Assembly: GCA_000146465.1 (NCBI GenBank)
Contig: CP001946.1
Reading direction: 5' to 3' (one strand)
DNA length: 64,000 nt
In this document: piece after piece, positions 1-64,000 of the stretch
Position numbering within the stretch: the stretch's first letter is position 1
How the letters are laid out: every line of letters starts with the position of its first letter
Notes under the pieces: generated by a model
Told to the model about the DNA's origin: nothing
The model's database searches: none
Seen by the model: the letters and a program-made list of their open reading frames with translations, nothing else
Position numbers and translations under genes: made by a program

Positions 1-1
1 T

Positions 2-118
2 CTTTATAAGGATGTGAAAATCTCTTTGGGAGTAGGAAAGCCTGTGTTTTTTGGGCTTTACCTGGACGGCACAGCCCATATGAAGCTCTATGTGGCACCC
101 AAGTTCGAAAATGAATGA
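2..118 (+). CDS. 3-prime end of a + strand gene truncated by the window start (frame 2, ...LYKDVKISLGVGKPVFFGLYLDGTAHMKLYVAPKFENE*)
   Basis: Open frame runs from the window edge to TGA at 116-118. Codon composition matches the neighbouring genes. No start codon is visible. Product unknown. Confidence 0.25.
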   Translation, partial: LYKDVKISLGVGKPVFFGLYLDGTAHMKLYVAPKFENE

Positions 119-199
119 CCATTAAAAACAAACTATTCCAGTCTATAACTGTTCCATGGTATGAAATAAACATCTTTAGACCTTCGTTTTATTTCCCAG

Positions 200-931
200 T
201 TAGTCCCTATAGTAGTTTATGTAAATTATTGAAAGCAGCTTCTGATATAACTCTTCTCTACTTTTGAGCTTTTCCTCGGCCTTCTTGACCTCCGAAGCCA
301 TGTAGTTCCATTTGTCCCTCAGAACCCTCCACTCCACAGGGTTAGTGACCTCAAGGACATCAAGTAAATCAATCTTTTTTTTCTTGTTGAACGTCATATC
401 CAACCAGAAACATACCATGTCCACTAGAACATGTATGTTAAGAACACTTGCTCTGTCTGGGTTCTCAACATAGTCATGATAGAAGAATGACACCTTTTGT
501 AGATTAATGTAGTTTACGTCACTGTATACTTGGAATATCCCTCTAGGCCTGTATGGGTTACGCCCGGGGCCCTCAAAGATCCTTAAATAGGATGTATTAT
601 GAAGCACAGTAGCCGTCACGGCCGCTAATTCGTATTGCCTCGTGCTACAAAACTCATAAAGGAAGTTTAAAACCATTACAATGTATTCGCTTCTTTCTTT
701 GGTTATTTGCATTCCTATCCTCTTGTATGCTGGAACACACATTCCAAAATACACCCTATGAAGATATTCGCCTTGGGAAATCATCTTATTTTCATCACTC
801 GGAGGATTCAGCTCTTTAAGCGGATTAACATAGTTCTCGTTTATATACACGTCGTATAAATGAGAGATGTACTTCGCATGTAATCCCCGAACTGCAAATA
901 CAAGAACACCTAGAAGCGGTAGTCTTTGCAT
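200..931 (-). CDS. hypothetical protein with N-terminal signal peptide/anchor (243 aa)
   Basis: ATG verified at 929-931 (cat on + strand). N-terminus MQRLPLLGVLVFAVRGLHA is a classic cleavable signal or signal anchor. No family recognised by eye. Diverges from gene 1171-2427 across a 236-bp AT-rich spacer. Confidence 0.5.
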   Translation of the reverse strand: MQRLPLLGVLVFAVRGLHAKYISHLYDVYINENYVNPLKELNPPSDENKMISQGEYLHRVYFGMCVPAYKRIGMQITKERSEYIVMVLNFLYEFCSTRQYELAAVTATVLHNTSYLRIFEGPGRNPYRPRGIFQVYSDVNYINLQKVSFFYHDYVENPDRASVLNIHVLVDMVCFWLDMTFNKKKKIDLLDVLEVTNPVEWRVLRDKWNYMASEVKKAEEKLKSREELYQKLLSIIYINYYRD

Positions 932-1170
932 AGGTGGCGATTTTAAGGTTTCTTAAATACTTTTCTAGAAATATTTAATACAATCGCAAATTTTCGACGT
1001 TAATTATCATTTCCAAGTGATACTCCGCGTGGAATTAATATACCTGAAAGTAATACTGGAATTTAATTTCAATCACTCTGTGATGTTTTAATTAACAGCA
1101 CAAAGGATTTCTCTCAATCTTCTGGACTCACGTCAATCCTCGGGTTTGTGCAGCTAGGGCCTCTACATTG

Positions 1171-2427
1171 ATGCAGACACATTATACATTAGAGCTTGCG
1201 TCGGAAAGCCTTATGGAAAGCGAGGATAACATGAAGGAATATACAATGATTTCGGGAATGGTTAAGAACAGATACTACACAATTTATGGAGTGATAGTAG
1301 ATTGGCTGGAGTGGAAAAGATGCCGAGGAGGAGATTACATGATGACCTTGGATCTGATTGATGAATGTATGAAAAAATTATCTGTTAAGATTTTCAGTCC
1401 AAAGAAAATATTCTCTAAAGGATTCTGTGTTGGAGAGGTTGTAAAGATAAGGAACCTAAGGATTTACGATGCATGCAGGGCGGTGACTGATCGTAGCAAT
1501 GACATTGAGGTGATATTCACGCCATACGAATCTCCCAGCGATGTTATTGCTCCTTTTCCAAAGCGGCTTATGGAGTTTTTTAATCAGAACAGGGAAATTT
1601 TTGTGAAAGAAAGGAAAATATCTGAAATAGAGGAGGGAAGGTATTTTGATTTCAACGGAGAGTTGATAGACAAACAGAAGGAAAGATGCAACTTAATTCT
1701 CCTTAGATTTGTAGATTATAGCAGAAACAAGCGGGTTCAGGGCCAAGACACCACCGAGAACTATCCAAAGGACATGGTTCTGATTGTGAAAGCATGGGGA
1801 TGCTTTGCCATGGAAGCCGAGAAGTGCGAAATTGGGGGATGGTATAGACTTAGGAATCTGAAGGCAGACGAAGTGGGATATCGTTTGTATGCAAGTCTGT
1901 CTGAGTCAAGCAAGGGGAGCATTTCCAACATAGGAAGAGACACGACTCTCGGGAAGTACTTCCAAACAAAAAAGGACAAGTACATGGAAGGTTTTGCACT
2001 CCGGCAAGGAGGAATGAAGGTTCCGGATGGAATTGCAAGATACAGACTGACTGAAATTAAGGACATACTTTTGCCAGGTGTGTACCGGATTAGGGTTTGT
2101 ATAAAAAGATATATGCCATCTGGAGGAATGGAAGTGTTTTTCTGCAAAACCTGTGGATCGGAAGACAGAGGAGTAGATGGAGATTGCAAATGTAGTATTC
2201 CCGAGATAAAGAAAATCAAGGTAGTAAAATTGCTGCTCTGGGATGGGAAACAGGAGATAATAGCTGTATGCCGAAACAAGCTTGTAGAACATATATTTAT
2301 CAAGGAAAACGATGGATATCTAAGCAGAAGAATGTTTGATTGCATGATTCTGAACGTTAGGGGTGTGGAGGGAATGGTCTACCATCTTATTGATCTTGGC
2401 TTTTTTGAAGTCGAAAAGGAAGGTTGA
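1171..2427 (+). CDS. hypothetical protein with C-terminal C4 zinc-ribbon (CKTCGSEDRGVDGDCKC); possibly an OB-fold/ssDNA-binding-like protein
   Basis: Track ORF begins at TTG 1168. The first ATG is 1171. The frame runs 418 aa. A Cys4 cluster lies near the C-terminus, and GGGCC lies 12 nt upstream of the ATG. Confidence 0.5.
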   Translation: MQTHYTLELASESLMESEDNMKEYTMISGMVKNRYYTIYGVIVDWLEWKRCRGGDYMMTLDLIDECMKKLSVKIFSPKKIFSKGFCVGEVVKIRNLRIYDACRAVTDRSNDIEVIFTPYESPSDVIAPFPKRLMEFFNQNREIFVKERKISEIEEGRYFDFNGELIDKQKERCNLILLRFVDYSRNKRVQGQDTTENYPKDMVLIVKAWGCFAMEAEKCEIGGWYRLRNLKADEVGYRLYASLSESSKGSISNIGRDTTLGKYFQTKKDKYMEGFALRQGGMKVPDGIARYRLTEIKDILLPGVYRIRVCIKRYMPSGGMEVFFCKTCGSEDRGVDGDCKCSIPEIKKIKVVKLLLWDGKQEIIAVCRNKLVEHIFIKENDGYLSRRMFDCMILNVRGVEGMVYHLIDLGFFEVEKEG

Positions 2428-2457
2428 GAAGGGAGCCCATTTGTAGACCAAAATCAT

Positions 2458-2781
2458 TTATTTATCATTTTCGAATAGACCTAGTATCTTAAAGAGGTCT
2501 CCCTCGGAGAATCTCTCTTCCATGTCTTCTATTACAAGTTGGAGACAAACAATCGACCTGGGGTTGAGATCTATCAGTTGTATTGACTCAAACTCTGTCA
2601 AGCCCATGTTCATCAAAGCTTCTCTGACCTTTCCGGCCTTATCTCTGGTCATGGAGAAGGTGCAGAATAGCCTTACCTTTTCCAAGAATTCGGTCTGGCC
2701 GGGATGACTTTCCATGGAGTTATCTATTATATCTAATGCATCTATCTTTGACAGTAGTCGAATTCTCCCCGTTATTTTCAT
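2458..2781 (-). CDS. RNA polymerase subunit of the Rpb4/Rpc9 (HRDC-like) family, 107 aa
   Basis: Small acidic protein with the LTEFE...QLIDLNP motif typical of Rpb4/RPC9/Rpa14-type stalk subunits. ATG verified at 2779-2781. Confidence 0.45.
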   Translation of the reverse strand: MKITGRIRLLSKIDALDIIDNSMESHPGQTEFLEKVRLFCTFSMTRDKAGKVREALMNMGLTEFESIQLIDLNPRSIVCLQLVIEDMEERFSEGDLFKILGLFENDK

Positions 2782-2853
2782 TGGGAGTATCTGACAAGCG
2801 TTAATTTATTAACGGGGGAGATGTTGTAAAGTCTAGAGTTCGACCCATGAAAA

Positions 2854-4014
2854 ATGAAGGAAACCCGTCCGGAAAGGAGGAGGAAAGATAAATCTGATAG
2901 AGCGACAGTAGATAAGGTCCTTGACAAAAGGACCCTGAAGGTCTTGGAGAGGCTGCAGGCTAGAGGAAAACTAACAAACCTCTGGGGAAGTCTTTGCACG
3001 GGGAAGGAGTCTAATGTCTATCTTGCAGAAGCTAGCACATCCCTGTGCAGCAAGTTCATCAAGAACAGATATAATGAATTGGAAGAGACTGGAGATTTAG
3101 AAGAAATGATTCCGGTGGCTGTGAAGATTTTCAAGACGTCGATTATGTCATTCAGAGATAGAGAGAGATACATAAGAAGTGAAAAGCGATTTCAAAGATT
3201 TTGCACATCGAATCCACGGAAGTTAATTAAGTTGTGGGCTGAGAAGGAAGTGCGAAATCTCAAGCGGCTGGGAAATGCCGGAATCCCCTCTCCAGAGCCC
3301 ATTTATCTAAAGAACAACATTCTTATAATGACACAGATAGGAAGGCAAGGAGAGGTAGCACCCAAGTTGCGTGATGCGGAAATAGAAGATATCGAAGGAT
3401 GCTACTTGCAATGTGTAGAAATAATAAAGAACATGTATAAGAAAGCAGGTCTTGTGCATGCAGACTTGTCAGAGTTCAATCTCCTATATTATGAGGGAGT
3501 GGTTTATGCGATAGACGTTGGGCAGAGTGTAGAGATTGACCATGATAACGCTCAGAGGTTTCTGATAATGGACATAAACAATGTCAATAGTTTCTTCGGT
3601 AAGAAAGGTGTTAACACAATTAGAGGAAACGATCTGTTTGAAGAGATTACGGGAAACGTCATTCCATCCTACCTGAAAGACATGGACATTGTCAAGGATG
3701 TTTTTATCCCATCCAGGGTTTCTGAAGTGGGAAACCTAGAAGATCTTGTAGCTTTCAAAGCAGAAAGAGAGGATTCCGAGTCTATGGAGTCTTTATCGTG
3801 CCAGTCTTCAATTGAAAGCGAAAGTTGTCTTGAGGATTCCAGTGCAAATCTTGAGGGAGAAGCAAAAGATGGAGGGGATTCAAAGGAAGAGAAGAAAAAA
3901 AAGAAAAGAGCTGTTAAGGAATTGAACCGAATCAGAAGGGCATCGAGAATCAGTAAGAAGGAAAAGAAAAAGATATTCAAGAAGTATATAGGAATGAAGA
4001 AGAGAAAAAGCTAA
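2854..4014 (+). CDS. RIO1: RIO1 atypical serine/threonine protein kinase
   Basis: RIO signatures are present: STGKESNVY nucleotide-binding loop, VAVKIFKTS, catalytic LVHADLSEFNLL and metal-binding IDVGQSV. The C-terminus is Lys/Glu-rich. CCC lies at -10 of the ATG. Confidence 0.9.
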   Translation: MKETRPERRRKDKSDRATVDKVLDKRTLKVLERLQARGKLTNLWGSLCTGKESNVYLAEASTSLCSKFIKNRYNELEETGDLEEMIPVAVKIFKTSIMSFRDRERYIRSEKRFQRFCTSNPRKLIKLWAEKEVRNLKRLGNAGIPSPEPIYLKNNILIMTQIGRQGEVAPKLRDAEIEDIEGCYLQCVEIIKNMYKKAGLVHADLSEFNLLYYEGVVYAIDVGQSVEIDHDNAQRFLIMDINNVNSFFGKKGVNTIRGNDLFEEITGNVIPSYLKDMDIVKDVFIPSRVSEVGNLEDLVAFKAEREDSESMESLSCQSSIESESCLEDSSANLEGEAKDGGDSKEEKKKKKRAVKELNRIRRASRISKKEKKKIFKKYIGMKKRKS

Positions 4015-4057
4015 CAGCATTTTAGTTATTAAATTTCTTATTCTATTTTAAACCCAT

Positions 4058-4321
4058 ATGATTATTGCAGATCTAGACAGAATATCTATCAGCTCGGAGA
4101 CAAGGCCAAGACAGCAGCATATAGAGGAAGCAAGAAAAATAGTGAAAGCAAACTCGAAATACAGGGGAGATCCTGGATATAAGCACTTCCTTGACGAGAC
4201 AGTCAAAGGTCTTTGCAAAGGATGTAGCAACGAAGACATTTTCCATGTGATCCGATCTTTGCAGAGGATGATAAGGCCTAAAGCTAGGATCCTTGGAGAG
4301 GATTTGTATTACAGAAAATAA
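4058..4321 (+). CDS. small hypothetical protein (87 aa) in the RIO1-Rpn5 spacer
   Basis: ATG at 4058 is preceded by aacccat, the same CCC motif seen upstream of many genes here. Composition is protein-like (charged, YRGDPGYKHFLDETVKGLCKGC). The antisense ORF 4073-4333 looks like a shadow frame. Confidence 0.3.
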   Translation: MIIADLDRISISSETRPRQQHIEEARKIVKANSKYRGDPGYKHFLDETVKGLCKGCSNEDIFHVIRSLQRMIRPKARILGEDLYYRK

Positions 4322-4334
4322 AGATAAACCCACA

Positions 4335-5531
4335 TTAACTTCTTTTAATAGAGAGCTTAAGCCGCTCCTTATGTATAAGGTGATTACACTTGATTAGCTT
4401 GTTCATCACATCATCAACGCTGTCATTCCACTTTCTCTTCCTAAATTCGATAATCCCTGTCTTTTGATTGATCTTACATTTTGTAAACTTGTTGTTGACC
4501 ATGAAGGATATCTTTCGGATGACGTTTTCTGAGGAGCTTTGCATCACCATTGAGATCTCTTGGATGCTGATAGACGAGTAAAACCTTTCAACAATTCTGA
4601 AGTTGTGCTCATCGATTACAGAGCCAAGATCATTCAAGTAGATTGAGACATCTAGGACAGAGGAAAAGGCCTGTTGTATCTCATTGATCATTGACCTGTC
4701 TATAATGATACGTGACAAGAACCTATTTACAATGGATCTGGAAACCTCATCGTTGTTTTTGTCCAGGCTGAGCTTTCTCAACATTTCTATCCTTCTGTCA
4801 ACCACATCTTCCATTTCTGTTTCGCATGTTGTTAGGATACAAAAGAACGAGCTCAGTACAACATAGCAGGTAGAGTTTTCTCCAAGCTTACTGAGGGAGT
4901 AGTAAACGTCGGATGCATTGAAATATCTCCTCTGCCCAAGATGGAGCAATACGATAAGCTCATAGAACTTGATCTTCTCAGCAACAGTATCGTTCTCTTC
5001 AAAGTACTTTCTCCTGATCTTCTTCATGCTTATGTCTGCCCTTATCCAATCTTGGTTCTGCACACACAGCCTTAGTTGCTCAAGCTGGTAGTTGACCACA
5101 ACACTTTCCTTAACCATTGTAAATGTTTCCACCGGAACATTTATAACCACATCCAGTGCACTCTTGATGTCTCCAGACAACTCGTATCTTTTCTTAAGCT
5201 CTTCTGTGATGTATATCCTTTCCTCTTCAAGAAAAATCCTCCCTTCAATCACTTCTCTCAAGATAGAGCTGAAAAACACAACAAACCCTTTCTCTTGCTT
5301 CTTCCTTTCAAATAGCTGCCCAATCATCCATTTGATTGCCATTCGGTTCTGGCCTCTCTTTATTGTAAGGACCCGGGCGAGCCCAACAAGTTCCTCGTCA
5401 GACTTACAAAGATTCATCAGGTCTTCAAATGTCTTTAAAAGTGTCTCGTAGTCATTTTTTACCCTGGCCTTTCTTTCCTTTTCTAAAAGTTCCTCCATTC
5501 CCAAGGGCTGCCCAAGATCACAAAAATCCAT
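4335..5531 (-). CDS. RPN5: 26S proteasome lid subunit Rpn5 (PSMD12), PCI-domain protein
   Basis: The C-terminal PCI/winged-helix region RFYSSISIQEISMVMQSSSENVIRKISFMVNNKFTKCKINQKTGIIEF aligns with the Rpn5 C-terminus. Track start is TTG (5538-5540). The first ATG is 5529-5531. Confidence 0.7.
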   Translation of the reverse strand: MDFCDLGQPLGMEELLEKERKARVKNDYETLLKTFEDLMNLCKSDEELVGLARVLTIKRGQNRMAIKWMIGQLFERKKQEKGFVVFFSSILREVIEGRIFLEEERIYITEELKKRYELSGDIKSALDVVINVPVETFTMVKESVVVNYQLEQLRLCVQNQDWIRADISMKKIRRKYFEENDTVAEKIKFYELIVLLHLGQRRYFNASDVYYSLSKLGENSTCYVVLSSFFCILTTCETEMEDVVDRRIEMLRKLSLDKNNDEVSRSIVNRFLSRIIIDRSMINEIQQAFSSVLDVSIYLNDLGSVIDEHNFRIVERFYSSISIQEISMVMQSSSENVIRKISFMVNNKFTKCKINQKTGIIEFRKRKWNDSVDDVMNKLIKCNHLIHKERLKLSIKRS

Positions 5532-5556
5532 TTCAAACAATAGCTCAACAAAGACT

Positions 5557-6063
5557 TTAATTCCTGATGTTTTTCCTTGGCTTCCAGAAAATGTTTTCTG
5601 GACGGCAGTATGTTTTCATTATAAATGTAAGGAGTATTCCAAAGCTATTGAAGGCCACAAACTGCACAGTGAAGTCGGGAATCACAATCCAGTCTACAAC
5701 CCTGTTCCCCCACACGGCCTTACCTTCGATGACTCCGACGGCTTTGATCACAACGCCTTCATCAATATAGGGCGAGCACTCCCACACTCTACATAGATTC
5801 TTTTCCCAGAGAATGTCAAGCACTCTCTTTCCCTTCAGGCAGAAGATAACAATGGTTGAAGATTTCTTCTCTACTATTCTATATACAGGCATGGATATAA
5901 GGTGTGGTATGACATTTGAAGGATACTCAATGGCCAAGAAGTGTGTGGTTGGATGTGTGGTTGTGTATCTTATGATGCTCTTGGAACAGTCTGTAGAAAT
6001 TATCTCGCATGAGAAACACAATACTGACGAGGCCATAACTAACCATCCAAACAGAATAAACAT
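5557..6063 (-). CDS. hypothetical small membrane protein (N- and C-terminal hydrophobic segments); weak resemblance to signal peptidase complex subunit SPC3
   Basis: ATG verified at 6061-6063. There is an N-terminal TM (FILFGWLVMASSVLCF) and a C-terminal hydrophobic stretch. Only 16 bp separate it from Rpn5. Confidence 0.45.
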   Translation of the reverse strand: MFILFGWLVMASSVLCFSCEIISTDCSKSIIRYTTTHPTTHFLAIEYPSNVIPHLISMPVYRIVEKKSSTIVIFCLKGKRVLDILWEKNLCRVWECSPYIDEGVVIKAVGVIEGKAVWGNRVVDWIVIPDFTVQFVAFNSFGILLTFIMKTYCRPENIFWKPRKNIRN

Positions 6064-6126
6064 CTAGGGATCCCCTTGGGTGCTTCGCAACTTTCATTTA
6101 TGAAAAAGGAATGGATGGGGCCCTAG

Positions 6127-9100
6127 ATGAATCCGTTTGCAGAGGACATACAGTTTGACCCCAGGCTCTATGAGGTAGTTTCTAGAGCCGGGAAAAAGAA
6201 TGACAAGACAAAGCTTAAGGGACTTCGAGAGCTAAATGACATGCTGGACGGTGTTGATTTAGAAGCAAACATCGATACATTGTTAGAGGTGGTAGAGGAT
6301 GCAATGAAGTCTCAAGACCTCCAGATAAAGAACCTATCGATCGATATTCTCTACAGGCTTCTCTCTTCGGTAAAGGATAGGCTGAAGTTCAAGAGGGTGC
6401 TCTCTATTTGGCTTTATGGATTTATAGAAAACCCTGTATATTCCACCTCAAAAAAGATCTTCACTGAGTTTGTGAGGATTGAAGAATTGGAAGACGAATT
6501 CGTGCAGATATTAAACTTTAAGGAAAACCCTGTGCTTGGATTGTCCTGCTTGCAGCTCCTGGTAAAGAAAGGAAGAAAGGACTACTCAGGAGTGATTTCA
6601 GAAAACATCAAGTACCTAGATTTAAACTCTGCAAGGGAGTTGAGGGAAATTTACAAGCTATGCAAGATGCAAGGGAAGATTGAAGGTCTTTACAAAAAGG
6701 TTGTCGAAGTTAGGGGGCCTAATCTTGCAAATCTCAAATGGAAGATTCTCTTAGATATATTTGGTTCGGTCCCAGAGTGTATTAAGAGCGATGGAAAGTA
6801 TCTTGACTCTGAAACGCTTTCAAGGGCTGTGGAGAAGTTGGATGTATGTGATGATATACCGGTGAGGACCATTGATGCACTTCGTATAGTTTTCCCTAAG
6901 ATTAAGGACAAGAGACATTACATGAAAGGATATCTAAAAAACGGATCTATAGAGGAAATATGTATTCTTGAGTTCCTTAACGACTTCCACTTTCTGAACG
7001 AGAATGCAGGTTTTGAGACGGTTAACAAACTGATTGAGAATGTGATGAACATCCATTTTCAAAGCGACAGAGATGTAGAGAAGTCAATCAGCAAAATGAA
7101 CATAGAGGTTCATTCAGAAAGTTGTCCTTCTCCAAACGAGAAGCTTAGGGAAAGCCATGAACACATATGCTCCTTGGACGAATCGGATTTCAGAGGAAGT
7201 ATTCTTAGAATGCTTTTATCTTCGCTAGATGGGCTCCATGGAAAGAAGAAGATAATCCGAGCAGATATCTTGGGGATAGAACTTAATCCAGATGAGTTTT
7301 CAAAGGAAGAGATAGAGGAAGTGTTTCAACATTCGGTTAATGTGTTTCCAAAGGACTATATTCTGAACTCATCTTTTAGCTGCAATCTTCTTCCTTTGGT
7401 GCTAAAGTATCCTGAAGATGTAGGAGAAGAAAAAATAAGGAAAACAATATGCAAGGATAACCTCTTTCTATTTATTCCTGTGTGCAAGGATCTAGATTTT
7501 CTAAGGTCACTTGTATTTTCATATGATAACAGGTCTATAAACGAGATCTATCTATCTTCGGATATCCCTTCTGAGCTAGATCTGGATTTTTACTACAGAC
7601 TCGGAGATAAAATAGATAAGCCTAGGATTGTGGACTACAAAAGAGTTCTAGAACAATATCTGGACCGTGAGTTCATAAGTGGTATGATTGAGAGTGAAAT
7701 AATGGACAGAAATGTATTGTACACTACAGTGGTTGAGCAGTTGAGTTTGACAGATGTTCCCATTAGTACCAGCTATACAAGTGCGTTTTATGATTGGGAC
7801 GAATGCTTTTATAGAGATATTAAGATTCGAGAGCAATCGCAAATGGTTCTGGGGCTTAGAGATGTATATATATGTATACACAAGGGGGCTTTGGAGGCAT
7901 TTCTTCTACTTGTTCTAGATGCCATGTGTGATGATGAGGATGAGTCCTTAGACGAGAAGCTGAAAAGTATGGGAGTACCTGGTGGAAAAAAAGCATTAGC
8001 AGAAAGTGTTCTTGGAAGCCAGTCTGCAATAGAGAAATGGAAAAACACCGATTTGGGAACAAATCAGCACTTTGTTGAAAAGGTGTTTTTCGATCTAGGT
8101 CTTCCATCGAGAAGATGTGGTGATAAAAAACTTGAGCAACTTCTGGAGGAAGGAGGGCCACGAGCGATTGATTATGTTTTTAGGAAGCACATCATTCCTC
8201 CACGATTTGTTGCATCGGTGGACTTTAGTTATCTCAGTAACAAGGCGCTTATGTATGTAATCGGTATCCTGGAACGGGGATCTAGGAATGGCTTCCCAAT
8301 AAGATTTGAGGAATTCCCAGTGGAAGATCTGGAAAGTTGTTTCTGCGTGGATAGAAAGGCTATAGATACCCATCTTTTAGAGTCTCTCGGGCTGGTAAGG
8401 ACTCTTGAAGATCTCGGTATAGAAGAAGTTGTCCAGATGATAGAAAAGGATCAGCAGCTGCAAAGAAAGGAACTTTATAAGAAAAGATACTCCATTTATT
8501 CTCCATTGCTAAGGACCATTTATATCCATGTAGCAAATTCCATACTCAACATGTACAGTATATCGAGGTTGGACATAAACTCTGTCGATGACGAGGTCTA
8601 TTCTCTCTTAAGGGGATGTCTCTTTGAATCGGAGATTTTGTTCTGGAACCTCCTCCTCAATTCTCTTCTAACCATCAGAAACATTAGGGTCAATGCCTTC
8701 CTAGAGAAGATGGTTGGGAAAAACGAGAAATGGAAGGAATTTCTTCAAGATGCAGATCTCGAGCAAAGGTCTCTATTTGCATTTGTATTTCCAAATTTGT
8801 TTGCCACAGCACCCAAGATGGAGATATTTTTGGACCCGTTTATACTAAAGGAGACGTCCATAGGAGTAATAGATGTTTCTGCTAAGACCCAGAAGCTTAC
8901 CAACGGATTCGACATCAGAATTACCTATGAAGCAGGAGGCACTCAATTTACAGCTCTTATATCGATTCCATCAGACTATCCATACAAAAAGCCTATATTT
9001 ACCTCCGAGATGGGAAAGAAAAGTCTTCTTAATCTCAAAATCAACGAGATGATCAAGAGATGTTCAAAGTTCATGGAACTTGTGGGGTTGTGGAAGATCA

Positions 9101-9312
9101 ACATTGACGAGAAGCTTTCTGGCCATGGAGAATGTCCCATATGTTATCTCGTCATAGACATACATGACTCGTCATTTCCAAATGCCCAGTGTGAAACGTG
9201 CAAAAATAAGTTCCATTCACGATGCATTGTAAAATGGGTTGCTGCAGGAACAAGAAACAACTGCCCGATGTGCAGGAGACCTATAGAAGTGATTCCAGGA
9301 AAGGGTACGTAG
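6127..9312 (+). CDS. LTN1: listerin (Ltn1/Rkr1) E3 ubiquitin ligase of ribosome-associated quality control
   Basis: Long HEAT-like N-terminal body. A C-terminal RWD-like segment (ITYEAGGTQFTALISIPSDYPYKKP) is followed by a RING-H2 (CPICY...CETCKNKFHSRCIVKWV...CPMCR), exactly the listerin architecture. GGGCCC lies at -5 of the ATG. Confidence 0.8.
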   Translation: MNPFAEDIQFDPRLYEVVSRAGKKNDKTKLKGLRELNDMLDGVDLEANIDTLLEVVEDAMKSQDLQIKNLSIDILYRLLSSVKDRLKFKRVLSIWLYGFIENPVYSTSKKIFTEFVRIEELEDEFVQILNFKENPVLGLSCLQLLVKKGRKDYSGVISENIKYLDLNSARELREIYKLCKMQGKIEGLYKKVVEVRGPNLANLKWKILLDIFGSVPECIKSDGKYLDSETLSRAVEKLDVCDDIPVRTIDALRIVFPKIKDKRHYMKGYLKNGSIEEICILEFLNDFHFLNENAGFETVNKLIENVMNIHFQSDRDVEKSISKMNIEVHSESCPSPNEKLRESHEHICSLDESDFRGSILRMLLSSLDGLHGKKKIIRADILGIELNPDEFSKEEIEEVFQHSVNVFPKDYILNSSFSCNLLPLVLKYPEDVGEEKIRKTICKDNLFLFIPVCKDLDFLRSLVFSYDNRSINEIYLSSDIPSELDLDFYYRLGDKIDKPRIVDYKRVLEQYLDREFISGMIESEIMDRNVLYTTVVEQLSLTDVPISTSYTSAFYDWDECFYRDIKIREQSQMVLGLRDVYICIHKGALEAFLLLVLDAMCDDEDESLDEKLKSMGVPGGKKALAESVLGSQSAIEKWKNTDLGTNQHFVEKVFFDLGLPSRRCGDKKLEQLLEEGGPRAIDYVFRKHIIPPRFVASVDFSYLSNKALMYVIGILERGSRNGFPIRFEEFPVEDLESCFCVDRKAIDTHLLESLGLVRTLEDLGIEEVVQMIEKDQQLQRKELYKKRYSIYSPLLRTIYIHVANSILNMYSISRLDINSVDDEVYSLLRGCLFESEILFWNLLLNSLLTIRNIRVNAFLEKMVGKNEKWKEFLQDADLEQRSLFAFVFPNLFATAPKMEIFLDPFILKETSIGVIDVSAKTQKLTNGFDIRITYEAGGTQFTALISIPSDYPYKKPIFTSEMGKKSLLNLKINEMIKRCSKFMELVGLWKINIDEKLSGHGECPICYLVIDIHDSSFPNAQCETCKNKFHSRCIVKWVAAGTRNNCPMCRRPIEVIPGKGT

Positions 9313-9370
9313 GCCAGTTCTTTGGTTTCTATCAACAATTTAATTGAATTTTATATCAAGATCACTGCAG

Positions 9371-11062
9371 CTACTTCCTTGTTCTAATAAACTCTTTTAG
9401 TGTTTCTGGATCTAGGCACAACGAATTGTTCCTAAGGAACTTGAATAGCATTTGGAAGGTCGATGATCTTCTGAATGTTCTGGAATCCCCAATCACCACC
9501 AGCCCTTTTTTACACCGGGTTAGAGCAACATTGAGTCTTTTCTCGTTGTCCAGAAACCCAAATTCGTCTCGGTCGTTGCATCTCACCAGTGTTATTATTA
9601 TATAGTCTCTCTCCTGCCCTTGAAAGCCATCTACGGTAGAGACCTCTACATCCACCATATCCCGAAGAAGTAATACCTGGGAAGTATAGGGCGCTATGAT
9701 TCCAACCTCCTCTCCTTGGAGAGTCTCAACAATGCTTTTTACTATCTCAGCTTCCCCTATATTGGATTTTGAGACCCCGTCGCTTTCATAAAGCTCGAAG
9801 TACTGAGTGTCGACAAACAGAATTAAGCTCTTTCCAAACACCGATGTGTGCTCCTCGGTGATGCTTTTGACTCGTCCATTATAAAATACTTCGTTACTGA
9901 ACTTCAAAAGGCCTGAGGGCATTCTGTACTGCTCATTCAAAAGCATAGTTGGAAGATTAAGGGATTCATATAGAGAGGATGTTTCCGGGCATAGCTGCAT
10001 GGGGTCACCAACAAGGATGAATGTGCTTCCTTTAGAAACAGCAAGAAAAGACTCGGCCTCACATGCCTGGCATGCCTCATCAATCAGAACCCAATCGAAC
10101 TTAGTCTTCTCCTTAAGAGAAGAAAATAACGTGGCAAACACAACAGAGGAGTTTGCTTGCTTCTCTTCAATGAATTTTTTTTGCTTCTCTCTTTTGTCTT
10201 TATAGAAGTTCTTGTCATTTCTCTCTTTCTTCATAAACTTAGTGTGCAACTCTGCCTGCGAATCCAGGTTCAGGTGGCTAAAACCTTTTTCAGAGCTTCC
10301 GAGGCGATAGAAGGAGGGTTGGTTACATGCGAAGTATTTACTCTTCAAAAACCTTTCTATAATGTTGTCGACAGACACATTGCTGGGCCCACATACAAGA
10401 ACCCTTTTGTTGTTGACCAAAAGTTGAGATATTATTTCTACCACTGTTCTTGTCTTTCCAGTCCCCGGAGGCCCGAGTATTTTGTATGGATTGTTGTATT
10501 TTAACATCTCCACTGCTTTCCTTTGGCTTTCGTTCAGAGAGGAGTCATATAGATTGAGACTCCAACTCTCAGCTATTTTGCTGTTTCTTATATCCAGAAT
10601 ATCTTTTTTTAGGTTGTGTGCTTCTTTTGCCCCTCTCCATGATTCTACTATGAAATCATTGAAAGGTTTCCCCAACTTAACAAATCTCTCAAGATTGTCT
10701 AGAAGGACTCTGTTAGTATACTTGAGGTCAAGGACAGCTTCAAAGTCATATCCTTTGAGCTTTCTATTCCCAACGGCCCTAACTATATCCCCTTCAATTC
10801 CCACAACAGTACATCTCACTGGGCCGCTAGGAGTTTGCACGAATAGTTTTTCTTCCTCCTTCAACACTCTAGATATCTTAGTTCTTCTCGACATTGACAC
10901 CACCCTCAGGGAATACAAATAAGCTCCTCCTCTATTTTCCATTGAAGCAAGTTTACACTTGAACTTGGTTGTTGGGCTCTCCTTTTCCTGGGCTTCCAGA
11001 ATTCCTTGTAGATCCTTGCACAAGTGATCCAGATATTCCTTTCTTCGGGAATCTATCTCCAT
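9371..11062 (-). CDS. Upf1-like superfamily-1 helicase, Hcs1/IGHMBP2 (SMUBP-2) type
   Basis: SF1 motifs are present: LNESQRKAVE, GPPGTGKTRTVVEII (Walker A), VLVCGPSNVSVDNI, LIDEACQA, VGDPMQL, LNEQYRM, TVDGFQGQERDYIIITLVR and RLNVALTRCKKGLVVIG. There is no Upf1 CH domain. Confidence 0.8.
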   Translation of the reverse strand: MEIDSRRKEYLDHLCKDLQGILEAQEKESPTTKFKCKLASMENRGGAYLYSLRVVSMSRRTKISRVLKEEEKLFVQTPSGPVRCTVVGIEGDIVRAVGNRKLKGYDFEAVLDLKYTNRVLLDNLERFVKLGKPFNDFIVESWRGAKEAHNLKKDILDIRNSKIAESWSLNLYDSSLNESQRKAVEMLKYNNPYKILGPPGTGKTRTVVEIISQLLVNNKRVLVCGPSNVSVDNIIERFLKSKYFACNQPSFYRLGSSEKGFSHLNLDSQAELHTKFMKKERNDKNFYKDKREKQKKFIEEKQANSSVVFATLFSSLKEKTKFDWVLIDEACQACEAESFLAVSKGSTFILVGDPMQLCPETSSLYESLNLPTMLLNEQYRMPSGLLKFSNEVFYNGRVKSITEEHTSVFGKSLILFVDTQYFELYESDGVSKSNIGEAEIVKSIVETLQGEEVGIIAPYTSQVLLLRDMVDVEVSTVDGFQGQERDYIIITLVRCNDRDEFGFLDNEKRLNVALTRCKKGLVVIGDSRTFRRSSTFQMLFKFLRNNSLCLDPETLKEFIRTRK

Positions 11063-11107
11063 TGACCCCTACATCAGATCAAATTCTATACTACGAAGCC
11101 CATTGGA

Positions 11108-12121
11108 ATGAGTGTCGAGCAAAAGCTTCATTTGATTACAAGAAACCTCCAGGAGGTTCTAGGACTGGAAGAACTGAAAAAAATTGTTTCTGAGAGAAAT
11201 CTAAATGTTTATTGGGGAACAGCCATAACGGGAAGACCACATATAGCCTATTTAGTTCCTCTTATGAAGGTGAAAGATTTTCTAGATGCAGGATGTAATG
11301 TAAAGGTTCTTCTTGCAGACATCCATGGGTTTCTCGACAATCTCAAGGCGCCCATCGAAAAGGTTCAGGACAGATGCATATATTACGAAAAGTTGATAAA
11401 GTCCTGTTTGAAGATGTTGGGAGTAGACCTTGGAAGAATCCAGTTTATCAAGGGAAGTGAGTTTCAGAAATCTAACGAGTATACAATGGACTTGTACAAG
11501 ATCTTGTCCATAACATCTGAGCACGATGCAAAAAAGGCAGGGGCACAGGTTGTCAAGCAGGTCAAAAATCCGATGGTGAGCTCTCTAATATATCCGGCTA
11601 TGCAGGCTCTTGACGAAGTGCATCTATCAGTAGACGCACAGTTTGGAGGAGTCGACCAGAGGAAGATATTCACATATGCCAGGAAATACCTTCCTCTTCT
11701 CAACTACGAGAAAAGAATACATCTGATGAGTCCGATGCTCCCAGGATTGAACTCCGAGAAGATGAGTAGTTCGGACGACCTTTCAAAGATCGATCTTATG
11801 GACTCAAAAGAAACCATCTTCAAGAAGATAAAAAAGTGTTTTTGCGAGGAAGGAAACAAGGAAAATGGGTTAATGAAGATTTTCTCGCATATAATATTTC
11901 CTATCTTTCAACACAAGGGAGAGAACGTTAAGATTACGGATAAAGATGGAAGGGAAATGGAGTTTGAAAAGTACCAGGAATTCGAAAGCGAATTTGTCAG
12001 CAAATCCATCCATCCCGGAGATCTCAAGAGCAACGCAGCAAGGCTCATTGATGGCATCATAAGACCTATCCGAGAGGAGATGGAAGAAGATTTGTCTATG
12101 GTCAGGCGAGCTTACAATTAA
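11108..12121 (+). CDS. tyrosyl-tRNA synthetase (cytoplasmic class I)
   Basis: YWGTAITGRPHIAYLV (HIGH-type) and KMSSS (KMSKS variant) motifs. Overall TyrRS Rossmann-fold order. Confidence 0.9.
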   Translation: MSVEQKLHLITRNLQEVLGLEELKKIVSERNLNVYWGTAITGRPHIAYLVPLMKVKDFLDAGCNVKVLLADIHGFLDNLKAPIEKVQDRCIYYEKLIKSCLKMLGVDLGRIQFIKGSEFQKSNEYTMDLYKILSITSEHDAKKAGAQVVKQVKNPMVSSLIYPAMQALDEVHLSVDAQFGGVDQRKIFTYARKYLPLLNYEKRIHLMSPMLPGLNSEKMSSSDDLSKIDLMDSKETIFKKIKKCFCEEGNKENGLMKIFSHIIFPIFQHKGENVKITDKDGREMEFEKYQEFESEFVSKSIHPGDLKSNAARLIDGIIRPIREEMEEDLSMVRRAYN

Positions 12122-12176
12122 AGACAGGGCTGATGTTTTACTTGCTTGTTAAAAACAAATCTCACATTACCCTGTG

Positions 12177-13298
12177 ATGGAAATACGCCTCTGGCCAAAC
12201 CAGGAGTTCCGAATCGAGGTTAGTGAAACACAAAAGCTGAAAGTGATGGTTGTGTCTGGCTTAGCAGAAATCAAGGGCCAGGAGCTTCTCAATGAAAAGT
12301 GGTACGCATTCAAGGACATAAAGACATTTATATTCACGTTTTCTGGATGCAAGCTCAAAGTGGAGGGAGCATGTGATCTACAATATGTGTCTGGCACGAC
12401 GAATGTCCCTTCGATATTTGGGATCGTCAATTTTTTCTCGAAGAATGGGTTTGACTATAGCAAGCTTAGGACATTCATGGTGGTAGGAAATGGAAGATCA
12501 ACCCTGTGCTTCACACTGATCAACTTCTTTGTGCGAATGGGAAAGAAGGTACTATTCACAGAGATAGATCCATCGAGGGGAAACATATTTCCTGGAGCGC
12601 TAAGCACCATGCACGTAGACACCTTAATCGACTGTATTGAAGGTCTCCGTCTGAAGAACCCGTTATCCTTCTTCTACGGATCCACAGAGATAACAAACAT
12701 GGAGTTGTATGATCTCCAAACAACGAAGCTCCAGGAGGCTATAAAATCCAAAAACATCGATGATCTTCATCTGATACTTTGTCCGGAGGGTGCATCTGCG
12801 TTTTATAACACGTTAATAAAGAGATTTGAGGTCGATAGAGTTATTGTTGTAGGGAATGAAAGGTTATACCACACTCTGGACGTGATAGTGGAAAAGTTGA
12901 TGATCAGTAGAAGCGGTTTTGTTGAAGAAAAGGAAATAGGAAAGAGCATATCCAGATACTTCAAAGGGGTGAATAATGAATATACACCATTTACATTCAA
13001 TGTGAAATACAAGTGGAGGGTTGTGAGAATAGGAGAAATGTATGTTGCACCTGCTAGTGCTTTGCCACTGGGGAGTGCAAGGAAAGTAGGGTGTGTGGAG
13101 GCCTCTGAAGTGGAGATTTCGGAGAATTCTGTCTTAGGGATTTCAGAAGCTAGAGAGATAGAAGATGTTGCAGGATCTCCGGTTCTTGGATATGTGGTTG
13201 TGATTGATACAGGGACATTCAAAATATTATGTACCCAGCCAAGGCTTCCTAAGTATGTTTTTTTGATCCAGGGAGACCTCAAGCATATCGAGTACTAG
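12177..13298 (+). CDS. CLP1: Clp1 polynucleotide kinase / mRNA cleavage factor subunit
   Basis: The N-terminal beta-sandwich (EFRIEVSETQKLKVMVVSGLAEIKGQEL...YAF...TFSGCKLKVEG) is followed by a degenerate P-loop (VVGNGRSTLCFTL) and a C-terminal domain. Track start is GTG 12174. ATG is 12177. Confidence 0.75.
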   Translation: MEIRLWPNQEFRIEVSETQKLKVMVVSGLAEIKGQELLNEKWYAFKDIKTFIFTFSGCKLKVEGACDLQYVSGTTNVPSIFGIVNFFSKNGFDYSKLRTFMVVGNGRSTLCFTLINFFVRMGKKVLFTEIDPSRGNIFPGALSTMHVDTLIDCIEGLRLKNPLSFFYGSTEITNMELYDLQTTKLQEAIKSKNIDDLHLILCPEGASAFYNTLIKRFEVDRVIVVGNERLYHTLDVIVEKLMISRSGFVEEKEIGKSISRYFKGVNNEYTPFTFNVKYKWRVVRIGEMYVAPASALPLGSARKVGCVEASEVEISENSVLGISEAREIEDVAGSPVLGYVVVIDTGTFKILCTQPRLPKYVFLIQGDLKHIEY

Positions 13299-13358
13299 CT
13301 TTCTTAATAAAACATTACAGTTCTCCGACTTTATCCAAACGGAAATTTTGTAAATTCG

Positions 13359-14891
13359 ATGATCCCTTGGATGAACAGAAAGAATCCAGTAAGAGATGCA
13401 GGCTCTATTCTCAGAGATAAATACATTACCTCTCATCTGAACGAGAGTTTGAAGATTGATCATGAATATCCTCCTCTCCAGAAGGTGGGAGGGATAAAAT
13501 ATCTACTACCAAAGATAACAGAGCTTGTATACAACCCACTGTTTGCTAGGGCGAAGTATGACGAGATTGGGATCCATCCGCCCAGTACTCTCCTGCTGCA
13601 TGGTGTTTCTGGGGTTGGGAAGACGTTTCTTGTAAACTGCATAAGCCAGGAGTACAAGCTTCCGATTGTCAAGGCGTGTGTAGACTCCGATAAGGAGCTT
13701 CGTGAGTCATTCAGGAAGTCATCCTTACTCGAGAAGTCGATTGTGCTCATTGAAGACATCGACACTTTAGGAGAGGATGATAAGAAGGTGATATCCCAGC
13801 TTTCCGAGTATCTTGAGAACTACAAAGGAAAGTCGATTGTGATTGCTACTGCTCGAAACCCCGCATTTATTCATGAAAGTCTCAACAAGTTTGAAAATTC
13901 GCTACTGGTGAAAATACCAACGACATCGGAGAGGAGAGAGATCTTGGCCAGTATTACCGACAGAATGAAATGCCAGGATATTGACTGGCTGGAACTTGCA
14001 AAACTTATGCCAGGATTTGTTGGAAGAGACTTGAAGAGAGCCCTTAAGATTGCTTCTACAAAAGCCGTGACTGACGGATCACATGTTATCCGGATGGTGG
14101 ACTTTGAGATGGCGCTAAAGGAGATAAGGTGGAAGGGCACAGACATCACCTTTGATAGTATTGGATCTCTTGAGGAAGTCAAAGACGAGCTCAACATGAG
14201 CATCATCTTTCCGTCCCGATTTCCAGAGAAATTCCACAAGCTTGGGATCACAAGGCCTTCTGGAATACTTCTTTATGGACCTCCTGGATGTGGAAAAACA
14301 TTACTTGTTCGGGCTGTGTCGAACATGAGCCATTGCAACTTCTTGAGCATCAAAGGCCCAGAGCTCATAAGTAAATATGTTGGGGATTCAGAGAAGGAGA
14401 TAAGGAAGCTGTTTGATAAAGCTAAGCAGCTACAGCCATGCGTGTTGTTTTTTGATGAGATAGATTCCCTTTGTGGAGAGAGGAATGGAAACGAATTCAC
14501 CAGTCGCATAGTCAATCAGATATTGACGCTCTTGGACGGGCTTGATGATAGAGGAGATGTGTATGTAATTGGAGCCACCAACAGAATCGAGAGCATTGAT
14601 AAGGCCATATTACGTCCTGGAAGATTCGACAAGATTCTTAAAGTCCCCCTACCATCTAGAGAAGGATGCGTGGATATATTTAGAAAGTGCACCAAGGGAA
14701 TACCCATCGAGCCCTTTGATTTTGAAGGATTAGATTTGGAAGGGTTTAGTGGAGCAGAAATAGCAGGTTTAATTAGAGATGCAGCAATGTTATGCCTGAA
14801 ACGCAACTTCAATGCAGATTCTTTTTTAATATCCAAAGTGGACATCTTGGAAGCGTTGAAGGCCGCAAGAGTTACCAAGGACTTCCGGTAG
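13359..14891 (+). CDS. AAA+ ATPase with two tandem AAA domains (D1 degenerate, D2 canonical); Afg2/Rix7/Pex6-like
   Basis: D1 has LLLHGVSGVGKTF and VLIEDIDTL. D2 has ILLYGPPGCGKTLLV, the Walker B LFFDEIDSL, the sensor GATNR and the arginine finger RPGRFD. Confidence 0.85.
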   Translation: MIPWMNRKNPVRDAGSILRDKYITSHLNESLKIDHEYPPLQKVGGIKYLLPKITELVYNPLFARAKYDEIGIHPPSTLLLHGVSGVGKTFLVNCISQEYKLPIVKACVDSDKELRESFRKSSLLEKSIVLIEDIDTLGEDDKKVISQLSEYLENYKGKSIVIATARNPAFIHESLNKFENSLLVKIPTTSERREILASITDRMKCQDIDWLELAKLMPGFVGRDLKRALKIASTKAVTDGSHVIRMVDFEMALKEIRWKGTDITFDSIGSLEEVKDELNMSIIFPSRFPEKFHKLGITRPSGILLYGPPGCGKTLLVRAVSNMSHCNFLSIKGPELISKYVGDSEKEIRKLFDKAKQLQPCVLFFDEIDSLCGERNGNEFTSRIVNQILTLLDGLDDRGDVYVIGATNRIESIDKAILRPGRFDKILKVPLPSREGCVDIFRKCTKGIPIEPFDFEGLDLEGFSGAEIAGLIRDAAMLCLKRNFNADSFLISKVDILEALKAARVTKDFR

Positions 14892-14972
14892 GCACTTTAA
14901 GCTGATGCCTTCTAAGTTCTCCAAAACCCAATGCAGATAGAGCTACCTAAGATGGAAATGGCTCGTTTATTT

Positions 14973-17882
14973 TTAATAAAAGGTATTGAGCCTATCCAAC
15001 GCCATAATTATTTTGTTTCTATCATATTTTCCAGCTTCAATAAAGTCTTCCAAATCTGCGCTGTTCATGTTGTTTATCACATCGACGTTTATGATTCTGG
15101 TTGTCTTTTCCTGGAAAAATGGTGCCAGTCTACCAGCATGTCTTTCCAGTTCCGTAAGGAGCCCAAGTTCCTCGTTACCCAGAGTAAGGCTCCCTAATAT
15201 TCCAATCCCTCCGTTTCTTGTTGTGAAATAGACAGAGTCAGACCGGGGTAATGACAGAGACCCTGGACACATGCTTGTTATTCTGTCTCCAATAGAAAGC
15301 GTCTCCATATTATAATTTCTGTCCAACATCAGAACCTTCCCATCTGTGGTTGTAAGAATAAGACTTTCTAGGGCGAAAACCATGGATTCTATCTGTTCTT
15401 TACCATTTGAAAGGAAATCTAGGGATAGATGGTTGGTTTCCTCGTTAAATGTAAAGACCCCAAAAGATCTGTAGATACATGAACAGGCAATCTTGCTTCC
15501 ATGCATTGCTATTCTATACGGTATAAAACCTATTTTCATTACACACAGCTCTACAAGGATTCGTGCTTGTCTTTTGTATACATATACATTGTGGTTTCTA
15601 TGTGTTGCCAAGTAATCCCCGTCGGAATCCAATGCATGCACAACACCCTCCCCTGTGCTTTCGTAGACAAGCTTGATACAATTCCCTCTTGTAGAAAACA
15701 TAGCAAGCCTTGAAAAGCTGCCCTCTCTCGAAAGGTTACTTACAACAACAAAGTAATGTCTTGACAGAAACCTTCCATCCATTACTATCTCATCTTGGAG
15801 GAAGAGATTGTGTACATGCCTTTTCACTTTCAAAGAGAGATAGGAATTGATTATCGGATCATTGTCGATGTTGAGGATTGGGCTTACGAGCCCTGTAACT
15901 TCCTTTTCATCATTCATGGCAGAGAACTTCAGCACATATCCATTCCTCGGATCCGTTTCTTGTAGCTTATCTTCAATAGAAATCTTAATTTTGGGAATGG
16001 ATCCAAGATGGCATCTGTAAATGGACTTCCCTACAGAAACATACAGATGATCGGCAACTAAGGCATAAGATATGCCTTCTAGGGAGCATTTATAGCACGA
16101 AAAGTCCTGGAGGTCTATAAATATGCTGGATACCCCAATTCCCATTATGTGCCTTCCAACGGGAATCATGGTTTCAATCATTGTATCAGAAAAGAATGAA
16201 GGCTTAAGAAATAGAAGCTCCCATTTGTTCTCTTCTTCTGTCTCTTTTAATATTGATAAGATGCTTCTGGAACTTGTTTCGGGCTCTTGCCCAAAAGTAA
16301 CTTCATATCCCACCCCATGCATGTCTCCAAAAAAGAGTCTCCCGCCTGCAATGCATACCGATTTCAAGATTTCATGTTTTCTTCTATGAACCACTTGGAG
16401 GTGTTTGTTCATAATAATAAACTCGTCGTAGTATGTTGATATAAACAGGTAGCTATGGAGATAGAGAAGGCTAACTTCGTAAGGGCATTCTACACACTCA
16501 ATGCATTCCATTGTCTCAAGGCATATTGCCTTAAGATTCCTGTCTCCAGTAAACACAATACATAAGCCTTGATGGTAGGAAGAGAGTACTATGTCCTTTA
16601 TCTCCAAACTTGAAATATCCCTTCCTTTCAGACGATACATGTGGTTTTTTGTATTGAAATAGCAGTAGCCATCTATATGTATGTTAAGGATTTCTCCAAA
16701 GTCCTGTTCTTCACTCATACCTTCTCTTAATACTTTCCCTTGGTTTGGATGTGACACAATCAAGACTCCATCTGCTATCCCGAATCTTCGGATAACTCCA
16801 GAAAGATTATATCTTGGTTCTACCGAAAGATCAACTGAATATGTGATCTTCTTAATCGAATTTCTTGAAATATATCTAAATGAAGTCCCAAGGTACGATA
16901 GAGACATTGGACAGGCACCACCTTCAAATGTTTTCAGAACCCTTAACTCTTTTCCTATTTCGAGATGGTAAGAATTTCCACAAGGTGATCCTCCATAGTA
17001 CAGCTTGTCTTCAAGATGAAGCAGAACACTAAACCAGGACCCAAGGTTTCCCAAAACCTCGGTTTTTAGAGATAAACCTTTGTAAGATGCAATTTCATTT
17101 TCACAGGTTTTGTTACTAGTTGGAATATTTCCTTCCAGGGATATGCGTATAATCTCTCCGTCCTCCATTGAGAGCAAAATACTTCCGTCTGCCGCCAGAG
17201 TGTTCTTGATCCCGGGATTTGCAAATTCGCTCTCAAGTACAAACTTGCCTCTCACATAGTAATATAACTTCCCTTCGCCTATAAGGAGCAACCCATCCCC
17301 TATGGCCCTTGCAGATACAAGCCCCTTTCTAAGGAGCATCTTTTCTTTTAGAATCATTTTAGGTTTGGAAGGCGCCATTTGATATCTCGAATAAAAGACG
17401 TCTCCAGAAATGTCTTCTAGCAAAAACCCGACATCACCCTTATTGGAAAATCCGTCAAGAATCTTATAGTATCCAAAGTCATTTACATCATCTCCAAAAA
17501 CAAGTCCTTCGTGGCCCATACTTGCAACAGTAACTGTATCATTTTCCGCAATAAATATAAAATTCTTCGAAGTTCGGATGCATTTGATATAGGATAGAGG
17601 AGCTGGCATCCTTCCGCACACAACTGGCTTGTCTCTACCCATAATGGCATAATCTCCCCTATTGGAAACCAACAGAAATCTTTTTGAACTCCTAAATACC
17701 ACTGGCACAATAAGTGTTACATATCCATTGGGATATATCACATCCACAGGCCTCAGGTCCAGATTGTATATCTCGACTATCATTCCTCTAGTTACCGCGA
17801 TACACGGTTCCCTCTCATATTCAATCCTTGCTCCGGAAACCGCAGAGTCAGGGTCGTTGATGGTTCTCATTGCATAGTGCAT
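14973..17882 (-). CDS. triple beta-propeller scaffold protein of the CPSF160/SF3b3(Rse1)/DDB1 family
   Basis: 969 aa of repeated WD-like blades with no enzymatic motifs. The C-terminal helical tail (ADLEDFIEAGKYDRNKIIMALDRLNTFY) resembles the SF3b3/CPSF-A C-terminus. ATG verified at 17880-17882. Confidence 0.65.
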   Translation of the reverse strand: MHYAMRTINDPDSAVSGARIEYEREPCIAVTRGMIVEIYNLDLRPVDVIYPNGYVTLIVPVVFRSSKRFLLVSNRGDYAIMGRDKPVVCGRMPAPLSYIKCIRTSKNFIFIAENDTVTVASMGHEGLVFGDDVNDFGYYKILDGFSNKGDVGFLLEDISGDVFYSRYQMAPSKPKMILKEKMLLRKGLVSARAIGDGLLLIGEGKLYYYVRGKFVLESEFANPGIKNTLAADGSILLSMEDGEIIRISLEGNIPTSNKTCENEIASYKGLSLKTEVLGNLGSWFSVLLHLEDKLYYGGSPCGNSYHLEIGKELRVLKTFEGGACPMSLSYLGTSFRYISRNSIKKITYSVDLSVEPRYNLSGVIRRFGIADGVLIVSHPNQGKVLREGMSEEQDFGEILNIHIDGYCYFNTKNHMYRLKGRDISSLEIKDIVLSSYHQGLCIVFTGDRNLKAICLETMECIECVECPYEVSLLYLHSYLFISTYYDEFIIMNKHLQVVHRRKHEILKSVCIAGGRLFFGDMHGVGYEVTFGQEPETSSRSILSILKETEEENKWELLFLKPSFFSDTMIETMIPVGRHIMGIGVSSIFIDLQDFSCYKCSLEGISYALVADHLYVSVGKSIYRCHLGSIPKIKISIEDKLQETDPRNGYVLKFSAMNDEKEVTGLVSPILNIDNDPIINSYLSLKVKRHVHNLFLQDEIVMDGRFLSRHYFVVVSNLSREGSFSRLAMFSTRGNCIKLVYESTGEGVVHALDSDGDYLATHRNHNVYVYKRQARILVELCVMKIGFIPYRIAMHGSKIACSCIYRSFGVFTFNEETNHLSLDFLSNGKEQIESMVFALESLILTTTDGKVLMLDRNYNMETLSIGDRITSMCPGSLSLPRSDSVYFTTRNGGIGILGSLTLGNEELGLLTELERHAGRLAPFFQEKTTRIINVDVINNMNSADLEDFIEAGKYDRNKIIMALDRLNTFY

Positions 17883-17958
17883 TGATACAATTTCTGGGTT
17901 CCACTGGAATAAGTTACAACTATTTCATTAAAAATTTTGTTGAGTAAACAAAGGTTGG

Positions 17959-18426
17959 ATGAAGGTTACATATGACTTTGCCGAAACAAAGGACACCGCA
18001 ATAGTGTTTGTATATAAACCCTCTGCAGAAAACATGCATATAGACCCTGTGCTTGAGGGCCCTAGAAGACTCAGACTATCCGAGAATATCTCTATAGACC
18101 TTTATGGAGATGTTTATCCCGAAATCAAAATTAACGAGTCGAAGTTAAGAATGGAAATTCACCTAAGAAAGGTAGAGGCAATAAGATGGGGAGGTATCAG
18201 AGGAAGGCCGATCGAAGAGCCTCAAGACAGCAATAAAGAAAGTGTAATAGAAGATTCCGAGGACGAAGAGAATACTTCTGTAATGGACCTGTTCAGAAAG
18301 ATTTATCAACGATCTGGAGAGGATGTCCGAAGAGCGATGGAGAAGTCTTTCTATGAGTCTGAAGGAACTGTTTTGAGTACAGATTGGGACCAAGTCAAAT
18401 CAAAGAAGATTACCCGGGAAGATTAA
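17959..18426 (+). CDS. SGT1: SGT1-like co-chaperone (CS + SGS domains)
   Basis: The C-terminal SGS signature (MDLFRKIYQRSGEDVRRAMEKSFYESEGTVLSTDWDQV) is nearly canonical. It is preceded by a CS/p23-like beta-sandwich region. Confidence 0.75.
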   Translation: MKVTYDFAETKDTAIVFVYKPSAENMHIDPVLEGPRRLRLSENISIDLYGDVYPEIKINESKLRMEIHLRKVEAIRWGGIRGRPIEEPQDSNKESVIEDSEDEENTSVMDLFRKIYQRSGEDVRRAMEKSFYESEGTVLSTDWDQVKSKKITRED

Positions 18427-18563
18427 ATCCTTATTTCTAGAATCTACGCATTAGACTATCATTGGCACTTTCAAGACATTAATAGACAAGAAAGAATTAA
18501 GAAGCCATTGTACAAAGTTAAAATCTTTTGCTAGCGAGCCATTCAAGAGATCCCGAGATCACC

Positions 18564-18842
18564 CTATTGGTTTATTTCGTTCTGGTGGTATGCTTTCTTC
18601 AACTTCTCGGCTAGGGCATATATATCCCCTTCCGAGCTCTTGAGGGCCACTTTTTCCATGGAATTTCTGAACATTTTTAGATGGTTTTCTCTTTCTGCCT
18701 CTCTGTCTCTTATCTTCGAAAAGTACTCCCAATTTCCTATCGAGTCAATTATCGCCTGGTCTGTCAAAAGAGAATGATCAAGCCCCAGATCTCTTCTTAT
18801 GTCCTCTTGGAAATACTCTATTTCCTCAATAAGCTCCTTCAT
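18564..18842 (-). CDS. small hypothetical acidic/coiled-coil protein (92 aa from first ATG)
   Basis: Track ORF starts at TTG (18897-18899). The first ATG is 18840-18842. No recognised family. Confidence 0.4.
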   Translation of the reverse strand: MKELIEEIEYFQEDIRRDLGLDHSLLTDQAIIDSIGNWEYFSKIRDREAERENHLKMFRNSMEKVALKSSEGDIYALAEKLKKAYHQNEINQ

Positions 18843-18998
18843 GAGGGCACATCCATTATTCCAAATGTCATCTATGTTAATTGTAGTCACACAATACAAA
18901 AATATATTGAGATCAAATTTAATTGCCTGTCAACCATTACACCCACCAAAATTAAATCCGCAAGATACTTTTTGGGAGAGTAAACAATACTCTGATTC

Positions 18999-19697
18999 CT
19001 ACGATGTAACAATACCTAGCAGATGGAACTGTATACAAAACTCTAAGTAAGGGATTACCCAACTATTATATTTTCCGTTAAATATTTCAGATACACCCTT
19101 CATTAATTCAAGAGGAACTCCTTTCGGCACCGAAAAAAACACTTGCTGAACAAGATATTTAACCTCGCTTGAAGCCCTTATGTCGTCTCTTATCCTCTCC
19201 AAAATCTCAAAAATACTCTTGTCTTCATTGGTAACAGCATTTTTCCGGATGTCCATTGCGAGTTGCTGGAACTTTTCCCAAATGTATCGAGAATTTTTCT
19301 TTTCTGGATTGTGGATTAGAAAAGAGTAGTAGGGATCGATTTTGGATCCAAGATTCTGGAACTCCTTAAAATCCTCGGGACTTATACGATAACAAACTTC
19401 AAGTCCTGTACTTATTTCCCATGATCTAACATCCAACAAGAGCCTATCAATATTAGATTCCGTTTCTTTTATTGTTCGCTTAATCTTATTGCCAAAAAGA
19501 TCCTCTCTTGAAAGATATAGCTTTATATCTTCTGAAAAAGAGAATTGAACCATATTTCCATCCGACATGTTCTCCAAAAGATTTCTGATCGTTACCAAAA
19601 TAGAATATACAACAAAGAGCAAGGAGTTCTTACGTGAAGCCATTTCGTTTCCTATATCATCGAGAGCACGAATAATTTCTGCAGTTTGTCCATCCAT
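18999..19697 (-). CDS. hypothetical protein (232 aa)
   Basis: ATG verified at 19695-19697. Clean ORF filling the gap between neighbours. No family recognised. Confidence 0.5.
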   Translation of the reverse strand: MDGQTAEIIRALDDIGNEMASRKNSLLFVVYSILVTIRNLLENMSDGNMVQFSFSEDIKLYLSREDLFGNKIKRTIKETESNIDRLLLDVRSWEISTGLEVCYRISPEDFKEFQNLGSKIDPYYSFLIHNPEKKNSRYIWEKFQQLAMDIRKNAVTNEDKSIFEILERIRDDIRASSEVKYLVQQVFFSVPKGVPLELMKGVSEIFNGKYNSWVIPYLEFCIQFHLLGIVTS

Positions 19698-19812
19698 GGG
19701 CTATGATGAATAGTTTTATCAAATATAGAAAATGATTAATCCATTTATTTCTTGATCAAACTCCGTTTCGATTGATATGGAAAGACGGATGCTTAGAAGT
19801 AGAGCCTTAAAT

Positions 19813-20772
19813 TTAGACTGTCTCTCTAAGGACTTTAGATATGGTCTGTTGAAAATCCGAAGGTCCATCGATGGCTTGTAATATGCGAGACGAAACATTA
19901 ATAATATTGCAATCCTTTGTGATTAATTCTCCATTCCAGCCTATCTCCTTTGCCTTAACAACATTACTATTGGAGTCATCGAAGAAGTAAACATTTCTAG
20001 GTACTTCTATTCCCAGAGCCTTTGTCACAAATTCATAGGATTTATAGTGCGGCTTGCAGCAGAAGGTTGTGTCATACTTTCCTATACATATCACAACCTC
20101 AAAACAATCTAAAATTCCTATCTTTGCAAGAATATTTTCTGCTCTGTCTCTAGGCCCATTTGTAAAGCAGCACCTTCTGACATTCTTCATGGAAAGGAGA
20201 AACTCCCTCAAGCTTGGATCTGGAGAAAGATATTGAAGATAATCAAATTCCGAAAGCATCTTCCAGTACTCCTCAAGGGAAATTCCCACATACTTGTAAA
20301 AAAGAAATGAATACAGTAATGATATGGCTAGGTGCTCTTCAAACATCTCCTCGGTTCCTCCTTCCTTCAGGGAAATATACTTCTCCATAAGAAATTTCTT
20401 CTCCATTTCCTGGAGGTTATTTGATGGATGATAAAGAGTGTCATCTATGTCGTACAAGAACAGAGTATCGCTTCCTATCTTTTTGAGCTTGATATCCAAA
20501 AGAGATAGATCCTGCCCCATCTCAATGAAAACAGGACTTTGAAAAGGTTTCTCATCCCGAAAGTCCTTGGAACTTGGTAGGCTATCTTCTAAGTGTTGTT
20601 TCTCCTCTTCCATAGGAAACGACATTTTCTCAGACTTCTTTGCAAGTTTGGTCGGGATCTTTCCTTTATCACAAGAACTGGACATTAACCTTTTGGCCTT
20701 GCTCTCAGCTTTCTTTATCCCGCTAGAAAAAACCTTGAAAATAGCCTTGACCACATTCCCAATTCCTCTCAT
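19813..20772 (-). CDS. HAD-superfamily hydrolase, Sdt1/pyrimidine 5-prime-nucleotidase-like
   Basis: HAD motif I is LFLYDIDDTLY (DxDxT). A downstream motif II/III region (FTNGPRDRAENIL...YFFDDSNSNV) is present. Possible later in-frame ATGs. ATG verified at 20770-20772. Confidence 0.75.
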   Translation of the reverse strand: MRGIGNVVKAIFKVFSSGIKKAESKAKRLMSSSCDKGKIPTKLAKKSEKMSFPMEEEKQHLEDSLPSSKDFRDEKPFQSPVFIEMGQDLSLLDIKLKKIGSDTLFLYDIDDTLYHPSNNLQEMEKKFLMEKYISLKEGGTEEMFEEHLAISLLYSFLFYKYVGISLEEYWKMLSEFDYLQYLSPDPSLREFLLSMKNVRRCCFTNGPRDRAENILAKIGILDCFEVVICIGKYDTTFCCKPHYKSYEFVTKALGIEVPRNVYFFDDSNSNVVKAKEIGWNGELITKDCNIINVSSRILQAIDGPSDFQQTISKVLRETV

Positions 20773-20852
20773 CGGGGTAAGTAAAGTTGTTTTAGCTGTA
20801 CTAAAATTTTTCTTAGAAACATATAAAAATAACTCACAAGGGAGATCTTTAT

Positions 20853-21443
20853 TTACTCCTGGCCGTGGTCGACAGGCTTGGTCGGCATCTTGGAGGAGAG
20901 ACTAGACTCATTCTTTTCTCCATTTACAACTGTAGAGTCAATGGTAGAGAACCCCGAGTCCGAAACATCTTCCATATGGGAGTTGTTGGGGGACATCTTA
21001 GAGATGCCTTCTTCGTTCTTTATCCCGAGGATTTCCTCTTCCATCTCTTCAGTCCCACGCCCTCGGTAGTTTTTTTGAGCCTTTTCGTAGTACTCGTTGA
21101 AATACCTGAATATTGCAGACCTTGTTCTCTCAACTATTTCCTCGAGATCTCCTTGGTACTTCTCCATAAACCCACGAATATAGAACTTGTAAACAAACAC
21201 TGCGCCAGTACAGGCAGGTATGGATATCCATGCAACCACTATAAGCTTGAACAGCTGGTAGAAAGGTATGAAGTCAAGCACGAATGAAAACAAATTGTCT
21301 AGAACAAGAAACACGGCAATAACCATGAAATACTTATTGTATCTCTTATAAACCCTTTTATCTTCTCTGCATGCTCTGAATGACTGAAGAACATTGTAAA
21401 GAACCAACATTGCCACAAAAGCATTAACAAGAAAGCTTATCAT
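20853..21443 (-). CDS. TB2/DP1/HVA22 family ER-shaping protein (Yop1/REEP-like)
   Basis: Two hairpin TM segments plus the conserved block VLDNLFSFVLDFIPFYQLFKLIVVAWISIPACTGAVFVYKFYIRGF. Acidic/Ser-rich C-terminal tail. Confidence 0.75.
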   Translation of the reverse strand: MISFLVNAFVAMLVLYNVLQSFRACREDKRVYKRYNKYFMVIAVFLVLDNLFSFVLDFIPFYQLFKLIVVAWISIPACTGAVFVYKFYIRGFMEKYQGDLEEIVERTRSAIFRYFNEYYEKAQKNYRGRGTEEMEEEILGIKNEEGISKMSPNNSHMEDVSDSGFSTIDSTVVNGEKNESSLSSKMPTKPVDHGQE

Positions 21444-21857
21444 TTCAGGGTTCCTTCCTTTCTATTTTAAAAACAAAGAACCACAGAAAGAAAAGTTCCC
21501 TTTCAGGGAGCTAAAGAGGTCTTTTTAAGCCTGATTGGCAGTATTGCCCGGATTCTCTGATTGGTTTAAGCCAAATCAAACATCACACAGATTCTTCCGC
21601 CAAAGAATTCAATAGGGCCATTCACAAAGACAAAAACAAGATCACCTAGGAACTATACCTGATAGATGAACAACAGAAAGAAATTTGAGGAAATAAAGCA
21701 GCAGCTTGAGTCCTTTCTTACTCCAAAACATCTTAGGAACGAGTTTCCCCAAGAGAAGGGATGGATGATGCCCGAAAACTCCCCATACAAGAACGAGTAC
21801 AGAAAAGAAGGCTGAGCACAGTAGTCTTTTAGTAAACATATTGTAAGTGATCTTTAA

Positions 21858-23525
21858 TCAGATGTTCAATCCTTTCTTATACTCAAGGATGCTTCCATAG
21901 AACCTCTTGATGTTTCTATTTTCGCAAACATATATTTCCTTAAAGACCGAGTCAATGAAGCTTAAGTCATGACTGACACAAACAACAGCTCCTTCAAACC
22001 TTCGGAGTGCTTCTGCCAGTGCATCTATGGATTCCATGTCAAGGTGGTTTGTGGGCTCGTCCAGAACTAGAAGGTTTGGCCTTAGCCCATTGATGATTGC
22101 AAACCCTAGCCTACTCTTTTGTCCTCCCGAGAGCGTTCCAATACATTGGTTGTCAACATTTAATCCGAAAGAGGCAAGGACCCGTCTACTCTCTTCTTGG
22201 CCATAAGACTTCATCATAAAGTCTAGCACGTTTTCATTGATCTTTAGTTGATCTACATGGTGCTGAGCAAAGTATCCAACTCTCAAAGAAGGACTTCTTA
22301 TAAGATTCCCCTCTGTGGCCTCTATCTTTCCAGCTAAGAGCTTGAGAAATGTACTTTTCCCTTGTCCATTGGCTCCAACCACCACTATTCTGGAGTTGGA
22401 CATGATTCTTATGTCAAGACCCTGAAGAGTCTTTCCAAGACCATAAGAAAATCCAACCCCAGACATCTCAAGCAATATGCCCTGGGATGGAGTAGAAGAA
22501 AACGAAAACTTGATGATGGGATCTTGCTTAGGAGGAACAAGTGTTGGCATTTTTGCAAGTGCCTTTATCTTACTCTGCACAAGAGATGCCCTTTTAGCAT
22601 TGTATCTAAACCTATCAATGAAAGTCTGCATGTGTTCCCTAACTGTAAGCTGGTTTTCATACTCTCTTTTGGCTGCTGTCATCCTCTCCTTTCTTTGCCT
22701 CACGAAGTTCTCATAGTTCCCCTTGTACATATCAATCTTCAAGTCGTTAAGATGAAGTATCATCTCTGTGGTACTGTTAAGAAAATTCCTGTCATGGGAC
22801 ACAATAATAACCGTCTTCAATTCTTTCACCTTTTTTTCTAGCCAGCTTAAAGCATTGATGTCAAGGTAATTGGTAGGCTCATCAAGTAACAGCAAATCCG
22901 GGTTCATATTTATCGCCTTCGCCAGATGTGCACGCATTCTCCATCCCCCACTCAAATCATTCATCTTCTTCCCAACCATATCTTTTGTAAATCCTAATCC
23001 ATTTAGTGTTCGCCCGGCCTCAGCCCCAACAAATTCTTCCACTGTTCCTTCAGAGAGCAGATCTTGCCTTATCATATAAATCTTCATTCCTCTTGGAATC
23101 CCAAACTTTCTTTTTCTAATTGCCTTCAAAAGTGTTGTCTTTCCTATTCCATTCCTCCCTACAAGACCGTACTTCCTTCCTTTGATAATGGTAAGAGGCG
23201 TCTCCCGGACAATCTCCTTCCCTCGTACAAAGAGGTCAATATTCAAATGGAGATCTCCTTCAAACTCCTCGGAGTCTGTGTCTTCCCCTGATGAGGATGA
23301 CTCCAATAGATATTCCTCTTCTGCTATTGTGTCAGGTATTGCCTCTTCCTTTCTGCTTTCTATCGATCTCATCGAAAATGGTGTTTCCAATGGAATGGGA
23401 TTCCTTCCATAATCCACAGTGTAGGATTCCACCCCCACTGCAATGGCCTCTTCTTTCGACTCAAACGGGAATTTCTCAAGCTTTCCTAAGTACTTGGATT
23501 TCAGAGAAGAGATCTTTCTGTCCAT
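21858..23525 (-). CDS. ABCF-type soluble ABC ATPase (Arb1/Gcn20/ABCF2-like), two NBDs, no TMDs
   Basis: NBD1 has GLVGRNGIGKTT, LSGGWRMRAHLAKAI and LLLLDEPTNYLD. NBD2 has VVVGANGQGKST, LSGGQKSRLGFAII and LLVLDEPTNHLD. Track start is TTG (23631-23633). The first ATG is 23523-23525. Confidence 0.85.
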   Translation of the reverse strand: MDRKISSLKSKYLGKLEKFPFESKEEAIAVGVESYTVDYGRNPIPLETPFSMRSIESRKEEAIPDTIAEEEYLLESSSSGEDTDSEEFEGDLHLNIDLFVRGKEIVRETPLTIIKGRKYGLVGRNGIGKTTLLKAIRKRKFGIPRGMKIYMIRQDLLSEGTVEEFVGAEAGRTLNGLGFTKDMVGKKMNDLSGGWRMRAHLAKAINMNPDLLLLDEPTNYLDINALSWLEKKVKELKTVIIVSHDRNFLNSTTEMILHLNDLKIDMYKGNYENFVRQRKERMTAAKREYENQLTVREHMQTFIDRFRYNAKRASLVQSKIKALAKMPTLVPPKQDPIIKFSFSSTPSQGILLEMSGVGFSYGLGKTLQGLDIRIMSNSRIVVVGANGQGKSTFLKLLAGKIEATEGNLIRSPSLRVGYFAQHHVDQLKINENVLDFMMKSYGQEESRRVLASFGLNVDNQCIGTLSGGQKSRLGFAIINGLRPNLLVLDEPTNHLDMESIDALAEALRRFEGAVVCVSHDLSFIDSVFKEIYVCENRNIKRFYGSILEYKKGLNI

Positions 23526-23642
23526 CCGACCGTAGCGTGGGTCATAAGGCCAGAAGAATTCAAGTCTTCTTCCTGAATAAAGACCGGGGTGGGTCGAAAA
23601 CGCCTGAGTAAATAATAGAAAGAGATTTACCAAATACCACTA

Positions 23643-24338
23643 TTAACTAACAAGACGCTCCATCAGATTGCAACAGTGGGGTAGAATCCAGAAGTCAAAG
23701 AGATGGCCTTTGTCTTCTCCCTCAATCAGAATTCTTCTAATGGCCTTCTTTTTCTTTTCAAATTTCTGGCCTGTATAAACAATTTTGTTGTTGTTCACAA
23801 ACTTAACATACTCCGAGGCAAGAAATTCTTCTTTGAATTTTTCTGTCCATTCTGTGATATTTTGATTTTGATTTGTCTTTGTTGAATTGCAGGCATCAAG
23901 AATAGAGAGAAGCTTTGCCCACCAAGCTTTCTTATCGCTATTAAAAGGACTGCTGATATCATATAGTTGGGAAAAAATTTCTTTGAACTCTTGTCCAATA
24001 TACAAGTTAAATTCCCTCAGGCTTGCTTTTCCTATCTCCTTCTCGATCAGCTTGTGTGCATCGATATACCATAAGCACACCTGCATCTCAAGCCCCTCAA
24101 GATCGTTCCGTATCTTGGATAGAATTTCTGTCATTTCCTGAGCAAACTCAGGTGTGTCTTCTCCCTTAATGTTCTCTAGGATGTTGTTGTTCAAGATGAA
24201 AAAAGAAAACTCGTTCGAATGTACTAAGGCCGATGCCTTCCAGGCCATCTCCAACAAATTCACAAGAATGAGAATCTTGGGCTCTTTGGTATAAGCAACA
24301 CATCGGAGAATAAGATTAAGGCGTGATTTTTCACTCAT
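23643..24338 (-). CDS. hypothetical protein (231 aa)
   Basis: ATG 24336-24338 overlaps the stop of the upstream primase gene (TCAT on + strand, i.e. ATGA overlap). No family recognised. Confidence 0.5.
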   Translation of the reverse strand: MSEKSRLNLILRCVAYTKEPKILILVNLLEMAWKASALVHSNEFSFFILNNNILENIKGEDTPEFAQEMTEILSKIRNDLEGLEMQVCLWYIDAHKLIEKEIGKASLREFNLYIGQEFKEIFSQLYDISSPFNSDKKAWWAKLLSILDACNSTKTNQNQNITEWTEKFKEEFLASEYVKFVNNNKIVYTGQKFEKKKKAIRRILIEGEDKGHLFDFWILPHCCNLMERLVS

Positions 24339-25576
24339 TTGTTAGGGCTTTTTACAATATCTCTTGAATCTCTCGGGCTGTCTTCCCCATCATTTCTATC
24401 AATACTTCTACATTCAATATAATATCTAATAGGAGTTACAACCAACTTGTCTTGTTTCCGTTGGACCAACTTTTCAAGAAACCTTGTGCATCTCCCGCTA
24501 AAAGTTCCCACACCCATTATATCTTCAATATCAACCTCTAATCCTTCAATCTGACTCCGAAGATACTCCCCGTCCTCAACAAAAGGACAATTGCTTTTTC
24601 TCTCCTCATTCGTTGTGTTTGCTATCTTCGAGCAGGTGAAGCAGGTGTAGTTCGCCCTTTTTCCTTCAAGACCATAGTTGTGCCTAATTGAATATAGATA
24701 TTCTTTATCAAAGACTTCTTTTCCTGCCTTGAACGATCTTCGAAAAAAATCTATTCCATCTTCAACACTCATGCCACAGTCCTTTAGGAAGAGACATAAT
24801 GTTTGTCTGTCGTTGTATTTAAGATGTCTATTCTTTCTCAGCCTTTGCATTATGGCCTTAATACATAGCGGAAAGTATTTCTCGGCGTCCTCTAATGAAA
24901 ACACAGTGTTCTTCTCACATGTTGTAGGATTCAGAAGTAATTTTGTGGCAAGGCTTTTCATCCTTTCGTCTGGATTTCTTAAAAACATCTCCACCAGCTC
25001 ATTCATCTTTCCTTCCAAGTACCTTCTGAACTCATTACCAAGTAGTGATCGGATCCCCTCGTCATTCAGCTTGAGATATCCTCCCTCAGGTATAACTATT
25101 CTTCTTCCAACCATATCAATCACCTTTGTAAAGTGGACGAGAACCTCAGAGCTCATCATCCCAATTGCACAATCTGGATTGTATTTTGCTTTCATTCCAA
25201 GCACCAAGACCCCATTCCGAATCTCGGCTCCATCCATGTAAGGCAACACCTCTGTAAGGAAAAACTCCTTTGCACCCTCCGGATTTTTGGCCATTCTTAA
25301 CCGCAGTAAATTCACTTCTGCATTTACAAACCAAGTAGCTGCCCACGGATCTTGAGAACACACCATTCTACAGAAAAAGTGGGAGAGAGTATCATCTTCC
25401 GTGTCCATCTCAAAGCATCTGGAAACCGAAGGATTTACTTCTTCGCGCTTCAGAATTTCTATTCTTCTTTCTGCACACTTCCTGAACGTTTCGTAGTCTA
25501 CTGAACTCTTGGAAAGCATAGTATAAAATTTAATTCCAGGCAATTCGTCTCCCTTTGCAGCCTTTATTCTCTTCAT
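24335..25576 (-). CDS. PRI2: DNA primase large subunit (PriL/Pri2)
   Basis: Conserved PriL block RQTLCLFLKDCGMSVEDGIDFFRRSF...KEYLYSIRHNYGLEGKRANYTCFTCSKI, including the Fe-S cluster cysteines. The N-terminal helical domain is present. Confidence 0.85.
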   Translation of the reverse strand: MKRIKAAKGDELPGIKFYTMLSKSSVDYETFRKCAERRIEILKREEVNPSVSRCFEMDTEDDTLSHFFCRMVCSQDPWAATWFVNAEVNLLRLRMAKNPEGAKEFFLTEVLPYMDGAEIRNGVLVLGMKAKYNPDCAIGMMSSEVLVHFTKVIDMVGRRIVIPEGGYLKLNDEGIRSLLGNEFRRYLEGKMNELVEMFLRNPDERMKSLATKLLLNPTTCEKNTVFSLEDAEKYFPLCIKAIMQRLRKNRHLKYNDRQTLCLFLKDCGMSVEDGIDFFRRSFKAGKEVFDKEYLYSIRHNYGLEGKRANYTCFTCSKIANTTNEERKSNCPFVEDGEYLRSQIEGLEVDIEDIMGVGTFSGRCTRFLEKLVQRKQDKLVVTPIRYYIECRSIDRNDGEDSPRDSRDIVKSPNK

Positions 25577-25624
25577 CCTTCCTAACCCTAGGAAACCGGG
25601 AAATATTTCCTATTCCGAAGATCT

Positions 25625-26326
25625 CTATTTTCTCCGTGCTACCTTTAGAATAGACATAAGAACAAGTACAACAGAAAGAAGTAACATAAAATACATAATC
25701 TTGTCCTTCATCCGGCGATGAGAGGCGGGTATCTTCTCCAGCTCGCAGTTGGCTCCCTCAAGGTAAAAGTTTACCGACTCGAGATAGAAGTCTAATCTAT
25801 CTATTTGAAGTGTTTGTTGCCCAACGGCCATTTTCATGTCTAAGAGAACGGAGGTGAGATCATAAATCGACTTCCTTAAATCCTTTACATTTTCAAGGAG
25901 CATTCTACTTCCCTCGTTCTCCTCATCTTCCTCCTCTATCTCTTCATAGATGTCTATGTTTTTTAGGAATTTCTGTTGTAGCCCTCTATAGTCATGGACT
26001 ATCGACTTCAGCTGTCCAACAAAATAACCATACATGCACTCTGTCAGAGTTTTCGAAGGAGAGATTTCTCGGATCCCCTCGATGTTTTTCTCTGCATTAT
26101 GGATATGTTCGACTATACATCTCTTGATATCCTCGATCTCTTCTTTCTTTTTCCTTTTTGGCGAAAACGAAGGCATACAATGTTTTTCCTGCACGATACC
26201 TAGTCTGCAGATACTTTTCCTTACGTCTTCCAAAAACACTCGAAGCCCGGATGTCGAAAGCGGATTAAACCTGACATCCTTTCTTTTTGTAAATTTTTTA
26301 TATTCCAGGGTTCTATTCACAAGCAT
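25625..26326 (-). CDS. syntaxin-family t-SNARE (Qa-SNARE) with C-terminal TM anchor
   Basis: SNARE heptad region with Q at the zero layer (MKMAVGQQTLQIDRLDFYLE). Tail anchor IMYFMLLLSVVLVLMSILKV followed by basic residues. Confidence 0.7.
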   Translation of the reverse strand: MLVNRTLEYKKFTKRKDVRFNPLSTSGLRVFLEDVRKSICRLGIVQEKHCMPSFSPKRKKKEEIEDIKRCIVEHIHNAEKNIEGIREISPSKTLTECMYGYFVGQLKSIVHDYRGLQQKFLKNIDIYEEIEEEDEENEGSRMLLENVKDLRKSIYDLTSVLLDMKMAVGQQTLQIDRLDFYLESVNFYLEGANCELEKIPASHRRMKDKIMYFMLLLSVVLVLMSILKVARRK

Positions 26327-26427
26327 CTGTGCTCTTTATTTGTCTTAGAGAGGAAGGTGTTATCACTCTTATGAAACAGTGTTTTATTTGATTACTTCCT
26401 TGGAGCATACAGAAATAAAATCCATTT

Positions 26428-26850
26428 TCAGTATCCAGAACATCCTCTACATCCACAGTTGTCGCATCTTATAGCCCTCGCAACGTCGATACTTCTCTCG
26501 GGAACTCTGCATATGCATACATTTCCATGCTTGCTGTCAATGGGCTGGATGCATCGGAGGCAGCATAGGTCTTCATATCCCTCTTTTTTCCAATAACAAA
26601 CTAATTCATGGTCCACAAATCGGTTTAGTGAAAGATATTTGTATAGCTCATTACTTATCTCGCCTTTTTTATCTAAATTATATATGTATCTAGATCTCTG
26701 GTGATGGAGCTGGAAAATCGGCCAATAGTTTTCGGGAGGATTTGTAGCAAGAGGAGCATTCTCCGCTTTTCTCATTTCTGTCTCTATTTTCTCTAGGAAA
26801 GCCTTTACTTTCTCAAACTCCTCTGGTGGATTGATTGGAATTCTTGTCAT
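26428..26850 (-). CDS. BUD31: Bud31/G10 spliceosome-associated protein
   Basis: G10 signatures are present: WPIFQLHHQRSRYIY, LYKY, WKKEGYEDLCCLRCIQ and CICRVP, plus the terminal CDNCGCRGC zinc cluster. Confidence 0.9.
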   Translation of the reverse strand: MTRIPINPPEEFEKVKAFLEKIETEMRKAENAPLATNPPENYWPIFQLHHQRSRYIYNLDKKGEISNELYKYLSLNRFVDHELVCYWKKEGYEDLCCLRCIQPIDSKHGNVCICRVPERSIDVARAIRCDNCGCRGCSGY

Positions 26851-26951
26851 TCAACCCAATCCGGGGCTCCACACAATAAATAAAATTGTGCTGCATCCAT
26901 GTGCTTGTCGTCACAGATCTTGTCTTCTTGTTTCAGATTTTTTTGAATAAA

Positions 26952-28685
26952 ATGGATATTTTATTCTTTAAAACAATGCAAGGAAAACTTACAGGGCTAT
27001 TGACTTTGCTGTTAGGATCGATAGGAGCTTCAATAGTTAAGGAAAATACCCTTGGAAGCCCAGACCTTAGAACTTCAGAAGTATTATACTCCAATGGAGC
27101 CTGCAGCACAGAAGTTCCACTGTGCTCGAGGCTTGGAGTCAAAAAACTCATGGAGGGTGGAAATGCAATCGATGCAGCAATCGCATCTGCCATATGTATT
27201 GGAATAATAAACTCTTTCTCGTCGGGAATTGGAGGTGGTGGGTTTGTCCTAATCAAAGGCCCAGATGGAAGCAATATGTTTGATATGATAGACTTTAGGG
27301 AGGTAGCCCCTAAAAGCCTTTCTTCAGACAAACTTGAGGGAATGGGAAGGACAAAGGTAGGAGGTCTGAGTGTTGGAGTTCCTGGAGAAGTCCTTGGGCT
27401 GTACGAGGCACATCAAAAGTACGGAAAACTTCCATGGAAGAACTTATTTCCCGAGAACATAGCAATCGCTAAAGGGTTTCCTGCTAGTAACCAGCTTATA
27501 AAGAGAATCAATAAGTTCAGCAGCTATGTGAGGAGTGATCCGGGACTAAAAGAAGTTTATACAAGAAATGGAGTTCTCCTTAAAGAGGGGGATATAGTTG
27601 TGCGTAAAAACTATGCTAAGACATTGGAGACTATAATGAACAATCCAAAAAGCTTCTACACAGGCGAACTTGCAGACTCGATTGTCAAAGCTGTAAGGGA
27701 AAAAGGAGGACTGATGGAAAAGAAAGACCTTGAGAAGTATCGGATTATCCATAGAGATGTTCTGGAAGGAAGATATCACGACTATAAGGTTTATACCACG
27801 AACCTTCCAACAAGCGGGGCATTGATATTGAGAGCCCTTAACATACTTGAGAAGTATGATCTAAAGAAGCTAAAGGAAGATAGTATAAAAAACGGGAACT
27901 TTAAATATATCCACTTACTAATCGAGGTCTTCAAGTTTGCCATGGCAAGGAGGGGAGAGCTTGGAGATCCTGCATTTCTCCCGGGATGGGAGAGGATAGT
28001 AGAGGAAATAGTCTCGAAAAAGGCAGCAGAAGAGGCTTATAAGAAGATAAACATGGAAAAGATTTTGGACGTAAAAGAGTATGGAATAAAAGCAAGAGGA
28101 GTTGAAGATCATGGAACAACACACATAAATGTTATAGATAAGGAAGGAATGGCAGTGCTTCTTACAAGTACAGTGAATCTTGAATTTGGGGCTCAGTTCA
28201 TGGATCGTAAAACAGGAATAGTGTTCAACAATACCATAGACGACTTCTATGTCTCGTCTTTAGACAACTCCCATGAAAAGCATCCCAATGAAGTAGAAGG
28301 AGGCAAAAGACCGTTCTCCTCTATATCTCCTGTTATTCTACTTAAGGATGACGAGATTCTTACCCTGGGTGCAGCAGGGGGAATAAGGATTCCTACATCC
28401 ATTATCTCTACAATATTCTATCTTTCGACGGGAGAGAATCTGCGAGAAGCCATAATGGAAACAAGGATTCATAACCATCTATCTCCGGACACGACGTTTG
28501 TAGAATACAACAGTCCAAGGAAACTCTGGAAATATCTTAGCGGGGTTGGACATAGAATAGAGAAGTCGCTTCAAAACACTGTTTTCACTTCTGTCCAGGG
28601 AATTTTCCTGAAAAAGATTGGTGGAAATAGAGTTATCCAAGCTGTATCGGATCCTCGGAAAGGAGGAGAAGCCTTTGGGTATTAA
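26952..28685 (+). CDS. gamma-glutamyltranspeptidase (GGT, Ntn-hydrolase) with N-terminal signal peptide/anchor
   Basis: GGNAIDAAIASAICIGIINSFSSGIGGGGFVLI and the autoprocessing/catalytic region HGTTHINVIDKEGMAVLLTSTVNLEFGAQF...TLGAAGG. Track start is TTG 26886. The first ATG is 26952, giving MDILFFKTMQGKLTGLLTLLLGSIGAS. Confidence 0.9.
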   Translation: MDILFFKTMQGKLTGLLTLLLGSIGASIVKENTLGSPDLRTSEVLYSNGACSTEVPLCSRLGVKKLMEGGNAIDAAIASAICIGIINSFSSGIGGGGFVLIKGPDGSNMFDMIDFREVAPKSLSSDKLEGMGRTKVGGLSVGVPGEVLGLYEAHQKYGKLPWKNLFPENIAIAKGFPASNQLIKRINKFSSYVRSDPGLKEVYTRNGVLLKEGDIVVRKNYAKTLETIMNNPKSFYTGELADSIVKAVREKGGLMEKKDLEKYRIIHRDVLEGRYHDYKVYTTNLPTSGALILRALNILEKYDLKKLKEDSIKNGNFKYIHLLIEVFKFAMARRGELGDPAFLPGWERIVEEIVSKKAAEEAYKKINMEKILDVKEYGIKARGVEDHGTTHINVIDKEGMAVLLTSTVNLEFGAQFMDRKTGIVFNNTIDDFYVSSLDNSHEKHPNEVEGGKRPFSSISPVILLKDDEILTLGAAGGIRIPTSIISTIFYLSTGENLREAIMETRIHNHLSPDTTFVEYNSPRKLWKYLSGVGHRIEKSLQNTVFTSVQGIFLKKIGGNRVIQAVSDPRKGGEAFGY

Positions 28686-28702
28686 ATATAAATTTTAAGA
28701 CT

Positions 28703-29905
28703 CTACTTTCCTCGGAGGAGATAATAAGCAAGGTACAGGCCTTCAGTGGATACCTTTTCATAGGGAATCACCTCTACCCTTTCGTCATCCATCCTATACC
28801 ACTTGCCTCCAAATATGGCATAGGAAAGATAATGGCCATAAGTAATGGATCCACGATGGCTTATAAACCCTAAAACATCATAGATCCTTTCTCCCACGGC
28901 TAATGTATTTGATAAGGCTACATGGGAATCGATTTTTCTGGACACTCCTTCATAGGAGAATCTCTTTAGATGAAGAGATAAGACCCTTGGATATCTTTTG
29001 ACTTCCAACCTTTTTGTGCATAACCCTTCTTCCTGGCAAGCTTCACACATTACCTCATCCTTCAAGTCCTCGGTTCCAAGGAAGATGTCCAACGATGACT
29101 GGATAGAAGGAAGGCATTCAAGAGGAATTGTTGCAAATGCTTCTTCTTTTGTTTTCTTAAGATTACAGTTTCTACACAGCATTGTCGAGGAAAACATCCC
29201 GAAGAATGTTCGATGAGATAAGCATTTACAGGTGATCTCGTCTGTAGACTGGAAGTCATATGCCTCGTGAATCTTTTGGAGAAGGCATACAAAGAATTCA
29301 TGCACATCCTGCTGCATAGATCCTACAAAGTGAGGAACCAGAAGCCACATTGTGTGTATGAACTTGTGCGTAAGCACACACTCAGAGCCATATGAATAGT
29401 CAATTAGAGACTTCATGGCACACATTATACACCTGCTGTCTCTACACTTGAACCTTGTATGTGTATTTGACAAAAGTTCGTCTCTTATTGGACATAGATT
29501 GATCATTATACTAAGAACTGCGTTTATATAGCACGTATTTCCAAGGTTTGAAAACCCTTTGAGGGGGATGTATGGAAAAACTTCATACAGTGATGAAGAG
29601 ATACTAACTATGACTGTGTCTTCTATTCTGTTGGTGAGGCTTCTCAAGAAATACCTCCTAGCACATACAGCACAAGAGATAACAGAAGAAGTAGGATCAA
29701 GAAATACTTCATGGCTATGCAATCCCTTGTCTGTGCTACAAAGGAGACAGTAGCATTGTAGGCATATTTGTAGGTCTATTGAAGTCTTGCCGGCATTGCA
29801 CCGGGTACTCAATCCCTTCTTTTTGAGATGGCCCAGTTTTAAAGTAATCGCCTTGAGGATCTTTTCAACATTCTTTAGTGATTCAACATGTATACATAAA
29901 TTCAT
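28703..29905 (-). CDS. ubiquitin carboxyl-terminal hydrolase (USP) with N-terminal ZnF-UBP; Ubp8/USP22-like
   Basis: Cys box GFSNLGNTCYINAVLSIM. His box GSITYGHYLSYAIFGGKWYRMDDERV. N-terminal Cys/His-rich ZnF-UBP (CIHVES...LQICLQCYCLLC...HSHE). Confidence 0.85.
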   Translation of the reverse strand: MNLCIHVESLKNVEKILKAITLKLGHLKKKGLSTRCNAGKTSIDLQICLQCYCLLCSTDKGLHSHEVFLDPTSSVISCAVCARRYFLRSLTNRIEDTVIVSISSSLYEVFPYIPLKGFSNLGNTCYINAVLSIMINLCPIRDELLSNTHTRFKCRDSRCIMCAMKSLIDYSYGSECVLTHKFIHTMWLLVPHFVGSMQQDVHEFFVCLLQKIHEAYDFQSTDEITCKCLSHRTFFGMFSSTMLCRNCNLKKTKEEAFATIPLECLPSIQSSLDIFLGTEDLKDEVMCEACQEEGLCTKRLEVKRYPRVLSLHLKRFSYEGVSRKIDSHVALSNTLAVGERIYDVLGFISHRGSITYGHYLSYAIFGGKWYRMDDERVEVIPYEKVSTEGLYLAYYLLRGK

Positions 29906-29936
29906 TTATGGGTGCAGTTTTTATTTCATCTGAAGA

Positions 29937-31190
29937 ATGACACTTTTAAAGATACAAAGCCAAATAAACAAATTAATCGTCTTGTGTCCTCCATTTGATA
30001 TGATCGGGCAGAAGAGAGCCTCAAAAGAAGACCTGAGTATATGCGGTTGTTCAAGAACCTTTAGAAGAAGGGAAGAGAGTGACACAAGTGAAAAAACACA
30101 TTACGAAGTCGTGCAAAATAAGGTAACAACAATAACCAAAACTAACTTCTTCAAAAGATTGATATGGTCTATTCTTATGATCTCGGGTTTCTTTTGGATT
30201 TGTGTAAACAATAAGATATACTCTTTCATCTTGATCATCTTTTTAACAATATCTATCATAAGAGAAATGATTGGAATCACAAAAAAATCTGAAGGAAGGC
30301 CTTTTCATCTTCGAGTATCAATCCTTTTCGGGTTTTCTGTGCCGATATATCTTTACTTGGTCTTTCCTTCGATAATGGGTGTCTATTTTCCTGGACTTCC
30401 GAAGTACTTTTTTCGGAGATTATCTTTCATATGCTTTTACAGCTATGTAGTTGTATTTATGTCTTTTGTTGCTTCACTTAGAAAGGGAAAGCTAAAGTCA
30501 CAGCTGGGACTGTTTGCCTTGGTCCACCTATCTACGTATATAATGGCGATAGTAGCAAAATGTGCAATCTTCAACCTTAATAAGGGGAGGTTCTGGTTTA
30601 TGTTTCCTGCTCTGCTTGTTATATCAAATGACATCTCGGCATACGTTGTAGGGAAGAGCATTGGGAAGAGGCCTCTTTACCGCCTTAGTCCAAAGAAGAC
30701 ACTTGAGGGATTCATAGGGGCCTTTGTTTTTACGGCAATTGTAGGATTTGTACTGGGATATCTTCATGTGAACAGTGGATTTTTGAGGGATGGGGACTCT
30801 GAACAATTCCAGAAGCTTATAAAGTTCAAAGCCCTTGGAATGAGTCTGAAAATACAAAGTATATATATACATATCATTCCATTTGTTCTCGTAACGTCAT
30901 TTGTGGCACCGTTCACAGGGTTTCTTGCAAGTGCACTAAAGAGAGCCTATAAGAAGAAGGACTTTGGAGAGACGATTTCTGGACATGGAGGAATAGCAGA
31001 CAGAATGGATTGCCAGATATTAGTTGGGATTTTTACATCCACATATATAAACTCGTTCATCTACACAGAAGATAAGTCAATAGGATCAGTATTCGGTTTT
31101 ATATGTAGAAACTTCAGTTCCGAAGAAATAATGATTCTCATCGAGATGCTGAACCGAAGAATAGAAGGCATAAGAGGCAGGGAGCATTAG
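29937..31190 (+). CDS. CDS1: phosphatidate cytidylyltransferase (CDP-diacylglycerol synthase)
   Basis: Polytopic membrane protein carrying the CDS signature LKRAYKKKDFGETISGHGGIADRMDCQ. Confidence 0.9.
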   Translation: MTLLKIQSQINKLIVLCPPFDMIGQKRASKEDLSICGCSRTFRRREESDTSEKTHYEVVQNKVTTITKTNFFKRLIWSILMISGFFWICVNNKIYSFILIIFLTISIIREMIGITKKSEGRPFHLRVSILFGFSVPIYLYLVFPSIMGVYFPGLPKYFFRRLSFICFYSYVVVFMSFVASLRKGKLKSQLGLFALVHLSTYIMAIVAKCAIFNLNKGRFWFMFPALLVISNDISAYVVGKSIGKRPLYRLSPKKTLEGFIGAFVFTAIVGFVLGYLHVNSGFLRDGDSEQFQKLIKFKALGMSLKIQSIYIHIIPFVLVTSFVAPFTGFLASALKRAYKKKDFGETISGHGGIADRMDCQILVGIFTSTYINSFIYTEDKSIGSVFGFICRNFSSEEIMILIEMLNRRIEGIRGREH

Positions 31191-31268
31191 ATCTTGCATA
31201 TTTACGATTTAAGGTCCAATGTGTCTATCTTCACTACATCGGATAAAAACAGAAAAAAAATCTTTCCC

Positions 31269-32300
31269 ATGGAAACCTTTAAGATGATTGAGGCCATGAG
31301 GCAGAAGAATAGGTTTTCTTCCGGGGATTACACGGGTTATAAGAACTATCTTAAAGTTGAGATGAGGGGACGGGGGCAAGGAGAAGATAGAGATTTGTAT
31401 AAACTTGAGTCAAACCTGTCGAAGTTCTTTATTTTCAACTCGACGAGGTTTCTGAAGAGTAATTTGAGAATACTTAGAAGGAATAGGTCTGAGTTTGGAG
31501 TTATGTATAGTACCCTTATGAGAGGTATGGTTGGGGGTCTTATGGAAAAACCCATTGAAATTGGAGATCTCTTGGAGCTCCGGAAACGGCTTTTACCATA
31601 TAAGACATTTGTAGGCCAGATCGATGCATTGCTTGAATCGGCACCATATAGCTTTGACACCTCATCCTTAAAGACCAGGTACATGTGGAATGACATAGCG
31701 ATTGGATTCAGAAACGACTTTGAAAGAGACCAATTTCTAGAGGGAAAAGCTCCACAGGACGGGGGATATGATGCAGACATTGCCACCTTTATACTGAAGG
31801 TGGAAAACAAAAAGAAGCGACTACTGTCTCTCATTAAATCCAAGCCTACTAAGATTGTCTGTATTAGTAAGAAAGTAGAAAAGCTTTTGGAGACACTTGA
31901 TAGGCTAAAGGTTGTTTTGAATGAAAATCTGGTTGAATCAGCCTATGTTGAGAAGATGATCAATGACACAGAAGAACTGAAAGCATACTACTTGAATATC
32001 GCCGAATTTAAGAGGTGTCTGAAATGGGACGATTCTATAGACGGGTTCAAGGTTCCTTTGTCATTTAAAGAGGTAGAACCCCAGATTCTGGAAGTAAGAG
32101 ATGATTTATCGTATGTCTCAAGGAAATGCTTGAGAGGTGCGCTTTCCAAGTATCTAGAGAAATCCCTCCAGCCAACCAAACCGGCTATAAAGGTTCCGTT
32201 TATACCGGTGCTGTTTGATGTGGCTAGGGATTACATATCGTATCCTGCAGAAGATAAAAACATGGAGGATCTATTCAAGAAGCTTCACATGTTCAAATGA
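31269..32300 (+). CDS. hypothetical protein (343 aa); weak resemblance to the SRP68 N-terminal RNA-binding region
   Basis: Track start is TTG 31194, only 3 nt after the upstream stop. The first ATG is 31269, preceded by tttccc. The FSSGDYTGYKNY segment is loosely similar to the SRP68 GDFQRYRGY block. Not convincing. Confidence 0.5.
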   Translation: METFKMIEAMRQKNRFSSGDYTGYKNYLKVEMRGRGQGEDRDLYKLESNLSKFFIFNSTRFLKSNLRILRRNRSEFGVMYSTLMRGMVGGLMEKPIEIGDLLELRKRLLPYKTFVGQIDALLESAPYSFDTSSLKTRYMWNDIAIGFRNDFERDQFLEGKAPQDGGYDADIATFILKVENKKKRLLSLIKSKPTKIVCISKKVEKLLETLDRLKVVLNENLVESAYVEKMINDTEELKAYYLNIAEFKRCLKWDDSIDGFKVPLSFKEVEPQILEVRDDLSYVSRKCLRGALSKYLEKSLQPTKPAIKVPFIPVLFDVARDYISYPAEDKNMEDLFKKLHMFK

Positions 32301-32343
32301 TTAAATAAGGCCTTCTTTCTAATTTACTCCTTGTTCATCCCCA

Positions 32344-33582
32344 ATGAGGAGCCCTGCGATTCTTAGAAGCTTGAAGAACAAGATTCTTGCCAAGTTGAAC
32401 AGAAAAAAGAAAAGTATATGCAACAGAAGCACCTCGGAATCGAATTCTCTTGGCGACGAAGTTTTGGCCAATAATTCAGAAGAGCTTCTAATGGAATGGC
32501 CTTTACCGTTTAACAAGGATCTCCTACCTCCATATCCTACAGATGTTCAAAAGACTGTAATCCCATACATCCTGGCAAAAAAGAGTATCAATGTTGTTTC
32601 TGAGACAGGAAGTGGAAAGACTCTCTCCTATGTACTTCCATATACTCATATCCTTGAAAATGAAGATAAGAGATTACTGGTTATTGTTCCCACAAGAGAG
32701 TTGGTTTCGCAGGTAAGTAAAGTGTTCCAGAAGTTTTCGGAGGGTCTTCTTGAAGTTTTAGAGATAACAGGAGAGGGAAGCATAGATTCACAGCGCTTAG
32801 AGGCTTCCAAGCCCTTTGATGTAGTAATTTCCACACCTGGAAGACTGAAGGAACTTATGGAACTAAAGAGTATTGGAAGCTTTGAATATGTTGTTGTTGA
32901 TGAAGCAGATAGATTGATGCAACACGATATTAGAAGGGATGTAGCATTTATATTGAGAGAAGCGAGGCCTGAGGTTACTAGCTTTTTTTCTGCAACATCT
33001 TTTGAATGGTATGGGGGAATAAAGATTTCAATTGGTGGGGTTTCTGTTAGTAGAAATGTAGAGGAATTTTTCTTGTATGCTGAGAACAACGAAAAGCAAC
33101 AGGTTCTTGGAGAGATTTTGAATTCTTGTGAGGATTGGTTTGGAAGAACCATGAATGTCAGAAGGGATGAATTAGAGATCAAGAAGATCTTTATATTTTG
33201 TAACACTATCAAGATGTGCGAAGACCTTCATGAGAGATTCAGGGAGTCCCTGGTGCTTCATTCAAAAAAGTCCATGGATGAAAGGAAAACAGTTATGAAA
33301 GCATTAGAAGGAGAAAATGTGGTCTTGATTTCCACAGATCTTGGAGGAAGAGGGGTTGACATAAGGGACGTAGACTTGGTGATCAACTACGATCTTCCCA
33401 AGACGATTGAAGCCTATGTACATCGATGCGGTAGGGCTGGAAGGCAAAAGAAAGGAGTTTCTCTGTCTATGGTGTGCCGGGAAGACAAGGAGATACTTCC
33501 CAAGCTTAGAAGGCTTATTGAAAGAAAGGGAGGGGTTGTACCAAGATTTATGAATAGAAAAGAAGACATAATACTAGACTGA
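32344..33582 (+). CDS. DEAD-box ATP-dependent RNA helicase
   Basis: Q-motif region PTDVQ. Motif I ETGSGKT. Ia PTRELVSQ. II VVDEADRLM. III SAT. V ISTDLGGRGVDI. VI HRCGRAGR. Confidence 0.9.
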   Translation: MRSPAILRSLKNKILAKLNRKKKSICNRSTSESNSLGDEVLANNSEELLMEWPLPFNKDLLPPYPTDVQKTVIPYILAKKSINVVSETGSGKTLSYVLPYTHILENEDKRLLVIVPTRELVSQVSKVFQKFSEGLLEVLEITGEGSIDSQRLEASKPFDVVISTPGRLKELMELKSIGSFEYVVVDEADRLMQHDIRRDVAFILREARPEVTSFFSATSFEWYGGIKISIGGVSVSRNVEEFFLYAENNEKQQVLGEILNSCEDWFGRTMNVRRDELEIKKIFIFCNTIKMCEDLHERFRESLVLHSKKSMDERKTVMKALEGENVVLISTDLGGRGVDIRDVDLVINYDLPKTIEAYVHRCGRAGRQKKGVSLSMVCREDKEILPKLRRLIERKGGVVPRFMNRKEDIILD

Positions 33583-33804
33583 TATGGTGAATGGATTAAG
33601 GTGTTTAGTAGCCCCTTGGGGAATGTATTTTGAGTATGATAAGGCTATAATGCAAAAGATAATCAAGAAGCTTAAGGAGGAAAGCGATGAAGATCAAGGA
33701 ATCGAAGATCATAACAAAGGGAATGGAGAGGAATAATATAATAGATGAGGACATCTGTTTTTGAGTTATGGTAATAAATTTTTGGCTTGTTTATTCACCC
33801 AGGA

Positions 33805-35508
33805 ATGAAAATCTTAATAACATCTGATAACCATCTTGGATACAAGGAGTCTGACCCTGTTCTGTTTGATGATAGCTACAATGCTTTTGAGGAGGTCTTG
33901 AAGACGGCGCAAAGGGAAAAAGTTGACCTGATTTTGCAGGGCGGAGATTTATTCCATGAGAATAGGCCATCTAGAAACTGTCTCAACAGAACTATAGGAC
34001 TTCTGAGAAGATACTGTGTTGGAGATAGGAGATCCTCCCTCAAATCAAACCATAGCTTAAACATTCATGACCAGAATATTGGAATCTCGATTCCTGTGGT
34101 GGCCATCCATGGAAACCACGATGACCCGAGTGGAATAAATATGATTTCTCCGCTTGACATTTTGCATAGTAGTGGGCTTGTGAACTACATAGGAAAGTAT
34201 AATCTGATGGACAGGATAGACGTTTTTCCCTTGCTATTAGAAGGAGACTATCGAATTGCAATCTACGGTCTAGGACACATTAAGGATCGAAGGTTATACA
34301 AGATGTTTTGTGAAGGAAGAATAATGTTCCACAGACCTCCGGACTGCGATTCGTGGTATAACATCCTTGTATTGCACCAGAACAGGGTTCCCAGAGAAAA
34401 GGAACACCCCTCAGAGGACTTTATAGACGACTTCTTTGATCTTGTGGTTTATGGGCACGAGCATGAAAGCAAAGTTATCAAGAAAGAACGTCTAGTACTC
34501 CAGTCGGGCTCCACGGTTAGGACATCGCTGTGTGAGGGAGAAAGGTATGATAAGTATATATATATTCTAAGGATAGGAAAGGAATGCATTCTAGAGCACA
34601 TTAAGCTAAGAAATGTAAGGCCGTTTGTCCTGGATGTCCTTCGGATTGAGGGAAAAGACAATGCTGAAGAGGTTGTTGGAAATAAAATACGGGACATGAT
34701 AGAAGCAGGGAAAAGAAAAGAAGTCTGTTTCAATAAAGAAATCACAGCCGTAGATGTTGATACACAGAGATTTAAATGCAAGGAAAAGAAAGAAGAAGAG
34801 AATGAAGAAGACACTATTTGTAAGAACTTTGCACATGAAGAAAAAGAATATACTCCACTGATTAGATTGAAGATTGAGAATTGTGGAAATAATGTGTTTG
34901 ATAGGCACAGGTTTGGCATCCAATTTAAAGGACTTGTGGCAAATTCAGGAGATATGCTGACCATATCTAGAAGACCACGAAGAAAAGAAGAAATTGAGAT
35001 AGAGGCGGTAGAGGAAAAGGTTGAGATAGCACGGGTATTAAGAAGAATTCTTAGGGATGTGGAGTTTGGGGTCTTAAGTAGGACAGGATTCTCGGAAAGT
35101 TTAGAGGAATTTGTAAAAGGAGATAGCAATGCTTTTATGGGGATGATCAGAAAGAACATCGAAAAGATTACGAAGGTGATTGACTATTCCTCAATTGTGG
35201 AAGAAGACGTAATAAAGACCATGAAAAGAATTAGCAATGAAGAAGATTTCTACGATGGCGAAGATCGCTTGGAAGACAAAGGAGATAAAGGGGCTTCTAA
35301 TGAGAAAAGAGTGGAAGAGAGTTTTACCAAAGATCTGGAGGATGAATATTCATATCATTCAGAAGACAACGAAAAGAACAAGGCTGGGGTCAAGAAGAAC
35401 TTCAATGTGGAAGATCTATTGGGAAAGAAGTATCTGAGCAAAAAGCCAAGGAAAAATAAGGAAGATTCAAGCACTGATGTTTCTTTTACACTTTCGAAGT
35501 ACTTATGA
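33805..35508 (+). CDS. MRE11: Mre11 double-strand-break repair nuclease
   Basis: Phosphoesterase motifs are present: MKILITSDNHLGY, GGDLFHENRPS, VAIHGNHDDPSG and VYGHEHE. Long charged C-terminal tail. Track start is TTG 33787. ATG is 33805, preceded by caccc. Confidence 0.9.
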   Translation: MKILITSDNHLGYKESDPVLFDDSYNAFEEVLKTAQREKVDLILQGGDLFHENRPSRNCLNRTIGLLRRYCVGDRRSSLKSNHSLNIHDQNIGISIPVVAIHGNHDDPSGINMISPLDILHSSGLVNYIGKYNLMDRIDVFPLLLEGDYRIAIYGLGHIKDRRLYKMFCEGRIMFHRPPDCDSWYNILVLHQNRVPREKEHPSEDFIDDFFDLVVYGHEHESKVIKKERLVLQSGSTVRTSLCEGERYDKYIYILRIGKECILEHIKLRNVRPFVLDVLRIEGKDNAEEVVGNKIRDMIEAGKRKEVCFNKEITAVDVDTQRFKCKEKKEEENEEDTICKNFAHEEKEYTPLIRLKIENCGNNVFDRHRFGIQFKGLVANSGDMLTISRRPRRKEEIEIEAVEEKVEIARVLRRILRDVEFGVLSRTGFSESLEEFVKGDSNAFMGMIRKNIEKITKVIDYSSIVEEDVIKTMKRISNEEDFYDGEDRLEDKGDKGASNEKRVEESFTKDLEDEYSYHSEDNEKNKAGVKKNFNVEDLLGKKYLSKKPRKNKEDSSTDVSFTLSKYL

Positions 35509-35531
35509 TCGTTTGTAGATTCAATCAAATC

Positions 35532-36041
35532 CTACAAGTTTTTTGACAAGTGAAGTCTACTAAATATACTTTCCACAGGCTTCTTCTTTTCTAAACTGCT
35601 AAACTTATCCTCTAGATAGTCTTCTGTAGAGTTTTTTTGAGGTTCTACCTTTAGATCTGGAAGGGATGGTGATGCTTCTAGATCGATATCCGAAGAAAAG
35701 TCTCTTTCCTCAATACTTGTGGAATCATCAACAACTATAATATAGCTTTTGGTAGGACTAGCAGAGAACTTTTCAATAAGCCAGACTGCGGAATTTATCA
35801 CGTCTCTACTCCATAGGATAGTTTTGGAATGAACCTTTTTGGCCTCTTCCAAGGCATTCATAGGCACAAAGTTCCCATCCACCACAAGTATGTCGCAAGG
35901 GGAAATTGCCTTTACATTGTTTGTAAAATGGATATGAGTGTACGAAAGCTTCATTTGGGTGTTCTGAAGCAGAGTATTTCCGATAAACATTGTAGGAGGA
36001 AAGCTCATAGGAGAACTATATGTTACTATTCTTACTGCCAT
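35532..36041 (-). CDS. hypothetical protein (169 aa)
   Basis: ATG verified at 36039-36041. No confident family. Acidic C-terminus. Confidence 0.5.
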   Translation of the reverse strand: MAVRIVTYSSPMSFPPTMFIGNTLLQNTQMKLSYTHIHFTNNVKAISPCDILVVDGNFVPMNALEEAKKVHSKTILWSRDVINSAVWLIEKFSASPTKSYIIVVDDSTSIEERDFSSDIDLEASPSLPDLKVEPQKNSTEDYLEDKFSSLEKKKPVESIFSRLHLSKNL

Positions 36042-36123
36042 GGATTAATTGTTTATGGGTATCATTTATCTTCAAAATCTGGAACCTGATGGAAAGTATA
36101 GTGGGAGGAAAGAATGCCCCCAA

Positions 36124-39000
36124 ATGCTTGGGTTTGTGGCTGGCTTTATAGTAGGACTTCTGTCTTTTCCGATGATCTATTGCCTGTTCCCGAGAGCTGT
36201 TGTTGAAGTTAACAAGAAAAAGATGGTAAGGATAAGCAACAAGAGTAAAGGAATTGAGATTAGTGATGAACAAATGAAAACAGTGATTAGAAGTATGCAC
36301 AGATGCAGAGACACCCACTGGATCAATGCTGTTATTCAAAGACTTTATATGGAGGTTTCGAAGTCGTATGCTATTGAAGCCAAGATCAAGTCTATTATAT
36401 TGAAAAGATTTGAGATGTCGGGAATTAGGAAATACTTCAAATCCATTGATGTCATTGAAGTGGTTTTAGGTGAGGAGGCACCATACATAGAAAACATCCA
36501 AGTTGTTTCCGACGACGACATACACAAAATGATCTTCTTAGAAGGACGGAAGTATGAAGATTGCGAAGAAGAGAAGTTATTCCATCTTGAAGAAGAGATC
36601 AAAAAGAGTTTGGAGATCGAAGGTATAATACCTGAAGAAAGGTGCGAATGCCCGATCGACTCAGATGAAAGTGTTCCACTTGAGGAAGTGGAAAATAGTG
36701 GTGTGGAAACAAAGACAGACAACAGGAAGAAGTGTGTATCAGAATTATCTACAAAGCTTGTTGAGGATTGCCTCACTTCTCAAGACAGAGAAACAAGTAG
36801 GATGGTGTTTTCACAGAAAGTTTTTGAGAATCTCCAGGTTCTTCTGGGAATCAGATACAAGGGAGGAGCTCAGATCTCCCTCAGTTTAGAGCTTCCTAAG
36901 AGAATAAATCTCAAGACAACGATATTTATCAAAGGAATGAAAGGAGATGTTCTTGTTCGAGTGCCTTCAAAAGACTACGATACAAGATATGAGTACTGCT
37001 TTTTGTTCAACCCGACTCTTTCAGTGGCTGTAGAATCGGGAATATCTGGAGAGATAGGAAAGCTTTACTTCCGGAAGTCGATTTCAAACTTCATAGAAAG
37101 ATATATAAGGCATCTCATAGCGAGGACGATGGTCTATCCATCATGGAACGGGCAATATCTTCCCTTTGTTGTTCCTCCGATCAAGGATGTAGTGCATAGA
37201 ATAGAAAAGGTGACCTTAGAAAACCATGCCATACATCTTCCACAGATAGTGGAGAATATTCTTCTCTACTCGTCAATGGATTACAAGATTGTAGAGGTTG
37301 ATGGGGAAGTAGTATATAGAAGGACAGGATATTTTATCAATGAAAAGGAAAGGATATTTTGCACACACTTTCCTATTCCTAAGACATCACTTAAGATATC
37401 TCATTTTGTAGGAAAGAACAGACTTTTCAAGGGCCTAACACTGCAGGAAAGCAAAATCATGAGCCAACTATATAGCTGGGGTGCCTTTACCAATGTGATT
37501 TCTAGGTTTCAGGAGTTGAAGATGAAGACCATCCTCACGCCTACCTCTTCTTTGGTTGAGCTTGAGTTTGAAAACATAAGATATGAATTCATAAGAGTAA
37601 TTGTGAAAAACACTTTAGTTTTCCAGAGAAACGATCCAAAGAGCCCGGAATTCATTGTATTTAAAATAGCCGATGAGGTTCTTTACATTTACCAATATGT
37701 GACCACAAAGCATTTCATGATGACCAAGAGAAGAATATGGAAGCTGAGGAAGAAGCTAGATTCTAAGCCGTTCACTGTTCTCGGATCTGTTTCTCTCTAC
37801 AAGCTAATCAAGTTCTCCAAAAGAATGATGCTTGATCATCTTCGAAAGCCTTTGAGCGAAGTTGTTGAGGAATCTACAGATTCTCTTTCTGTTGAGAAAA
37901 ACTCGGATACAAAAACAGAATTGATTGAGATATTTGAGGACATAAAAGAGACCTTTTCCGATGAAAAGTATCACCAGAAGAAAATGTGTTCAAAAGCATC
38001 TTCCGAGTCGATCTACAGGGTCCTCTCTTTGGACGAAGTTCGAACCAAGCTATTCTCCGAGAACTGTGGAATATACACGGTCATCAACGAGGCAGACAAC
38101 ATTCGCAGCATTGTCATCGAGAGTAGACTGCAAAGTGGAAGTAGTGAGTTTTCTTCTCAAGGAAACACACAACCGGATATCACTATGGAGATAGAAGAGG
38201 ATTTTATAATTCATTCTTATTTTGGAGAAGATATGATTATCGATTTGAGGTTTGGAAGGGAAAAGGAGATTCTGATATATAGAATAAGAAGGATGGAAGA
38301 AAACTCATATGGATACAGCTCAAAAGTAGTTCTTTATTATAGCAAATCTATGAACCTTAACTTTCCGAATTACTTTATAGAGGCTTTCCAACTGAGAATA
38401 AGACAGGATGAATATTTGATGATTGCAGCCCAGCATTTGTACTCCACATCCTTCCTGGAAAAGGAATTCCGGAAGGTGGTGGAGATTGGTAAGGGAGCTC
38501 TCTATATCGAGTTCTATACCGATGTTCCCGACGATTATTCCTTCACAGTTTATGGGGCCTCTGGAGATTCTGTGTATAGTATATACAAGGTAATTACGTC
38601 CCGGAAGGCGAGAATAATCCTCCCCACCGTAAAAGAAAAAGAGGTGTTTACTATTGTCCTTACTCCGAAGTTTAATAGAAACAGGAAAATCCACTACAAG
38701 ATTGTATCTCTTCCCGAGGAGTTTTCTACCGAGGTTCTGGTTGACTGCAATGTCGGGCTATCCAAAAACATGAAGTTTTATTGTCCTGTGTTTGGGAGAA
38801 CAGATTCGGTAATATTCTGGGAAAAAGGAGACGACAACGAGATCAAGGGATACATAGAGAATAGTGACACAAAAATAATGATATCAAGGAGTGGAACCAT
38901 GAGGACAGAGAACAGGGAATATAATATCTACTATAAAAACAAAGGAGAGAAAAAGAGAGATATAAAGATATTCCTTGGAATAAGTCTGAGAAGAACATAG
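36124..39000 (+). CDS. large membrane-anchored protein (958 aa) with N-terminal TM followed by an SMP-like (synaptotagmin-like mitochondrial lipid-binding) segment; lineage-specific remainder
   Basis: TM GFVAGFIVGLLSFPMIYCLF is followed by CRDTHWINAVIQRLYMEV...IKSIILKRFEMSGIRKYFKSIDVIEVVLGEEAPYIENIQVV, resembling the E-Syt/tricalbin/Nvj2 SMP N-terminal block. Track TTG at 36049 and ATG at 36055 would leave only 7-13 bp to the divergent neighbour. ATG 36124 (preceded by cccccaa) is preferred. Confidence 0.6.
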   Translation: MLGFVAGFIVGLLSFPMIYCLFPRAVVEVNKKKMVRISNKSKGIEISDEQMKTVIRSMHRCRDTHWINAVIQRLYMEVSKSYAIEAKIKSIILKRFEMSGIRKYFKSIDVIEVVLGEEAPYIENIQVVSDDDIHKMIFLEGRKYEDCEEEKLFHLEEEIKKSLEIEGIIPEERCECPIDSDESVPLEEVENSGVETKTDNRKKCVSELSTKLVEDCLTSQDRETSRMVFSQKVFENLQVLLGIRYKGGAQISLSLELPKRINLKTTIFIKGMKGDVLVRVPSKDYDTRYEYCFLFNPTLSVAVESGISGEIGKLYFRKSISNFIERYIRHLIARTMVYPSWNGQYLPFVVPPIKDVVHRIEKVTLENHAIHLPQIVENILLYSSMDYKIVEVDGEVVYRRTGYFINEKERIFCTHFPIPKTSLKISHFVGKNRLFKGLTLQESKIMSQLYSWGAFTNVISRFQELKMKTILTPTSSLVELEFENIRYEFIRVIVKNTLVFQRNDPKSPEFIVFKIADEVLYIYQYVTTKHFMMTKRRIWKLRKKLDSKPFTVLGSVSLYKLIKFSKRMMLDHLRKPLSEVVEESTDSLSVEKNSDTKTELIEIFEDIKETFSDEKYHQKKMCSKASSESIYRVLSLDEVRTKLFSENCGIYTVINEADNIRSIVIESRLQSGSSEFSSQGNTQPDITMEIEEDFIIHSYFGEDMIIDLRFGREKEILIYRIRRMEENSYGYSSKVVLYYSKSMNLNFPNYFIEAFQLRIRQDEYLMIAAQHLYSTSFLEKEFRKVVEIGKGALYIEFYTDVPDDYSFTVYGASGDSVYSIYKVITSRKARIILPTVKEKEVFTIVLTPKFNRNRKIHYKIVSLPEEFSTEVLVDCNVGLSKNMKFYCPVFGRTDSVIFWEKGDDNEIKGYIENSDTKIMISRSGTMRTENREYNIYYKNKGEKKRDIKIFLGISLRRT

Positions 39001-39051
39001 AATTGGTAAAAGCCATAGCTTTATTATATTTTCCATATTCTTGGATTGAAA

Positions 39052-39477
39052 TCAACCGACCTGGGTTTGGGCTTGCAGGGCTTGGATCTCTTCTCTAAGA
39101 TCCCAGAAGTTGACTTGTGTCAGTTCTTCTGCTATTTCTGGAGATTTGAGCCCTATCATTGTAATGTTTTCCCCTCTCACTATAAATAACTCGTGTTTCC
39201 TTTCTCCGTATTTTCCATCATGGAATATCCTCTCTATAACTTTGTCGAGTGTTATGCTATTAAATTGATCAAAGGACTTCATTACGCCGTAAAGGTATCT
39301 CCCATCTCGGAGCATGACAACAACTTCCTGTTCCAAATACTTCTCGTAGTCCCTTGTATTGTCAAAATCTTCATCCAGCATCTCAAGGCCAAGAAGGAAG
39401 AAGAAATTAAAACTCCAAAACCGTCCTGAAGCATTAAATCGTTTTATTGATGGATATATAGGTTTTCTTAGGAGCAT
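39052..39477 (-). CDS. LSM1: Sm-like protein LSm1
   Basis: The Sm fold (VVVMLRDGRYLYGVMKSFDQFNSITLDKVIERIF...FIVRGENITMIG) closely matches the LSm1 signature LRDGR...RS.DQFAN...VERI...VRGEN. The upstream ATG at 39475-39477 abuts the Imp3 stop. An internal ATG at 39379-39381 is an alternative start. Confidence 0.8.
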   Translation of the reverse strand: MLLRKPIYPSIKRFNASGRFWSFNFFFLLGLEMLDEDFDNTRDYEKYLEQEVVVMLRDGRYLYGVMKSFDQFNSITLDKVIERIFHDGKYGERKHELFIVRGENITMIGLKSPEIAEELTQVNFWDLREEIQALQAQTQVG

Positions 39478-40020
39478 TCAAACATAGTTGAAGTCGTCGG
39501 CCACTCCGTTGAACTCGTCGATCTTCTTCTTGATCTTGGACTCGTCGACCCAAGACACAAAGTCCTCCATGGCTTTACTTATAATTGTTGAGGGATCGTA
39601 AACAACCTTCGACCCAAGCCTAACATGGCCATGCTCAACAAATCTCGTGGCGTCCTTGAAATTGGGGACCATTCTGATTCTCTTCATAACCATCGGCAAC
39701 CGTCTCTCACAGAATGAAGAAACAGTTACTTTAGTACAGTCCACAAGCTTTCTATTTTTGATGATTCCAATACTGTATAGCTTCCCTACAAGCTTCTTGG
39801 TTACATTTGCCCTAATGAGATCGTTTTCGGGAAGTTTTGCTAATTTCTCGGCCAGCTTCCGTATCTTCCCTACTATTCTGTTATATCTCACATACTCCTC
39901 TCTGTCCCGCAGACAGTACTTTACAATAGCAAGGTGTTCAAGCGATGTGTTTGTGTTCTTCCACTCGAGGAAGTTGACTTTCTTCAGAAGCTTCTTTTCA
40001 TGGAATTTCAGCTCTCTCAT
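39478..40020 (-). CDS. IMP3: U3 snoRNP protein Imp3 (uS4/S4-domain)
   Basis: Near-collinear match to Imp3: MRELKFHEKKLLKKVNFLEWK...YNRIVGKIRKLAEKLAKLPENDLIR...KVTVSSFCERRLPMVMKRIRMV...FVEHGHVRLG...MEDFVSWVDESKIKK. Track start is TTG. The first ATG is 40018-40020. Confidence 0.9.
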   Translation of the reverse strand: MRELKFHEKKLLKKVNFLEWKNTNTSLEHLAIVKYCLRDREEYVRYNRIVGKIRKLAEKLAKLPENDLIRANVTKKLVGKLYSIGIIKNRKLVDCTKVTVSSFCERRLPMVMKRIRMVPNFKDATRFVEHGHVRLGSKVVYDPSTIISKAMEDFVSWVDESKIKKKIDEFNGVADDFNYV

Positions 40021-40098
40021 GGGCTTTCCATCCTTCAAAGTAAAACTATTCTAAAGTCAAGAAACAGAGTAGCATTATTTAGACAGAAACAGAATTTA

Positions 40099-40635
40099 TT
40101 ATTTATCAAATACTTCGGCAATAAAATGGTCAAACAACACTACTTCCTGTTCCCGGCAGTCCTCCGTACTAATCGGAGAAAAGTGGAGTGTTTGGCTATA
40201 CTTCTCATTGCCATTCGAGCAAACACCAGGATGGTTTCTACCGCTGGAGGCTGGAGTCATCCTGAACGTTGGGGACTGGGGAGTGTACTCTTCGGATACA
40301 CTTGCACTTTCAAAGGCAGAAGTGGATATAAATGCATCAAGCTTCTTATAGTTTGAGTTGTCTTTTGCAAACTCCCTGTGCTCAAACTCTTTTATGTGTT
40401 CTTCATAATTGCTGAACCTGGTGTAGCAAATTTCACAAAAGCCTTCCCGAGTATGGCGGCGTTTGTTTGATTGTTTGTACTTCTTGGTGGCCTGGAAAGG
40501 ACAGCATAGAGTTGGGCTGTCCAGGTGAAGTTTTGGGGCATCTGAGTTAACGTATTCCTTGTAGAACGGTTGGAACTTGTTCTTAAAGTCCTCTATAAGA
40601 ACATAAGGCTTCTTGAATACTTTGTAGCTCTTCAT
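40099..40635 (-). CDS. Dbf4-type zinc-finger protein (possible Cdc7 regulatory subunit remnant)
   Basis: GFCEICYTRFSNYEEHIKEFEHREFA matches the CCHH ZnF_DBF signature. The protein is only 178 aa, so other Dbf4 motifs are absent or unrecognisable. Confidence 0.6.
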   Translation of the reverse strand: MKSYKVFKKPYVLIEDFKNKFQPFYKEYVNSDAPKLHLDSPTLCCPFQATKKYKQSNKRRHTREGFCEICYTRFSNYEEHIKEFEHREFAKDNSNYKKLDAFISTSAFESASVSEEYTPQSPTFRMTPASSGRNHPGVCSNGNEKYSQTLHFSPISTEDCREQEVVLFDHFIAEVFDK

Positions 40636-40768
40636 TTCTTGACACTCTTCATACTTTTCTTTATTATTTTTCTCTTTTTGGCGGGAATCTCAGAAATTCA
40701 CATTCCATTGACTTAAATACCAAAACAAATCTCAAAAAGGCAAAAATCAAAGAAAAAAGTTCTTTTTA

Positions 40769-41467
40769 CTATTTAGCATGGACTTCTTCAAGACATCTTA
40801 GGACCTCTTCCTGCGCAAGGAATCTCTTACAGTCTTTAGAAAAGTGCAGGATCTCCATCCTATCCCCTTCTTTTGGCCCCAGCTCTCGAATCCTTCCAAG
40901 AAGCTTTAATATTTCAATTGTTGCTGTATTCATATCCATCTCTTCCTCCGGCAAATCGTTCTTAAGCCCTCCGTTAACAGCTTCTTCGTTCTCTCCATAA
41001 CACATTCCTTTCCATCTGTTTAATGTCCCACTTGGATCTGTGGAAAACAGGGTATACTCTCCGTTTACTATTCCTGCGTACAGGAAGGACACTCCAAAGG
41101 GCCGTGTCCCAGCATATTGAGTGAATGCTTGTTTTCTTTGCCCAATTGCCTTGCATAAGGTTGTAAGAGGACATTGTACTCCAAGCTTTTCTAGAACTTC
41201 CTGAGCTTTCAGCTGTGCATATCTCTTGAGTCTCATTGCATCTCCAAACAACCCAGATAGTGCACAATAAATATCATCACTCAGCTGGTAAATCTTTTCC
41301 ATCGGCCCATTTGTAGGCTCTTTATTTATTCCTATGAGAACAATACCATCTGTACACACATACCCAATTATTGTTCCTGCCTTAGACACATTCTTGATTG
41401 CAAACTCCACCTGGGGCAGCCTGCCTTCGTCCGTAAATGTGTTGGACTTGGGTTTGTTGTCCTCCAT
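40769..41467 (-). CDS. 20S proteasome alpha subunit (alpha7/PSMA3-like)
   Basis: FTDEGRLPQVEFA alpha-subunit N-terminal signature. The RPFGVSFLYAG...LFSTDPSGT core is present. Confidence 0.9.
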   Translation of the reverse strand: MEDNKPKSNTFTDEGRLPQVEFAIKNVSKAGTIIGYVCTDGIVLIGINKEPTNGPMEKIYQLSDDIYCALSGLFGDAMRLKRYAQLKAQEVLEKLGVQCPLTTLCKAIGQRKQAFTQYAGTRPFGVSFLYAGIVNGEYTLFSTDPSGTLNRWKGMCYGENEEAVNGGLKNDLPEEEMDMNTATIEILKLLGRIRELGPKEGDRMEILHFSKDCKRFLAQEEVLRCLEEVHAK

Positions 41468-41616
41468 GTTCAGGGTCTTATTTTAGGGATGATTTCTTCA
41501 ATCGATGGAATGGACTCTCACAAGATTGTTGTTTCACTTTTAATGGGGAGTTTGGATGGCATAAGGCTTGGAGTTTTTGCTAAAACCCAGAGGTATACAG
41601 GCTTACCCATCTATAT

Positions 41617-42126
41617 ATGAAAAACCTATTTGACAAGCTGGAAATAAGCTCTTCGTGCTGTCTCGGAAAGAAAGACAAAAAAGATATAAACAGGCAGCTA
41701 GGCCGAGAGATATTGGGCAAGACCGAAGGATATATGCTTCATAAGTGTAGAAATAGAGCATCTGTGATATCTCGGGAGGGATTGGCAATTTTGTTCTGTT
41801 TCAACAAGAAGTACTTTCCAACAATACAATATCTTGAAAAACACAGCAACGAAGAGTTTCATGAAGTATTTTTAGACGATGGGGCGCTTGGGCCTTTAAG
41901 TAGAGGAGCAGATGTCATGATCCCGGGTATACTTAAATACAAAGATCTGGTGAAAGGAGACTTTGAAGAAGGAGATAGTGTTGTTATACGGATTCTTGGG
42001 AAGTCTATTGTGGGTATTGGAGAGGCGGTTGTAAGCTTTAAAGACATGGCCAAGAAGGGTAACGGAATAGGGATTGAAGTATATCACCGAATTGGAGATG
42101 AGCTATACAACGAGAAATGTCTCTAG
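41617..42126 (+). CDS. TMA20: MCT-1/Tma20 translation reinitiation/recycling factor (DUF1947 + PUA)
   Basis: Aligns to MCT-1: LDDGALGPLSRGADVMIPGI and the PUA C-terminus KKGNGIGIEVYHRIGDELY. Confidence 0.85.
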   Translation: MKNLFDKLEISSSCCLGKKDKKDINRQLGREILGKTEGYMLHKCRNRASVISREGLAILFCFNKKYFPTIQYLEKHSNEEFHEVFLDDGALGPLSRGADVMIPGILKYKDLVKGDFEEGDSVVIRILGKSIVGIGEAVVSFKDMAKKGNGIGIEVYHRIGDELYNEKCL

Positions 42127-42191
42127 GAAATCAATAAATGTTTCTCTTGAGGATGAAGAGAAAGGATATATACTTGACTTGTGAAGCGAAC

Positions 42192-42310
42192 AGTTGCGGC
42201 CATATCCACGGAAAAGCACCGGAACTCGTCAGATCTCCGCAGTTAAGCCTGTGCGAGCCCGGATAGTACTGAGGCGGGAGACCACTCGGGAATCCCGGGT
42301 GCTGCAACTT
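42192..42310 (+). rRNA. 5S ribosomal RNA
   Basis: AGTTGCGGCCATATCCACGG...GTTAAGC...GAGTACTG...GGGAGACCAC..GGGAATCCCGGGTGCTGCAACT matches the eukaryotic 5S consensus along its whole length (about 119 nt). Confidence 0.9.
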
Positions 42311-42328
42311 TTTGCAGAAATTCTTTTT
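42309..42328 (+). terminator. Pol III terminator T-runs after 5S rRNA
   Basis: TTTTT runs from the last base of 5S, and a second TTTTT at 42324-42328, as expected for Pol III termination. Confidence 0.6.
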
Positions 42329-42384
42329 ATGGAAAACTCAGCCTGGCCTGGCAAGAGAAGGGTCCGGTACTAAAAATTGTCTTT

Positions 42385-43479
42385 TTATTTACTGAAGGAT
42401 CGAGTATCTGCATTAACAACCTCTGTAAATGTGTATCCAGGAGACACCTTGCAGTTTATAAGCACACTCCCAGGAAGGATTGTGGCTCCCATTCCAATTA
42501 TAGAGCCTTCAATGTGTGATCCATGTCCAATCGAGACACTGGACATTACAATTGATGATATTATTTTTGACTCTTCCCCGATATCACAATCCCTTCCAAT
42601 TATCGAGTCAAGAAGAAGCACATTTCCTGTCTTTGTGTTGTTGTCAATCACATTACTTAGGTCCTTGAGGTTATACTTCTTCACATAGTCTTTTATGAAT
42701 TTGGCATTTGATTCGCTTGTTTTAAGTTTCTTATCGGTACTAATTGAATGTCTTTTGAGCAGAGCGTTTACGCTTAAATAATTACTTATGCTTCTTATCT
42801 GATAGATGTAACTCTTCCCAGGCCTATGAATTCCAACAGGATTTGTCAAGGCCAGGTTCTTCACAACATTTGGAAGAAGATCATGCTTAAAGCTGAAATA
42901 ATCCGGCTTGAACATCTTGAACAGCGAAGTCTTGAGCATGTAGAACTGGAGGATGTCAAGATCTTTCGTAAGAGTTAGACCCTTCTTCAATAGATGGAAG
43001 GGAATCTCTTCGTTACAGTCGTTTGAATAAAACATCAAGTCGTCCCCTTTGTATCCTAGAATAGATGTTTCTGATACAGCATTTCCTAGAATCACCATGA
43101 GTGCTTTCTTACTGTCGAAGTAGTGAAATGCCATTGCCTGAATGTCCATGTTGGTTACAATATCTCCTTTGCACACAAGAACATCATTAGATGTTATCCT
43201 TGGATATAAACTTAAGAGAGACGCAACTGTTCCATCGTATGTGTCGATCCCCACATATTCTACCGGTACATCGATATCTTCTCCCAAAGCACTCATGAGA
43301 TCTTCCTTTTCCTCATTCAGCCCAACCACAAAAAACCTTTTTGAGACGCTCTTTAGGCACTCCATTGTATGTAGAATCATTGGGCTATTCATGATTGGGA
43401 GGCATGCCTTTGAAAACTTCTCATTCACTATTGGAAACAGCTCTGTCCCAGGACCTATCAAGATTATTATCTCAAACAT
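42385..43479 (-). CDS. nucleotidyltransferase + left-handed beta-helix protein: GDP-mannose pyrophosphorylase (Psa1/GMPP)-like, alternatively eIF2B-gamma-like
   Basis: The N-terminal NTP-transferase fold has PMILHTMECL (compare Psa1 PMILHQIEAL), but the catalytic loop reads IGPGTELFPI instead of GGxGTRLRPLT. C-terminal hexapeptide repeats (IGRDCDIGEESKIISSIVMSSVSIGHGSHIEGSIIGMGATI). Length 364 aa is Psa1-like. Track start is TTG. The first ATG is 43477-43479. Confidence 0.7.
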   Translation of the reverse strand: MFEIIILIGPGTELFPIVNEKFSKACLPIMNSPMILHTMECLKSVSKRFFVVGLNEEKEDLMSALGEDIDVPVEYVGIDTYDGTVASLLSLYPRITSNDVLVCKGDIVTNMDIQAMAFHYFDSKKALMVILGNAVSETSILGYKGDDLMFYSNDCNEEIPFHLLKKGLTLTKDLDILQFYMLKTSLFKMFKPDYFSFKHDLLPNVVKNLALTNPVGIHRPGKSYIYQIRSISNYLSVNALLKRHSISTDKKLKTSESNAKFIKDYVKKYNLKDLSNVIDNNTKTGNVLLLDSIIGRDCDIGEESKIISSIVMSSVSIGHGSHIEGSIIGMGATILPGSVLINCKVSPGYTFTEVVNADTRSFSK

Positions 43480-43555
43480 ATGAGAATAGGGGATGGAAAA
43501 TGAATCCAATTGGTCTCTCCATGGCTAAGTCAAGGAAGGAATTCTCGGTTCTATA

Positions 43556-44782
43556 ATGTGTAGGAAGACTAAGGGAGTGTTCCTTTTGTTCTTTTCTGTA
43601 AGACTTGGCATAATGCTTTGGGAGGTTAGATTTCAGCACCTCTATTCCTCATATCTGGAAAGAGGACTGCCATGGTTTAAGCCAGATACTTTGACAGGAA
43701 AGATGGCTACTGATGGAAGATTGTTTGGCGATGCACAGCTCAAAGCTTCAAACCTTAGGCTCAAAAGCCTGTATAAAGAGATGAAAGCTCTTGTGCTGTA
43801 CATGGGAGTTGTATTCTTGATATTCAACAACAAGATCCGAAGCAAAGCAATCAGGTTGTTGGGATTTCTTTGGATACCCAATTCAGAAGTAATGTTCCTA
43901 TTACTTCTGATTTCCACAATTACCTTTATAGAGAAACTCTGTGGTGTAGGGCTCACACTAGTAGAAGGCACGTGCAGTGTGAGATATATAGAGTATCCGT
44001 TTAATATGGTAGTTTTATTTCTTGTAGAGCTCCCACTCACAATATGCCTCATAATAAAGCTTTTTGAGCTCCTGAGGAAAAAGACTATGGCGACATTCTA
44101 TGCTGCCTTTGTAATAAGCAACTTATTCAACACCTTTTGGAATGCAAGGATAGATAAGAACAGGCTAACCAAGGTTCCTCTTGAGAAGTTTCCGTCGAAA
44201 CTACAAGCGATGCTTAAGTCCGAGGGACTGGAAGAATCGATCTACAAAGTTAAAGGCACCCAAGAGAAAAAAAATGCATCTCTGATTGGATTTAGCAGCT
44301 TTAAAAGAATTGAAATAACCGGAGACTTTGACAAAGATCCAAAAAAACTATATCCTGTCCTGTTCCATGAAATAGGCCATTCGATTGATAACATTATACT
44401 AAAGAAAAAGATTATTATACACATAATAGTGGGATGCGAGGCGTTAGCATTTTGGTTGATTTATGTAAAAGGAAGCAAGGCTTTTGGATTTTCAGACATA
44501 ACGTCCGAGTCATTTGTCTTGATCATTCTTGCCATGTATCTGGTTCTTGGAAGGACTTTGATCCTTATCCCTTTAAATATGTATGTGCAGCGTTCGGAGT
44601 TATTTGCCGATGAAATTGCATTGGCAAACGGACATGGAAAAGAGCTTTCTCAAACACTGTTTGACATGGCTTTAGAGCACAGCACAGTTATTGATACGAC
44701 ATATCTTTTCAATGCGATAGCATCGTTACATCCTATTGTTAGAGAAAGAATCGATAGATGTGGAAGTCTCCTGCAGAAATAG
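43556..44782 (+). CDS. STE24: Ste24-family (M48A) integral-membrane zinc metalloprotease, paralogue A
   Basis: Multi-TM. NASLIGFSSFKRIEITGDF aligns to ZMPSTE24 NAYFYGFFKNKRIVLFDTL. Zinc site HEIGHS (HExxH). Downstream glutamate in QRSELFADEIA (compare FEFQADAFA). C-terminus LHPIVRERI (compare SHPPLLERL). Confidence 0.75.
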   Translation: MCRKTKGVFLLFFSVRLGIMLWEVRFQHLYSSYLERGLPWFKPDTLTGKMATDGRLFGDAQLKASNLRLKSLYKEMKALVLYMGVVFLIFNNKIRSKAIRLLGFLWIPNSEVMFLLLLISTITFIEKLCGVGLTLVEGTCSVRYIEYPFNMVVLFLVELPLTICLIIKLFELLRKKTMATFYAAFVISNLFNTFWNARIDKNRLTKVPLEKFPSKLQAMLKSEGLEESIYKVKGTQEKKNASLIGFSSFKRIEITGDFDKDPKKLYPVLFHEIGHSIDNIILKKKIIIHIIVGCEALAFWLIYVKGSKAFGFSDITSESFVLIILAMYLVLGRTLILIPLNMYVQRSELFADEIALANGHGKELSQTLFDMALEHSTVIDTTYLFNAIASLHPIVRERIDRCGSLLQK

Positions 44783-44807
44783 TAACTAAAATATCCCATA
44801 TTTAGGA

Positions 44808-45398
44808 ATGAATGGAATTGAAGACAGCAATCCATTTGAAGAGCTTAAAGAATATGAAGTGGTTGTGGCATACGACGATGAAAACAAGAAGCTTTCCAAC
44901 GTAATGAAGGATAGAGGGCTTGATTATGTCGAGGTGAATCTGGCGGTTTCTGAGAAGCTCAGGACAGAATTTATGAAACATTTTAGAGTTTCTGAACTCC
45001 CTGTGCTCTTGATTGAAGGAATACCTGCTCTTGACGATCCAAGTGAAAGGATTAAGGAGTATATTGAGAGAAAAGAGAAAAAATCCTTAGAGAAAATTCA
45101 GAGTGTGATTGATCCTAACAAGATTACTCTTTTCATTAAGGGATCCCCCGAACATCCAAGATGTGGATTCACCAAGTCCCTTATAGAAATTTTGTATGGC
45201 TTAGGAGTAACAAGGGATAAAATAGAATACCTTGATGTTCTTTCAGATGAGGATATTAGGGAGAGACTAAAAGAAATAAACAGATGGCCCACTTTTCCAC
45301 AGGTATACATTAGGGGCCGATTCATAGGGGGGTTGGATATTGTCCGAAAGATGTCTGAAAAAGGAAAGCTTAAAGATGAACTCTCAGGAATAATCTGA
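44808..45398 (+). CDS. monothiol glutaredoxin, Grx3/Grx4 (PICOT)-type: Trx-like + CGFS Grx domain
   Basis: The C-terminal Grx domain KGSPEHPRCGFTKSLIEILYGLGV...WPTFPQVYIRGRFIGGLDIV carries a CGFS active site. The N-terminal half is thioredoxin-like. Confidence 0.85.
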   Translation: MNGIEDSNPFEELKEYEVVVAYDDENKKLSNVMKDRGLDYVEVNLAVSEKLRTEFMKHFRVSELPVLLIEGIPALDDPSERIKEYIERKEKKSLEKIQSVIDPNKITLFIKGSPEHPRCGFTKSLIEILYGLGVTRDKIEYLDVLSDEDIRERLKEINRWPTFPQVYIRGRFIGGLDIVRKMSEKGKLKDELSGII

Positions 45399-45458
45399 AA
45401 ATAAAACCTGTTGTTTGTATTCTTGATACATATTAAAAGAATTCCAACAAACAAAAAG

Positions 45459-46673
45459 ATGAAGTACCTTTCTCGAGGGATGTTCTATTTGTTCTTCATG
45501 CTTACGTATCTTGCCCAGATGATAGAGGTCTTGAATGTATTGATCACCAAAAGTCATCTGGACTCTGGACAAACAGGAATTGAAGAAGGACTAGCAACAA
45601 ACGAAATGGCAAAGAAAGATCAGGACTATGCCCCCAAAGCCAAGAAAGCAATAGGAAAAAGAAACAAGGAGCTACTTGAGGATATAGTGGCACACACTAT
45701 CCATTTTACCGCCAACATCTTGTTCTTTACTGGGATTGGAAAATCGTTTAGCATGAGAATACTTGGCAAGATCTTTGGGGAGATATTTGACCTTGAGATT
45801 GTGTTCCTTACAGCCGTAATTTCGATGATTTCCCTTGATGGTTTTATAGAGTATATTGTCTGCTTGGTATATAAGAATCCGTCGCTAGAAATGATTTTCT
45901 TGTGGTGTTTCTTTGCAATTGTATTTGTTATCCCAACATGTATCCTCATTTCTATAAAGCTCTTGAGGATCTTTGGATCCAGTTTCGTAATTTCCTGTTA
46001 TCTCTCCTACTTCATTCTGGAGATATCTGATATCTTATCTGTATCCAATGTGGATTTTAGTAAGATGGAGAAGGTGCCATCAAATATATTTTCGGAGAAT
46101 GTCCAGGTTCTTATGAAGGACAGAGGGCTTTCGGATTCTATCTATAGAGAAATAAATCCGGGAAAGAACGTCAATGCAGCTCTTATAGGGATTGGCGGTG
46201 CTGAGAGGATTGAAATCTACGGAAAAGTCGAGAATATGAACGATGGACAGCTGGAATCTATATTGATTCATGAAGTAGGACATTCCTATGATGGAAGTTT
46301 GGTCAAGAAGATATCGGTCTTTTTGATTCTTCTGGGTTTTGAAATGATGCTTTTAGTATTCTTGTACGATAACATAGCAAAAGAATTCATATGGAACAAT
46401 ATTTCGAAGGAGGGGTCATTTGTAGTGCTTGTATGCCTTTATTTTGCATCAATCCGTCCATGGTTGTTTATTCTGTATAACCTTACGTCTCAAAGTGCAG
46501 AGATGTACGCAGACCTTTTAACAAAACAATATAACTACAATGGAAAGCTGGCAGATACTCTATACAAGATATCTGTGGACTCCTTTGATTTCCTGGCACC
46601 ATCCTGGCTGTACAACAGCTTAAACTCGTTACATCCCAGTATAATGAACAGGATTGAATATCTAAGCAACTAA
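45459..46673 (+). CDS. STE24: Ste24-family (M48A) integral-membrane zinc metalloprotease, paralogue B
   Basis: Same architecture as paralogue A: NAALIGIGGAERIEIYGKV, HEVGHS, QSAEMYADLLT and LHPSIMNRIEYL. Track start at 45411 is TTG. The first ATG is 45459. Confidence 0.75.
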   Translation: MKYLSRGMFYLFFMLTYLAQMIEVLNVLITKSHLDSGQTGIEEGLATNEMAKKDQDYAPKAKKAIGKRNKELLEDIVAHTIHFTANILFFTGIGKSFSMRILGKIFGEIFDLEIVFLTAVISMISLDGFIEYIVCLVYKNPSLEMIFLWCFFAIVFVIPTCILISIKLLRIFGSSFVISCYLSYFILEISDILSVSNVDFSKMEKVPSNIFSENVQVLMKDRGLSDSIYREINPGKNVNAALIGIGGAERIEIYGKVENMNDGQLESILIHEVGHSYDGSLVKKISVFLILLGFEMMLLVFLYDNIAKEFIWNNISKEGSFVVLVCLYFASIRPWLFILYNLTSQSAEMYADLLTKQYNYNGKLADTLYKISVDSFDFLAPSWLYNSLNSLHPSIMNRIEYLSN

Positions 46674-46772
46674 TAAATCTTTAGAACATTTCGAGTGGGT
46701 CTTGAGGCTTTGGACGGAGTTTCTTTAGTGGGATTTGAAATCTGATGAGTCCTGTAAATGCGCATCCCCAGG

Positions 46773-47471
46773 ATGGAAGATTTTAAACAAAGTGTAAACA
46801 CCTACAGCTCAGAAGGAAGAATACATCAGATTGAGTATGCAATGAAGGCGATGAATCTTGGAACAACAACAATAGGAATAAGAACCAAGGATTTTGCAAT
46901 ATTGTGCTCTGAGAAGAAAATATTATCTACTTTGCAGAATCCTAGAACAGTAGTGAAACATTATGAGATCTACGACCACATTGTGCTTGGCTTTTCGGGG
47001 ATAAGCGGAGACACAAAGACTATTGTAAAGAAATCTCGAGATTTTTGCATTTCTCATATGCATATGTATGGAGAAAATGCTAGTGTAGAGAGGCTTCTGA
47101 AGTATCTTTCCAGCCTGAGTCTAAGGTTTGGAGAGGAGGACGAGGCTAAAATGATATTTCGAAGGCCTTTTGGAGTCTCACTAATTGTGGCAGGGTTTGA
47201 TAGCGAGCCCAGGTTATATTCTTTGGATCCTTCCGGATCATATGTTAGCTACAAAGCAAAGGCTATAGGATCCGGACATGAAGTGGTTGAGGGTATTCTC
47301 GAGAACGAATATGAAGAATACAAGGAGCTTGACCAGTCCTTGAAAAAGGCTCTTTACACCCTGTCAAAAGTGATGAAGGACAAGATCAATAAGGAGAATG
47401 TAGAGGTTGTGACGGTTACAAAAGAGGGAAACAAGTTTCTGACTCCAGAAGAAATATCGGTATATCTATGA
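46773..47471 (+). CDS. 20S proteasome alpha subunit (alpha6/PSMA1-like)
   Basis: YSSEGRIHQIEYAMKA N-terminal signature and PFGVSLIVAGFD core. An upstream in-frame ATG at 46758 is an alternative start. ATG 46773 has ccccagg immediately upstream. Confidence 0.9.
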   Translation: MEDFKQSVNTYSSEGRIHQIEYAMKAMNLGTTTIGIRTKDFAILCSEKKILSTLQNPRTVVKHYEIYDHIVLGFSGISGDTKTIVKKSRDFCISHMHMYGENASVERLLKYLSSLSLRFGEEDEAKMIFRRPFGVSLIVAGFDSEPRLYSLDPSGSYVSYKAKAIGSGHEVVEGILENEYEEYKELDQSLKKALYTLSKVMKDKINKENVEVVTVTKEGNKFLTPEEISVYL

Positions 47472-47499
47472 ATGAATTTCTAGGAATCTGTTTTTATGT

Positions 47500-48408
47500 T
47501 TATGTTTCATCAGGTATGTCATACGTACTTAGATATCTATTTTTCTTCCTTACTCCTATCTTCGTGCAGTATTCAGACTCAAAACTTACTTCACTGTCGG
47601 TATAGTCTTTTTTATAGTGCTTTTTGAGTTCAACAATAGCTCTGGTTAGAGAGTCTCTCTCTTTTAGTAGGCTAAACAAGGAAGGACTATAGACTCTATT
47701 CAAGATAGACTTAAGTTCTTCGTCTGTTGGAAGACATTTTCTTGCAAACTCTTTGAAGTAGAACTCGTCGACTTTTGGATTTCTATGAACTATGAGTCTT
47801 AATGCCTCAAGGAGACCTAGTTCATGGTATATGTACTTCAAAGACTCCAAGGAAAGTTGTTCCATATATTTTCTGTTGCAATGCTTTTTAAACAAGGCAA
47901 TCTTTGAATTTCCGCACAGCTTATCCTTACATCCGTTGTTGTTATTGCAAAAATCCTCAAGAATCTTAGTGAAGTAGCTAAAGACATCGATGCTGAAATG
48001 AGTAAATAAGTATTTCAATATTCTGCCGATTATCTTGTTGTATGTATCCGATCCACAGCAAACCTTTTCGTTTTGTGTCTTCTCATGTATGAATATTTGT
48101 AATAGTAGCCGTTCTATTGTTTCATCACGGAAGTTTAAGGATGCAATCCTCTGCATTGCACCATCATAGTCCTCAAAATAGATATAGTTGTATAGTATTT
48201 CATGATTATATATAACCTTTTGGTTCCCGACTAGCTTGTGCTGAAGAGCTTGAATAGCCTTGTTTTTTTGGTTAGTTCTTCTGTAGATGCTTGCTAAGAC
48301 CGAAGGATTTCTCCTCAAAATCTTCTTTGTTATACTTTTGTCCAACAGGCCTGTGTCACAGTTGGGTGTCCCAAAAATAACCAAGTCCTTTTTTCTTATC
48401 AAGCTCAT
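47500..48408 (-). CDS. hypothetical protein (302 aa), Cys-rich central region
   Basis: ATG verified at 48406-48408. No family recognised. Confidence 0.55.
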   Translation of the reverse strand: MSLIRKKDLVIFGTPNCDTGLLDKSITKKILRRNPSVLASIYRRTNQKNKAIQALQHKLVGNQKVIYNHEILYNYIYFEDYDGAMQRIASLNFRDETIERLLLQIFIHEKTQNEKVCCGSDTYNKIIGRILKYLFTHFSIDVFSYFTKILEDFCNNNNGCKDKLCGNSKIALFKKHCNRKYMEQLSLESLKYIYHELGLLEALRLIVHRNPKVDEFYFKEFARKCLPTDEELKSILNRVYSPSLFSLLKERDSLTRAIVELKKHYKKDYTDSEVSFESEYCTKIGVRKKNRYLSTYDIPDET

Positions 48409-48541
48409 GGATATTGATCTTAGGGTTTTGTATAAAATTCACATAATTGGTTGGTATGATGTTCTGGAGAAATCGGCTTGTGATTGGACATTCAGTATAA
48501 GTGGGATTGGACGAGTATTGGATATAAGAAAGAGGAAAGCA

Positions 48542-49507
48542 ATGGGGATGGACACCAAGATTAAGATAGATCTAGACAAGGAGATGTATCCCGGGGGGTC
48601 TGAAGTAAGAGGAGCCGTTGACATAAAGATGAGGAGTCCTCTTCGGATAAGTAAGATAAATCTGGTGTTCTCTAAGACAACAAGACTAAAGATACAGGAG
48701 ATTGAGAGAAAGGAAAATACAGAGAACAACGAAGTCGAGAAGATATATGATGGATACAGACATGAATTTGAGATATACTCAAGTGATGACCCATTAGAAG
48801 AGGTATCTAGTGGGCACCATCGATTCCCATTCCGATTCATGCTCCGGAGAGAAGACGAAGGATCTCTTGAAATAAAAGGAGTCTACTTTGATATCCTGTG
48901 CAATATAAGAAGTATATACGACTTATATGCAGAGATTTATATCCTTGGAGTTCACAATCCGGCATATACTGTCCGAAGAGAGATACAAATAGTAGATCCC
49001 ATCATGGAGCCCAGGAACTTTAATACAGCCATTGATGTGCTATCACCCATCTGCTTTCTAAGTAGGAGATATAACATCCGTCTTGAAGTTGACAAGGAAT
49101 TCTATTACTCGGGAGACTGTCTAGTTACTGAAGCTTCTATACCATCTAAGAAGCCCAAGATTAAGAGAATGGAGTGCTTTATATATGAAATTCTCAGCGT
49201 TTCTGTGGAAGGAAAAGAGATTCTTAGGACAAAATACATTGGAGGGGGAGAGGCCGAACATTATGATGGTGGAAGAGTCCTTCGGGCATCCCTGAAGATA
49301 CCTTCAACAACACCATCCACTGTCATGGGCAGTAACTTCAGCATAAGAGTTGTTTTGTTCATAAACCTTGAGCTGTATAGAGGAACACCTGTCCGAATCA
49401 AGAAATACATTCATGTCATCAAGAAAAATATAATTCATCCAGAAATTGATTGTATGGATGTTCTTGAGGGAGAAATATATCCGGAAAGAATACTTGTATT
49501 ACCATAG
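48542..49507 (+). CDS. arrestin-fold protein (arrestin-related trafficking adaptor or Vps26-like)
   Basis: The N-terminal block MGMDTKIKIDLDKEMYPGGSEVRGAVDIKMRSPLRISKINLVFS resembles arrestin-N. A second beta-sandwich half is predicted. The track ORF extends upstream to 48287 and overlaps the divergent neighbour. ATG 48542 is preferred. Confidence 0.5.
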   Translation: MGMDTKIKIDLDKEMYPGGSEVRGAVDIKMRSPLRISKINLVFSKTTRLKIQEIERKENTENNEVEKIYDGYRHEFEIYSSDDPLEEVSSGHHRFPFRFMLRREDEGSLEIKGVYFDILCNIRSIYDLYAEIYILGVHNPAYTVRREIQIVDPIMEPRNFNTAIDVLSPICFLSRRYNIRLEVDKEFYYSGDCLVTEASIPSKKPKIKRMECFIYEILSVSVEGKEILRTKYIGGGEAEHYDGGRVLRASLKIPSTTPSTVMGSNFSIRVVLFINLELYRGTPVRIKKYIHVIKKNIIHPEIDCMDVLEGEIYPERILVLP

Positions 49508-49573
49508 AGTTTTTATAAGTTGGATGATTTGAAGATTCCTGATGGAGGAGGCCCCCAGAGTATGTAGTGTTTA

Positions 49574-50149
49574 CTAGTCTTTCTTCCTATTCTTGCATGC
49601 CTTGACCTTTCTAGACCATTTCCGTTGTCTTAGCATGTGGGAGAACAAGAAGATGAATCCGGGAATATACACCACACCAGCCAATACTACAAAGTAAGAG
49701 AGTATTTTTCCTAGGGAGTAATACAGAGTTTTCAGGCAGTACATCTCAAGTGCAAATCCTATCGGAGATGTTAGGAGAAACAAGTTGTATCGAATGACTC
49801 TAATTGTGTCAACACGAAACATATAGAAAACATATCTTATCGAGTCCGAAAGATACCAGCATGTTGTTATAATGGGGAAAGTCCAGTCGATAATTCCATA
49901 GTACCAGAAAACAACCCAAATGATGAACATCCGGGATACTAGCTGCATCACTGTGGGAACATATCTAGCATTGCTTTTTTTTGCACATATATTTGCTACT
50001 TCCATCAGAAAAAATGTTTGGCAGAGCCCAGCCTCTCTTAGGTATTTTGGATCCATTGTCTTGTAGAACATTAGGCTGGTTGAAAGAGCTACTATACAGA
50101 TAATAAAGCCAACAGTATTGTATATTCTTATATAACTTAGGTACACCAT
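49574..50149 (-). CDS. PTPLA-family very-long-chain 3-hydroxyacyl-CoA dehydratase (Phs1-like)
   Basis: Four to six TM helices with PTVMQLVSRMFIIWVVF and WTFPIITTCWYLSDSIRYVFYMFR blocks resembling Phs1/HACD. The track start is TTG at 50240-50242. The first ATG is about 50147-50150. I could not reconcile the exact base to within 1 nt by eye. Confidence 0.6.
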   Translation of the reverse strand: MVYLSYIRIYNTVGFIICIVALSTSLMFYKTMDPKYLREAGLCQTFFLMEVANICAKKSNARYVPTVMQLVSRMFIIWVVFWYYGIIDWTFPIITTCWYLSDSIRYVFYMFRVDTIRVIRYNLFLLTSPIGFALEMYCLKTLYYSLGKILSYFVVLAGVVYIPGFIFLFSHMLRQRKWSRKVKACKNRKKD

Positions 50150-50358
50150 TATCAGGGGGTGTATTTTGGAAATTGTCTCTGTTCTATTATCGATTTTGGC
50201 GGATGGACATTTAGGCACTTTATTGAGGAAAAGGGATGCCAAGGGATTGAGTTTAGGAACGTGTGTGTGTATGGTCTGTATTCCAGATTATTATGCTTTA
50301 AGCATGAGTAAGCGGGAGTTTTGTTCTCTTGAATAAAATATTTCAAGTTGCAGACCCC

Positions 50359-51264
50359 ATGCAAATATTCATAGGAAAGATCCCAAGTCACGTTAGCGAG
50401 GAACAAATCAAGGAGTATTTTGGACAGTTTGGAGAGGTCACGGATTTGAGCTTGAAGGGAACATACGGATTCCTTAATTTCGATTCCGAAAGCAGTATAA
50501 CAAGGGTTCTTAACCAGAGATCCCACGCCATTGATGGCTTGCCCATATCTGTGGAAAGAGCCAATGGACGAAAAAGACCTCTTGATGGAGAATACCATGA
50601 TAGATACATGGACATGGGACGAGGAGGATACTCCCCCCATCGGGACTATCGAGGATTTCGAAACGCACCCTATCCCCCCTCTATGAGATACGATGGTAGA
50701 TCTCCAGGAAGATATGACCCGAGGTTTCCCGATCGATACGGAGGTAGGTCACCGGAATACCGTGGAGATGGCTTTCGAGGAGACCCTCAAAGGAGCAGAG
50801 ACTTCTGTGAGTATTGTAACTCATGTCCCATCCATGGCATAAGGGATGTGGTGGATTCAAGAAAAAGACTACATACCACAAGGGATCATCCTAACAATCA
50901 TCTGAAGGTAGTTTTTGAGAACATTGCTCCGAATACAACTGTTGAAGACTTCAAGAACTTTGTGCATGATCATGGTTTTGAGCCTTCCTATGCAAGGCTT
51001 GGATATAGTGGAAATCATGCTGTTCTTGAATTCAAAAACATTGAGGACAAGGATAATGTCATGAAGAAGCTCGATGGAGTAGAATTCAATGGCCATGTTC
51101 TCAAGACCAGATCCTATCTTTCCAAGGATGAGTACAAGAGCAGAGAAAGGGAAAGTTATACGAGAAATGAACTCCAGCCAACTGATACAAACTCATCAGA
51201 GCCACAAGGTACGACTGGTGATATTTATGAAGGGATTGAGGACGGAAAGGCTGAAAATGATTAA
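50359..51264 (+). CDS. RNA-binding protein with two RRMs separated by an RG/RD/RS-like linker (SR-protein/Npl3-like)
   Basis: RRM1 has IFIGKIPSHVSEEQIKEYFGQFGEV...YGFLNF. The linker is GRGGYSPHRDYRGFRNAPYPPSMRYDGRSPGRYDPRFPDRYGGRSPEYRGDGFRGD. RRM2 has VVFENIAPNTTVEDFKNF...AVLEF. Track start is TTG 50329. ATG is 50359, after cccc. Confidence 0.85.
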   Translation: MQIFIGKIPSHVSEEQIKEYFGQFGEVTDLSLKGTYGFLNFDSESSITRVLNQRSHAIDGLPISVERANGRKRPLDGEYHDRYMDMGRGGYSPHRDYRGFRNAPYPPSMRYDGRSPGRYDPRFPDRYGGRSPEYRGDGFRGDPQRSRDFCEYCNSCPIHGIRDVVDSRKRLHTTRDHPNNHLKVVFENIAPNTTVEDFKNFVHDHGFEPSYARLGYSGNHAVLEFKNIEDKDNVMKKLDGVEFNGHVLKTRSYLSKDEYKSRERESYTRNELQPTDTNSSEPQGTTGDIYEGIEDGKAEND

Positions 51265-51298
51265 AAACCTTGGATCACTTTACTAGACATTTTTGGGG

Positions 51299-51640
51299 TC
51301 ATGGTTTTACTCCTTGGGCAGTTCCATCATTCCTGAGCAGTAATTTTCCGATCAGTGCAGTGTTTGTTCTATAGTTTTTCTTGAATGTCACAATGTAATT
51401 TGTGTTTCTAAGCAATATAGAGCTCGTGTTCTCTTTCAGAAATATTTTACTGCCGGCTCCGAAATCTATTGGGTCGATGAAATAAACAACCTTGTATCCA
51501 GACTCGTTCTGAACCAGTGCCTTATGCATGCCCTCTGTATGTTCTGTTCCTGCTTTTAAAGAAAGTAGAGGTTTGGATATGCACAATATTTCAATAACTT
51601 TATATCCGCCTTTGTCCAGTGAGATTGGATCTTTACGCAT
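51299..51640 (-). CDS. small hypothetical protein (113 aa)
   Basis: Track start is TTG. ATG is 51638-51640. No family recognised. Confidence 0.45.
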   Translation of the reverse strand: MRKDPISLDKGGYKVIEILCISKPLLSLKAGTEHTEGMHKALVQNESGYKVVYFIDPIDFGAGSKIFLKENTSSILLRNTNYIVTFKKNYRTNTALIGKLLLRNDGTAQGVKP

Positions 51641-51696
51641 CAAAGGGCCTTGAAGATGGAAGTTGTTTTGAACAAAGGAAGTAGGAGAAACGTATT

Positions 51697-52881
51697 TTAA
51701 TGAGTGTTTTTATCTTTCTCTGGTCTAAGAAAGAGCTTCAGAATCATTTGGACTGCTAGGCTGAAGACAAGAAACACATGACCTGCAAAATACACACCTT
51801 TCCATACATGTATAAGATCGGAGATGCTCAGAAGAAAGAAGGAGGTGGTGAAATATGTTGTAAGAAGAAGCATCTGGATTCTAGACAGTATCCAGAACAG
51901 GGATGGACAAAAGCGTTGAAGCAACTTGTTGTTTTCCTTTACAATTGGTATGGAGGATGAGAAGGAAAGAAACATTATCAAATAGCATGGATTTATGCCA
52001 TGCCAGAGTGCGGAAACACCAGATGTTGCTATGCTTGCCCAAAATATGGACTTTTCTTTCATCGGGAGGAAAAAGCAATTTTTCAGCCAAATCCCAGTAC
52101 ATATATTCCAGTAGGTACTTAGGTCCTTTACACTTGTTGCTAACTCTACTTTCATGAAGTCAGCATTTAGAAGGTCTGGGAAGTTCTGGAACGCAAAGCA
52201 TCCATGAGAGAAGTGCCAAGCAAAGTAGAACTTTATCCTATTTCCCACTGTGAAGAGGTACAAATAAATAAGCCTTGATAGTAACGAAGTGTTCTCTTCC
52301 AAAAGATGGCTCCTTGGAACACTTATTCTTAAGGCTTGGAAGAGAATCAGAAATGCAAAAGATTTTAGAAAAGTTCCATAGGGAGGTCTTTTTGGCTCTT
52401 CGTACTTATTTTGGATGAAATCTTTAAATGTTGGGGTTGGACCTAGCATAAGGCCTGGTGTAAACAACATGTACGAAAGGGCATCCTTTATGGAGTTCGT
52501 CTTCCTGTCATATTCCTTTCCAAGATAGCACATTTTTATGGTCATCAACATTAAAACTCCGGAGATGTCGAATGATCCTGAAATTCTTTCTTCAAATAAA
52601 GGTCCGAAGATTTTGTAAATGTAAAGGATTAGAATGTTGAACAGAGTAAACGAATACTCTGACATCGGGATGTACTTGAGAAGGAGGGAATTTAGGAAGA
52701 TCGATCCAAGTATATATGCAGTGTGCTTGTAATCAAAGGCAATGTACAGAATCAACATTGCGGATAGTAGATGATGGGCTCTTGCCCTATTTCTCATAGT
52801 ATAACTTGTGAATAATGTTAGAAAAAGGGAAGCCAGGAATCTGCGCTCCAAATGGCTTACCTCTGAGATTTTCCTTATCAT
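51697..52881 (-). CDS. MBOAT-family membrane-bound O-acyltransferase (lysophospholipid acyltransferase Ale1-like)
   Basis: Polytopic. MBOAT signature YWNICTGIWLKNCFF...ALWHGINPCYLIMF, with conserved Asn and His. Track start is TTG (52909-52911). The first ATG is 52879-52881. Confidence 0.8.
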   Translation of the reverse strand: MIRKISEVSHLERRFLASLFLTLFTSYTMRNRARAHHLLSAMLILYIAFDYKHTAYILGSIFLNSLLLKYIPMSEYSFTLFNILILYIYKIFGPLFEERISGSFDISGVLMLMTIKMCYLGKEYDRKTNSIKDALSYMLFTPGLMLGPTPTFKDFIQNKYEEPKRPPYGTFLKSFAFLILFQALRISVPRSHLLEENTSLLSRLIYLYLFTVGNRIKFYFAWHFSHGCFAFQNFPDLLNADFMKVELATSVKDLSTYWNICTGIWLKNCFFLPMKEKSIFWASIATSGVSALWHGINPCYLIMFLSFSSSIPIVKENNKLLQRFCPSLFWILSRIQMLLLTTYFTTSFFLLSISDLIHVWKGVYFAGHVFLVFSLAVQMILKLFLRPEKDKNTH

Positions 52882-52972
52882 TAAGAGCAGAAAATTTCCA
52901 GCTATTTTCAAAAGATATTTCGTGAATTTGATTGATAGAGACCAAGACAGTTTTGGAGATATGAAATAAATG

Positions 52973-53659
52973 TCATCCAGTCAATTTATTGAGATATTGT
53001 TGTAATCTTTCCTTCTTTTTCTGGGGAATGAAAGTAGAATTCACACGCTGAGTAAGATCTCCAATATTTACCTCATCTAGATGCATCTCTTCCCAAGATT
53101 TCAAAAAGATTTCCATATTGCCTCCCTCATCGCAAGCCAATAGACAGTGAAGGGCTACTTCTGCTGGATCACCCGTAAAGTTCCTGAGAGCCCATTCCTT
53201 CACTATCTCGGGATAAATATCCATTTTAATGCCAAAATCGCTACATTCCTTAACGCTACTAATATAGCATGCTACATCTGCCATGTCCTTGTAATTGATC
53301 TTTGCATATCCACCGCTCAGTTTCAGCAACTTCAACTCCTTTTCTACGAGCTCTATCTGGGAGTCTCCCAAGTAAAAGCAGCCTTGAACATCTACGGGCG
53401 GCAACAGATTCCATATGGAGCTAGATGGAATAGAGTCATGAATTTTCTCAAGATCTAATGGATTTTCAACGAGTTCGAGTACATGCTTGATCTCTGTATA
53501 CCTATTGCCCCTTTTTACTATAAAAGTGTTAGATGAAGACACTTTTTTTACTGTGTATCCTTTGTCTGGAGACAGGACTTGTGCTTGTGATGTCCCTGTC
53601 AGGACTGACATTTCCCTGCTTCCCGATACAAGCAAAAGTGTTTTTTCTCCGATGCCCAT
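52973..53659 (-). CDS. hypothetical protein (228 aa)
   Basis: ATG verified at 53657-53659. A later in-frame ATG at 53609-53611 is an alternative. No family recognised. Confidence 0.5.
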   Translation of the reverse strand: MGIGEKTLLLVSGSREMSVLTGTSQAQVLSPDKGYTVKKVSSSNTFIVKRGNRYTEIKHVLELVENPLDLEKIHDSIPSSSIWNLLPPVDVQGCFYLGDSQIELVEKELKLLKLSGGYAKINYKDMADVACYISSVKECSDFGIKMDIYPEIVKEWALRNFTGDPAEVALHCLLACDEGGNMEIFLKSWEEMHLDEVNIGDLTQRVNSTFIPQKKKERLQQYLNKLTG

Positions 53660-54149
53660 GGAAGAGAAATTTTACTCGGAGGATATTAAGTCTGTTAGCT
53701 GTGATTTGGATGAGGCCAGATCTTCTATCCAGAACGAGGTTCTTGATGTAAAAAGTGACTTGCTATCGGTGTATCTTATGAATCTTGTTCTTTACAAGGA
53801 GATGGATTCGGAAGATAGAAAAGGAAGCCCAGTAGAAGAAATGTTGAGCAAGACAAGTATTCTTCTTGAGAAAATATGTGCTATTGAGCGTAGAGCTGGG
53901 AGTCTCGGGGAGGTGCCCCAAAGCGAAGAAAACAAGGGCAGTGTGGAAGAGGAAGATCCTGCAGAAGAGGGAAAGAGAACAATAACAGACAAAATGAAAA
54001 AAAATAAGTTCGTTAAGAAGAGAAAGGCAGAAGATCGAATACCAAGGCTTAAATATAAAAACAAGGCCAGAAAGCTTGCAGAAATGGCAGAGATAAAGCA
54101 TGATGGAAATATAGACACCAAGAAGCCAAGCTTTAATAAATTTGACTAG
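53652..54149 (+). CDS. hypothetical charged coiled-coil protein with basic C-terminus (about 165 aa)
   Basis: ATG at 53652 or 53658 overlaps the divergent gene start (CATG). Lys/Glu-rich composition resembles nucleolar/ribosome-biogenesis adaptors. No motif recognised. Confidence 0.4.
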   Translation: MPMEEKFYSEDIKSVSCDLDEARSSIQNEVLDVKSDLLSVYLMNLVLYKEMDSEDRKGSPVEEMLSKTSILLEKICAIERRAGSLGEVPQSEENKGSVEEEDPAEEGKRTITDKMKKNKFVKKRKAEDRIPRLKYKNKARKLAEMAEIKHDGNIDTKKPSFNKFD

Positions 54150-54242
54150 AGACTTTAGAATGGAGTTTCTGGGAAATGCTTATGTTTTTTCTTCTTGGGA
54201 CTATTAGGTTTAATTCCAAAAAAAAATTTGCCCTGAATAGAG

Positions 54243-54569
54243 ATGAGTGGAAAGAGCAGCAAGGGTGACAACGTTACATCTGCACTTCTGTTAGCGATGA
54301 AGACTGGAGAATGTATTGTTGGATTTAAGAGGGCCATAAAGTCTATCATTATGAAGAGGGCAAAATGCCTTGTTATTTCATCAAATTACCCATCCACAAA
54401 GAGGAAGCAGCTTGAGTATTACAGTGTCCTTGCAGGGGGACTTCCTATTATTTTCCACAATGCTAACAACGAGGAGCTAGGAAACATCACCGAGAGAGGG
54501 CATAGACTGGGATGCATTTCGATCATTGATCAAGGTGAGGCAGATCTAATACCTGCAAAGGGAGAATAA
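54243..54569 (+). CDS. RPL30: 60S ribosomal protein eL30 (L30e)
   Basis: Collinear with eL30: ALLLAMKTGECIVGFKRAIKSI...AKCLVISSNYPSTKRKQLEYYSVLAGG...NNEELGN...LGCISIID. Confidence 0.9.
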   Translation: MSGKSSKGDNVTSALLLAMKTGECIVGFKRAIKSIIMKRAKCLVISSNYPSTKRKQLEYYSVLAGGLPIIFHNANNEELGNITERGHRLGCISIIDQGEADLIPAKGE

Positions 54570-54640
54570 AAGTTATTTAATTGATTTCTTGTGTATATTG
54601 GTCTAGTAGAATTTCCTGCCCTTACAAAATAAAACTTTAA

Positions 54641-54868
54641 ATGCATCTTATAAGGCTGAGGTGTACCGATAGGATGTCGGTGTCTGTTTTGATTACCATA
54701 GGAGTGGATAATACAATCAAAGAACTGAAGGAGGAAATATGCCGGCATATAGGAAAAGACAGGGAGCAAATTACTCTTAAGAGGGAAAATAGGGAACTAG
54801 CAGACAGCATTGAAATTGATGCATACGAGCTTAAAGATGGGGAGTGTATAGAGATTGAGTACAGATGA
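54641..54868 (+). CDS. HUB1: ubiquitin-like modifier Hub1/UBL5
   Basis: 75 aa. Aligns along its full length with yeast Hub1 (IRLRCTDR...VDNTIKELKEEI...ITLKREN...IEIDAYELKDGECIEIEY vs IEVVVNDR...VGDFKKVL...IVLQKGG...ISLEDYEVHDQTNLELYY), including the missing GG tail. Confidence 0.7.
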   Translation: MHLIRLRCTDRMSVSVLITIGVDNTIKELKEEICRHIGKDREQITLKRENRELADSIEIDAYELKDGECIEIEYR

Positions 54869-54953
54869 GCAAGTTCTCATGATTAGGGTGGTCTTTACCC
54901 GCGAGAAATAGTCTCTGATGTTATACTAAAAGTGAAGATATTATAGACCCAGG

Positions 54954-56255
54954 ATGTCCAAAAAGATAATAAGAGAAAAAATAAAGAGTGGAAAGAAAAT
55001 AGCAGAGGAGGCACTGAAGGATGTGGTGAACTACGATATACTTAGGACAGAGTCTTGTGGATACATTGAAGTAGATTCAGACGAAAAAACTTATGATGTG
55101 ACACAAGGGAAGATTCGAAAGTATGTTAGTATCAAAGCATCTGAGCAGGCGTACGATCTGAAACTAGAAAACGGCCCTGTGCATGCCAAATATTCGAGAA
55201 ATGGAAACCACATTCTTCTAAGAAATGATAAAGGATATTTGGCATCGTTTAATAGCAAATCGATGGATCTTCATTTTGAGATGGATGTGAATGAAACAAT
55301 ACACGATGCAATATATCTCCACAACGAACGGTTTATTGCAGTTGCTCAAAAGAACAATGTTTTCATATACGACGGGAATGGAGTTGAACAGCATTGCGTA
55401 AGAGAAAACAGCCATGTATTTAAAATGGAATATCTCCCATACCACTACCTTCTGGCAAGTGCATCGCACCAAGGGTTCTTAAGGTACCAAGATATATCTA
55501 CAGGAAAGATTGTTAGCGAAATTTTTATAAAAGAGCGAAGAGTTACTTCTATGAAACAGAATCCGGCAAATGCCATCATACATACCGGCAGCATCAAAGG
55601 TGTTGTTAGCCTGTGGTCTCCTAACTGTAAAGAATATCTTATGAAAATACTATGTCATAGAAATACCATTTCAAGCATTGAGATTGAGAGAAGTGGAAGG
55701 TACATGATCACAGCAGGGATGGACAATAGAATTAACGTGTGGGACCTGAGGAATACGTATACGCAACTCAACAGCCTGAAAGGAAAGACCAGCTTGTCTG
55801 CAACATCCTTGAGCCAGAAGAACATGCTGGCCCTATCCTATGGGAACAACGTCTATATATGGAAAAACTTCATTGATTTGAATTCTGACGAGGCGCTATA
55901 TATGAAGCACAAGACGGGAACACTTGTATCAAGCATTGACTTCTGCAACTATGAGGACATACTATGTGTTGGAAGCTTGAATGGAATATCAACGATCATC
56001 GTTCCAGGATGTGGAGATCCGGTATATGACTCCTACGAGGATTCTCCATTTATTTCTAAGAAAGCAAGAAGTGAAAAGGAGGTTAGAAGTTTGATAGAAA
56101 AGATACCTTACGAGCTTATATCCATAGACTCCAAAGTTGGAAGTATTTTCAAAGAACCTAGAATGGATAGACCTAAGGAGGAGTTGCCTAGGTATTTTGA
56201 AGATAAGCCTGTTAGAAGGGGAGCCTTGAGTAGGTTCTATGATAGAGGAGATTGA
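54954..56255 (+). CDS. UTP7: U3 snoRNP / SSU processome WD-repeat protein Utp7 (BING4/WDR46)
   Basis: WD repeats plus the BING4 C-terminal signature LNGISTIIVPGCGDPVYDSYEDSPFISKKARSEKEVRSLIEKIPYELISID. Confidence 0.85.
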   Translation: MSKKIIREKIKSGKKIAEEALKDVVNYDILRTESCGYIEVDSDEKTYDVTQGKIRKYVSIKASEQAYDLKLENGPVHAKYSRNGNHILLRNDKGYLASFNSKSMDLHFEMDVNETIHDAIYLHNERFIAVAQKNNVFIYDGNGVEQHCVRENSHVFKMEYLPYHYLLASASHQGFLRYQDISTGKIVSEIFIKERRVTSMKQNPANAIIHTGSIKGVVSLWSPNCKEYLMKILCHRNTISSIEIERSGRYMITAGMDNRINVWDLRNTYTQLNSLKGKTSLSATSLSQKNMLALSYGNNVYIWKNFIDLNSDEALYMKHKTGTLVSSIDFCNYEDILCVGSLNGISTIIVPGCGDPVYDSYEDSPFISKKARSEKEVRSLIEKIPYELISIDSKVGSIFKEPRMDRPKEELPRYFEDKPVRRGALSRFYDRGD

Positions 56256-56347
56256 ACAAATGGTCTTGGTATTCCGAGTGAGTAAAACAGATGGTTTTCT
56301 TTAAGAAATTTTAATTTTTCGATGTTCTGGGAAACATGTAAAGTTAA

Positions 56348-57358
56348 CTACTTCGATTCAAAAAACGGATGCTTCAGACATTCTTCTGCAGTAGGCCTAC
56401 TTTGGTGATCATAAACCAATATCCTCTCCAACAGGTCTATTGCATTGGCATATAAGGCAGCCGATCCAGGAGGTGAAAAGGAGGAAAGTAACACTCTTTC
56501 TCCCGTACCCTCGTGTTTTGGGCTGAGTGGGTCCATCTTGTATTTCTCAATGTACTTTCTTAGGTCAGTGTATCCTAAAACTCTAGCTATCTTAACAAGT
56601 TGATCACTATTACTTTCTCCATGGAAAAAAGGTCTTCTCCTAAATACTAACTCTGCAAGTACACATCCAAAGGACCAAATGTCAAGAGAATAGTCGTAGT
56701 ATGGATAATCAACCAGTAGTTCCGGGCTTTTGTAGTATCGGCTTGCAACTCTTACACTATATTCTTTTCTTGGGTGATAAAACTCAGCAAGTCCCCAGTC
56801 GATTATCTTCAACTCTCTTTTTTCCTGATTGATTACCATATTCTGCGGCTTGATGTCTCTATGAATTATCCCCATGCCGTGGCAGTAGCTAAGTGCAGAA
56901 AGAATCTGTCTGGAATACTCGACAACATCCTTGTAACTTAATTTTTCAAATATTTTTGCATAGTCTTCGTGCTCTACATATTCGAAGATCAAAGAGTATA
57001 TTTGAGACTCAGAATCTACAACAACATCCATCAAGTTTATGATGTTTTTATGAGAAAGATTCTTCAGTATTAGAACCTCTCTGCATATCTTTGCCTTCCG
57101 TACGGGCTTTAAAGTTTTTATTACTATCTTCTCTCTATCCTTCCGCCCTTCAAAGACCTCGGAGTACTTTCCTCGGCCCATTCGCTGGTATATTTGGTAT
57201 CTTTCTATGCATCCAGTAGGTATGCTATAGTATTCATAATTCCAATACTTCTCATCCTTCTTCTCATTAACATACACGTTTGATTTCGCTATAGTTGGAA
57301 TAACCATTGTGTAGGGATTCTTAGGAAGGCCAGGAAAGTAAAATCCTGATAAAACCAT
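56348..57358 (-). CDS. CKA1: casein kinase II catalytic alpha subunit
   Basis: GRGKYSEVFEG, the basic cluster KPVRKAKICREVLILKNL, HRDIKPQNMVIN, DWGLAEFYHP and SRYYKSPELL are all diagnostic for CK2 alpha. Confidence 0.95.
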   Translation of the reverse strand: MVLSGFYFPGLPKNPYTMVIPTIAKSNVYVNEKKDEKYWNYEYYSIPTGCIERYQIYQRMGRGKYSEVFEGRKDREKIVIKTLKPVRKAKICREVLILKNLSHKNIINLMDVVVDSESQIYSLIFEYVEHEDYAKIFEKLSYKDVVEYSRQILSALSYCHGMGIIHRDIKPQNMVINQEKRELKIIDWGLAEFYHPRKEYSVRVASRYYKSPELLVDYPYYDYSLDIWSFGCVLAELVFRRRPFFHGESNSDQLVKIARVLGYTDLRKYIEKYKMDPLSPKHEGTGERVLLSSFSPPGSAALYANAIDLLERILVYDHQSRPTAEECLKHPFFESK

Positions 57359-57400
57359 TTAATGTTATTGACCAGGATTGAAGTAGACAAATCTACCAAC

Positions 57401-64000: not shown

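Follow-up and report, generated by a model that had tools for sequence, protein, structure and literature searches.

Gamma-glutamyltranspeptidases (GGTs) are already known from the organisms considered here, as most microsporidian genomes and all the sequenced Encephalitozoon have this gene annotated as a GGT. The E. intestinalis protein is on record as MEROPS MER222733. Microsporidia cannot make amino acids. Animal enzymes of the GGT1 type are type II signal-anchored proteins that retain a hydrophobic N-terminal transmembrane segment, ~20 residues or longer, and human GGT1, with a type II anchor of ~22 residues, is also heavily N-glycosylated. Lid-loop-positive GGTs, which occur in eukaryotes and Gram-negative bacteria, carry a loop of ~12 residues with a gating aromatic. 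This aromatic controls how solvent and substrate reach the active site, a role in favouring transpeptidation has been proposed for it, and GGTs without the loop have open pockets and accept polymeric substrates (PMC8062742). The oxyanion hole of the family is a Gly-Gly pair of the small subunit, G483/G484 in E. coli and G473/G474 in human (PMC8062742, PMC7949050). Bacterial GGTs that are periplasmic or secreted carry no membrane anchor but a cleavable signal peptide (PMC8062742), and in the intracellular pathogen Francisella the enzyme gains cysteine from host glutathione during intracellular growth (PMC2629122). Functional data on any microsporidian GGT were not found in the searchable literature, which returned only annotation tables and host GGT1.

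Here, the GGT gene in a stretch of 64,000 nucleotides (the window) was compared with these systems. Our preferred reading, with a probability of about 0.85, is that its product is a functional gamma-glutamyltranspeptidase / glutathione hydrolase (MEROPS T03, Ntn hydrolase) of the eukaryotic type and that the gene was vertically inherited. Because GGT is already annotated and its descent is ordinary, the gene has little weight as a discovery. The useful outcome lies in corrections to the first-pass annotation of the window, namely a start at 26976, an oxyanion hole in GAAGG, the lack of horizontal transfer and the retention of the parasites' own glutathione synthesis. A modest lead is also provided by the maintenance of a GGT in ~2,000-gene genomes unable to synthesise cysteine, together with clade-specific changes in an active-site loop.

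Coding sequence and translation start

The gene is a single uninterrupted open reading frame on the + strand that ends at 28685 (Table 1), and GC is ~40%. Against the Pfam profile PF01019 (G_glu_transpept), for which the curated cut-off is 27 bits, the protein scored 482 bits (E=2.9e-144) over profile positions 4-512 of 512. In addition, phmmer matched it to every solved GGT, with 240 bits for the E. coli enzyme, 188 for the human heavy chain and 103 for the human light chain. These matches establish membership of the GGT family and, with the catalytic residues kept (see below), bear out the earlier description of the gene as a complete GGT in a reduced genome, here a microsporidian one. As judged from its sequence, the frame encodes a complete, intact gamma-glutamyltranspeptidase (PF01019 / MEROPS T03, Ntn hydrolase), and the enzyme is probably active.

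The first-pass annotation placed the start of the protein at ATG 26952. This codon falls at the 3' edge of, or inside, a conserved upstream box that may be promoter-like, whereas the ATG at 26976 lies within the invariant AAACAATG, common to the window, E. cuniculi, E. hellem, Encephalitozoon sp. and Ordospora. Upstream of this conserved ATG, the frame is interrupted by a stop in E. hellem and lacks any ATG in E. cuniculi. The start was consequently moved to 26976, and the eight-codon extension preceding it is probably not translated.

Table 1. Features assigned to the GGT locus, in coordinates of the window.
Feature	Position	Strand	Basis or remarks
Conserved upstream box TGTTTCAGATTTTTTTGAATAA	26929..26950	+	BUD31/GGT divergent intergenic region; invariant columns in window, E. 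cuniculi, E. hellem, Encephalitozoon sp. and Ordospora
Upstream in-frame ATG extension, 8 codons (MDILFFKT)	26952..26975	+	Start in the first-pass annotation; extension not conserved
GGT coding sequence from conserved ATG, 569 aa + stop	26976..28685	+	ORF, Pfam, start conservation, AlphaFold2, fold matches
Putative leader MQGKLTGLLTLLLGSIGASIV	26976..27038	+	Basic n-region; stretch of 17 aa with no charged or strongly polar residue; small residues (G-A-S) before possible cleavage site
Large (heavy) subunit region	27039..28115	+	Contains C50, C74, GGGGF, R108; aligns to human GGT1 heavy chain residues 34-348
GGGGF motif	27231-27245	+	Large subunit
R108 codon	27297-27299	+	Residue mapping by alignment
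Thr381 codon, predicted autoprocessing site and catalytic nucleophile	28116..28118	+	Thr389 if numbered from 26952
Small (light) subunit	28116..28682	+	T399, N401, T420 (replacing E/Q), D423, short lid loop, S448/S449, K562
Shortened lid loop	28248-28304	+	Alignment
Gly468-Gly469 of GAAGG, oxyanion hole	28377..28382	+	Aligned to human G473/G474, E. coli G483/G484

Catalytic residues and predicted fold

The light chains of the human, E. coli, Bacillus and H. pylori enzymes begin at the first T of 'EDHG-TTHINV', which corresponds to Thr381 of the window GGT. The autoprocessing threonine claimed previously is thus present at the first residue of solved light chains, and the mutation of this residue that had been named as the sign of a pseudo-enzyme was not what we found. 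Thr381 and Gly468/Gly469 are invariant across 55 aligned homologues. R108, T399, N401, D423, S448/S449 and K562 are likewise conserved, most of this set of residues being invariant in the same alignment. Five of the six gamma-glutamyl ligands (human/E. coli Arg107, Asn401, Glu420/Gln430, Asp423, Ser451 and Ser452) are kept, as R108, N401, D423, S448 and S449, and the catalytic apparatus is intact. The motif GGGGF, which had been regarded as the oxyanion region, does exist in the protein, but it belongs to the large subunit, and the oxyanion hole corresponds to G468/G469 of GAAGG.

The AlphaFold2 model of the protein (pLDDT 90.5, pTM 0.90) matches the Ntn-hydrolase GGT fold. Foldseek searches with this predicted model returned GGT precursors at a probability of 1.00, with E=1e-40 and a target-normalised TM-score of 0.88 for the E. 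coli precursor, and the lowest rmsd (1.8 Å) was obtained with the human GGT1 heavy chain, at target-normalised TM-scores of 0.89-0.91.

Descent of the gene

Horizontal acquisition had been suggested for this gene on the basis of its GGGGF motif, described as more fungal and bacterial than animal. GGGGF is found in E. coli, Bacillus and all the sampled fungi and human GGT has GGGLF, but a motif shared by the fungi is uninformative as to transfer. A transferred gene is expected to have its closest relatives outside the group, a patchy distribution and a broken context, and the GGT shows none of these marks.

Orthologues are found in >20 named microsporidian genera. The window GGT is 72-76% identical to Encephalitozoon GGTs (~75% to each of E. 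cuniculi, E. hellem and E. romaleae) and 66% identical to that of Ordospora. Outside the microsporidia, identities decrease from fungi (39-41%) to human (36.6%), E. coli (33.9%) and Bacillus (31.9%), and this order of fungi, human and bacteria is the one expected for vertical descent. Early-diverging fungi were the next-best database matches after microsporidia, and no match named as bacterial appeared among the best 120 of 5244, some of the matches being unnamed.

An unrooted neighbour-joining tree was built with 200 bootstraps, in which one sequence was metazoan and two were bacterial, these three being rebuilt from PDB alignments. The microsporidian GGTs formed one clade with 100% bootstrap support when computed without P0078 and P0081, two fungal-type matches (0% with both included), and the branching within this clade appears to follow, in broad terms, the accepted species relationships. 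A bipartition of fungi plus human received 68% support, and the tree does not resolve fungi from human. The genomic context is conserved as well: the position of the GGT next to BUD31 is kept in E. cuniculi, E. hellem, Encephalitozoon sp. and Ordospora. A UCH gene downstream of the GGT is present in the window and E. hellem and absent from E. cuniculi and Ordospora. The pair Cys50/Cys74, which we take to form a disulfide in human GGT and for which the conservation of both cysteines was compared here, is found in the human sequence and in 20 of 20 from fungi, whereas both bacterial sequences lack it, and the C-terminus reads ...RKGGEAFGY here versus ...RKGGEPAGY in human.

The gain of a bacterial-type GGT by horizontal transfer could be argued from the GGGGF motif common to E. 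coli and Bacillus but replaced by GGGLF in human, and from the long microsporidian branch, which joins near the split between bacteria and eukaryotes in the unrooted tree with its 68% support for fungi plus human. We consider such a gain extremely improbable, as GGGGF occurs equally in all the sampled fungi, bacteria come last in the ranking of identities, no match named as bacterial stands among the best 120 (some being unnamed), the eukaryote-specific Cys50/Cys74, K562 and C-terminus are present, the large subunit of the predicted model is structurally nearest to the human one, and both microsporidian monophyly and synteny hold. The suggestion was to be dropped if the GGT proved to be vertically inherited and general among related organisms, and that is what the >20 genera, the 100% clade, the fungi-first order of identities and the conserved synteny reveal. 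Vertical descent and conserved synteny are established: the GGT was inherited by Encephalitozoon-type microsporidia from fungal-like ancestors, and horizontal transfer is not supported. Transfer within the Microsporidia is effectively refuted.

Clade-specific changes in the active site

The remaining gamma-glutamyl ligand has changed. At the position of human E420 / E. coli Q430, a ligand of the alpha-amino group, Thr is found here and throughout the Encephalitozoon/Ordospora clade. Furthermore, the lid loop is shortened by 3 residues relative to human GGT, and its gating aromatic (human F433 / E. coli Y444) is a His. Short lid loops lacking the aromatic were found only in Encephalitozoon/Ordospora, whereas other microsporidia keep a full loop with Phe or Tyr. 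AlphaFold2 confidence is lower around the loop, with means of 75-94 for blocks of 10 residues over residues 401-450. As a consequence of the E420-to-T and lid-loop changes, substrate preference or the balance between transpeptidation and hydrolysis may differ in these enzymes.

Loss of activity or an altered specificity, for example as a pure hydrolase, a glutaminase or an enzyme for bulkier gamma-glutamyl substrates, would be compatible with the restriction of both changes to Encephalitozoon/Ordospora and with the open pockets of lid-loop-less GGTs, which take polymeric substrates (PMC8062742). Against this, the loop is shortened and not deleted, and the nucleophile, the oxyanion hole and all the other gamma-glutamyl ligands are intact. 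Moreover, the 66-76% identity across Encephalitozoon and Ordospora, with invariant active-site motifs, is as expected of a working enzyme. We therefore regard this alternative as improbable, and its pseudo-enzyme version in particular was ruled out by the intact catalytic residues.

Leader, location and putative role

The protein begins with a putative leader that includes the hydrophobic stretch LTGLLTLLLGSIGASIV, of 17 aa. Leaders were assigned heuristically, from the length of the stretch without charged or strongly polar residues. The same stretch measures 14 aa in E. cuniculi and E. hellem and does not exceed 17 aa in 56 of the 57 microsporidian orthologues that have such a leader, so that short hydrophobic N-terminal leaders are typical of microsporidian GGTs. 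AlphaFold2 models the leader as a helix of low confidence over residues 2-22, with a disordered linker behind it. As to the signal peptide or anchor proposed earlier, a secretory-type hydrophobic N-terminus is indeed present. Because of the shortness of the stretch, the leader resembles a cleavable signal peptide, and by this heuristic a stable type II anchor is the less likely of the two. Published predictions for the T. hominis orthologue, however, are 'N' from SignalP and no transmembrane helix from TMHMM (Heinz 2012, Table S16), which means that secretory targeting is not secure.

According to the mechanism that we propose, the 569-aa precursor would enter the secretory pathway via its short leader and would cleave itself between Gly380 and Thr381 to yield the large and small subunits. 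The new N-terminal Thr381 would then attack the gamma-glutamyl bond in glutathione or in another gamma-glutamyl compound, while the backbone NH groups of Gly468 and Gly469 would stabilise the tetrahedral intermediate, and the predicted products are glutamate (or a gamma-glutamyl peptide) and Cys-Gly. The active site would face away from the cytosol, towards the parasite surface / parasitophorous vacuole or else into an internal lumen resembling a vacuole, where the enzyme could recover cysteine, glutamate and glycine from the glutathione of the host or of the parasite itself. Such recovery is the most likely role because microsporidia, which are unable to make amino acids, yet make their own glutathione.

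That synthesis is documented. E. cuniculi and T. hominis retain GSH1 and GSH2 (PMC5216125), T. hominis, with reductases and peroxidases of its own, is described as using imported Glu and Cys to make glutathione (PMC3486916), and glutathione synthesis by microsporidia themselves has been reported (PMC10199888). With GSH1 and GSH2 retained, microsporidian thiol metabolism is not simply host-dependent, and the host-dependent thiol economy envisaged in the first-pass annotation was an overstatement. Part of that view was a glutaredoxin gene 16 kb away from the GGT. This gene is real (44808-45398, 16.1 kb downstream; PF00462, E=1.1e-19), with CGFT as its active site, and the monothiol glutaredoxin motif CGFS was not found in a six-frame search. 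The link drawn between the two genes went too far, as ~14 unrelated housekeeping ORFs separate them and no further glutathione gene was found within the 64-kb window. Functional clustering of the GGT with the glutaredoxin gene was ruled out for this latter reason.

Two locations were weighed for the enzyme. It could be exported to the parasite surface or secreted into the parasitophorous vacuole, specifically degrading host cytosolic glutathione and feeding Cys (and Glu and Gly) to an amino-acid auxotroph. Such harvesting corresponds to the salvage idea put forward in the earlier annotation and is a sub-case of our preferred reading. It is suggested by the signal-peptide-like leader, by the conservation of K562, S448/S449 and N401, whose human counterparts contact GSH (PMC7949050), by the description of T. 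hominis GSH as made 'given imported glutamate and cysteine' (PMC3486916) and by the Francisella precedent (PMC2629122). However, SignalP was negative for the T. hominis orthologue (Heinz 2012, Table S16), and the nearest characterised fungal enzyme, yeast Ecm38p, is vacuolar and not at the surface (PMC7617739). Salvage of host glutathione for cysteine is a plausible candidate role, the surface location itself being a tentative proposal; if the GGT does harvest host glutathione, this would constitute a nutritional dependency. The enzyme could also reside in a vacuole-like or endomembrane lumen and turn over the parasite's own glutathione, GSSG and conjugates, as S. cerevisiae Ecm38p does. The phylogenetic proximity to fungal GGTs and the synthesis of GSH by microsporidia (PMC10199888, PMC5216125, PMC3486916) are consistent with this location, which we also put forward tentatively: the leader is shorter than a typical membrane anchor, the sequence yields no vacuolar sorting information, and nothing separates the internal location from the surface one.

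A more elaborate scenario, which we hold to be doubtful, is that remodelling of the GGT in Encephalitozoon/Ordospora has produced a glutathione hydrolase that is soluble and secreted, has a more open donor pocket and strips cysteine from host glutathione in the parasitophorous vacuole. It would be supported by E420T, by the short lid loop that lacks the gating aromatic and by the replacement of the membrane anchor with a short signal peptide. If true, the enzyme would be a nutritional virulence factor like Francisella GGT and a possible drug target (acivicin, GGsTop).

Comparison with known systems

The annotated GGTs of E. cuniculi, E. hellem, E. romaleae and Ordospora colligata (565-567 aa) have the same type of leader, the same catalytic motifs, T in place of E420 and the short lid loop, and the window differs from these orthologues by an additional ATG in frame, 24 nt upstream. 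An exact look-up of the window protein gave no identical sequence in the collection searched. Among the best 120 of 5244 matches, the closest relatives outside the microsporidia are fungal GGTs (Mucoromycota, Mortierellomycota, chytrids and Basidiomycota; 38-42% identity), which share with the window enzyme GGGGF, Cys50/Cys74, K562, a lid loop and an active site away from the cytosol; unlike it, they keep E/Q420 and a full-length lid loop with Phe. The yeast enzyme, Ecm38p/Cis2p of S. cerevisiae, which was likened by its description, is anchored in the vacuolar membrane (PMC7617739), in contrast to the short microsporidian leader.

Human GGT1 (PDB 4gdx, 4z9o, 6xpc) coincides with the window protein in the numbering of T381, T399, N401, D423 and K562 and in the conservation of C50 and C74. 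It departs from it in GGGLF, E420, F433, a lid loop 3 residues longer and cysteines 192, 196 and 454, which are not conserved here. Finally, the periplasmic or secreted GGTs of bacteria (E. coli, H. pylori and Francisella) have the same fold and catalytic mechanism, but they differ in their identity of 32-34%, the absence of Cys50/Cys74 and the Ser or Arg at the position of K562, and they are not the evolutionary source of the window gene.

The GGT gene and its start codon

The GGT gene occupies a single uninterrupted plus-strand ORF, in a window of ~40% GC with about one gene per kb, where the genes around it are housekeeping genes of ordinary eukaryotic type. Depending on the start, the ORF comprises 599 codons (TTG), 577 (ATG 26952) or 569 (ATG 26976). 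The start at 26952 in the first-pass annotation was not upheld when the intergenic region of the divergent BUD31/GGT pair was aligned for five Encephalitozoon/Ordospora loci. An invariant AAACAATG (26970-26978) was found at ATG 26976, whereas the eight-codon extension from ATG 26952 was not conserved among the compared loci and corresponded to a region with an in-frame stop in E. hellem. In E. cuniculi, no in-frame ATG precedes the conserved start. ATG 26976 is thus the most likely start, judging from this comparison, and residues are numbered from it. The same alignment revealed a conserved box, TGTTTCA..TTTTGATAAAT, 26-47 nt upstream of ATG 26976 and with ATG 26952 at its edge, which reads TGTTTCAGATTTTTTTGAATAA in the window and is common to the five loci. 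This box and the AAACAATG start context may constitute a core promoter or initiator element.

In the GGT of Encephalitozoon sp. (protein P0004, locus L005, ~5968-6000) the annotated start looks truncated, and a conserved upstream ATG adds residues that yield a classic signal peptide, MACLSILLALMLGLALASA/PKEE.

Features of the window discussed in the text
Feature	Position	Strand	Remarks
DNA primase large subunit	24335-25576	-	neighbour
Unknown ORF			neighbour, 233 aa
BUD31	26428-26850	-	neighbour
Conserved box	26929-26950		BUD31-GGT intergenic region
GGT, most likely ORF	26976-28685	+	569 aa plus stop
GGGGF	27231-27245	+	within large subunit
Autoprocessing/nucleophile Thr	28116-28118	+	codon
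GG of GAAGG	28377-28382	+	predicted oxyanion hole
UCH-type deubiquitinase	28703-29905	-	directly downstream of GGT
CDP-diacylglycerol synthase	29937-31190	+	neighbour
Peptidase M48 (Ste24-like)	43556-44782	+	flanks glutaredoxin
Glutaredoxin	44808-45398	+	196 aa; PF00462, E=1.1e-19; active site CGFT
Peptidase M48 (Ste24-like)	45459-46673	+	paralogue, flanks glutaredoxin
ORF of first overlapping pair	47500-48408	-	first-ATG start
ORF of first overlapping pair	48287-49507	+	first-ATG start
ORF of second overlapping pair	57401-58273	-	first-ATG start
ORF of second overlapping pair	58026-60062	+	first-ATG start

A UCH/USP deubiquitinase gene lies 3' of GGT in the window, E. hellem and Encephalitozoon sp. 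At the syntenic spot (loci L001-L005 compared) it is absent from Ordospora and from E. cuniculi, where a 265-bp spacer gave no tblastn remnant. In T. hominis a C19 UCH and GGT bear the consecutive numbers orf_1955 and orf_1956, which may mean adjacency; GSH2 is orf_1958. This suggests that the UCH-GGT neighbourhood is an old microsynteny with lineage-specific losses. Elsewhere in the window, two opposite-strand ORF pairs overlap at their 5' ends by 122 and 248 nt (an unknown ORF with an arrestin_N protein, and an acyl-CoA thioesterase with RFC1); their true starts are probably downstream ATGs.

Family membership, catalytic residues and fold

The best protein matches were annotated GGTs from E. 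romaleae (76% identity), E. hellem (75%), E. cuniculi (72%) and Ordospora colligata (66%), the first three being about equally distant (~75%) from the window protein; an identical entry was absent from the protein collection. These matches assign the window to an Encephalitozoon-like microsporidian; the similar distances and the GC content would suit a fourth Encephalitozoon lineage, possibly E. intestinalis. The gene is already annotated as GGT in sister genomes, and that of T. hominis has been mapped to glutathione metabolism. No functional study of a microsporidian GGT was found in the literature searched.

The call of a complete GGT with its autoprocessing Thr was confirmed. The protein matched Pfam G_glu_transpept across the full profile (positions 4-512 of 512; E=2.9e-144) as well as all solved GGTs, and the first Thr of EDHG-TTHINV aligned with the light-chain start of the human, E. 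coli, Bacillus and H. pylori enzymes. As the light chains of solved enzymes begin at this Thr, the autoprocessing nucleophile is present. R108, T381, T399, N401, D423, S448/S449, G468/G469 and K562 were conserved when 26 microsporidian and 20 fungal sequences were aligned together with those of human GGT1, E. coli and B. licheniformis; the numbering coincides with the human one at several sites. Most catalytic residues were invariant in a 55-sequence alignment, and the AlphaFold2 model built on it (pLDDT 90.5, pTM 0.90) matched GGT precursor structures with E ~1e-40. Its tightest superposition was on the human GGT1 heavy chain (rmsd 1.8 Å, target-normalised TM-score 0.89-0.91).

GGGGF had been taken as the oxyanion region, an assignment that has to be abandoned since it lies in the large subunit and published structures place the hole at a small-subunit Gly-Gly, G483/G484 in E. 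coli (PMC8062742) and G473/G474 in human (PMC7949050). The predicted oxyanion hole of the window protein is the GG of GAAGG.

In the Encephalitozoon/Ordospora clade only, Thr occupies the position of human E420 and E. coli Q430, and the lid loop is three residues shorter; the gating aromatic F/Y is replaced by H, Q or A, with a gap in Ordospora. Other microsporidia retain E/Q and a full lid loop with Phe or Tyr. According to a review of bacterial GGTs (PMC8062742), this loop and its aromatic side chain regulate solvent and substrate access and affect transpeptidation, so kinetics or specificity may differ in this clade.

Vertical descent of the gene

Among the best 120 of 5244 significant matches, ~75 were of microsporidian type, followed by early-diverging fungi and a few Basidiomycota; none was named as bacterial, some matches being nameless. 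More than 20 named microsporidian genera were represented in these 120, including Encephalitozoon, Ordospora, Astathelohania, Hamiltosporidium, Conglomerata, Edhazardia, Spraguea, Trachipleistophora, Vavraia, Pseudoloma, Dictyocoela, Vairimorpha, Pancytospora, Glugoides, Enteropsectra, Nucleospora, Vittaforma and Cucumispora. Compared with the window protein, fungal GGTs were 39-41% identical, followed by those of human (36.6%), E. coli (33.9%) and Bacillus (31.9%). The order BUD31 (-), GGT (+) is kept in E. cuniculi, E. hellem, Encephalitozoon sp. (Logan assembly) and Ordospora.

In the tree built by neighbour joining from 534 columns (200 bootstraps; thinly sampled outside fungi, with two bacterial sequences and a single metazoan one), the 26 microsporidian sequences formed one clade with 100% support, and the two bacterial ones were set apart, also with 100% support. 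Branching within the clade broadly resembles the accepted species relationships. Horizontal acquisition had been put forward for testing from the resemblance of GGGGF to fungal and bacterial GGTs. The resemblance is real, as fungi and bacteria share GGGGF whereas human, the sole animal sequence compared, has GGGLF; but a motif common to fungi and bacteria is uninformative on origin, and genus distribution, ranking, synteny and tree leave transfer unsupported. The long branch of the microsporidia joins this thinly sampled tree close to the base of the eukaryotes. A very ancient transfer, formally compatible with the tree alone, is improbable in view of the database ranking and eukaryote-specific residues. 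Overall, the gene call was correct and its evolutionary interpretation unsupported.

A truncated microsporidian-type GGT (P0077, L006 8001-9173; ~50% identity over query residues 102-463) was detected on a 93-kb contig of an assembly labelled as the butterfly Maniola hyperantus, among ORFs that by eye are retroelement-like. It groups with Enteropsectra and Pancytospora in the tree. Either a transposon-rich microsporidian contaminated the assembly, or the fragment has become part of the host genome.

N-terminal leader

The leader, MQGK-LTGLLTLLLGSIGASIV-KE, has a basic n-region followed by 17 residues without charged or strongly polar residues, with small residues (G-A-S) where signal peptidase could cut. 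E. cuniculi and E. hellem each have a matching stretch of 14 residues; that of Ordospora has 16 and ends VSA/QE. In 56 of the 57 microsporidian orthologues having such a leader, the stretch does not exceed 17. The human GGT1 anchor has about 22 residues. A signal peptide or anchor had been predicted; the hydrophobic leader is present, but it is short for spanning a bilayer, and the heuristic reading favours a signal peptide over a type II anchor. This region has low confidence in the AlphaFold2 model. Cys50 and Cys74, which are disulfide-bonded in human GGT1, are common to human and all 20 fungal sequences and missing in both bacterial ones; such a disulfide, if formed, fits folding in the secretory pathway. 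The T. hominis orthologue is SignalP-negative, with no TMHMM helix (Heinz et al. 2012, Table S16).

Thiol metabolism and possible location

The glutaredoxin gene 16 kb from GGT is real, its product carrying a ~100-aa N-terminal extension before the CGFT active site and matching the description of a cytosolic Grx3/4-like microsporidian protein by Freibert et al. (PMC5216125). CGFT stands in place of the canonical monothiol CGFS. A functional link with GGT did not hold: of the ~14 intervening ORFs, the Pfam-matching ones are unrelated housekeeping genes, and no further glutathione gene was found among the 56 ORFs of the window, so the spacing carries no functional signal. The suggested host-dependent thiol economy is overstated: published work indicates that thiol supply in microsporidia is not a matter of host dependence alone. 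E. cuniculi and T. hominis retain GSH1 and GSH2 (PMC5216125), T. hominis is described as synthesising glutathione from Glu and Cys that it imports and as having reductases and peroxidases of its own (PMC3486916), and gamma-GCS and GS matter for infection in Nosema ceranae (PMC10199888).

The protein is most likely an active GGT with its catalytic site exposed to a non-cytosolic compartment. If situated on the parasite surface or within the parasitophorous vacuole, it may cleave host glutathione to Glu and Cys-Gly, as a cysteine source. An M17 leucyl aminopeptidase, listed in T. hominis alongside a related MEROPS entry from E. cuniculi (Heinz et al. 2012), is a possible Cys-Gly dipeptidase and might act in this pathway. 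Alternatively, the enzyme may recycle the parasite's own glutathione and conjugates in an internal vacuole-like lumen. Both locations fit the present results equally well, the former having a precedent in Francisella, which obtains cysteine from host glutathione (PMC2629122), and the latter in yeast Ecm38p (PMC7617739).

What the first reader, a model, noticed from the sequence alone, without database searches (positions are those of the whole stretch)
36124..39000. 958-aa membrane-anchored protein with an SMP-like lipid-transfer module at the N-terminus
- An N-terminal TM helix is followed directly by a segment resembling the SMP/TULIP domain found in E-Syt/tricalbin/Nvj2-type tethers at membrane contact sites.
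- The remaining about 750 aa have no recognisable domains.
- An obligate intracellular parasite that cannot make most lipids de novo would benefit from a large tether/lipid-transfer protein at contact sites. The protein could be much diverged from known tricalbins.
Basis: inference. Interest (0 to 1): 0.55.

Follow-up and report, generated by a model that had tools for sequence, protein, structure and literature searches.

The report
Microsporidian membrane-anchored SMP–START–GOLD lipid-transfer protein
The 958-codon gene is real and does begin with a membrane anchor and an SMP lipid-transfer domain, but the rest is not featureless or tricalbin-like: structure prediction gives a START lipid-binding domain, probably a second START-like domain, and two GOLD-like beta-sandwiches, a combination conserved in all microsporidia and related to a chytrid-fungus family.

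Summary
The window is Encephalitozoon intestinalis. The ORF at 36124-39000 (+) is a real, conserved 958-aa gene, 100% identical to P7C65_05s2g07950.

The SMP/TULIP call holds:
- The window protein alone gives a sub-threshold Pfam MMM1 hit; its relatives give significant ones.
- An SMP-only family profile hits Mmm1 and Mdm12 in PDB.
- UniProt already auto-labels the orthologs "SMP-LTD domain-containing protein". No paper in the searched library mentions them.

The "tricalbin/E-Syt-like, rest featureless" reading does not hold:
- The SMP domain runs to about residue 345, split by an acidic disordered insert.
- Then comes a region with Bet v1/START-like topology.
- No C2, PH or PDZ domain was found.

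The family is pan-microsporidian. Its nearest relatives are chytrid proteins with an N-terminal SMP domain and C-terminal GOLD domain(s).

Most likely function (inferred): an ER-anchored, cytosol-facing tether that moves lipids at a membrane contact site, with the GOLD domains binding the partner membrane. I class it as a new variant of a known kind, of moderate interest.

The parts
36124..39000 (+). Complete CDS, 958 aa plus stop. E. intestinalis ortholog of ECU05_1300 / Eint_051360.
   Evidence: It is 100% identical to P0001. Encephalitozoon/Ordospora-clade orthologs are 47-76% identical over full length.
36127..36204 (+). N-terminal transmembrane anchor (aa about 2-27). Predicted N-out / C-cytosolic orientation.
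   Evidence: Hydropathy 2.19. Helix 2-30 in the model. 7 K/R against 2 D/E directly after it (the orientation is an inference from the positive-inside rule). G11 is nearly invariant in 50 sequences.
36265..37158 (+). SMP/TULIP lipid-transfer domain (aa about 48-345), in two halves.
36544..36798 (+). Acidic, largely disordered insert inside the SMP domain (aa about 141-225).
   Evidence: pLDDT below 50 for 163-217. 28 D/E against 15 K/R in aa 133-235. Only 15% mean identity, and length 0-224 aa across the family.
37216..37764 (+). START domain (aa about 365-547): alpha, three strands, two helices, six strands, C-terminal helix.
37768..37911 (+). Poorly conserved linker, low confidence in the model (aa 549-596); the model places a low-confidence helix at 556-573.
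   Evidence: pLDDT below 50. 24% identity and length 11-111 aa across the family.
37918..38433 (+). Probable second, minimal Bet v1/START-like (helix-grip) domain (aa about 599-770) with a variable loop at 668-692.
38443..38718 (+). First GOLD-like beta-sandwich (aa about 774-865).
   Evidence: pLDDT 93-97, all-beta. Weak internal similarity to the last domain, in register (hhalign P 0.0018, 71 columns).
38719..38997 (+). C-terminal GOLD-like beta-sandwich (aa about 866-958), eight strands, with conserved FWEK and YKNKGxKKR motifs.

Best explanation
The gene encodes a pan-microsporidian, single-pass membrane-anchored, multi-module lipid-transfer protein.

Architecture: an N-terminal TM anchor; an SMP/TULIP domain split by an acidic disordered insert; a START domain; a flexible linker; probably a second Bet v1/START-like domain; and two tandem GOLD-like beta-sandwiches.

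Proposed mechanism, by analogy with characterised SMP proteins (Mmm1, PDZD8, TEX2/Nvj2, E-Syts):
- The TM helix sits in the ER membrane with the rest of the protein in the cytosol.
- The SMP domain, probably as a dimer, and the START-type pocket(s) extract and carry lipids.
- The flexible insert and linker give reach.
- The C-terminal GOLD domains, which are protein-interaction modules in p24, ACBD3 and SEC14L proteins, dock onto a protein of the acceptor membrane. The protein would therefore both tether and move lipid at a membrane contact site.

It descends from the same ancestral gene as a chytrid protein family with an N-terminal SMP domain and C-terminal GOLD domain(s). It is not a tricalbin, and it is not the ERMES subunit Mmm1.

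Shown here: the ORF, the hydrophobic anchor, SMP homology, the predicted folds, phylum-wide conservation, and the chytrid relationship.

Inferred: ER location, cytosolic orientation, lipid transfer, GOLD-mediated targeting, and the identity of the partner membrane.
For: ORF and identity.

Anchor: one hydrophobic segment at aa 2-22, followed by a positively charged flank.

SMP domain:
- Pfam MMM1, E 0.013 for the window protein, 19/50 family members, best 8.2e-7.
- SMP-only profile against PDB sequences hits only Mmm1 (1.8e-4) and Mdm12.
- hhalign probability 99.9%, E 3e-31, to the chytrid family, and 99-99.6% to PH+SMP (Nvj2/TEX2-type) proteins.

Model quality: mean pLDDT 80.4 with a 50-sequence alignment. 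All proposed domains score about 80-97 and the linkers below 50.

Every folded module is conserved (28-37% mean identity across 50 divergent microsporidia), while the insert and linker are not (15-24%, variable length).

Family distribution: about 45 full-length members. Named ones come from Encephalitozoon, Ordospora, Vairimorpha, Pancytospora, Vavraia, Edhazardia, Gurleya, Binucleata and Conglomerata.

Chytrid relatives (Synchytrium, Polychytrium, Polyrhizophydium) are the next best hits. They align colinearly from the TM helix through the SMP domain into the START region (hhalign 99.9%, window aa 2-501 to P0067 aa 5-518). Pfam GOLD_2 is found in 13/23 of them, best E 4.9e-9.
Against: - The fold-search tools report no query ranges, so I mapped hits to domains from the secondary-structure order.
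- Outside the SMP domain, the profile match to the chytrid family is weak on its own (START region P 4.4e-4; C-terminal domains not significant).
- Nothing here bears on localisation, orientation, lipid binding or the partner.
- No literature or proteomic data were found for ECU05_1300 or Eint_051360.
- All orthologs carry a precomputed Pfam family, PF26547.1, which is absent from the local Pfam copy. I could not identify it, so part of this may already be catalogued.
Confidence: 0.65

Rival explanations
1. It is a divergent Mmm1, a remnant of ERMES that links the ER to the mitosome.
For: The best Pfam family is MMM1. The best PDB sequence hit of the SMP profile is Mmm1. Like Mmm1, it has a TM helix followed by an SMP domain.
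Against: - Pfam MMM1 also covers Nvj2/TEX2-type proteins; PH+SMP proteins match it.
- The Mmm1 chains matched in PDB are only SMP-domain constructs of about 240-255 residues. From my own knowledge, full-length Mmm1 is about 430 aa with nothing after the SMP domain. Here about 600 aa of START and GOLD modules follow.
- The nearest relatives are long chytrid proteins, not Mmm1. Wideman et al. 2018 (PMC6069729) report an extra SMP paralog specific to flagellated fungi; whether the chytrid family here is that paralog is untested.
Confidence: 0.08
2. It is a highly diverged tricalbin/E-Syt-type ER-plasma-membrane tether whose C-terminal sandwiches are degenerate C2 domains.
Against: - No C2 Pfam hit in 50 members.
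- The top beta-sandwich hits are GOLD domains, with near-complete coverage at 2.1-2.6 A.
- The SMP domain is structurally closer to Mdm12 and Mmm1 than to E-Syt2 or TMEM24.
- Chytrid relatives carry Pfam GOLD_2.
- START domains are not part of any E-Syt or tricalbin, as far as I know.
Confidence: 0.04
3. It is the microsporidian ortholog of Nvj2/TEX2 or PDZD8, with diverged accessory domains.
For: After the chytrid family, the next most similar SMP domains belong to PH+SMP (Nvj2/TEX2-type) proteins (hhalign E 2e-22 to 3e-18; Pfam). The N-terminal TM immediately followed by the SMP domain is the PDZD8 arrangement (from my own knowledge).
Against: - There is no PH domain between the TM helix and the SMP domain: the SMP domain starts about 20 aa after the helix.
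- No PDZ or C1 hit in 50 members.
- The chytrid family scores clearly higher (240 against 138-173) and shares colinear sequence beyond the SMP domain.
Confidence: 0.08
4. The lipid-transfer folds are retained only as scaffolds. The protein has a structural or microsporidia-specific role, such as polaroplast or polar-tube biogenesis, or display at the parasite surface, with no lipid transport at a contact site.
For: No functional data exist. The START and GOLD modules have diverged beyond sequence recognition.
Against: All modules stay conserved, with invariant residues, across the phylum. The N-terminal SMP plus C-terminal GOLD arrangement is also found in free-living chytrids.
Confidence: 0.1

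Closest known systems
Chytrid proteins with an N-terminal SMP domain and C-terminal GOLD domain(s) (e.g. Synchytrium microbalum SmJEL517_g05029, Polychytrium aggregatum BJ171DRAFT_601097). These are uncharacterised and may be the 'flagellated-fungi-specific' SMP paralog of Wideman et al. 2018.
   Same: An N-terminal hydrophobic segment followed by the SMP domain. Colinear homology continues into the region after the SMP domain (hhalign 99.9%, E 2.9e-32). They have a C-terminal GOLD domain (Pfam GOLD_2 in chytrids; fold match in the microsporidian protein).
   Different: The chytrid proteins are longer (about 790-1800 aa), with long low-complexity stretches. The C-terminal modules share no significant sequence similarity. 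The probable second START-like domain (aa 599-770) has no detectable chytrid counterpart. Identity with Wideman's unnamed paralog is untested.
Mmm1 / Mdm12 (ERMES SMP subunits)
   Different: There are no START or GOLD modules in ERMES proteins. ERMES is reported absent from microsporidia (PMC10648710). Here a single polypeptide carries several lipid-binding modules instead of a hetero-oligomeric complex.
Extended synaptotagmins / tricalbins
   Different: No C2 domains. The beta-sandwiches are GOLD-like. START domains are interposed. The SMP domain is closer to the Mmm1/Nvj2 group.
Nvj2 / TEX2 and PDZD8
   Same: Membrane-anchored SMP proteins of the same SMP subgroup (Pfam MMM1). They are the next-nearest SMP sequences after the chytrid family.
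   Different: No PH, PDZ or C1 domains were detected. The accessory domains are different.
START-domain lipid shuttles (STARD3/4/5, CERT, ACOT11) and GOLD-domain adaptors (ACBD3, SEC14L2, p24/TMED)
   Different: No sequence-level similarity. None of these proteins contains an SMP domain.

Membership tests
SMP/TULIP-domain lipid-transfer proteins | Sequence-profile match to the SMP domain (Pfam MMM1 / SMP_MUG190-like; PROSITE SMP-LTD) | tested here: met
   The window protein alone is below the cut-off (15.3 against 21.9 bits). The family passes: 19/50 members match MMM1 at E <= 0.1, best 8.2e-7. hhalign probability is 99-99.9% to other SMP families. PDB Mmm1 E 1.8e-4. UniRef names the orthologs SMP-LTD.
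SMP/TULIP-domain lipid-transfer proteins | TULIP fold (long helices wrapped by a highly curved beta-sheet) | tested here: met
SMP/TULIP-domain lipid-transfer proteins | Membrane anchoring and residence at a membrane contact site | not testable with these tools
   An N-terminal TM helix is predicted. Localisation needs experiment.
SMP/TULIP-domain lipid-transfer proteins | Binds and transfers glycerolipids; dimerises through the SMP domain | not testable with these tools
   No multimer prediction or biochemistry was available.
Extended synaptotagmin / tricalbin | Several C2 domains C-terminal to the SMP domain | tested here: not met
Mmm1 (ERMES) | Short protein consisting of TM plus SMP only, working with Mdm12, Mdm34 and Mdm10 | tested here: not met
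   About 600 aa of extra folded modules follow the SMP domain. ERMES components have not been found in microsporidia according to PMC10648710. I did not search the genome for the partners.
Nvj2 / TEX2 | PH domain N-terminal to the SMP domain | tested here: not met
   The SMP domain begins about 20 aa after the TM helix. No PH Pfam hit, whereas true PH+SMP proteins show PH_11 or PH_SMPa.
PDZD8 | PDZ and C1 domains after the SMP domain | tested here: not met
START / SRPBCC (helix-grip) lipid-binding domains | Helix-grip fold with a C-terminal helix closing a hydrophobic pocket | tested here: met
START / SRPBCC (helix-grip) lipid-binding domains | Sequence-profile match (Pfam START or relatives) | tested here: not met
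   None in 50 members. The domain profile against PDB sequences gives nothing. One chytrid relative matches START at E 0.12.
GOLD domain | Compact eight-stranded beta-sandwich of GOLD topology | tested here: met
GOLD domain | Sequence-profile match (Pfam GOLD, GOLD_2) | tested here: not met
   None in the microsporidian proteins. Present in the chytrid relatives (13/23, best 4.9e-9).
Chytrid SMP...GOLD family (unnamed) | Colinear homology from the N-terminal hydrophobic segment through the SMP domain into the following domain, plus a C-terminal GOLD domain | tested here: inconclusive
   The N-terminal 500 aa are met (hhalign 99.9%). The C-terminal part is supported only by fold, not by sequence. 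No phylogeny was made.

The most novel reading that the evidence does not exclude
In microsporidia, which have mitosomes but no reported ERMES, this conserved SMP protein may be a main non-vesicular lipid conduit. It would join three lipid-binding modules in one chain and use the GOLD domains to dock on the mitosome, the plasma membrane or the nascent polaroplast. A more radical version is that it is inserted with its domains facing outward, at the parasite-host interface, and takes lipids directly from host membranes. Either reading would make the protein essential, parasite-specific in sequence, and a direct handle on how these parasites obtain and distribute lipids.
Probability: 0.12. Interest if true: 0.8.

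Novelty: new variant of a known kind. Interest (0 to 1): 0.45.

Why it matters
SMP proteins are central to lipid exchange at membrane contact sites, and each known family pairs the SMP domain with its own targeting modules (C2, PH, PDZ/C1). My literature searches found no report of an SMP domain fused to one or two START-type pockets and tandem GOLD domains.

Such a protein would place a 'tube/bridge'-type module and 'shuttle'-type modules in one tether. It is kept in every microsporidian sampled despite extreme gene loss, which suggests it is important for parasites that depend on host-derived lipids and that reportedly lack ERMES.

It also offers a compact, single-gene system for asking how several lipid-transfer modules cooperate. 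It links microsporidia to an uncharacterised chytrid family, which helps reconstruct how SMP proteins evolved in early fungi.

The limits are clear. The SMP annotation itself is already in UniProt, and everything about function is inferred.

Tried and rejected
- Single-sequence and full-length-profile searches of PDB sequences gave only noise or nothing. Only the SMP-only profile with the insert removed found Mmm1 and Mdm12.
- The first AlphaFold2 run, with the 11 close orthologs, was too poor to use (pLDDT 53). It was replaced by the 50-sequence run.
- The AFDB libraries were not available, so I could not look for the same whole-chain architecture elsewhere.
- Profiles of the START region (A6) and the C-terminal sandwiches (A5) against PDB sequences gave no significant hits.
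- hhalign of the C-terminal modules against the chytrid family was not significant. The START region against the second START-like region was also not significant.
- A second word-indexed homolog search, with the 50-sequence profile, returned only the same 11 proteins.
- Weak Pfam I-set hits (3-4 members, E 0.002) and titin hits (E 1.6) fall on the last beta-sandwich. I treat them as generic sandwich noise.
- Literature searches for the locus tags, for microsporidia with SMP or START, and for the SMP+START+GOLD combination found nothing relevant.
- The identity of the precomputed Pfam family PF26547.1 could not be established.
- Rejected readings: tricalbin/E-Syt (no C2), Mmm1 ortholog, Nvj2/TEX2 (no PH), PDZD8 (no PDZ/C1).
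- Gene neighbours are unrelated housekeeping genes and say nothing about function.
Full report
**1. The observation**

The window is from Encephalitozoon intestinalis. The predicted protein is 100% identical to 'hypothetical protein P7C65_05s2g07950', and it belongs to the same 90%-identity cluster as Eint_051360 of strain ATCC 50506.

The + strand ORF ends at 39000, and the ATG at 36124 gives 958 aa. The mechanical ORF list starts earlier, at a TTG at 36049, and there is an in-frame ATG at 36055. Ten of the 11 aligned sequences (this protein and ten homologs from the Encephalitozoon/Ordospora clade) begin at the residue that corresponds to 36124.

The only strongly hydrophobic stretch is aa 2-22 (Kyte-Doolittle 2.19; the next best is 0.93). 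It is modelled as a helix. Seven K/R against two D/E follow it. By the positive-inside rule this suggests a signal anchor with the bulk of the protein in the cytosol; that orientation is an inference.

The gene sits in a typical compact microsporidian neighbourhood of unrelated housekeeping genes: Mre11, an LSm protein, an Imp3-like S4 protein, a DBF zinc-finger protein, a proteasome subunit, a DEAD-box helicase and a PUA-domain protein.

**2. Is there an SMP/TULIP domain?**

Yes.

- Alone, the window protein gives only a sub-threshold Pfam MMM1 match (E 0.013, 15.3 bits against a cut-off of 21.9; aa 58-132).
- Across a 50-sequence family alignment, 19 members match MMM1 (best 8.2e-7) and 17 match SMP_MUG190-like.
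- A profile of the SMP region with its insert removed (A4) hits only Mmm1 (E 1.8e-4) and Mdm12 (5.5e-4 and weaker) among all PDB sequences.
- That profile also aligns to other SMP families at hhalign probabilities of 99-99.9%.

The domain spans about aa 48-345, not 60-260. It is interrupted by an acidic insert (about 141-225) that is largely disordered and varies in sequence and length.

UniRef already names the orthologs 'SMP-LTD domain-containing protein'. This part of the finding is therefore correct but already recorded by automatic annotation. No paper in the searched library mentions ECU05_1300, Eint_051360 or Q8SVH3.

**3. What is the rest?**

At the sequence level nothing is recognised. 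The model, however, is confident (pLDDT about 80-97) over four further folded units, separated by low-confidence linkers (549-596, and a loop at 671-690).

**4. Relatives**

A profile search of 1.84 billion representative proteins found about 45 full-length relatives. The named ones come from Encephalitozoon, Ordospora, Vairimorpha, Pancytospora, Vavraia, Edhazardia, Gurleya, Binucleata and Conglomerata, so the family spans the phylum.

The next best hits are proteins of about 790-1800 aa. Those with names come from chytrid fungi: Synchytrium, Polychytrium and Polyrhizophydium.

- Profile-profile alignment to them is colinear from the N-terminal hydrophobic segment through the SMP domain and into the following region (probability 99.9%, E 2.9e-32; window aa 2-501 to P0067 aa 5-518).
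- Their SMP domain is the closest to the microsporidian one (score 240, against 138-173 for PH+SMP Nvj2/TEX2-type proteins).
- Thirteen of 23 carry Pfam GOLD_2 (best 4.9e-9); in the members inspected it lies at the C-terminus.
- One shows a marginal START hit (E 0.12).

The shared plan is therefore TM, SMP, a START-like domain and GOLD. The C-terminal modules are no longer alignable by sequence.

Wideman et al. 2018 describe an unnamed SMP paralog restricted to flagellated fungi (PMC6069729). The part of their species list that I read (alphabetical, through Saccharomyces) contains no microsporidia. Whether the chytrid family here is that paralog is plausible but untested. ERMES components are reported as not found in microsporidia (PMC10648710).

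**5. Mechanism**

This section is inference from the anatomy and from established knowledge of SMP, START and GOLD proteins.

- The N-terminal helix anchors the protein, most likely in the ER, with the domains in the cytosol.
- The SMP domain next to the membrane, together with one or two START-type pockets on flexible linkers, takes up and passes lipids.
- The tandem GOLD domains are protein-binding modules in ACBD3, p24 and SEC14L proteins. They would bind a protein on the acceptor membrane and so hold the contact.
- The partner membrane is unknown. Candidates are the plasma membrane, the mitosome, Golgi-like tubules and the polaroplast.

**6. Comparison and verdict**

The protein works like the known membrane-anchored SMP tethers, but it is not a member of the tricalbin/E-Syt, Mmm1, Nvj2/TEX2 or PDZD8 families. 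In each case a defining accessory feature was tested and not met. It belongs with the uncharacterised chytrid family.

My literature searches found no report of an SMP-START-GOLD combination. I therefore rate it a new variant of a known kind, of moderate interest.

Caveats:
- The non-SMP folds rest on one predicted model.
- The AFDB libraries were unavailable.
- The precomputed Pfam family PF26547.1 on all orthologs could not be identified.
- Nothing functional has been tested.

Noticed in passing
window 36049-36123: The open frame extends upstream of the accepted start. There is a TTG at 36049 and an in-frame ATG at 36055, only 14 bp from the start of the divergent neighbouring ORF. Ten of the 11 aligned orthologs start at the residue matching ATG 36124, so the extension is probably untranslated. 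The divergent intergenic space is only 82 bp.
   Followed up: partly
window 35532-36041 (- strand): A 169-aa ORF lies directly upstream, divergently oriented. It has no Pfam family at E <= 0.001. It may be a microsporidia-specific gene.
   Followed up: no
orthologs P0001-P0011: All orthologs carry a precomputed Pfam hit PF26547.1, and one also carries PF26544.1. These are absent from the local Pfam copy and from the paper library. What they cover is unknown: the SMP region, or a C-terminal domain already catalogued.
   Followed up: partly
P0135 (511 aa, distant hit; Pfam): This protein combines an SMP (MMM1) domain with a C-terminal SnoaL-like (NTF2-fold) domain. That is another unusual pairing of an SMP domain with a small-molecule-binding fold.
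   Followed up: no
A3 alignment: proteins P0062-P0098, of which P0067, P0074 and P0076 are named chytrid proteins: The consensus of this uncharacterised family shows a START-like motif block after the SMP domain and what look like two GOLD-type motif blocks at the C-terminus. It may be the unnamed 'flagellated fungi' SMP paralog of Wideman et al. 2018.
   Followed up: partly
P0054 (Edhazardia aedis, 1587 aa) and other members of A2: Some microsporidian orthologs are much expanded. The START region reaches up to 591 aa and the SMP insert up to 224 aa. Expansion occurs in the loops and linkers while the folded cores are kept.
   Followed up: no
window 33805-35508, 39052-40038, 40099-40635, 40769-41467: The neighbours are ordinary housekeeping genes: Mre11, LSm, an Imp3-like S4 protein, a DBF zinc-finger protein and a proteasome subunit. 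They are packed with intergenic gaps of 0 to about 130 bp. The LSm ORF and the mechanically called Imp3-like ORF (TTG start) abut at 39477/39478.
   Followed up: partly

Follow-up and report, generated by a model that had tools for sequence, protein, structure and literature searches.

A compact eIF2B gamma subunit encoded by a pyrophosphorylase-like gene with a degenerate signature loop in Encephalitozoon intestinalis

What is the function of a eukaryotic protein that has the size and domain layout of a GDP-mannose pyrophosphorylase (GMPP) and carries a degenerate version of the signature loop of that enzyme family? The question is posed by a gene at 42385..43479, on the minus strand, of a 64 kb stretch of gene-dense microsporidian DNA (about 40% G+C; referred to here as the window) from Encephalitozoon intestinalis. 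The original prediction framed the gene product as a GMPP-like nucleotidyltransferase and offered three readings of it, namely a GMPPA-like pseudoenzyme, an extremely diverged eIF2B gamma and a catalytically altered GMPP. On the evidence of the open reading frame and its translation, of full-length sequence identity and of profile matches, we assign the gene with high confidence to eIF2B, the complex that exchanges guanine nucleotide on eIF2, as a compact microsporidian form of its gamma subunit, orthologous to GCD1/EIF2B3. The second of the three readings was thus the correct one, and it agrees with the GenBank and UniRef annotation as well as with the profile searches, the hhalign comparisons and the sequence motifs. 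The existing annotation is correct and the gene is an ordinary orthologue. The GMPP framing does not hold: sequence motifs, the tree and both kinds of profile comparison put the protein outside of GMPPA and GMPPB. Since the protein is an eIF2B gamma, the question as first posed dissolves by the original prediction's own reckoning.

The reading frame extends from ATG to TAA and specifies 364 amino acids plus the stop codon, hence a complete coding sequence. Its ATG at 43479 is the first one downstream of an in-frame stop located 16 codons upstream, and the signature loop lies downstream of the start, so that no alternative start codon restores a canonical loop; a different start giving GGxGTRL, as contemplated originally, is ruled out by there being no ATG between the upstream stop and 43479. 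The protein begins with MFEIIILIGPGTELFPIVNEKFSKACLPIMNSPMILHTMECL and its PMILHTMECL block starts at residue 33. Two domains are distinguished, a Rossmann-like and non-catalytic pyrophosphorylase-like (PL) domain of about residues 1-250 (42730..43479, minus strand) and a left-handed beta-helix (LbH, hexapeptide) domain of about residues 272-364 (42388..42666, minus strand). In the Pfam scan, NTP_transferase is matched at residues 4-141 (6e-7, above the family cut-off) and LbH_EIF2B at residues 277-340 (6e-10), together with Hexapep_GlmU and Hexapep in the C-terminal part, so both of the families proposed for profile searching do match. A W2/HEAT domain is absent in the same scan, the protein ending at residue 364 immediately after the LbH domain. 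The predicted fold is that of an AF2 model that was built on a 136-sequence alignment and has a pLDDT of 95.5, with beta-helix strands in the C-terminal part; a model from only 9 close orthologues was unusable (pLDDT 44), and the 136 sequences were used in its place. The length of 364 residues, the PMILH block and the C-terminal hexapeptide beta-helix described at the outset are borne out by the reading frame, by its translation, and by Pfam and AF2, respectively.

Over its full length the protein is 100% identical to the NCBI entry "putative translation initiation factor E2B gamma subunit" (ATCC 50506), and the E. cuniculi orthologue, at 82% identity, bears the UniRef name eIF2B subunit gamma. 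Orthologues of 50-84% identity comprise E. hellem, E. cuniculi and two Ordospora species, among others. The microsporidian homologues are very short in general, with about 330-400 residues (set P0011-P0045, P0160-P0164). Three of the orthologue models, P0004 (E. cuniculi), P0007 and P0008 (Ordospora pajunii), are extended at the N-terminus by 8 to 33 residues; the added residues are unconserved in other species, and the start codons of the three models therefore look mis-called.

Searches of increasing depth converged on the gamma subunit. Against the PDB, the single sequence retrieved human gamma at 1.7e-11, a GMPP at 3.7e-4 and GMPPA at 1.3e-3. With a profile of 9 orthologues, gamma chains occupied the first four ranks (8e-17 to 5e-11), followed by epsilon at 5e-10, GMPPA at 6e-6 and human GMPPB at 0.11, and with a profile of 36 microsporidian homologues the S. 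pombe gamma was matched over its full length at 1.6e-48, human gamma at 3e-45 and yeast gamma at 5e-39, compared to 5e-35 for epsilon, 9e-24 to 2.5e-17 for GMPPB-type proteins and 5e-13 for GMPPA. Expressed as orders of magnitude, the E-value is thus worse than that of gamma by 25-31 for GMPPB and by 35 for GMPPA. Profile-profile comparison by hhalign used reference sets of similar size (three gamma, three epsilon, four GMPPB, two GMPPA), which were extracted from printed PDB alignments, and gave for the Encephalitozoon/Ordospora profile scores of 162.3 (gamma), 86.1 (epsilon), 86.3 (GMPPB) and 86.4 (GMPPA); for all microsporidia the corresponding scores were 245.8, 186.0, 136.6 and 111.6. For the yeast Psa1 sequence, the only check was a match at the level of GMPPB (485 bits), and the GMPPA of the tree is the sequence printed for 7d72_A.

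When 1.84 billion representative proteins were searched exhaustively by HMM, 2642 matches were obtained. The ranks above the first protein having a canonical GGxGTRLRPLT loop (P0119, 6.5e-16) were occupied by microsporidian or LPKALLPVANKP-type proteins, and within the top ranks the short proteins of microsporidian type grade into eukaryotic proteins of 430-500 residues that carry the LPKALLPVANKPMI motif. With the 36-sequence profile, a word-indexed search retrieved proteins of microsporidia and a few of prokaryotes only, and none of the named epsilon or GMPP references. When the retrieved proteins were compared by phmmer to PDB-derived references, gamma was best for 145 of 166, and a joint 136-sequence profile of retrieved proteins reached the solved gamma chains at 1e-126. 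It is in the pairwise scores that the first of the rival readings finds its support: for the Encephalitozoon sequences, KONJAC is the second-best phmmer reference (33 bits, compared to 47 for gamma). On this reading the protein would be a GMPPA-like pseudoenzyme, a paralogue that binds GDP-mannose and exerts feedback inhibition on a catalytic GMPP encoded elsewhere. The profile comparisons just described, with hhalign at 86 for GMPPA vs 162 for gamma, speak against it.

The neighbour-joining tree (60 sequences, 353 trimmed columns, 200 bootstraps) places the microsporidian clade inside of the gamma clade, where it joins the subunits of human, S. pombe and S. cerevisiae, with epsilon as sister group; GMPPA and GMPPB are found far away with the prokaryotic enzymes. 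Monophyly of the microsporidian proteins was recovered in 200/200 replicates, as was their union with gamma plus epsilon to the exclusion of GMPPA/B, and a grouping with GMPP was obtained in 0/200. The finer split of microsporidia with gamma, excluding epsilon, appeared in 122/200 (61%). By the tree, the GMPP readings are firmly rejected and the split of gamma vs epsilon is only moderately resolved. This degree of resolution leaves a small opening for another scenario, in which eIF2B is reduced and the gene product is a gamma/epsilon-like subunit of it, being either a truncated epsilon that has lost W2 or a single, homodimerising PL-LbH protein that replaces gamma and epsilon both. In its favour, the broad microsporidian profile matches epsilon next best after gamma (5e-35, hhalign 186), and epsilon is the best pairwise phmmer reference for 11/166 of the retrieved proteins, several fast-evolving microsporidian homologues scoring marginally higher with it; E. 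cuniculi, moreover, is without eIF2alpha kinases (PMC2684119), which makes simplification of eIF2B conceivable. Gamma is nevertheless ahead of epsilon in every one of the profile comparisons, grouping with epsilon occurred in only 3/200 replicates, and both length and domain content equal those of gamma. In addition, the protein exhibits G-P-G-T, Lys24 and Gly83-Thr84 as in gamma, all of which are missing from the epsilon references. We consider the reduced-complex scenario very unlikely and retain the assignment as an orthologous gamma subunit.

The degenerate loop from which the whole question arose, IGPGTELFPI, spans residues 8-17 (43429..43458, minus strand). Its alignment to GGxGTRLRPLT establishes which residues are lost and which conserved. 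Both arginines are replaced (by E13, at the canonical Arg position, and by F15), one glycine is missing, and Leu and Thr at the end of the motif have become I17 and V18; Leu14 and Pro16 are retained. The loss of Arg that the original prediction had read from the loop is thus confirmed, but not the loss of the Leu and Pro positions. Across the nine Encephalitozoon/Ordospora orthologues, of 50-84% identity, the loop is invariant as ILIGPGxExFPIVN, from which selection rather than decay is concluded. Among 41 microsporidian homologues the position of the loop Arg is taken by Glu or Asp in 25, and Arg is outside the five commonest residues there; 59 of 95 non-microsporidian gamma-like proteins have kept the Arg, so the acidic replacement is understood as a feature of the lineage and no universal trait of gamma. 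The loops of yeast Gcd1 (FCGKGSNLAPFT) and S. pombe gamma (AGFGNSLYPLT) are both devoid of Arg. As judged from these alignments, the seemingly broken loop is the normal state of the non-enzymatic eIF2B gamma family.

Elements of the nucleotidyltransferase core are preserved outside of the loop. Lys24 (codon at 43408..43410, minus strand) aligns with K66 of yeast eIF2B gamma and is replaced by Arg in epsilon; it is invariant in the 9 close orthologues and present as Lys in 30/41 microsporidian and 88/95 other homologues. Asp106 (codon at 43162..43164, minus strand) aligns with D173 of yeast gamma and with the metal/nucleotide Asp of GMPP, and its equivalent is Asp in 40/41 microsporidian and 92/95 other homologues. 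Gly83-Thr84 of the core are kept as well. According to Kershaw et al. (PMC8633983), gamma has retained the Lys and the Asp with which GMPP binds nucleotide (K66 and D173 in yeast), Arg is typical of epsilon at the Lys position, and GTP is reported to bind to the gamma-epsilon subcomplex. By homology, the pocket formed from K24 and D106 most likely serves for nucleotide sensing at most, and not for chemistry. The same retained residues, Lys24, Gly83-Thr84 and Asp106, could be taken to suggest a catalytically altered GDP-mannose pyrophosphorylase, still active and feeding O-mannosylation, a pathway for which need is indicated by a phosphomannomutase gene in the window. With both loop arginines lost, the sugar-phosphate motifs EKP and GFWMDxGxP absent, human GMPPB at only 0.11 against the orthologue profile and 0/200 bootstraps in support, this proposal is rejected as the most improbable of all those considered.

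The metabolic argument itself deserves closer inspection. The phosphomannomutase gene (62560-63543, plus strand; Pfam PMM at 7.5e-80) is indeed encoded 19.1 kb from the eIF2B gamma gene, in keeping with the 19 kb noted originally. Its longest ATG reading frame has 327 residues and the Pfam PMM domain starts only at residue 98, which suggests that the 327-residue frame is over-extended and that translation probably begins at a Met further inside. Within the 64 kb window there is no second PL-LbH gene and no second GMPP. A phylogenomic study of fungal nucleotide-sugar enzymes (PMC8092308) assigns GDP-Man, UDP-Glc and UDP-GlcNAc pyrophosphorylases to the microsporidia, and the supplementary Newick tree of the study contains three genes for each Encephalitozoon species. 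By their positions in the Newick text, Eint_030170 adjoins yeast YKL035W and YHL012W, and Eint_110560 (E. cuniculi ECU11_0690), on chromosome 11, falls between yeast PSA1 (YDL055C) and S. pombe SPBC13G1.02, hence in the GMPP part of the tree; Eint_111680 is the second of the E. intestinalis genes on the list. The tree includes no Encephalitozoon gene of chromosome 5, and neither GCD1 nor GCD6. With Eint_110560 located beside PSA1 and no chromosome-5 gene present, the GDP-mannose supply of E. intestinalis is most likely covered by this different gene on chromosome 11, as far as the order of the Newick text can tell. That microsporidia are assigned a GMPP-clade enzyme of their own, with Eint_110560 at the corresponding place of the published tree, is a further point against the altered pyrophosphorylase, and the argument from the GDP-mannose route, given a separate candidate near PSA1 in that text, appears to have no bearing on the eIF2B gamma gene. 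Searches of the literature on GDP-mannose, mannose-1-phosphate and eIF2B in Encephalitozoon and in microsporidia at large returned nothing specific to the E. intestinalis gene, and the literature searched held no experimental data on any microsporidian eIF2B.

The gene abuts a 5S rRNA gene, as was originally remarked. The 5S gene (42192-42310, plus strand; Rfam RF00001, 96.8 bits) is convergent with it, lies 74 nt from the eIF2B gamma stop codon and is solitary in being the sole Rfam match in the window. Beyond the 5S gene, at 41617-42126 (plus strand), there is a gene for a PUA-domain protein of 169 residues, and the same placement of 5S between the two protein genes is found in Ordospora colligata, which indicates an old, conserved synteny of this dispersed 5S locus. 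Given that its annotation also lists PUA_eIF2D, the 169-residue protein may be a re-initiation factor of MCT-1/eIF2D type; if so, the flanking of 5S by two translation-initiation genes is probably coincidence. Upstream of the eIF2B gamma start, two Peptidase_M48 paralogues of 408 and 404 residues flank a glutaredoxin gene (43556-44782, 44808-45398 and 45459-46673, all on the plus strand), an arrangement that is conserved in Ordospora; the first paralogue has a weak Pfam match (5e-6) despite its HEIGH motif.

Regarding the role of the protein, homology and the solved eIF2B complexes suggest the following scenario. The PL-LbH fold descends from sugar-1-phosphate nucleotidyltransferases and no longer serves catalysis. 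Gamma would pair through both of its domains with the related N-terminal half of eIF2B epsilon, and the gamma-epsilon unit, as the catalytic subcomplex, would position the C-terminal guanine-nucleotide exchange (GEF) domain of epsilon on eIF2-GDP. The ancestral active site would perform no chemistry and, with K24 and D106 in its walls, would at most sense nucleotide. Formation of the complex, the role in nucleotide exchange and any binding of GTP are all extended to the microsporidian protein by homology. If GTP sensing of the yeast type (PMC8633983) is real, the microsporidian gamma, with its loop Arg gone and the Lys and Asp of the pocket preserved, might have a remodelled pocket of altered or no ligand binding; on these residue statistics we regard this as unlikely, although, if true, it would matter in parasites that are without eIF2alpha kinases. 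Loss of the loop Arg, together with the missing kinases of E. cuniculi (PMC2684119), makes a simplified regulation of eIF2B in these parasites a modest possibility.

The significance of the assignment is small beyond that of correct annotation. There is, however, a lesson of practical use: for a eukaryotic pyrophosphorylase-like protein with a broken GGxGTR loop, comparison to eIF2B gamma and epsilon should precede any claim of a sugar-metabolism pseudoenzyme. As a by-product, the about 40 very short microsporidian gammas (330-400 residues) delimit a minimal core of the subunit and reveal the pocket residues that survive extreme reduction.

Comparison with the known families supports this overall interpretation. 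The protein shares with the solved gamma chains, S. pombe Tif223 (5b04_E), human EIF2B3 (6caj_J) and S. cerevisiae Gcd1 (6i3m_I), the PL and LbH domains without any further domain in a full-length alignment, the Lys and the Asp that line the putative GTP pocket, and a shortened, variable signature loop that is under no catalytic requirement; like that of the S. pombe (AG-FGNSLYPL) and S. cerevisiae (CG-KGSNLAPF) subunits, the loop lacks one residue relative to GMPPB. It differs from them in its 364 residues, as opposed to 452 in human and 578 in yeast gamma (about 90-210 residues fewer), because surface insertions of the PL domain have been trimmed; in an identity of only 15-19% to the solved chains; and, from human gamma, in the exchange of the loop Arg for Glu. 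Between the strands that bear 'EKP' and 'INAG' in the GMPPs, the protein has an insertion that it shares only with eIF2B gamma and epsilon and that sits where the GMPPs have a compact segment.

The N-terminal half of epsilon (6i3m_G, 5b04_I, 6caj_B) has the PL-LbH fold and the eIF2B-type insertion in common with the protein. Epsilon is distinguished by a C-terminal W2/HEAT GEF domain and a length of about 700 residues, and all three references have DS-x-x-x-RF without the glycines, PR for PK and no G-T motif.

GMPPA and Arabidopsis KONJAC (7d72_A, 8yre_A), the pseudoenzyme regulators of GMPPB, likewise are non-catalytic descendants of nucleotidyltransferases built from PL and LbH domains. Their hallmark loop GGPxKGTRFRPLS (GGPQKGTRFRPLS) features a two-residue insert and a retained Arg, both of which are lacking in IG-PGTELFPI of E. 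intestinalis; their sugar site retains EKP and W-x-x-I-K, two motifs that are absent from the protein; and they possess a loop insertion in the C-terminal LbH domain that is absent from a protein ending at residue 364. Considered together with the eIF2B-specific insertion, the profile scores and the 0/200 bootstraps for grouping with GMPPA/B, these distinctions lead us to reject the GMPPA-like pseudoenzyme as highly improbable. GMPPB/Psa1/VTC1 (7d72_K, 8yre_D), finally, resemble the protein in length (360 vs 364 residues), in fold and in the PMILH block, and it is the motifs GGxGTRLRPLT, F-V-E-K-P and G-F-W-M-D-x-G-x-P, found in the four GMPPB references and absent from the E. intestinalis gamma, that set the sugar-activating enzyme apart from the translation factor subunit.

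What the first reader, a model, noticed from the sequence alone, without database searches (positions are those of the whole stretch)
43556..46673. Tandem pair of divergent Ste24-type (M48A) membrane metalloproteases bracketing a CGFS glutaredoxin
- Two same-strand genes of about 405 aa each have the full Ste24/ZMPSTE24 architecture: the FKN-KRI-V-FDTL-like block, the HExxH zinc site, the downstream E-x-x-AD third ligand and the LHP-x-x-ER C-terminus.
- They are only weakly similar to each other (HEIGHS vs HEVGHS, and very different loops). This points to an old duplication followed by divergence, not a recent copy.
- Reduced parasite genomes rarely keep paralogues. Retaining two intramembrane CAAX-type proteases therefore suggests sub-functionalisation. 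One copy may have a non-CAAX role, such as translocon unclogging or host-interface protein processing.
- The gene sandwiched between them is a Grx3/4 monothiol glutaredoxin. The protease-redox-protease arrangement is unusual and may be a conserved microsynteny block.
Basis: partly seen in the sequence, partly recalled or inferred. Interest (0 to 1): 0.7.

Follow-up and report, generated by a model that had tools for sequence, protein, structure and literature searches.

The report
Known divergent Ste24 protease pair, Encephalitozoon
The two membrane zinc-protease genes flanking a glutaredoxin gene are real, intact and anciently diverged, but they are annotated Encephalitozoon intestinalis genes from a microsporidia-specific divergent Ste24 lineage whose expansion was published in 2013, so the finding is correct but ordinary.

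Summary
The window is Encephalitozoon intestinalis chromosome V. Copy A (43556-44782, 408 aa) and copy B (45459-46673, 404 aa) both pass Pfam Peptidase_M48. Both keep the HExxH motif, the downstream Glu-x-x-Ala-Asp and the C-terminal His-Pro...Arg. Both fold in AlphaFold2 models that match only Ste24p/ZMPSTE24 over their full length. They are 27% identical as proteins and share no DNA similarity. A monothiol glutaredoxin lies between them; its active site is CGFT, not CGFS.

The interpretation needs correcting:
- **Not the canonical enzyme.** Neither gene is the canonical CAAX protease. Encephalitozoon carries a third, canonical Ste24 elsewhere; I recovered the E. romaleae copy.
- **Already published.** Nakjang et al. 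2013 described this divergent microsporidian clade and its extra duplication in Encephalitozoon.
- **No CaaX prenylation.** A 2026 paper reports that the CaaX prenyltransferases are absent from most Eumicrosporea, including this lineage. All copies therefore probably act on non-prenylated substrates.

Synteny adds one small refinement. Copy B holds the ancestral position (Grx upstream in Pancytospora, proteasome-alpha downstream as far out as Nematocida). Copy A is the added, faster-evolving copy, seen only in the Encephalitozoon/Ordospora lineage. Grx looks like a syntenic passenger, not a functional partner.

The parts
43556..44782 (+). Copy A: divergent Ste24-like M48 zinc metalloprotease, 408 aa (E. 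intestinalis 'putative zinc metalloprotease'). This is the faster-evolving, lineage-restricted duplicate.
   Evidence: ORF. PF01435 at 26.8 bits. 100% match to P0001. AF2 model pLDDT 83, pTM 0.81. The top 12 Foldseek PDB hits are all ZMPSTE24/Ste24p, TM about 0.6. Identity is 62% to E. cuniculi and 30% to O. colligata. pN 0.22 against pS 0.71 versus E. cuniculi.
44366..44380 (+). Copy A zinc-binding motif HEIGH (residues 271-275). The third ligand, Glu348, is at 44597-44599 within SELFAD.
   Evidence: Invariant columns H271 E272 H275 E348 A351 D352 in alignment A1; motif table.
44808..45398 (+). Class II (monothiol) glutaredoxin, 196 aa. Grx domain at residues ~95-193 with active site CGFT. 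The N-terminal ~92 residues are unassigned and possibly Trx-like.
   Evidence: PF00462 at 70.8 bits. TIGR00365 Grx4-family at 111.3 bits, just under the 117.1 cutoff. Best PDB hits are GLRX5, GLRX3 and Grx5, E about 1e-23, covering only residues 93-193. CGFT, WPT[FY]PQ and GGLD are invariant in 4 orthologues.
45459..46673 (+). Copy B: divergent Ste24-like M48 zinc metalloprotease, 404 aa (Eint_051450). This is the slower-evolving copy at the ancestral genomic position.
46269..46283 (+). Copy B zinc-binding motif HEVGH (residues 271-275). The third ligand, Glu348, is at 46500-46502 within AEMYAD.
   Evidence: Invariant columns in A1/A2; motif table.
46758..47471 (+). Context: proteasome alpha-subunit gene immediately downstream of copy B. 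It serves as the syntenic anchor for the ancestral M48 position.
   Evidence: ORF. The orthologues carry PF10584/PF00227. M48 followed by proteasome-alpha is adjacent in N. granulosis, the L007 organism, O. colligata, E. cuniculi and Nematocida parisii.
42385..43509 (-). Context: eIF2B-gamma/NTP-transferase-like gene upstream of copy A, divergently oriented. It is the left boundary of the inserted copy.
   Evidence: ORF. The orthologues carry PF25084/PF24894. tblastn matches in L001, L006 and L007.

Best explanation
The window carries Eint chromosome-V orthologues of E. cuniculi ECU05_1370 and ECU05_1390. Both belong to the microsporidia-specific 'divergent Ste24' lineage. That lineage arose by duplication of Ste24 in the last common microsporidian ancestor, and in Encephalitozoon it sits beside a third, canonical Ste24 encoded on another chromosome. 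Each protein is predicted to be a seven-helix intramembrane barrel with a gluzincin site (HExxH plus a distal Glu) facing an enclosed chamber, as in Ste24p/ZMPSTE24, so each is most likely an active ER/endomembrane zinc endoprotease. Copy B holds the ancestral locus (Grx upstream, proteasome-alpha downstream) and evolves more slowly. Copy A is a second duplicate placed upstream of Grx in the ancestor of Encephalitozoon, Ordospora and a related metagenomic lineage. It evolves about 1.5-2 times faster but stays under purifying selection, which points to sub- or neo-functionalisation rather than decay. CaaX prenyltransferases are reported absent from this lineage, so the substrates are probably not prenylated CAAX proteins. 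My inference is a prenylation-independent Ste24 activity: clearing or processing membrane and secretory proteins during late, spore-forming stages, when all three E. cuniculi genes are up-regulated. The glutaredoxin is an unrelated cytosolic class II Grx that lies between the copies for historical (syntenic) reasons. Shown here: gene identity, fold, motif conservation, synteny history and the existence of a canonical third copy. Inferred: catalytic activity, membrane location, non-CAAX substrates, and the passenger status of Grx.
Against: No experiment addresses activity, location or substrates of A or B. The canonical copy was recovered from E. romaleae, not from E. intestinalis itself; its presence in E. 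intestinalis rests on Nakjang 2013's statement that all non-Nematocida genomes sampled have at least two copies. My NJ tree does not recover A and B as sister groups. The backbone is unresolved and A is a long branch, so the timing of the A/B duplication rests on synteny, on the absence of A-like genes elsewhere and on the published PhyloBayes tree. Loss of copy A in Nosema rather than later gain cannot be excluded. TM-scores to the crystal structures are moderate (0.5-0.62). The absence of prenyltransferases in Encephalitozoon is taken from a paper and was not re-tested here.
Confidence: 0.78

Rival explanations
1. One reading: these two genes are the organism's CAAX prenyl proteases. One keeps the CAAX/a-factor-type function and the other has drifted to a new role.
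For: Both have the Ste24 fold and an intact active site. Some database entries name B orthologues 'Caax prenyl protease'.
Against: A separate canonical Ste24 exists in Encephalitozoon, with strong PF16491 and PF01435 hits and 2e-62 to Ste24p. A and B score only about 35 bits to Ste24p as a profile and lack PF16491. CaaX prenyltransferases are reported missing from this lineage.
Confidence: 0.07
2. Protease-Grx-protease is a functional module. The three genes would be co-transcribed or co-regulated, and the glutaredoxin would service (Fe-S or redox) or regulate the proteases.
For: The spacers are very short (25 and 60 bp) and all three genes are on the same strand. The block is conserved in E. 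cuniculi, Ordospora and L007. The Grx-to-M48 adjacency also occurs in Pancytospora.
Against: Short spacers are typical of this compact genome: 46 and 84 bp to unrelated neighbours. Neighbouring unrelated genes (proteasome subunits, PUA, eIF2B-gamma-like, arrestin-like) are just as syntenic. Grx is absent next to the M48 gene in Nematocida, N. granulosis and Hamiltosporidium. Ste24 is a zinc enzyme with no known redox cofactor (established knowledge).
Confidence: 0.1
3. Copy A is a relaxed, decaying duplicate on its way to becoming a pseudogene.
For: A is the fastest-evolving gene in the neighbourhood: 30% identity between E. intestinalis and O. colligata, against 43-79% for its neighbours. It has the lower Pfam score and a low-confidence loop at residues 138-147.
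Against: The ORF is full-length and intact in at least 7 lineages, and all catalytic residues are invariant. pN 0.22 against pS 0.71. ECU05_1370 is expressed and rises late in infection. The 235-aa 'truncated' call in a second O. colligata assembly is an annotation difference over the stretch compared: the first 571 bp are identical and the ORF is intact there.
Confidence: 0.05
4. The divergent clade, including A and B, was acquired from bacteria by horizontal transfer, because its nearest non-microsporidian sequence hits are bacterial Ste24-type proteins.
For: The distant hits for B and for the A+B profile are bacterial or metagenomic M48 proteins with PF16491: Nitrospirota and Spirochaetes.
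Against: Those hits are weak (E 1e-4 to 1e-13). Nakjang 2013 tested HGT explicitly and found no phylogenetic support for it. The M48-proteasome-alpha linkage is conserved back to Nematocida, which fits an old vertical gene.
Confidence: 0.04

Closest known systems
Microsporidian 'divergent Ste24' clade (Nakjang et al. 2013, Genome Biol Evol 5:2285; E. cuniculi ECU05_1370 and ECU05_1390; N. parisii NEPG_00127)
   Same: These are the E. intestinalis orthologues. The chromosome-V position, flanking genes, protein length and motifs are the same.
   Different: Nothing essential differs. This analysis adds that copy B is the positional orthologue of the single ancestral gene and that copy A is confined to the Encephalitozoon/Ordospora/L007 lineage.
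Canonical Ste24p / ZMPSTE24 (MEROPS M48A; PDB 4il3, 4aw6)
   Same: Predicted seven-helix barrel fold over the full length. HExxH plus a distal Glu, the NA..G..RI strand motif and the C-terminal HP...R are all present.
   Different: Sequence identity is only 15-19%. The N-terminal five-helix domain is not recognised by PF16491. HE[IV]GHS replaces HE[FL]GHW. The proteins are 40-70 residues shorter. A separate canonical orthologue exists in the genus. CAAX substrates are probably absent.
Other M48 subfamilies: HtpX (M48B), Oma1 (M48C), BepA and BlaR1 (M56)
   Different: Those proteins match only the roughly 90-190-residue catalytic core. They lack the seven-helix chamber that both models share with Ste24.
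Class II monothiol glutaredoxins (Grx3/4/PICOT and Grx5)
   Same: The Grx domain scores E about 1e-23 to GLRX5, GLRX3 and Grx5. The WPTFPQ and GGLD motifs are present.
   Different: The active site is CGFT, and CKFT in Pancytospora, instead of CGFS. The score is just below the TIGR00365 cutoff. The N-terminal 92 residues match no Pfam or PDB sequence, so the Grx3/4-type Trx-Grx architecture is not demonstrated.

Membership tests
Peptidase family M48 (Pfam PF01435) | Score above the Pfam gathering threshold | tested here: met
   A scores 26.8 bits and B 41.9 bits against a cutoff of 20.3.
Peptidase family M48 (Pfam PF01435) | Gluzincin site: HExxH plus a distal Glu ligand | tested here: met
   H271, E272, H275 and E348 are invariant in 16 orthologues of A and B and in more distant microsporidian homologues.
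Ste24 / M48A architecture | Full-length seven-TM helical barrel like Ste24p/ZMPSTE24 | tested here: met
Ste24 / M48A architecture | N-terminal five-helix domain recognisable by sequence (PF16491 Peptidase_M48_N) | tested here: not met
   Neither A nor B nor any divergent-clade member hits PF16491. The canonical E. romaleae paralogue scores 130.7 bits. The helices are present in the models, so the domain exists structurally but is highly diverged.
Canonical eukaryotic Ste24 orthogroup (CAAX prenyl protease 1) | Orthology to yeast STE24 / human ZMPSTE24 | tested here: not met
   A different Encephalitozoon gene fills this role (P0197, 2e-62 to 4il3). A and B are only 25% identical to it over partial length. 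Nakjang 2013 places them in the divergent clade.
Canonical eukaryotic Ste24 orthogroup (CAAX prenyl protease 1) | Cleavage of farnesylated CAAX substrates | not testable with these tools
   No biochemical data exist. The literature reports FTase/GGTase-I absent from most Eumicrosporea, including this lineage.
Microsporidian divergent Ste24 clade (Nakjang 2013) | Closest relatives are microsporidian proteins of about 400-434 aa, including the sole Nematocida copy; separate from canonical Ste24 | tested here: met
   The exhaustive HMM search finds 28 hits below 1e-30. Those with names come from Nosema, Hamiltosporidium and Pancytospora. The Nucleospora, Astathelohania and Nematocida NEPG_00127 copies score 95-109 bits, and general Ste24 proteins score 82.7 bits or less.
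Microsporidian divergent Ste24 clade (Nakjang 2013) | Orthology to E. cuniculi ECU05_1370 and ECU05_1390 | tested here: met
   E. cuniculi chromosome V (AL590445) has the same M48-Grx-M48 block with identical flanking genes, at 62% and 72% identity. Mapping these genes to the locus tags is inferred from the chromosome and from the tags being two apart.
Class II monothiol glutaredoxin (Grx3/4 type) | Grx domain with the CGFS active site | tested here: not met
   The Grx domain is present (PF00462 at 70.8 bits), but the active site is CGFT, invariant in 4 orthologues. TIGR00365 scores 111.3 against a cutoff of 117.1. It is a variant monothiol site.
Class II monothiol glutaredoxin (Grx3/4 type) | N-terminal thioredoxin-like domain | tested here: inconclusive
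   Residues 1-92 are conserved among orthologues, including Pancytospora, but match no Pfam, NCBIfam or PDB sequence.

The most novel reading that the evidence does not exclude
Encephalitozoon keeps three Ste24-family proteases (one canonical, plus this divergent tandem pair) although its lineage is reported to have lost CaaX prenylation. All three would then be natural 'prenylation-independent' Ste24 enzymes. The divergent pair, with copy A rapidly retuned, would process or clear non-prenylated secretory or membrane proteins (translocon-clogging precursors, spore-wall, polar-tube or chitin-synthase cargo) during sporogony. The 2026 small-GTPase paper that reports the prenylation loss does not mention Ste24, and neither literature search on microsporidian Ste24/M48 returned a paper making this link.
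Probability: 0.4. Interest if true: 0.5.

Novelty: already known. Interest (0 to 1): 0.22.

Why it matters
As a discovery it matters little. The genes are annotated, and the family expansion, including the Encephalitozoon-specific extra copy, was published in 2013.

It has some value as a pointer. Microsporidia keep and repeatedly duplicate a highly diverged Ste24 lineage, which is the only Ste24 left in Nematocida, while most of them have reportedly lost CaaX prenylation. That makes these proteins a natural system for separating the prenylation-independent functions of Ste24/ZMPSTE24 (translocon declogging, membrane-protein quality control, chitin-synthase trafficking) from CAAX processing. 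They are also possible parasite-specific metalloprotease drug targets.

The synteny result (B ancestral, A added, Grx a passenger) is a modest refinement of the published phylogeny.

Tried and rejected
- **Profile search in the search for homologous proteins.** The exhaustive representative search was needed instead.
- **NJ trees, with and without bootstrap.** Clades A and B are each well supported (90-100%). Their relationship to each other and to other microsporidian copies is unresolved, because identities sit at a saturated 20-30%. I therefore do not claim a tree-based date for the duplication.
- **Search for A or Grx remnants upstream of the B orthologue in Nosema granulosis.** The 2.7-kb gap holds none.
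- **Two unannotated Nematocida ORFs upstream of its M48 gene (196 aa and 380 aa).** I tested whether they were a cryptic Grx or M48. They are not.
- **NCBIfam for A and B.** It returned nothing, as expected for a prokaryote-oriented library.
- **dN/dS against E. cuniculi.** dS is saturated at about 2, so only the qualitative result (pN far below pS) is used.
- **The 235-aa copy-A call in a second O. colligata assembly.** It looked like a possible truncation, but the 571 bp spanning the gene's 5' end are identical to the first assembly and the full ORF translates intact, so it is a gene-calling artefact.
- **Hamiltosporidium tandem M48 pair as an orthologue of the A/B pair.** I rejected this as unproven. 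The intervening gene differs (Prp31-like), the order is reversed (conserved copy first), and the second copy is not A-like by HMM scoring.
Full report
**What is in the window**

On the + strand there are three closely spaced ORFs:
- Copy A, 43556-44782, 408 aa.
- A middle gene, 44808-45398, 196 aa.
- Copy B, an ORF ending at 46673. Its mechanical start is TTG 45411, but every orthologue begins at the ATG at 45459, which gives 404 aa.

The spacers are 25 and 60 bp. The spacers to unrelated neighbours are 46 and 84 bp. Both flanking proteins pass Pfam Peptidase_M48, at 26.8 and 41.9 bits against a gathering score of 20.3. The middle protein is a glutaredoxin (PF00462, 70.8 bits). A and B align end to end at 27% identity, E 1e-42. 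They share no significant nucleotide similarity: codon-aligned identity is 44%, and 30% at third positions. The factual observation is therefore confirmed, and a recent or assembly duplication is excluded.

**Source organism**

Both proteins are 100% identical to Encephalitozoon intestinalis ATCC 50506 entries. Copy A is annotated 'putative zinc metalloprotease' and copy B is Eint_051450. The window is chromosome V of that published genome, so both genes are already annotated.

**Fold and active site**

- A profile of A and B orthologues finds only Ste24p (4il3, E 8e-8) and ZMPSTE24 in the PDB by sequence.
- The AlphaFold2 models are confident: B has pLDDT 89 and pTM 0.83, and A has pLDDT 83 and pTM 0.81.
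- For each model, the 12 best Foldseek PDB hits are exclusively ZMPSTE24/Ste24p chains, aligned over about 440 columns with TM 0.5-0.62. The next hit is BlaR1 at E above 0.2.
- The residues equivalent to the Ste24 catalytic apparatus are invariant across 16 orthologues of both copies: the NA..G..RIE strand, H271/E272/H275, E348-x-x-A-D and N386...S-x-H-P...R398. The HExxH, Glu-x-x-x-Asp and His-Pro...Arg positions are also kept in Nosema, Pancytospora, Hamiltosporidium, Nucleospora and Nematocida homologues, while the strand motif and the residue before the Asp vary in the most divergent copies.
- Against E. cuniculi, pN is far below pS for both genes: 0.22 against 0.71 for A and 0.15 against 0.68 for B, with dS saturated.

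Both are therefore intact, constrained, Ste24-fold zinc proteases. Neither is a pseudogene.

Neither A nor B, nor any close relative, is recognised by PF16491, the N-terminal five-helix model that marks canonical Ste24. The exhaustive HMM search of 1.8 billion representatives gives 28 proteins below 1e-30, all about 400-434 aa. Those that carry names come from Nosema granulosis, Hamiltosporidium and Pancytospora. The Nucleospora, Astathelohania and Nematocida parisii (NEPG_00127) copies follow at 95-109 bits. Generic Ste24 proteins score 82.7 bits or less.

Among those weaker hits is the cluster containing 'CAAX prenyl protease 1 [Encephalitozoon romaleae]' (P0197, 411 aa). That protein has PF16491 at 131 bits and PF01435 at 135 bits. 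It matches Ste24p 4il3 at 2e-62 over its full length. It is only 25% identical to A or B, and only across the C-terminal part. So Encephalitozoon has a third, canonical Ste24 elsewhere, and the window pair is something else.

**This is already published**

Nakjang et al. 2013 (PMC3879972) report the following:
- A Ste24 duplication in the last common microsporidian ancestor.
- One highly divergent clade whose top BLAST hits are bacterial, without phylogenetic support for horizontal transfer.
- Loss of the canonical copy in Nematocida.
- Three E. cuniculi genes (ECU02_1380, ECU05_1370, ECU05_1390), all up-regulated late in infection.

The E. cuniculi chromosome-V locus has exactly the M48-Grx-M48 arrangement with the same neighbours, so the window genes are orthologues of ECU05_1370 and ECU05_1390. 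Later papers treat Ste24/M48 as a recognised expanded family in microsporidia. An E. cuniculi 'CAAX prenyl protease 1' of 47 kDa, probably the canonical one, was detected by mass spectrometry in Encephalitozoon spore material.

**History of the locus (a small addition to the literature)**

The block [eIF2B-gamma-like(-)] A, Grx, B, proteasome-alpha is conserved in E. cuniculi, Ordospora colligata and a deeper metagenomic microsporidian, L007. In L007 the B orthologue is only 39% identical to E. intestinalis B. Outside that lineage the picture is:

| Organism | Arrangement |
|---|---|
| Pancytospora philotis | Grx, then a single M48, then a homologue of the window's 47500-48408 ORF, then proteasome-alpha (inverted) |
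| Nosema granulosis | eIF2B-gamma-like and PUA, a 2.7-kb gap with no A or Grx remnant, then M48, proteasome-alpha and arrestin-like |
| Nematocida parisii | M48 then proteasome-alpha, with no Grx |

When all other microsporidian homologues are scored against clade-A and clade-B HMMs, the only A-like protein is P0041, a close relative of the L007 copy.

From this I conclude that B is the positional orthologue of the single ancestral divergent Ste24. A is the added copy, and it is the fastest-evolving gene in the neighbourhood: 30% identity between E. intestinalis and Ordospora, against 43-79% for the neighbours.

My NJ trees support each clade but cannot resolve the backbone, because pairwise identities are a saturated 20-30%. 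Loss of A in Nosema cannot be formally excluded. Nosema and Hamiltosporidium have their own extra divergent copies. In Hamiltosporidium two of them form a tandem pair around a Prp31-like gene. Tandem duplication of this gene is therefore recurrent.

**The glutaredoxin**

It is a class II monothiol Grx. Its best PDB matches are GLRX5, GLRX3 and yeast Grx5 (E about 1e-23), and they cover only residues 93-193. TIGR00365 scores 111 bits, just under its cutoff. The WPTFPQ and GGLD motifs are present. The active site is CGFT in all four orthologues examined, and CKFT in Pancytospora; it is not CGFS. The N-terminal 92 residues are conserved but matched nothing, so the Grx3/4 (Trx-Grx) architecture is plausible but untested.

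The Grx is adjacent to the M48 gene only in part of the phylogeny. Unrelated neighbours are equally syntenic. I therefore read it as a passenger of conserved gene order, not as a functional partner. Co-transcription was not tested.

**Likely function**

These points are shown: the Ste24-like chamber fold, the intact gluzincin site, purifying selection, and late-infection up-regulation in E. cuniculi (taken from the literature).

The rest is inferred. Both proteins are probably active intramembrane-chamber zinc endoproteases of the ER or endomembrane system.

[quoted passage not shown] It also reports that most Eumicrosporea have lost all prenylation except Rab geranylgeranylation. If that is correct, Encephalitozoon has no CAAX substrates, and all three Ste24 paralogues must serve prenylation-independent roles. 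Candidate roles are translocon declogging and membrane-protein quality control (from my own knowledge of yeast and human Ste24) and Chs3/chitin-synthase trafficking (cited by Nakjang). That paper does not mention Ste24. The combination is therefore a reasonable hypothesis that neither my searches nor that paper showed to be already made, but it remains untested.

**Verdict**

The feature is already known. Interest is low.

Noticed in passing
window 45459-47471; L010 6001-8360; L006 8001-10031: The adjacency of the divergent Ste24 gene and a proteasome alpha-subunit gene, on the same strand, is conserved from Nematocida parisii through Nosema granulosis to Encephalitozoon/Ordospora. This is unusually deep microsynteny for microsporidia.
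   Followed up: partly
window 44808-45398 (active site near residues 119-122); L008 455-1039: The monothiol glutaredoxin has CGFT instead of CGFS in Encephalitozoon, Ordospora and L007. The Pancytospora orthologue has CKFT and a degraded WPTFPQ motif (GTFPM), which raises the question of whether Fe-S cluster binding is retained.
   Followed up: partly
L005 6001-10220 (Hamiltosporidium magnivora): There is an apparently independent tandem pair of divergent M48 genes (413 aa and a very divergent 378 aa) around a Prp31/Nop-like gene, followed by a Symplekin gene. Symplekin also lies near the N. granulosis M48 locus.
   Followed up: partly
L006 5308-8001 (Nosema granulosis): A 2.7-kb stretch without credible ORFs lies upstream of the copy-B orthologue, at the place where Encephalitozoon has copy A and Grx. 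A faint integrase-like ORF lies further downstream (16691-17014). This could reflect rearrangement or mobile-element activity at the locus.
   Followed up: partly
L002 4484-5191 versus L001 3971-5191 (Ordospora colligata): One O. colligata assembly annotates copy A as a 235-aa fragment and the other as 406 aa. The 571 bp spanning the gene's 5' end are identical between the two, and the full ORF is intact in the second assembly, so this is a gene-calling inconsistency in the public annotation.
   Followed up: yes
window 47500-48408 (-) and 48287-49507 (+): The mechanical 406-aa arrestin-like ORF overlaps the 5' end of the conserved 302-aa minus-strand ORF by about 120 bp. Orthologues are 319-321 aa, so the true start is probably a downstream ATG. 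The 302-aa protein has no Pfam hit but is conserved as far as Pancytospora.
   Followed up: partly
P0057, P0060, P0076 (Astathelohania contejeani); P0032, P0073, P0075, P0154 (Nosema granulosis): Several microsporidia carry three or four divergent M48 copies on different contigs. Some have altered metal-site neighbours, for example HELHH in P0061 and HEMQH in P0062 (organism not identified for either). The family looks more expansion-prone than the 2013 sampling showed.
   Followed up: no
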